A stretch of 20,000 nucleotides of DNA. Origin: Reclinomonas americana ATCC 50394 (lineage: Eukaryota). The position numbers were made by a program, and so were the translations under genes. Numbering within the stretch: the stretch's first letter is position 1; every line of letters begins with the position of its first letter. Positions 1-20,000 of the stretch are shown one piece after another. The stretch is taken from positions 119,568-139,567 of the forward strand of contig PS015296.1 of NCBI GenBank assembly GCA_048213135.1. The letters run 5' to 3'. Under the pieces are notes generated by a model. The model was not told the DNA's origin and did not search any database. It was given only the letters and a program-made list of their open reading frames with translations.

Positions 1-3000
1 CTTCTTTGCAATCACACGCAGCTCCTCCATCAGCTGCTCCAGTTCGTCCTTCGGGAACAGACCGGGAATTTCACCAGAGCACAAAATCATGTTGATGTAC
101 TCGAGGAAGCCTGTCGGGAAGCAATGGAATCAGTCGCACAGCAATAATGTGGAACTCAAGAAGCAGGAATCGCTTGCCCAACCTTCCTCCTTGATCTCAT
201 TGTCCGTAAAGATAAACACCATCGGCGAGCTGACGGCGGCGTTGCGGTACAGCGCCTTCAGGTCGTCCATAAAGTTGTTCATGCCATAGCCCTTGACCAG
301 TTGGACCTGTCATCATCACACCAGCAGGATTAGCACCAACAGCAAGCAACGACAACGAAGACGGAATAAAGACAACATTGTCGCACCTGGTACGGCTCAC
401 AGTTGGCAATAAATGCCGCCAAGCGAGTCAGCGACTGCTTGCCGGAACCACCGACACCGACCAGCAACGCGTTGCCGCCCGGCATGGTCACGATACGCGA
501 AATGCGCATCAAGTGATGCATGGCGAACTCGAAGAGCACCAGATGCATCTGCGAGCGACGGTACTTTTCGTTGTACAAGCCTGCACCACATCGGCATCGT
601 CAGCTACAACCGAGCAAACACACACACTCCTCAACAAACACACAAACCAATGTAGTAGTCGAGGCGATCGTTGAGGTGCTGGTACGACTTGATGGGCTCG
701 TAAAAGTACTCAATGGGCTCGTTCTCGTCGGCCGGTGGCGGGTACTCGTCGTCGTCGCGCAGGAAATTGACAAAGTAGCGTGGGTTCATGGCCACCTCGG
801 CCAGTGCGTCACCCATTTCGCTGGCCACCACCGTGCGCGTCGTGTCCGTGAACCACTGCACGTCTTCCGCCGAAATGAACTTGTCCGGCAGCACACGGTC
901 GCACTCGTGCTTCCACAGGCACAGCACCACGTCGGCGTCGTTGAGAGCCTTGGGCACGGCGCGGAGCAGGCCTTGGAAGATGCGACTCAAGTCACGCAAG
1001 TTGAAAATATAGTGGAACTTGGCCGGTGTCGGCAGCATCTTGACCTTGGTCTTCTCCCACAACAGGCGCGTCATGCGCGGGAAGTGGCTGGCGCGCTCCA
1101 CCACGGCCGCCGAGAAGCCGCGCTCCTTGCAGAAGTGACCGCAGCAGATCTTGCCGTAAATGGCCTCCACCGAGGTGGTCGAAGGCAGAGTGACGTTGAA
1201 GACGGCAAAGTGGCGCTTGAGACGCGACGGAATGTCGTTCTTGCCACCACCAGGCTGATTCATGGCCGCCACGTACTTGCAGTCCTGAATGACCAGGCGC
1301 TCGCCGGGCTTGTCCAAATTGTAAATCTCACCGTCCTCCACCAGCTGGCGGGTGAGCTCGTTTGTCACTTGGTCACCCCACTCGTTGATCTCGGGCATGT
1401 TGATGTCGTCGATAAAGATGATCATCGTGGTGCCGACTGGCGGACCGTACTTGTTCTGCAGGCGCTTCTCGACGGAAGACTCGAGCGTGCGTTGCAAAAT
1501 GTAGGGCGTGGTGGCACTGGAGAATGACATGGCCTTGTTCTTGACCTGCGTGCAAGAATGTCAGTAATGGGAAACGGAGAAGAGAAGAGAAGGGAGGGAG
1601 AAAAGGAAAGACAACCGAGGAAGAAGAGAGAGGAAGGCAGTGCAAGACAAAGAAAGAGGGAAAGAGGAGGGGGAGGAGAGAGGGAAAGAATGTGTGTGCG
1701 CGCGTGCGAGTATTTGACAAACCTTGTCCGGAGGCATCTTGAGAATGTACTGCTGGAGTGTTACAGTCTTGGCCGTACCGCTTTCTCCAATGAGAAGCAC
1801 CGGCAGCGACTGCTTGACAATGTTGTTGACGAGGAAGTCGCAGCGCACATTGTCGACAGTGGGCACCAAAATCGACGCAAACGGCGGCGTCTTGTCCTTC
1901 GGGTACTCCCACTGCGGCACACGCTCGCGCCAGTGCTGCCACTCGCCACTCTCCGGGTTCACCATGTACTCGTACACCTGCGTGAGTGGCACGTGAGAAA
2001 TCAAGATACGATGCAAGCGACAAGCGCAATAACCACACACACACACGAACCGATTCGCCGGTGGCGGCATCGGGGACGGTGAGGCCACCCGTATCGCGCA
2101 GCCAGTTGTGGACCTTGAGGCGGTCGGGCAACTCGAGCACGCCGCCCAGACTCCAAATGAAGGCAAACACAAAGTAGCGCTCAATGACGGTGGGGTTGAG
2201 GGCTTCGGGGCGCTGCTGCTTTGGTGGCAGCAAACCATTCAGCAGCTTCAGCGCCGTGCTGACCAGACACACGTCGTAAATCGACATCTTGCCATCGCAC
2301 TGTGCGCGATAGAACTCCAGGAAGCCGCCGACGTTCTTGAGGAAGAGACGCCGCAACACTTCCGCGTCCTCTTGCGGACGGTGCAGGTGATCCGAGTCGG
2401 GGTCGTTCTCGGCCACGACCTTCACCCACGCCTCCACCACCGGCTCCCAGCCGAGCGCGCTCGGTCCCATGTACACCATACCCATGCGCGACACCGTGGC
2501 CGGCGACGCGTTATCCAGGTTGCCCACCTCAAACAACAGCTTGAGCGTGGCAGGCATGCCTACACGCACGCACGCACAACGAAGGGGGGTGAGAGGGATG
2601 AGAGGGTTGCACTCACAGAAGAGGAAAGCAACAAACCGATGCGATCGCCATTGGCGAGGGTCAGTGTCTTGGTGTCGTCGAGCACCGTGTTGAGATTCTC
2701 AATCCACACGGCATCGACAGGGCCGTCGAGAATGATCCAGCTGTGGCCGACCTTGCTTTCGCAACCCTTGCGCCACAGCGACGAGAAGATACCGTCGGTC
2801 CAGTCGTTGGTGGCCGCATCGAGGCGACCAAACATCTGGGTGGCGGTGATGGCCTTCGGGTTCATGCGGCGCACCGAAATCGGCACCTCCGTCTCCGACA
2901 GTGCCTTGGCCAGCACATCGAACAGTGTGCTCTTGCCGGCACCACTGGGTCCCATGAGGCACAGGCCGTGGCGCACACGCCACTGCTCGAACATTTGCAC

Positions 3001-6000
3001 AATCTTCAGGTTCCAGCCCGGATGGTTGATGAGCTTGAGGTTCCCTGCGTACTTAGCAATGGCGGCCTGCAGCTCTCCATACTCTTGGCGCTCCACCTGC
3101 AATCGACAGCGAGGTTAAATGAGTACGAAAGAATGAGTGGTGGTGCTGGTGGCGGAGCGACGCAACGATAATGCCCGGGAACAGATCCTCAATGAGCGAG
3201 TAGAACAGCGGCTCGTCCTCCTCGACCAGCTTCGAGATGTTCATGTCACGCAGCACACGCATGAGAATCATGGTCTCGGAGTGCGTCGGGTTCTCACGCT
3301 TGGTGGCGCCGGCGGTACGGAGCACCGACAGAATGTTGCGCAAGCCGAAATCGTAGTGAGTCTGCTTCGACAGCTGCTCCTCGCACAGGCGGTAGAGGAT
3401 GAAGAACTTCTTGGAGAGGCGCGCATTGTCCTGGAAACCGGAGGCGGCCAGACGCACACGCATGATAATCTGACGATCGGGGACGACCACAGCAATCGTG
3501 CTGCAGGCAAAAAACGGAAGGGTCAGGAAAAATATCACGCACGAGAAGTGCCGGTGAGTCAATGAACAAGGTCCGTACCGGAAAAGCGCCTTCATGTTCT
3601 CCGGCAGCTCGGTACGACCGGCGTAACCGGGGTTCATGGTGATGAACAGACTGCTGCCCTTGTCCAGCGGGATGACAGAGCCGTCGGTGAAGCGGAACTT
3701 GTCAGCCTTTTCGCTGTGGTACGAAGCATGGATCTTGGTGAGGAGGGCGGAAGAAAGTGTGGGTGGTGGGCGGTAGCCGACAACTCACCGGTGGGCCTGG
3801 AAGAAGCACTGAATTTGCGCAGCGACGACACTGAGCACTTCCAGTTCGACACGGTTGACCTCGTCGAAACCGCACCAGCATCCACTTTGAGCAATGCCCT
3901 GTGCAGCAGATGAAGGGAGAGAGAGAGAGAGAGAGGAGGAGGAGGGAGAGCAGAGCGGAAAGCAAAGACAGAGGAGAGAGAGACTGAGTATCAAAACGAG
4001 AAAGTGTCGTCAAGTGACAAGCGTGATTACCTTGAAGAGCTTGCCCATGGCACGGAAATCCATTTGATCGGAGCAGTTGATGGTGATAAAGTACTTGCCC
4101 ACTGTACGACCCATATCCTGCAGAGCACACACGTGCAGCCGTTTAGCGAAAAAATACAAGCGGCCTTGGGTGGAGTGTGTCTCTCACCTTGGTTGTCTCG
4201 GTCTTGCCCGTTCCGGCGGGACCGGCTGGCGCACCACCAAAGTACATGCCCATGGCTTGAGCGCAGGAAATGTAGATACGATCTGCGTCGGACAAGTGCG
4301 TTAGCCACACCGCAACAAAAAAGGCACTAATTGGCTGCTCTCCACCCCACACGCGTACCAGTGAGCGGCGTAATCACAAGACGCTCCGTGCAACCGAGAT
4401 ACTCGAAGCAATACTCAAAGTCGACATCGGTGACAGAGATGCGGCACACATCCTCCTCGAACTTCCAGTAGAAGCGCGTCTGCTTCAGCCACTCAAAGTC
4501 GTTTGCCGCCTTGATGCGCTTCTTGACCATGTAGGCGAAGATATCCACCTGTGCAAAGGAGCACAGTCGTAAGCATCACTTACTACAAATAAAATATGGA
4601 ATCACAAGCAAGCAAGCAAACCTGATGAATGTGAATGGTGATGAGCGTCTCGACCTTGGTACGATCGGCACGCGACAAGTCGAGTGTCGTCATGTCGATG
4701 AGACCGGCGAGCAGGTCGTAGAACTTGCGGTTGGCCGTGTTCATGGCACCACGCTCCGCGCGAGCGCGCTCCAGCGCACTCTCCGCATCGAGCGTCCACA
4801 GCAGCTGCAGACCGAGCAGCGCCACCTGAGCCGGATACATGTTGACGAATTCCTGCAGCTTCTCCTTGCTGGCCGACTCGAGCATCTCGCCGACACGGGC
4901 GGCCATGTCGCGACTGACATCCTTCATGGCCGTCTGCATGGCCACAACGAAGCGGTTGAGCCAGTCCTCAATGTTGCCCTCGGCAATGCACGTCTCCTAC
5001 AACGCACCAACCGACAATCAGCAACAGAAAGAAGTGTGGATAAGGGAAAGGAGGCTTTGTGTCACGCAACGCTGAGTGGAATGTGCTCCTTCTCGGCCGA
5101 GAAGAGACCCTTGATGTGCGTGCGCTTGACCTTGTCGAACTCGGCCAAGTACACACTGGAGGTGATGGAGAGCAAGTGGCTCTGAATGGTGTGCGGATCG
5201 GAGCCCTGACCGAGAATCTCGAGCAGCTGCGCATCCGACACAAAGTAGAAGCGCGGGAAGACGCCACGCTTGGCCTCCAGGTAGCCGGCCAGCGACTTTT
5301 GGCAAAACTCCAACGACTCGAGCAGCGTCTCGAGAAGCTCCTTCAGCGCCGGGTCGCTGGTCTGCTTGACCATGTTGGGGTTGTCGAGCACACCGGCCAT
5401 GATCTTGCACCAGTTCTTGTCGATACCGGCAAAGCGCTTGGCCTCGGTGGGCAGCTGGCGGGCGATATCGCCACCAGAGAACACGGCCTCCAGGTAGATC
5501 CACAGCGACTGCGTGCGCAGCCACAATTCGATGACTTCCTGCGCCATGGATAGGCGCTGCACCCACTTCTGGATCTGCGCACGGAACGGCGCGTTGTACT
5601 TGTTGGAGAGCAGCGAACCGAGCGCCATCTGGGCGTCTTCGATGTTGGTCATCAACTCGCTGGTCGCCGACGGCATCAGCAACAGCGGGCCGCGGTTCTT
5701 GAACTCGTCCAGCTGCAGGTTGATGAGCGCCCACTCTTCCTCGATCTTGTTGATCTTCTCCTCGATATCGGCCTCACGCACGGCAGCGTTGCAGATTTCC
5801 TCCACATCGTCGGTGAAGCGATACAGCTTGGCCTCGACAATGTTGCGCACGCGGAAGTCGGTCATGGTGGGGCTCAGTTCGTAGCCCGACAGTTTCGACA
5901 CGGATTCCCAGTGACGTGCCTGAATGCGGTCGCTGGCCAGGCCAGTGAGCAGCGGCAGCGTCTCCAGGAAGTCGTTGATGGTCTGCTTGAGCTCCGTGTA

Positions 6001-9000
6001 GGCCTCCCAGTTGCTGAGGAGGGAAGAGGGTGAGAAGAGGGTGAGACAAAGGCAATGCAAACGGAGGGGAAGGGAGGGGAAGGGAAATATGGGAAGGGAA
6101 AGGAGGGGAAGGGAGGGGAAAATGGGACAGGGAGGTGAAGGGAATGGGAAGGGAGGGGAAAGAGCGGAAAGACATCAAAGGAGAGAGAAAGTTGAGAGTT
6201 CAACGAGGAGAGAGAGAATGAGAATGAGAAAAACAGAAAACACAAACGAACAGAACAGAAAATGAGAGCAGGTTGAGAGATTAACAAGTAAATGAAGCGA
6301 GATATAAAAAGGAGTGAAATAGCAAGAGAGCGAGAAAGGATCAAGGACACATACAGATAGAAAAGAGAAGACATAATGCGACCCGCTACGAAACTGAAGC
6401 TGGCGGGGCAGGCGACGGCAGAGCGTCTGGAACGTGTTGAGCTTGTCGGCCATGTCTTGCACCTTGACGTCAGTCCACAGTACCTCCTCGTAGCCGGTGA
6501 TGGTGACGAGCACGTTGGTGTAGAGGTTGTAGAGCTTGCCGAGCAGGTCGAGCTCCTGGTCCAAAAAGTCCAGCTCTGGGTACGTGGTCTGCGGCAGGTT
6601 GAACAGCTGCTCACCCATCTCGTAGATCTCGCGCTTGCGCTTGCGATCCTGGTACAGACGCTCAAAGTTCTTGAGCTTCTCCACAGCCACACGCGGCTTG
6701 ATGCCGGGCTGATTCGGACCCTTGTCATCGTACTCGGCCTTCAGGCGCGCGACATCTTCGACAAAGGTCTTGACGTCGCTCTCCAGCGCCTTCTTGTAGC
6801 GCGGAGCAATCTGTCGTCACCCCAGCACCGCATTGAGTCAAACCAAAAAAAGGAGGGACAAGAAGGTAAAAAGGGACGCAACATTCGACACGTGCGCCAT
6901 GGTGAGACGCGACTCGTGCACCAAGTCCTTCCACTTCTTGCGGATCTTCTCCACCTCCTCCAGCTCTTCCTGCGGCACGTCGACCTTGTACTTGAGCAGA
7001 ATCTGGTAGGCCTCCTCAATCGGGATCATCTTCATCTCCATGATGCTCTCCTTCTCGCGCAGCACGCCAAGGACGCTCATGAGGGCGTTGATGTCGGCCA
7101 GATCCTCCAGCTGGTCGCGCTTCATCAGCTTGCTCATCGTCTCGTCCATGTAGGTGAGGTACTTGTCGAGCTTGCCCTTGCCCTTCTGGTTGAGGGCGCT
7201 GCCGTACTCGGTCTTCCAGGCGGCGGCCTCACGCATAAGGGCCAACTTCAGCGGCTTGATGTCGAGGCAGAGAGTGCCGATGATGTGGGCCGGCGGCAGC
7301 GCCGACACTCGCTCAAATAGCAAGTGGTACTTCTTGACGGCCATCTCAAAGTCGTTGAGGCCGGGCTTGGAGCCCAGGAACTCAGCCATGGTCTCCTTGC
7401 GGTTGACACGCCACAGCTCCTGATATTGGTTCAGGTCTTCCAGATACTTGAGCACCTGCGCAAGGGGGAGGGAGGAGAAGCGAGAGAGGGACAATGTCAT
7501 GAGTCGTTCATCTCGGACGTTCAGGAAGGGATTCTTCGCCGAGGTAGATGGACCATGACTGTTGATTTGGCACTCGCCGTCAACCATCCCGACCGCCACC
7601 GAAGAATTCAAGACGGGCAGGAGTAGACGCATACGGGCGGTGCCAAGGAGGGAGAGGGTGAAGGGAAAGGGAGGGAAAGGGAAAGGGAGGGGAAGGGAAG
7701 GGAAAGGGCAAGGGAGGGGAAGGGAGGGGAATGGGAGGGACTGAGGAAGAGTGAGGAAAGCAGAGCGAAAGAGGGTGTGACAGAGGGATGCGAAGAATGA
7801 CAAGTTGGATGGACAAAAATGAGAGGTCAAGGGGGAAAGAGTGCAACAGAAGGGAGAGAGAAAAAGTCAGAGAAAGAGGGGACGAAGAAGAGAGACAGCG
7901 GAGGGAGGGAAACAGGGACAGACACATGCAAAAACTGAGAGATGTGAAGGAAACAGGGAGTGAACAGAGAAAGAGAGGAAATGACAAGAGAGAAGAGATC
8001 TCTGTGTCCTCCACCCGCGCCCCCCACCCTCCCAACACTCAACTGTCTTGGAAAGCACGGCAGCGGAGCCAGTCAGCTGCAGGAACGTCTTGATGATCTG
8101 ACGGTTGCGGCCGAGCTCAAAGTACGCGTTGCGCAGGCCCTCCAGCGCCTCCGGCGTCTGCTGCTGCGGTCGCTTCTGGCCCCAATACAAAATGTACTTG
8201 GTGGCCTCCAGCATGATACGCGCAGTCTTGTTGATGCATCGCTGCACCTCCTCCAGGGACGGGTCGATCACAATGTCGGGCACTTGCAGGTGCACCTCGG
8301 CCTTGAAGACGGGCATCGACAGCGACAGGAAGCCGAACGACTTGTACGAGATGCGCGACTTGAGGCTCTGCGCACTGCGGCGCAGCGAGTCGATGCAGGA
8401 ATCGACGGCGACCTTTTGGTAGTGCGACACAATTGCCGCGCAGTCCAGGCGCACCTCCTGCACCTCCTCTGCCGCGTACTGGTGGGTCAGCAGCGCCACC
8501 AGATCGTTGGCCGCCGACTCCATTTCGGCGCTCTTCAAGTCGATCGTCTTGGCGGCCTTGATCGATGTCTCCGACTGCAGCTCGATGAAGTCGCTGATGG
8601 AGAGCGTCTCCGGGTGGTTCAACTCGACAAACAGCGTGTTGCCGATGCACCGCGCATTGGCCTCCAGGCGGTTCGCCACAATGTCGTTGGACTGTGAGGA
8701 GACAAGGGTAAGCTAAGGTGCGAAGGAAATGAGCAGAAGGAAATCGTTCTGCAGACCTTGCTGACGAGCTCCTCCAGGCGGCTGATGGCGCGGACGCATT
8801 GCGTCGTGTAACCGTCAATGTTCAGCGAGGACCATGTGAGGGAGATGAGGCCCTGTGGGGGAGGAGTGTGAGAAGGAGAAGCGAGAGGGAAAAAGGAGAA
8901 GGGAGGAGGAGAGGGAGAGAGGAGAGGAAGGGGAAGGGGAAGGGGAAGGNNNNNNNNNNNNNNNNNNNNNNNNNNNNNNNNNNNNNNNNNNNNNNNNNNN

Positions 9001-12000
9001 NNNNNNNNNNNNNNNNNNNNNNNNNNNNNNNNNNNNNNNNNNNNNNNNNNNNNNNNNNNNNNNNNNNNNNNNNNNNNNNNNNNNNNNNNNNNNNNNNNNN
9101 NNNNNNNNNNNNNNNAGAGAGAGAGAGAGAGAGAGAGAACAGGGCGGACTTGCAGCCAGCTCAAACGCAACTGGGGCAATCACTTCGTCCACACGAGCAA
9201 TCATGTTGCGAAGCAGACTGGCGTACACAGGCTGGACCATGCTGACCACGCGATCGTACTCGCTGATCATGTAGTTGAGGCTCGACGAGTATTTCTGCAA
9301 GCAAGTCAGACTCTTCCTCCTGCTCTTCCCTCCCAATCCATCCCACCCACAACGCACCTTGATCTTGCTCTTCTGCAGGTACACGGTGTGCGCCGACTCG
9401 GGGATCTCCAGACCCATGTCGTCGAGCAGCTTGATCTCGCGAATCAGTTGCAGGATTTGCAAGTCAAAGTTGACCAGGTACTTGTTGGTGGAGGGGTCGC
9501 GGACCATCAGCGTGGCCAGGAGGCCATCCCGCGCAGCCGCCACCGCCTCGCACCAGCCGTTGTACCACACCTCCTCGAACTGCACGAGGGCGCGGGCCAC
9601 GGTGTTGTAGGCCTTGACAATGCGGCGGCTCTCGACGAGCTTCACAATGTAGGTGTTCTGGAAGTGGAGCATCGGGCCCTCCAGCTTGCGCAGCATCTGG
9701 CGCGCCCACGCAATGCTGCCGGCCACCGGCGGGTAGTTGCGCGGGAAAGGCGGGTGTGTCTTGAGGCGCTCGTACGACTTTTTGAAGTCCTCAATCACCT
9801 GTCCGTACTTGTGCCACAGGTGCAGGTGCTTCTCCTCCAGCGTGCGCTGCACAGCAGAGTGAGGGAGAGAGGGAGCGGGAGAACAAGAGCAGCAGGGCAC
9901 AACTCACATTCAGCGTCTCGCGATCAAAGGCCGCCTTGAATTGCTTCCACAGGTGCAGCGACGGCTCAATCTTCATGTTGTCGGTAAAGGCATGTGAAAT
10001 AAAGGCGATGCAGTCATTCTCCAGCTCGAGAATCGACAGGTTGAAGGTGGCGTAGTCGGTCTCGAATTCCTGCTTGCGCGGGTCGAGGAAGTCGTACTTT
10101 TTCTTGCGGAATTCGCTCACGATGCGGCGGTACTGATGAGGAGAAGGGTGAGACATGGTAGAAGGGAAGGGGAGGGGGAGGGGAAAGGGGAAAGGGAGGG
10201 GAGAAGGGGGAGGGCAAAGGGGGGAGGGGAGGGGAAAGGAGAAGAGGAGGTAAGACGAGAAAGGAGAAGGGAGAAGGAGAAAGGGAAAAGAGATGAGATG
10301 GGGAGGAAAACACAGAAGGGAGAATGGAAGTAAGGAACAAACAAACAAACAAAGAGAGAGAGAATGAAAGGAAGAAAAAGAGAAAGAAAGAAGACGAGAC
10401 AAGTGTCGATGAAACAAGGGACTTTGCCGCTCACCTGATCAACCAGCGGCTGCATGCCCTCGATCACACTCTCCTCAATGCCAGCGAATTGCTTGAGGGT
10501 GGTGAACAGGTCGATCAGCTTCTGGAGACGGCGGCAAAACACGTCAAACTTGCCAAAGATGGCGGCCTCGGAGCAGTCAAACTGCTTGCCCGACGGGTTC
10601 TGCTGCAGCTCGTACTTGGTCTGCCGGTACTGCGACTGGTACTGATCGTACAGGTCGATGCAGTGGTGGCACTTCTCAATCAGCTTCACCGGATCCTGCT
10701 CCCAGATCGACGTCTCATGACCGCGAGCGCCGCCCAGGCCGCTGGCCGTGGTGCGCATCGGCTCGTAGACGGTGAGGATGTAGCCCTTGCAGCAGGCAAT
10801 CATCTGGTTGGTGATCTTGACAAACAGTGCCGTCAGGCGCTCCGAGGTGTTGTAGTAGCGCGAGATCGAGTGGATCATGCGGATGGCGTTGAGGAGGCCA
10901 GGGAGACCGGCGGACACTAAAATGGGGGAAGGGTGAAAAGGGGATGTAAGGGCGAGGGATGAGAGAAGCGAAGAAGAAGAGAAAAGTAAGAGTACGCGCA
11001 CACAGAGAGACAGGATGGAAGAGAGCACAAACAGCAAAGAGACAACGCACACAACAGGGGGCACTCAGATGTTCGGAGCGTTGCGCATCCAACACGTAGT
11101 GATCCAGGGCACACACATGCACACTGATTCTTTCCACATACTCCACACTACGCCCTCCACCTTCCCGCACGCACCTTGCGCTGGATCGTTGCGGTACAGG
11201 GGCTCGCTGAACTTCTCCAGTGTGTCGAGGTACTTGACATTGTCCTTGGCCTCGTTGGCTGCGTCAGTCAGCTGCTTGTCGAGCTCCATCCACTTTTTGA
11301 GGTAGCGCGACTTGGCATTCATCAGCAGCGACAGCACCATCTGCACGGAAGCACAGTGAGCATGCATGTGCCCACATCACCCACACCAACTATCTGTCCT
11401 CTCTCTCTCTGCATACCTTGACGGGCCGGCTCTTGAGCTGCTCGACCACGCCGTTGAACTTGGCCATGCGCGCCTTCCAGTATTCCAGCTCGGCGCGTGG
11501 GCCCGCATTGTCGGGCTCCGAACGCACGGCGGTGCCCTCGGCAAACGCCACCTGCAACTGCTTCTTCCACTCCTGCAGAATGGCCTCGTAGCGCTCGACC
11601 GTCGTCGGGTTCTTGGCGGCCTGGGCCAGTGCCGTCGGCGTGTCGTCCAGCATCTCGTCCGGTCGCAGCTTGCGCAACTGCACGCCAGCGGCCACGGCCT
11701 GGGAGGCCTCGCCGAGGGTGGACACGAAGCGCTCCAGCGACTCCATGAACGAGAGGATCTCGCCAATCTGCGCCGGGCCGTCCTCCTGCGTCAGCTCGCC
11801 CCAGTTGCTCTGGTTGCGCAGTGCCGGCACCATAACCTGTGCGGCGATCAAGAGTGATGAGCGAACACACACACACACACACGAGAGGGGTGACGAGTAG
11901 GAGGGCTGGCAAACCTCGGTGAGGCGCTTGCGCAGCTCATTGAGCACGTCCTTCTCCACGACGCCAAACAGCAGCTCGGCGTCCATGTTTTGTGCCGACA

Positions 12001-13380
12001 GCGCACGGGTGCCGGCGCGCAAAAAGTACACACCCACCGCCGTGCCACGCAGCGGCAGTGCCTGATCGCCAGTGGCCACACCGAAACGGTGACCCTGTCG
12101 CGACACACCAATGTACCGCTCGCCGAGCACGACGGGTGGTGGTGCAGAGCCGCTGGCGCCATTGGCGCGCGGTGAGTCACCACTCGAGTCCGAGTCGTCG
12201 CTGTTCTCCGCAAAGTCGCCCATGGAGCCTGGAGGGGAGGGGAGAGGAGAGGAGAGGGAGAGGAGAGGGAAAGGGTGAGCAAGTTGATACGGAGGCGAAG
12301 AAACGGGTCATGGACAGGAGTCGACCACACAACAACCACATACATTCTCACTCCCGCAACAAGCCTCCAGTCTAACGCACTCCTCTGCTCTTTGGCGACT
12401 CTAGCAGCAGCACCAAGAAGTCTCCATTCATACTCACTTCTCTCTGCCCAACACTCGCATCTCAACGCCCTCCATGCTTGAGACGCAGCCACACTTCCCC
12501 ATCTTCTTCTCTGCCCATACTCTCCCCACGCACTCCACTCTCTCCTTCTCGCACCACGCACCAGCGGCCGCTAATACGCTCAACGCCCACTCTATACTCT
12601 CCGTCTCCAACGCCGCCACATCACAATCACAGCACCTTCAGCCCAGTCCACCCTCCAACGACCCACGAGCTGCCGCCTCTGCCACCACCAACTACACACC
12701 GTTCTCCACCACTCACAGCCTTTGCCGCAGCCACAAACTCACTGCTCTCTGTTCTCTCACCGACCAGCCGCCATCACAATTCCACCTCAAACTCACTTCC
12801 CGCACTCACAACACCCACTCTACTCCGTCTCCTACCGCCTCAGCTGCCACCAACTCACGACTCCATCCCTCCTCCCATTCTACCCCCCTTCTCCCAACAC
12901 CCACCAGCCACCGCCACATCATAAAGCCCACCGCAAACTCACTCACAACACCCATTCTCCTCCCCATCTACCCCCCTTCTCCTCCCCTTATCATGCCACT
13001 CACCCGCCGCCCGCAAAACATCTCAACACCCACTCTCCTACCGCCTCTGCTGCCACCAACTCACTACTCCCATTCTCCTCCCCGTCTACCCCCCTTCTCC
13101 TCCCCTTATCATGCCACTCACCCGCCGCCGCCTTTGCCGCCGCCGCCGCCGCCGACGCCGACGCCGTCGACGCAGAGCCGCCACTGCCTTCATCTCCCTC
13201 CGCCGACGCCTCGCCATAATAGACCACAAATAGCCTCCTCAGCGCCGTGTCGGCGACAAAGTGCTTGATGGCGTCGGCCGCCGCATCGTGTCGCGTAAAG
13301 AAATCATCAACGGCGGCGCGCGGGCACCGAAAGAACTCGGTGATTTTCGACAGGAACCATGTCACTCGAGGGTCCGCCAT
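1..13380 (-). CDS. DNAH5: Axonemal outer-arm dynein heavy chain, gamma type (DNAH5/DNAH8; Chlamydomonas ODA2-like); 3' part runs out of the window
   Basis: Hand-spliced exons, all GT-AG and in frame: 13380-13122, 12228-11915, 11836-11417, 11340-11175, 10916-10435, 10132-9908, 9846-9358, 9294-9172, 8852-8757, 8691-8044, 7455-6883, 6810-6395, 6013-5071, 4996-4622, 4548-4359, 4282-4188, 4117-4031, 3898-3789, 3713-3579, 3500-3167, 3096-2637, 2559-2051, 1977-1723, 1545-648, 580-387, 306-183, 110-<1 (9,030 nt). Tail motifs [27 protein letters not shown] and [10 protein letters not shown]-loops AAA1 [11 protein letters not shown]2 [11 protein letters not shown]3 GESGTAKT (GTAKT is typical of gamma-type chains) and AAA4 [13 protein letters not shown]5 and DNAH8 cannot be distinguished for a protist gene. 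Confidence 0.96.
7492..7646 (-). ncRNA. Candidate intronic box H/ACA sno/scaRNA in dynein intron 10 (7456-8043)
   Basis: A ~155-nt complex island inside a low-complexity pyrimidine intron, on the host sense strand. Hairpin 1 is closed by GGCAC-CGCC...GGCG-A-GTGCC, followed by H-box AAATCA (7568-7563). Hairpin 2 is closed by CATG...CATG with inner CTCGG/CCGAG, then ACA (7497-7495) and a 3-nt tail. Confidence 0.62.
8950..9115. other. Assembly gap (166 N) within dynein intron 8
   Basis: N run flanked by GGGGAA and (GA)n repeats. The flanking exons join in frame ([16 protein letters not shown]), matching family spacing, so probably no coding sequence is missing. Confidence 0.97.
12580..13130. 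repeat. Degenerate tandem repeats in dynein intron 1, including a duplicated exon 1/intron 1 junction
   Basis: CATTCTCCTCCCC(A/G)TCTACCCCCCTTCTCCTCCCCTTATCATGCCACTCACCCGCCGCC occurs at ~12953-13011 and ~13071-13129. CAACACCCACTCT...CCTACCGCCTC(A/T)GCTGCCACCAACTCAC occurs at ~12809 and ~13024, with a weaker copy at ~12581. Confidence 0.85.
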
Positions 13381-13828
13381 GATACTAAGAGAGAGACACA
13401 CACACGCAAACACACACACGCGCGTGAAAGTGAGACAGAGAGCGGGTGATCGTTGGCGCGCAAAACACACACAAAAAAAGTCTCATTTTCGCACTGTCTG
13501 TTACACACACGCACACGCACACGCACGCACACGAGGAGACGCACACACACACGCGCGTGTGCGTGCGAGATGACACAACACAAACACACGCGCGCGCGCC
13601 ATGTTGCAAGAAACGCACGTACCACTGTGTAAACCCTGCGCAAATGTGCCGCGCTCACTCTGCTTCTTGCACACACACACACGCGCGCGTGCTTGTTGTG
13701 TGTCTGTGTGTGTGAGAGTGTGCGTGTGCTCTGAGGCAGCGAGTTGGTTGTTGTTTTCGTTGTGGCGTTGTAGGTTGCGTGGCTCGCACTGTCCCGCACT
13801 GTCCCGCGTTTTGATCTCTCACACAAAC
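13381..13828. promoter_or_regulatory. Putative bidirectional promoter and 5' UTRs between the dynein and eIF3g start codons
   Basis: Only 448 bp separate the divergent ATGs (13380 -, 13829 +). The region is rich in alternating purine-pyrimidine CA/TG/CG tracts such as ACACACGCGCGTG. Confidence 0.6.
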
Positions 13829-16518
13829 ATGGCGGCGTCGGCATCACGCGCATGGTAATGTGCTCTCTGAGTGGGCGAGAGTGCAGAGGAGTGCAGAGAG
13901 AGAGGGGAAAAAGTGTGTGAGTTGTGCGTGAGTTTGACATGTGACATGTCTCAGTTTAGACACTCTCTCTTCTTCTCTGTCTGTGTGTGCGTGTGTGTGT
14001 GTGTCTCTCTTGTGCTCTTCAAGTGTCTGTCTCACTCGCATATGCACTTGCTCTTGCATTTGCATGCGAATGAGTGAGTCTGATGAGAGAGAAGAGAGAG
14101 AGAAGAGAGAGAGAGGGAGAGTGTTTGAGTGTGAGTGTGAGTGTGAGTGTGTGTGTGTGAGAGAGCGTGTGTGCCTGTGTCTATCTTCTCACTCACTTGT
14201 GCACTCTCTTTCATTTGTACTTTCTCTTGAGAGTGTGATTGCAAGAGTGTGTGTGTGAGAGAGAGAAAGAGAGCAGAAGGGAGTGAGGCCCACACAAGGG
14301 GAGAGACAGGCAGATGCACACACATGCAATCTCTTCACTTCTCTCTCTCACTCACTTTTGCTCTCTTCTTGAAGGGCGGACTCTGATCTTGGAGAGGATG
14401 ACTTTGGTGTGGAGCGATTTGCGACTGGGCCGGATGAGAACGGCATCAAGACGATTACGGAAGTGCGGTACACGAAGACGGGCGAGAGAGTCAAGGTTGG
14501 TGGCTGGGGGACAAGGAGGGAGGAGAGGGAGACTGAGTCGAGATTCTTGCGCTTGAATGCTCACAAGCAGCGTATGCACTGAGGAATCATAGTTGTCTTG
14601 ATTGAGCAGTGATTGTTTGCGCGTTGTGTGCGTGTGCAAATGCCTGTGAGCTGTAACGTTGACTCTGATGTGTGTCGTCGTGCATGCACTGAGGAATCGT
14701 AGTCGTGTCTAGATTGTGTGTTGCTCGTCAAGCACCCACGATCAGAGAGGCTGTGTGTCAATCTTGATTGGAATCACCATTGTTCTGCTTGGGCGTCTTG
14801 CATTGCCGTCGAGTGCAGCAGAGTCACTCTGAGCTCGTATGCTGAGACAAGTCTTTTCCTTCACGCCATGCTGAACAGCGCTGAGCTCGCACGACGAGCA
14901 ACTCTTGTCGCTGTTCTTGGCTCGTTTTTTGTGTGTTCTTTCGTAGTCGTCCTTGGTTTGCACAGAATATCTCGGCGTGATGCGTCGCAGTAATACCTCC
15001 TTGCACGTCTCGCATGTTTTCGCTCCGCATTGCAATCTTGTCTCCCCTTCCCCTCCCTTGCCCCTTATCCCCCCCTTCCCCCTCCCTTCCCCCAGCACGT
15101 TCAAACCTTCCGCGTGTCCTCCCGCGTGAAGCGCGTGAAGAAGAGCGTGGTGGAGCGACGAGACATGCGCAAGTTTGGCCTGCAAGACAACTCGGTGGAG
15201 GGACCCGAGGAGCGCATCACCGAGGTGACCGATCCGATTCCGTTCGCGCTCACCACCCGCAAGAAGCTGGAGGCCAAGAAGGAGGAGCCGGATCTCATCA
15301 AGAGAATCAAGGACTTTGCCGCACAGTCAGGTTTCCAGCAGAGGTCGTGGCGCGACAAGGCCAATGCGGTGGCGGCGGAGGAGGCTGCGGCGGCGGCGGT
15401 GGAGGGCAGCGGGCGCTACGTGCCACCCAGCATGCGTGGTCTGGCGTCGGGAGAGGCACCAAAAGGTTTATTATTTTCTGCGCTTTTCATGTTCAGATGT
15501 CTTGTTCTCACTCCCCGTCAAACCGCAGACATTGCCAAGATCCGCATCACCAACTTGCCCGACATTGAGGAGGACGAGCTGCGCCACCTGTTCGGCTCTG
15601 TCGGCAGCATCAGTCGCGCGTTCATTGCCCGCGATCGCGACACTGGCGAGCCACGTGGCTACGCCTTTGTCACCTACTACTCACGAGACGAGGCACAAAA
15701 GGCGATTGACAAGTTTGATCGGTATCCGCTGTACAATCTCATTCTGCACGTCGAGTGGACAACAAAGTTGCGGAGGGGGAAAGGGTGGTACCTGACGGGT
15801 CTCTCTGCTTGTCATCCTCTGTGCGTCGCTCTCTATCGCTCATCGCCCGTCTGCCTCTCACTCTCTCTCTCTCTCTCTCACTCTCTCTCTCTCTCCACCT
15901 GCTTGTTGCTATCCCTCGCCTTCTGTTCGCCGCTTGCGTTCGTTCGTCTCCTGCGCATCGCTCTCCGTGCATGTTTTCTGTCGGTCGCTCGTTCCTTGTC
16001 CGTCGCTCGTCGCCAATTGTTTTCCGTGTCTCACTCTTTCTCATTCGGCTCCTATGTGTCATCTGCCGCTCTCTCCCGCAAATCTAATCCACCTCTTCGT
16101 TCCTCTCCATCCTTCTCTTACTCTCTCTCTCTCTCTCTCTCCTCCTGCGTGTCGCTGTCGCTCGCCTTCTGTTCGTCGCTCGCTTCGCTGGTCGCCAGCG
16201 CGTCGCTCTTTACTCATCTCCGGTGCGTTTCTCTCGGTGCTCGTTCCCTGTCGGTCGTCTTGTTCGTCGCCTGCTGTTGCTCGTCTCCCGTCAGGCTTCC
16301 CTCGCGTCACGTGCATGTCATCTGCGCGCTCTCCGTCTATCTTTTCCACCTCTTCATTCCTCTCCATCCTTCTCTCTATTTCGCTCTACACTTGCCTGTC
16401 GCTATCACTCGTCCAGTCTCCCTTGACCCTTCCGCCTATCCTCTCCCTTCATTTGTCACTCCCCTTTTCCCTCCCATTCCCGATTCTCATCCTCTTCTCT
16501 GTTCCCGCGCGCAGCTAA
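13829..16518 (+). CDS. EIF3G: Eukaryotic translation initiation factor 3 subunit G (N-terminal eIF3g domain plus C-terminal RRM), ~252 aa
   Basis: Exons 13829-13854, 14375-14495, 15096-15465, 15529-15766, 16515-16518. Protein MAASASRAWAD...NGIKTITEVR...VVERRDMRKFG...GP...GRYVPPSMR...IRITNL...TGEPRGYAFVTY...LILHVEWTTN*. WAD, GIKT, KFG, YVPPSMR and ILxVEW are eIF3g hallmarks, and RNP2/RNP1 are present. The last donor (15767) is inferred. Confidence 0.93.
13860..14370. repeat. Mixed GA/GT/CT simple-repeat tracts filling eIF3g intron 1 (13855-14374)
   Basis: (GA)n, (GT)n, (GTGAGT)n and (CT)n runs are visible throughout. Confidence 0.8.
15860..16390. repeat. Degenerate ~250-bp tandem duplication in the last eIF3g intron
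   Basis: Paired blocks (CT)n...CTCGCCTTCTGTTCG at ~15914 and ~16161, and TCCACCTCTTC(G/A)TTCCTCTCCATCCTTCTCT at ~16088 and ~16345. Confidence 0.8.
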
Positions 16519-16677
16519 AGGTGAACGGAGTGGCATTAAAAAAGGAAAGCAGGAGAGCCTACGACGTGTGCGTGCATGCGTGGAATACCGTGAATACACA
16601 ACCACGAGTGGGCTTGTTTGTTTTTCAAGGCCTATACATTTGGGGGTTGTTTTTTCACAAATGGCTGAAAGAGCGCA

Positions 16678-19600
16678 TCATGAGCGCTCCCACATTTGGC
16701 GGCGGCGCCACGGATGAGCCAGTTGCGGTGAGAATTTGCGCTCCAGAGGGACCTCGGAGGCCGCCCGAGACAATCGCTCGCCACACTCCGACGCCGTAAA
16801 CTTGCGATCGCCAGCACGCTGCTGCCGATTGACGGCCTCGGCCACCTTGGTCATGTTAAAGAGGTTGGTGCGGGCGGCCGAACGCAGCGTGGCCACCAGG
16901 TCGTCGGTCCACTCGGGTTCGCGAAGTGGCTCGAACAGCAACTCGTGGACCCTGAAAAAAATGCGGCAAATGAGCGCGAGATACGGGAGAGAAAAACAAG
17001 ATATGATTCCAACCTGACAGGCGAGCGCGACACCGGCAGCTTGGTGAGCACCGAGGCGGTCTCGTCGTCCTCGTTGTCGGCAAGGACGACTGGCGGCGCA
17101 CTGCCACGACCCTTCAGCACCGCATCGTCGACCACCGTGTCCGAAAGTCGCTCCGCTTCCACACTCTCCACGTCCTCGCCCTCTGGGAGCACCAGGCTGT
17201 GCTTGTCGTCTGCGTCGTCGTCGACCACCGCAACGACAGTGGGCACGGGCGCAGCCTGTGACTCCTCGACACGGCTTTTGCCTCTCGTGTCCGCCTTCTC
17301 CTTGCTGTCGTCGTCCTCGGCGCTGCCTTCCGAACCCCGATCCTCCTCCTCCTCCTCCTCCTCTTCTTCATCATCAATGGCCTCGATGGGAACACGCCGT
17401 GTGGCCAGCGCCGTGGGCTGAGCGACGGCAGTCGAGCCACTGGCAGCGCCTGCGATTGCCGTTCCGCGGTTTCCCCATCTGCGTGGCACAACTGTCAGTT
17501 GTCGCTCTATCACGTTCTCCTTCGCCGCTATCAAAAACACACCGTTCACGCCACTGCTTGGTGACACTGTCCTCGCCTTCGTCGCGGTCCATGTAGCGCA
17601 CGTAGCGCGGATGCAGCCTCTGCGGAAGCAACAGTAAACAACAGATTTCTGTGCGCGAGACTTCAAGCACAGGCACGCAACATTGTACAAATCACGTGTC
17701 TGCTCGCTGGGACCGTCGCGACCAGCCTCGGCGTCCTGGCGCATCGACTCCTCGTACTCGGTCTCCAGTGTTGCGCGTCGTTCGCGAGCCTCCTCCTGTG
17801 GCAACGGTGAGCACTCACAATAGTCTCTTCACATCGAAAACTAACACACAGACCTGCATGCGTCGCCAGGCCTTCAATTGGTCGCGCTCTCGTGCACGCT
17901 TCTCGTCGTACTGACGCTGCCGCTCCTCACGCTCTCCCTCCACGCCACCGACCTCCCATGCCTGCGCGTAAAAATCTTGTCGGCACCTGCTCTTCCGTTT
18001 GCGCGCCCACCTCTGTCTCTTTTCGCCGCTCACCTGCACCGCCAAGCGCTCCGAGTCGAACACGGGTCGATCGTCGAGGTATGTGAGGCCCTTGCAGGCG
18101 AGAATCATCTTCTTGCGGTAATGCTGGGTGGCGCGGATGACCGGATTGCCGGCCAGCTGAATCACGCGCAGACTCGGCATGCGTGCAAACACCTCGTCAA
18201 TGACACGCGGATCGCCAATGTGGCAGTGGCCGACGTCGAGCACGCTGATCGCCTGGCACTCCACCAGCTCCGCCACCGACTCCACCGTGTCGAACCGATT
18301 GTGGCTAATGTACAACGAGGTCAGCTCGGACAAATGCCGCAGGTTCTCGATGCGCGTCAGCAGATTGTGCGACAGGTTGAGCGTCGACAGGTGAATGGTG
18401 GCCTCCAGGTTCTCGATGCGTTCAATCAGGTTCTCGTGCAGGAACAGGCAGCGCAGCTCCGTCATGTGCTCGAGCCCCTCGATGCGGCCGATACCGTTGC
18501 CTTCGAGCCACAGGCTGCGCACCTCGACATACTCTGGGCGGTGGGGAAGGGGTGAGTAAAGGAGAGGGCCGGGGGGTGGGGGTGTGGGTACATGTACCTT
18601 CCAGGTTCTCGATCTTTTTGAAGCCGCGGTGATGCAGGTACAACTGATGAGGAGAGAGGATCGGAGGTCAGTAGAGGGAGAAAGCGATGTTACAAGAGAC
18701 ATGAAAGGCGGACGAGAGAGAGAGAGACGGCAAGGGAGGACAGAGAGCAAAATGCAGACCTTTGCAGAGAAAGAGAGAAAGAGCACGAGAGAAAGATATC
18801 CTCGCGTCGTCTCCCTCTCATTCTGTGTGTCAAGATCTCGTCATTGCTCGCACTGTGCCTTCTCTCATCCCCACAACGAGATAAGATGGGAAACGGCAAG
18901 AGATGAGTGAGAGGAAGACTTGGCAGAAAGATAGTTTGAGAGAGATGGAAAGATGTGCTGTTCTAGCTCCCTCTCGTTCTCTCGGTCAAGATCACATCGC
19001 TCTCGTCATCGGTCGCACTGGTCCCTCACAAGGAGTAAGAGTGAGATCGTGCAAGAGAAAAGATGGGAAACGAGAGAGAAAGTGGAGACGACAAGAGACG
19101 AGTGAGGGGAAGACAGCGATGCCGATCTTGACAAAAGAATGGAATAAGAACAAGGGCGAGACGCGCATATCGCGCTCTGTGTGTCAAGATCAACATCGGT
19201 CTCGTCATCGCCCGCACTGTGCCTTCTTTCATTCCTCACAAGGAGTGAGAGGGCGATCGCGCAAGAGTGAAGATGGGAAAACCGAAGGAACGTGATGGCA
19301 GAAAAATGGGGCGAGAGAGAGAGAGAGAGAAAGAAGTGATTGTCTCGCTCCCTCCCGCCCGCTCTGTGTGTCGAGATCAACATCGCTCGCACTCTCAGTT
19401 GCGTCCCCGTCCTTTCCCCTCCTCCTCGGTGTATCATCTCTCGTCTTACTTGTCGCAGTCGCGATCAACATCGCTCCCTCTCACACCCTCATGTGTCTTC
19501 TCTCGTCTCTGTCGAGATCAACATCGCTCGTGTCTTCCCTGGTCACTTGTCTCAGTCGCGATCAACATCACTCCCTCTCACACCCTCATGTGTCTTCTCT

Positions 19601-19796
19601 TGTCTCTGTTGAGATCATCATCGCTTGCACTGTCACTCTGCCATCTCCAGCGAATCACTATCTCTTTGCTTCTTCTCTCTCTCTACACTTGTCCATCATT
19701 CCCCTGTCCCTCCCCCGCACTCACCTTATCATTCAACCGCGGCGTATCATACAACTCCTGCTCCCGACAGATGCGCCGCACACGCGCCTTGCTCAT
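16678..19796 (-). CDS. DNAAF1: Dynein axonemal assembly factor 1 (LRRC50/ODA7-like LRR protein), ~551 aa, with acidic linker and SANT/Myb-like C-terminus
   Basis: Exons 19796-19725, 18643-18598, 18533-18034, 17961-17854, 17795-17682, 17619-17543 (or 17555), 17478-17014, 16951-16678. N-terminal signature [32 protein letters not shown], SDS22-like LRRs (LWLEGNGIGRIEGL, LFLHENLIERIENL), LRRcap GNPV...YRKKMI...LTYLDDRPVF, then AW..GG.EGEREER coiled coil. The true start may lie slightly upstream. Confidence 0.9.
18820..19640. repeat. Composite degenerate tandem repeat in DNAAF1 intron 1 with recurring core GATCAACATCGCTC
   Basis: Three long units start at ~18826, ~18985 and ~19181 (CAAGATC...CTCGTCAT...CGCACTG...CACAA...AGATGGGAAA). 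Shorter ~97-bp units follow, containing CTCCCTCTCACACCCTCATGTGTCTTCTCT (~19474, ~19571). The core occurs about 7-8 times. Confidence 0.85.
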
Positions 19797-19896
19797 CACA
19801 CCAGCAGGTCCCTTTATACAAAAAAAAGAGAGCGAGAAAAATAACGATCAACACCTGGATCTTCGTTTGCGCGCGATTTCCTCTCACTCATCTCTC

Positions 19897-20000
<104 letters not shown>

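Follow-up and report, generated by a model that had tools for sequence, protein, structure and literature searches.

Donor recognition is commonly viewed as a single register that tolerates mismatches, and non-canonical registers are, to our knowledge, known just as rare human exceptions. The locus studied here, a 20-kb window (the whole stretch of Reclinomonas americana DNA that was analysed), raises the question of whether one organism can routinely mark intron starts in two registers, because a reading of the sequence alone had proposed that several introns in it begin with donors displaced by one base.

Genes and junctions in the window

Three genes were rebuilt in the window, encoding an axonemal dynein heavy chain, eIF3g, and DNAAF1, with 37 introns in total (Table 1). 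Introns were called with a protein-to-genome spliced aligner that required GT/GC...AG alone and used no splice-site matrix, with 11 references for dynein. The dynein gene, whose closest relatives are DNAH5/DNAH8-like (53% identity), has a stop-free spliced reading frame of 9030 nt and continues beyond the window edge at base 1. In DNAAF1, introns 1–4 were backed by 12/12, 12/12, 11/12, and 6/12 references, respectively, and the later introns rest on frame and coding potential. This aligner-based rebuild recovered the 37 introns of the sequence-only reading and the same eight odd donors, which are of the types N/GTTGCGT, GTTGAGT, GTTTCGT, and GTTGCGG (a slash marks the splice junction).

Table 1. 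Genes rebuilt in the window and introns with a shifted-type donor
Feature	Positions	Strand	Splice sites and length	Support and remarks
Axonemal (outer-arm type) dynein heavy chain gene	1..13380	-		26 introns; ATG at 13380
Dynein intron	8853..9171	-	donor CCA/GTTGCGT, acceptor CACAG/GG	5/7 spanning references; gap-free 5/5
Dynein intron	7456..8043	-	donor ACA/GTTGAGT, acceptor GCGCAG/GT	donor 4/7 references; gap-free 4/4
Dynein intron	6811..6882	-	donor AAT/GTTGCGT, 72 nt	6/8 references; gap-free 5/5
Dynein intron	6014..6394	-	donor TCA/GTTTCGT, phase 2	9/9 references; gap-free 14/14
Dynein intron	4997..5070	-	donor AGC/GTTGCGT, 74 nt	10/11 references; gap-free 14/14
Dynein intron	3097..3166	-	donor ATC/GTTGCGT, 70 nt	7/8 references; gap-free 9/9
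eIF3g gene	13829..16518	+		4 modelled introns; RRM exon matches human and yeast eIF3g chains
eIF3g putative last intron	15767..16514	+	shifted-type donor AA/GTTGCGG	candidate junction
DNAAF1 (dynein axonemal assembly factor 1) gene	16678..19797	-		7 introns; relatives named DNAAF1 at ≤55% identity
DNAAF1 intron	17620..17681	-	donor AAT/GTTGCGT, 62 nt	frame and coding potential

Gap-free agreement was assessed by alignment over ±8 residues around each dynein junction in all references that aligned. Reading frame and gap-free homology fixed the six dynein junctions at the positions proposed earlier, and the three junction peptides that had been quoted for them were found in the reconstruction. 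Among the references supporting donor 8043, three use the acceptor at 7456 and one uses that at 7534. Intron 8853..9171 includes a run of N (8950–9115), so its true length may differ from that given by its coordinates.

The DNAAF1 donor at 17681 was supported by frame and coding potential. The intron 17681–17620 moves the reading into a frame whose codon usage is good, the next intron (17542–17479, 64 nt) restores the frame, and 17681 is the sole frame-compatible GT for the acceptor at 17620. Homology was uninformative around this intron. The proposal of eight shifted donors held for the six dynein sites and for DNAAF1, but the eIF3g site at 15767 is a candidate that cannot be verified from frame or homology. 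The acceptor of this candidate intron is followed by one codon and a stop only, and at least three alternative GT donors (15785, 15788, and 15821) likewise yield short C-termini. In the eIF3g homologues with solved chains, ~5 residues follow the aligned region, and this does not separate the candidate donors. As far as evidence from DNA goes (unbiased spliced alignment, open frame, homology, and coding potential), the dynein and DNAAF1 junctions are real.

A second donor class with opposite base preferences

The eight donors were said to lack G at −1 and +5 and to carry G at +6, and this signature holds in all of them. Across the 37 introns, −1G occurs in 0/8 shifted donors and 28/29 others, +5G in 0/8 and 25/29, and +6G in 8/8 and 3/29. 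At +7, T is present in 7/8 members of the class, the exception being the putative eIF3g site, compared with 8/29 other donors. Dependence among −1, +5, and +6, a check set beforehand, was present within these 37 introns: Fisher tests gave p = 1e-4 for −1G and +5G (p = 2.8e-4 leaving out the eIF3g site) and p = 3.5e-5 for −1G and +6G. The opposite −1G, +5G, and +6G counts bear out the view that the sites form a discrete second class and not the tail of the ordinary consensus. The 18 donors beginning with GTT split in the same way: +5G accompanies −1G in 9/10 cases, whereas the eight donors without −1G have +5G in 0/8 and +6G in 8/8 (p = 4e-4). Such joint presence or absence of −1G and +5G argues against a single register, which predicts that the two compensate for each other.

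The composition of the sites agrees with the proposal that the ordinary consensus has slid by one base. When ordinary heptamers of the window are counted from −1, the class heptamers differ from them only by G to T at the second base (GGTGCGT/GTTGCGT, GGTGAGT/GTTGAGT, and GGTTCGT/GTTTCGT). The exons end in CA at 9171, 8043, and 6394 in dynein and in AA at the eIF3g site; this is the form expected of an ordinary (C/A)AG end after a one-base slide. The motif GTTGMGT has eight copies in the window on both strands. Six of them are in sense orientation in the minus-strand genes, and each of the six is an inferred donor; in this set the motif is specific to donors. At their other end the class introns are ordinary, as had been stated: all eight start with GT and end with CAG or TAG.

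Introns lacking both −1G and +5G make up 8/37 in this sample of one 20-kb window, with 6/8 class members in one gene, against 6/1,990 (0.3%) in one human sample (PMC8283771). Application of the same method to 14 other eukaryotic dynein loci yielded 0/103 introns of the shifted class compared with 6/26 in the dynein gene here (p = 4e-5), so the class is not created by the alignment method. An alignment query of metagenome contigs provided 80 dynein loci, all at ≤55% identity, which served as method controls only, and a one-exon query found no close dynein relatives among these contigs. When intron positions were compared with six of the 80 loci, class members neither coincided with an intron there nor lay one base away from one, which gives no evidence on intron sliding; the single exact coincidence was the ordinary donor 4187.

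Two other intron types were looked for and rejected. Allowing one mismatch, no RTATCCTT-like site coincided with any of the 37 donors, in line with the earlier statement that the class is not U12-type. At this stringency, U12 donor near-matches numbered 9 versus ~10 expected by chance, and matches to the branch-site motif TCCTTRAC, counted irrespective of introns, 36 versus ~26 expected. An introner-like or transposon-derived family was sought by all-against-all blastn of the 37 introns, which returned pyrimidine-rich, low-complexity matches only. These were common to long introns of both classes, and none involved the four short class members.

Recognition of the shifted donors

Pairing with U1 was computed with the human U1 5′ end (PMC4856993), which may differ from that of this organism. 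With the pairing moved by one base, the class donors would form 4–8 Watson-Crick pairs with this standard 5′ end compared with 2–4 in the canonical register, and the shifted register is better for 8/8 members. Among the other donors, 28/29 pair better in the canonical register. Duplex energies were less favorable: when any register was allowed in RNAduplex, 7/8 class members reached only +0.5 to −1.8 kcal/mol (8043 reached −7.9), and the other 29 donors reached −4.1 to −12.8 kcal/mol. The near-zero energies of these seven members mean that pairing with a standard U1 may not be what defines the class. The base at −1 is T in two or three members and C in two, neither of which pairs with U10.

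We consider the eight sites to be GT-AG (U2-type) donors of a discrete second class, with the core one base intronward, and recognition by the same U1 in a shifted register to be their most likely explanation, to which we assign an even chance. The conserved donor core reads GNTKMGT (N, any base; K, G or T; M, A or C). In ordinary donors, the first G of this core is the last exon base, with the cut GT next (G/GTGCGT), and in the second class it is the first intron base, followed by T (/GTTGCGT). Going from the junctions, class structure, and statistics presented above to the snRNAs, we infer the following steps. The same U1 5′ end would bind the core identically in both classes, so that in the second class C9 of U1 would pair with +1G rather than −1G, and C4 and A3 with +6G and +7U. 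The later steps, which involve U6, U5, and Prp8, would then direct cleavage to the one GU on offer while a single intron base loops out.

The U1 register could also be kept at the cut site, with U1 paired normally on +1G and +2U, one U (+2 or +3) looped out, and pairing resumed on G(C/A)GU. Removal of one U (T in the DNA) from GTTGCGT indeed gives GTGCGT, the most common ordinary hexamer in the window; a bulge +2/+3 register is known from humans, where Table 3 of PMC4856993 gives 68 predicted sites; and looping of a base is needed at the later U6 step regardless. However, −1G should then still pair with C9 of U1 and stay favored, as it is in 28/29 other donors, but it is absent from the whole class. 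At the phase-0 class members, −1G (0/6) even falls below the 41% expected from codon usage (p = 0.04), and −1 is A or T in 4/6 against 17% A+T at third codon positions (p = 0.008). A shift accounts for the missing preference for G at −1 better than a bulge does, and we regard the bulge as improbable. A dedicated component that reads the class in the normal register, either a second U1 variant matching GUUGCGU (e.g., through a change facing +2) or a protein factor, appears unlikely. It would account for the near-zero predicted affinity of 7/8 members for the standard U1 5′ end. Co-evolved U1 5′ ends are described for Entamoeba (AACAAAC) and Mastigamoeba (ACGUAC) in 10.1101/2022.06.08.495308, and expressed variant U1 genes for humans in PMC3561869. 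Yet the window adds nothing in favor of such a component, as no Rfam family matched in it at gathering score, and in the same account (10.1101/2022.06.08.495308) lineages that prefer +4C, namely an apusomonad and the Mamiellales green algae, retain the standard U1 5′ end. One reader is also simpler than two when the core is the same apart from its slide by one base.

The remaining explanations question the class itself. It could be real but local, whether peculiar to the dynein gene or produced by chance in sampling, and rare genome-wide like human atypical donors. The sample of just 37 introns and the clustering of members in one gene speak for this, but a supported member in a second gene (DNAAF1), a candidate in a third (eIF3g), and the large excess over the control loci make it very improbable. 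That the gene models are wrong, with the true junctions elsewhere or with non-canonical boundaries (e.g., both ends one base off), is barely credible. The junctions were predicted from DNA, and some have competitors: a GC-AG alternative three bases on from 5070 (donor 5067, acceptor 4994) scored within 2–7 units in pairwise enumeration and was favored by one reference, and the remaining 2/8 references at 6882 took donor 6891. Moreover, 4/6 dynein acceptors are followed by G, so the same mRNA would result if both ends slid by one base. Against this, the alternative donors are poor themselves (GTT/GCGTGA and CAC/GTGTCG, respectively), a one-base slide would yield TT..GG introns, and seven junctions that were placed independently share one heptamer, with every sense-strand GTTGMGT in the minus-strand genes a donor.

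Implications and comparison with known systems

Our results suggest two registers for intron starts in this organism. More tentatively, this lineage may not hold the cut at one set place within the core that snRNAs bind, with G/GU and /GUU both routine and the shifted form used by ~1/5 of introns; we consider this broader claim possible but less likely than not. If it is true, this would be the first organism with shifted-register (or variant-U1-dependent) donors as a major intron class, and a natural system for the uncoupling of U1 binding from the choice of the cleaved bond. It would offer hundreds or thousands of natural cases of cut placement after U1 departure, and a slid register in one intron out of five would make the register an evolvable property of a lineage. 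A gene finder built on the majority logo (−1G, +5G) would then miss or misplace ~20% of donors here, so that a foreseeable kind of annotation error would be explained. The dependence of −1G and +5G, opposite in sign to compensation, provides a simple genome-wide diagnostic that could be used in other protists.

Human atypical 5′ splice sites with U1 register shifted by one base were reportedly described by Roca and Krainer in 2009, and shifted-register human sites number a few dozen. All validated human non-canonical U1 registers together account for 1.5% of 201,541 sites (PMC4856993), and the class architecture (−1G and +5G absent, +6G and +7U present) is that of the shifted +1 test oligonucleotide in Table 2 of the same source. 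The literature found on shifted U1 pairing consists of human work and one tunicate paper that raises the register merely as a possibility. No lineage rich in shifted-register donors was reported in the literature searched, and the class heptamers, searched as words in full texts, occurred in primer lists only.

The human bulge +2/+3 register, said to have been described by Roca et al. in 2012, resembles the class in that an additional U stands between the GU and a good +3 to +6 core; however, it keeps the −1G pairing, which 8/8 members of the class lack. Like U12-type introns, the class is a discrete second one, set apart from the major class by a donor motif of its own, but near-matches to the U12 donor are no more frequent than expected by chance and coincide with no donor, and the acceptors are ordinary. 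Lineage-specific donor consensuses, including a GUGCG-type with +4C, are also found in Entamoeba and Mastigamoeba, but these have one transformed consensus and one changed U1 (10.1101/2022.06.08.495308), whereas here two phasings of one consensus coexist. With the human shifted-register sites, the class shares GT-AG ends, the absence of −1G and +5G, the presence of +6G and +7U, and a predicted cut at GU, and with a standard U1 5′ end it would also share the larger number of pairs in the shifted register. In contrast to those rare sites, the class comprises 7–8 of 37 introns and has a near-invariant heptamer, with its register deduced from pairing.

Gene models and junction evidence

The window is GC-rich eukaryotic DNA with three genes, and its analysis drew on the 20 kb sequence, homologous proteins and published papers. 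No Rfam family reached the gathering score anywhere in the window. Introns were rebuilt with a protein-to-genome dynamic-programming aligner, which accepts GT or GC followed by a later AG at a flat penalty. The aligner has no splice-site matrix, so a donor consensus was not assumed. Rebuilding reproduced the total of 37 introns reported by the sequence-only reading (dynein 26, DNAAF1 7 and eIF3g 4). Here, -1 is the last exon base, +1 is the first intron base, and a slash marks the boundary. The shifted class comprises eight donors (GTTGCGT and its variants) in which the usual signal lies one base further into the intron.

Genes, shifted donors and other features of the window
Feature	Window position	Strand	Evidence or description
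Axonemal dynein heavy chain	ATG at 13380 to beyond base 1	minus	best relatives DNAH5/DNAH8-like, 53% identity
eIF3g	13829-16518	plus	RRM exon matches human and yeast eIF3g chains; stop 16516-16518 under the sequence-only model
DNAAF1	19797-16678	minus	relatives up to 55% identity; stop 16680-16678
Dynein donor CCA/GTTGCGT	9171	minus	chosen by 5/7 references
Dynein donor ACA/GTTGAGT	8043	minus	chosen by 4/7 references
Dynein donor AAT/GTTGCGT	6882	minus	chosen by 6/8 references; 6891 by other 2
Dynein donor TCA/GTTTCGT	6394	minus	chosen by 9/9 references
Dynein donor AGC/GTTGCGT	5070	minus	chosen by 10/11 references
Dynein donor ATC/GTTGCGT	3166	minus	chosen by 7/8 references
DNAAF1 intron, donor AAT/GTTGCGT	17681-17620 (62 nt)	minus	frame and codon usage
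N run (assembly gap)	8950-9115		inside dynein intron 9171-8853
Purine-rich GGAAGGG-type arrays	6063-6160, 7661-7749, 10162-10239	plus	C/T-rich tracts in sense orientation of long dynein introns
Dynein/eIF3g, head to head	13380-13829		start codons ~450 bp apart; CA/GT-rich stretch between
GTTGCGT in dynein/eIF3g intergenic stretch	13774-13780	plus	AG precedes
eIF3g/DNAAF1, tail to tail	16516-16680		stop codons ~160 bp apart
97-nt tandem repeat, 1.8 copies	19448-19625		93% matches; within first DNAAF1 intron
(AC)51 microsatellite	19898-20000		window end

For dynein, 11 references were aligned, and the 27 joined exons gave a 9030-nt frame with zero stops. All six shifted dynein donors of the sequence-only reading were recovered at the same coordinates, with open frame and gap-free homology, and the three junction peptides it had named were present in the rebuilt protein. 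In local alignments of ±25 residues about each of these six junctions, the aligning references had no gaps within ±8 residues (9171, 5/5; 8043, 4/4; 6882, 5/5; 6394, 14/14; 5070, 14/14; 3166, 9/9). The 319 nt length of intron 9171-8853 is only nominal because of the N run inside it. Just one of the 26 dynein introns (4187) matched exactly in position an intron of six eukaryotic dynein loci from metagenomes (L040, L075, L035, L073, L013 and L001), and the dynein intron positions look largely lineage-specific.

DNAAF1 introns 1-4 were fixed by homology (12/12, 12/12, 11/12 and 6/12 references); the C-terminal half is without conservation. The intron with the shifted donor switches translation to a frame whose codon usage is clearly better, and the original frame returns after the following intron (17542-17479, 64 nt). 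The sole GT compatible with acceptor 17620 is the one at 17681. The putative eIF3g donor at 15767 leads to an acceptor followed by one codon and a stop only. Alternative donors at 15785, 15788 and 15821 give tails just as short, and solved eIF3g chains, which stop ~5 residues beyond the aligned part, do not discriminate between them. Therefore, seven of the eight shifted junctions claimed earlier (six in dynein and that of DNAAF1) have independent support, and eIF3g 15767 does not. Retention of the last eIF3g intron would add 350 open codons after HVEW, read from pyrimidine-rich repeats (window 15767-16799); automatic annotation could easily attach a long false tail to eIF3g.

The CA/GT-rich stretch separating the dynein and eIF3g starts is probably a shared promoter region, and the 3' untranslated regions of eIF3g and DNAAF1 may overlap. 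The C/T-rich tracts recur in long introns whichever donor class they have, those of eIF3g included.

Two classes of donor

The shifted donors form a discrete class. G was found at -1 in 0/8 shifted versus 28/29 other donors, at +5 in 0/8 versus 25/29 and at +6 in 8/8 versus 3/29, in agreement with the sequence-only reading; T occupied +7 in 7/8 versus 8/29. The dependence between these positions, which that reading had proposed as a check, was evident within the 37 introns even when they were unlabelled by class: G at -1 was positively associated with G at +5 (24, 4, 1, 8; Fisher p = 1e-4, or 2.8e-4 when the eIF3g site is left out) and negatively with G at +6 (p = 3.5e-5). Among the 18 donors starting with GTT, those with G at -1 had G at +5 in 9/10 cases, and those without it had G at +6 in 8/8 (p = 4e-4).

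The sign of the -1/+5 association is opposite to that predicted for a single register. Passages of PMC8283771 describe the guanines at -1 and +5 of human introns as compensating for each other, with both missing in just 6/1,990 sampled introns (0.3%), whereas both were missing in 8/37 here, a frequency drawn from one 20-kb window with six of the eight members in one gene. Splice signals in the window are tightly constrained overall: acceptors were CAG (33), TAG (3) or AAG (1), most introns measured 58-80 nt, and no model required a GC-AG intron (0/37). Near-matches to the U12 donor motif occurred in the window at chance level and at none of the donors, so the earlier statement that these are not U12 sites holds.

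The motif GTTGMGT occurs eight times on both strands of the window, with no excess over shuffles. All six sense-strand copies in the minus-strand genes lie exactly at inferred exon-intron boundaries; of the remaining two, one lies 5' of the eIF3g start and one is antisense to a DNAAF1 intron. The intergenic GTTGCGT is probably not a donor because no AG lies between it and the eIF3g ATG.

As a control, the window dynein was aligned in the same way to 14 further eukaryotic dynein loci recovered from metagenomes. None of their 103 introns (55 and 48 in two sets) had a shifted-class donor, compared to 6/26 in the window dynein (p = 4e-5); the 103 probably include some alignment artefacts from intron-poor loci. 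The class is not produced by the alignment method. One of these loci, L073, is from a GC-rich eukaryote; its dynein donors G/GTACG and G/GTGCGT resemble the ordinary ones of the window, and 0/11 of its introns had a shifted donor. When the 37 introns were compared with one another by all-against-all blastn, shifted-class introns had no sequence in common beyond the donor; the matches were pyrimidine-rich low-complexity only and involved long introns from either class.

Recognition of the shifted donors

Each shifted heptamer corresponds to an ordinary window heptamer, counted from -1, in which T has replaced G as the second base (GGTGCGT to GTTGCGT, GGTGAGT to GTTGAGT, GGTTCGT to GTTTCGT), which bears out the description of an ordinary consensus slid by one base. 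Since the pairs differ at this base only, the core common to both classes is G, N, T, G/T, C/A, G, T. The cleaved GT lies at core positions 2-3 in the ordinary class and 1-2 in the shifted class. The exon ends in CA at three dynein shifted donors and in AA at the eIF3g site, equivalent to the ordinary (C/A)AG slid by one base.

Assuming a standard U1 5' end, as printed for human U1 (PMC4856993), all eight shifted donors form more Watson-Crick pairs in the one-base-moved register (4-8) than in the normal one (2-4), and the normal register is better for 28/29 other donors. A shifted U1 register is the most likely mechanism and a plausible one, as judged from complementarity: the U1 5' end would pair one base further along. 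Pairing with one U looped out is less favoured, because such a bulge would keep the -1G pairing, whereas the preference for G at -1 is lost. In phase-0 shifted donors, the last exon base was A or T in 4/6, compared to 17% A+T at third codon positions of the gene (p = 0.008), and G in 0/6, compared to 41% expected (p = 0.04). U6 would need a single looped-out intron base to gain access to +6G and +7U; a part of PMC4856993 indicates that in humans the U6 step need not track the U1 register.

A live rival to the shifted register is that an altered or extra U1, or else a protein factor, reads the shifted class, because seven of the eight donors bind standard U1 weakly: nearest-neighbour energies in any register were +0.5 to -1.8 kcal/mol, versus -4.1 to -12.8 kcal/mol for the 29 other donors. 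Portions of a preprint (10.1101/2022.06.08.495308) report co-evolved U1 5' ends in Entamoeba and Mastigamoeba; in lineages preferring C at +4, however, it finds standard U1 retained. The observation of shifted donors is confirmed, and its interpretation, as routine use of the shifted register or a variant snRNA or dedicated factor, is partly supported.

In the main texts of the literature searched, no lineage with frequent shifted-register donors was found. Human validated non-canonical registers combined account for 1.5% of 201,541 sites, as given in a section of PMC4856993. Judged by analogy, the human shifted register is the closest known kind: its rare sites, represented there by the 'Shifted +1' oligonucleotide (Table 2), have the same architecture as the shifted class of the window.
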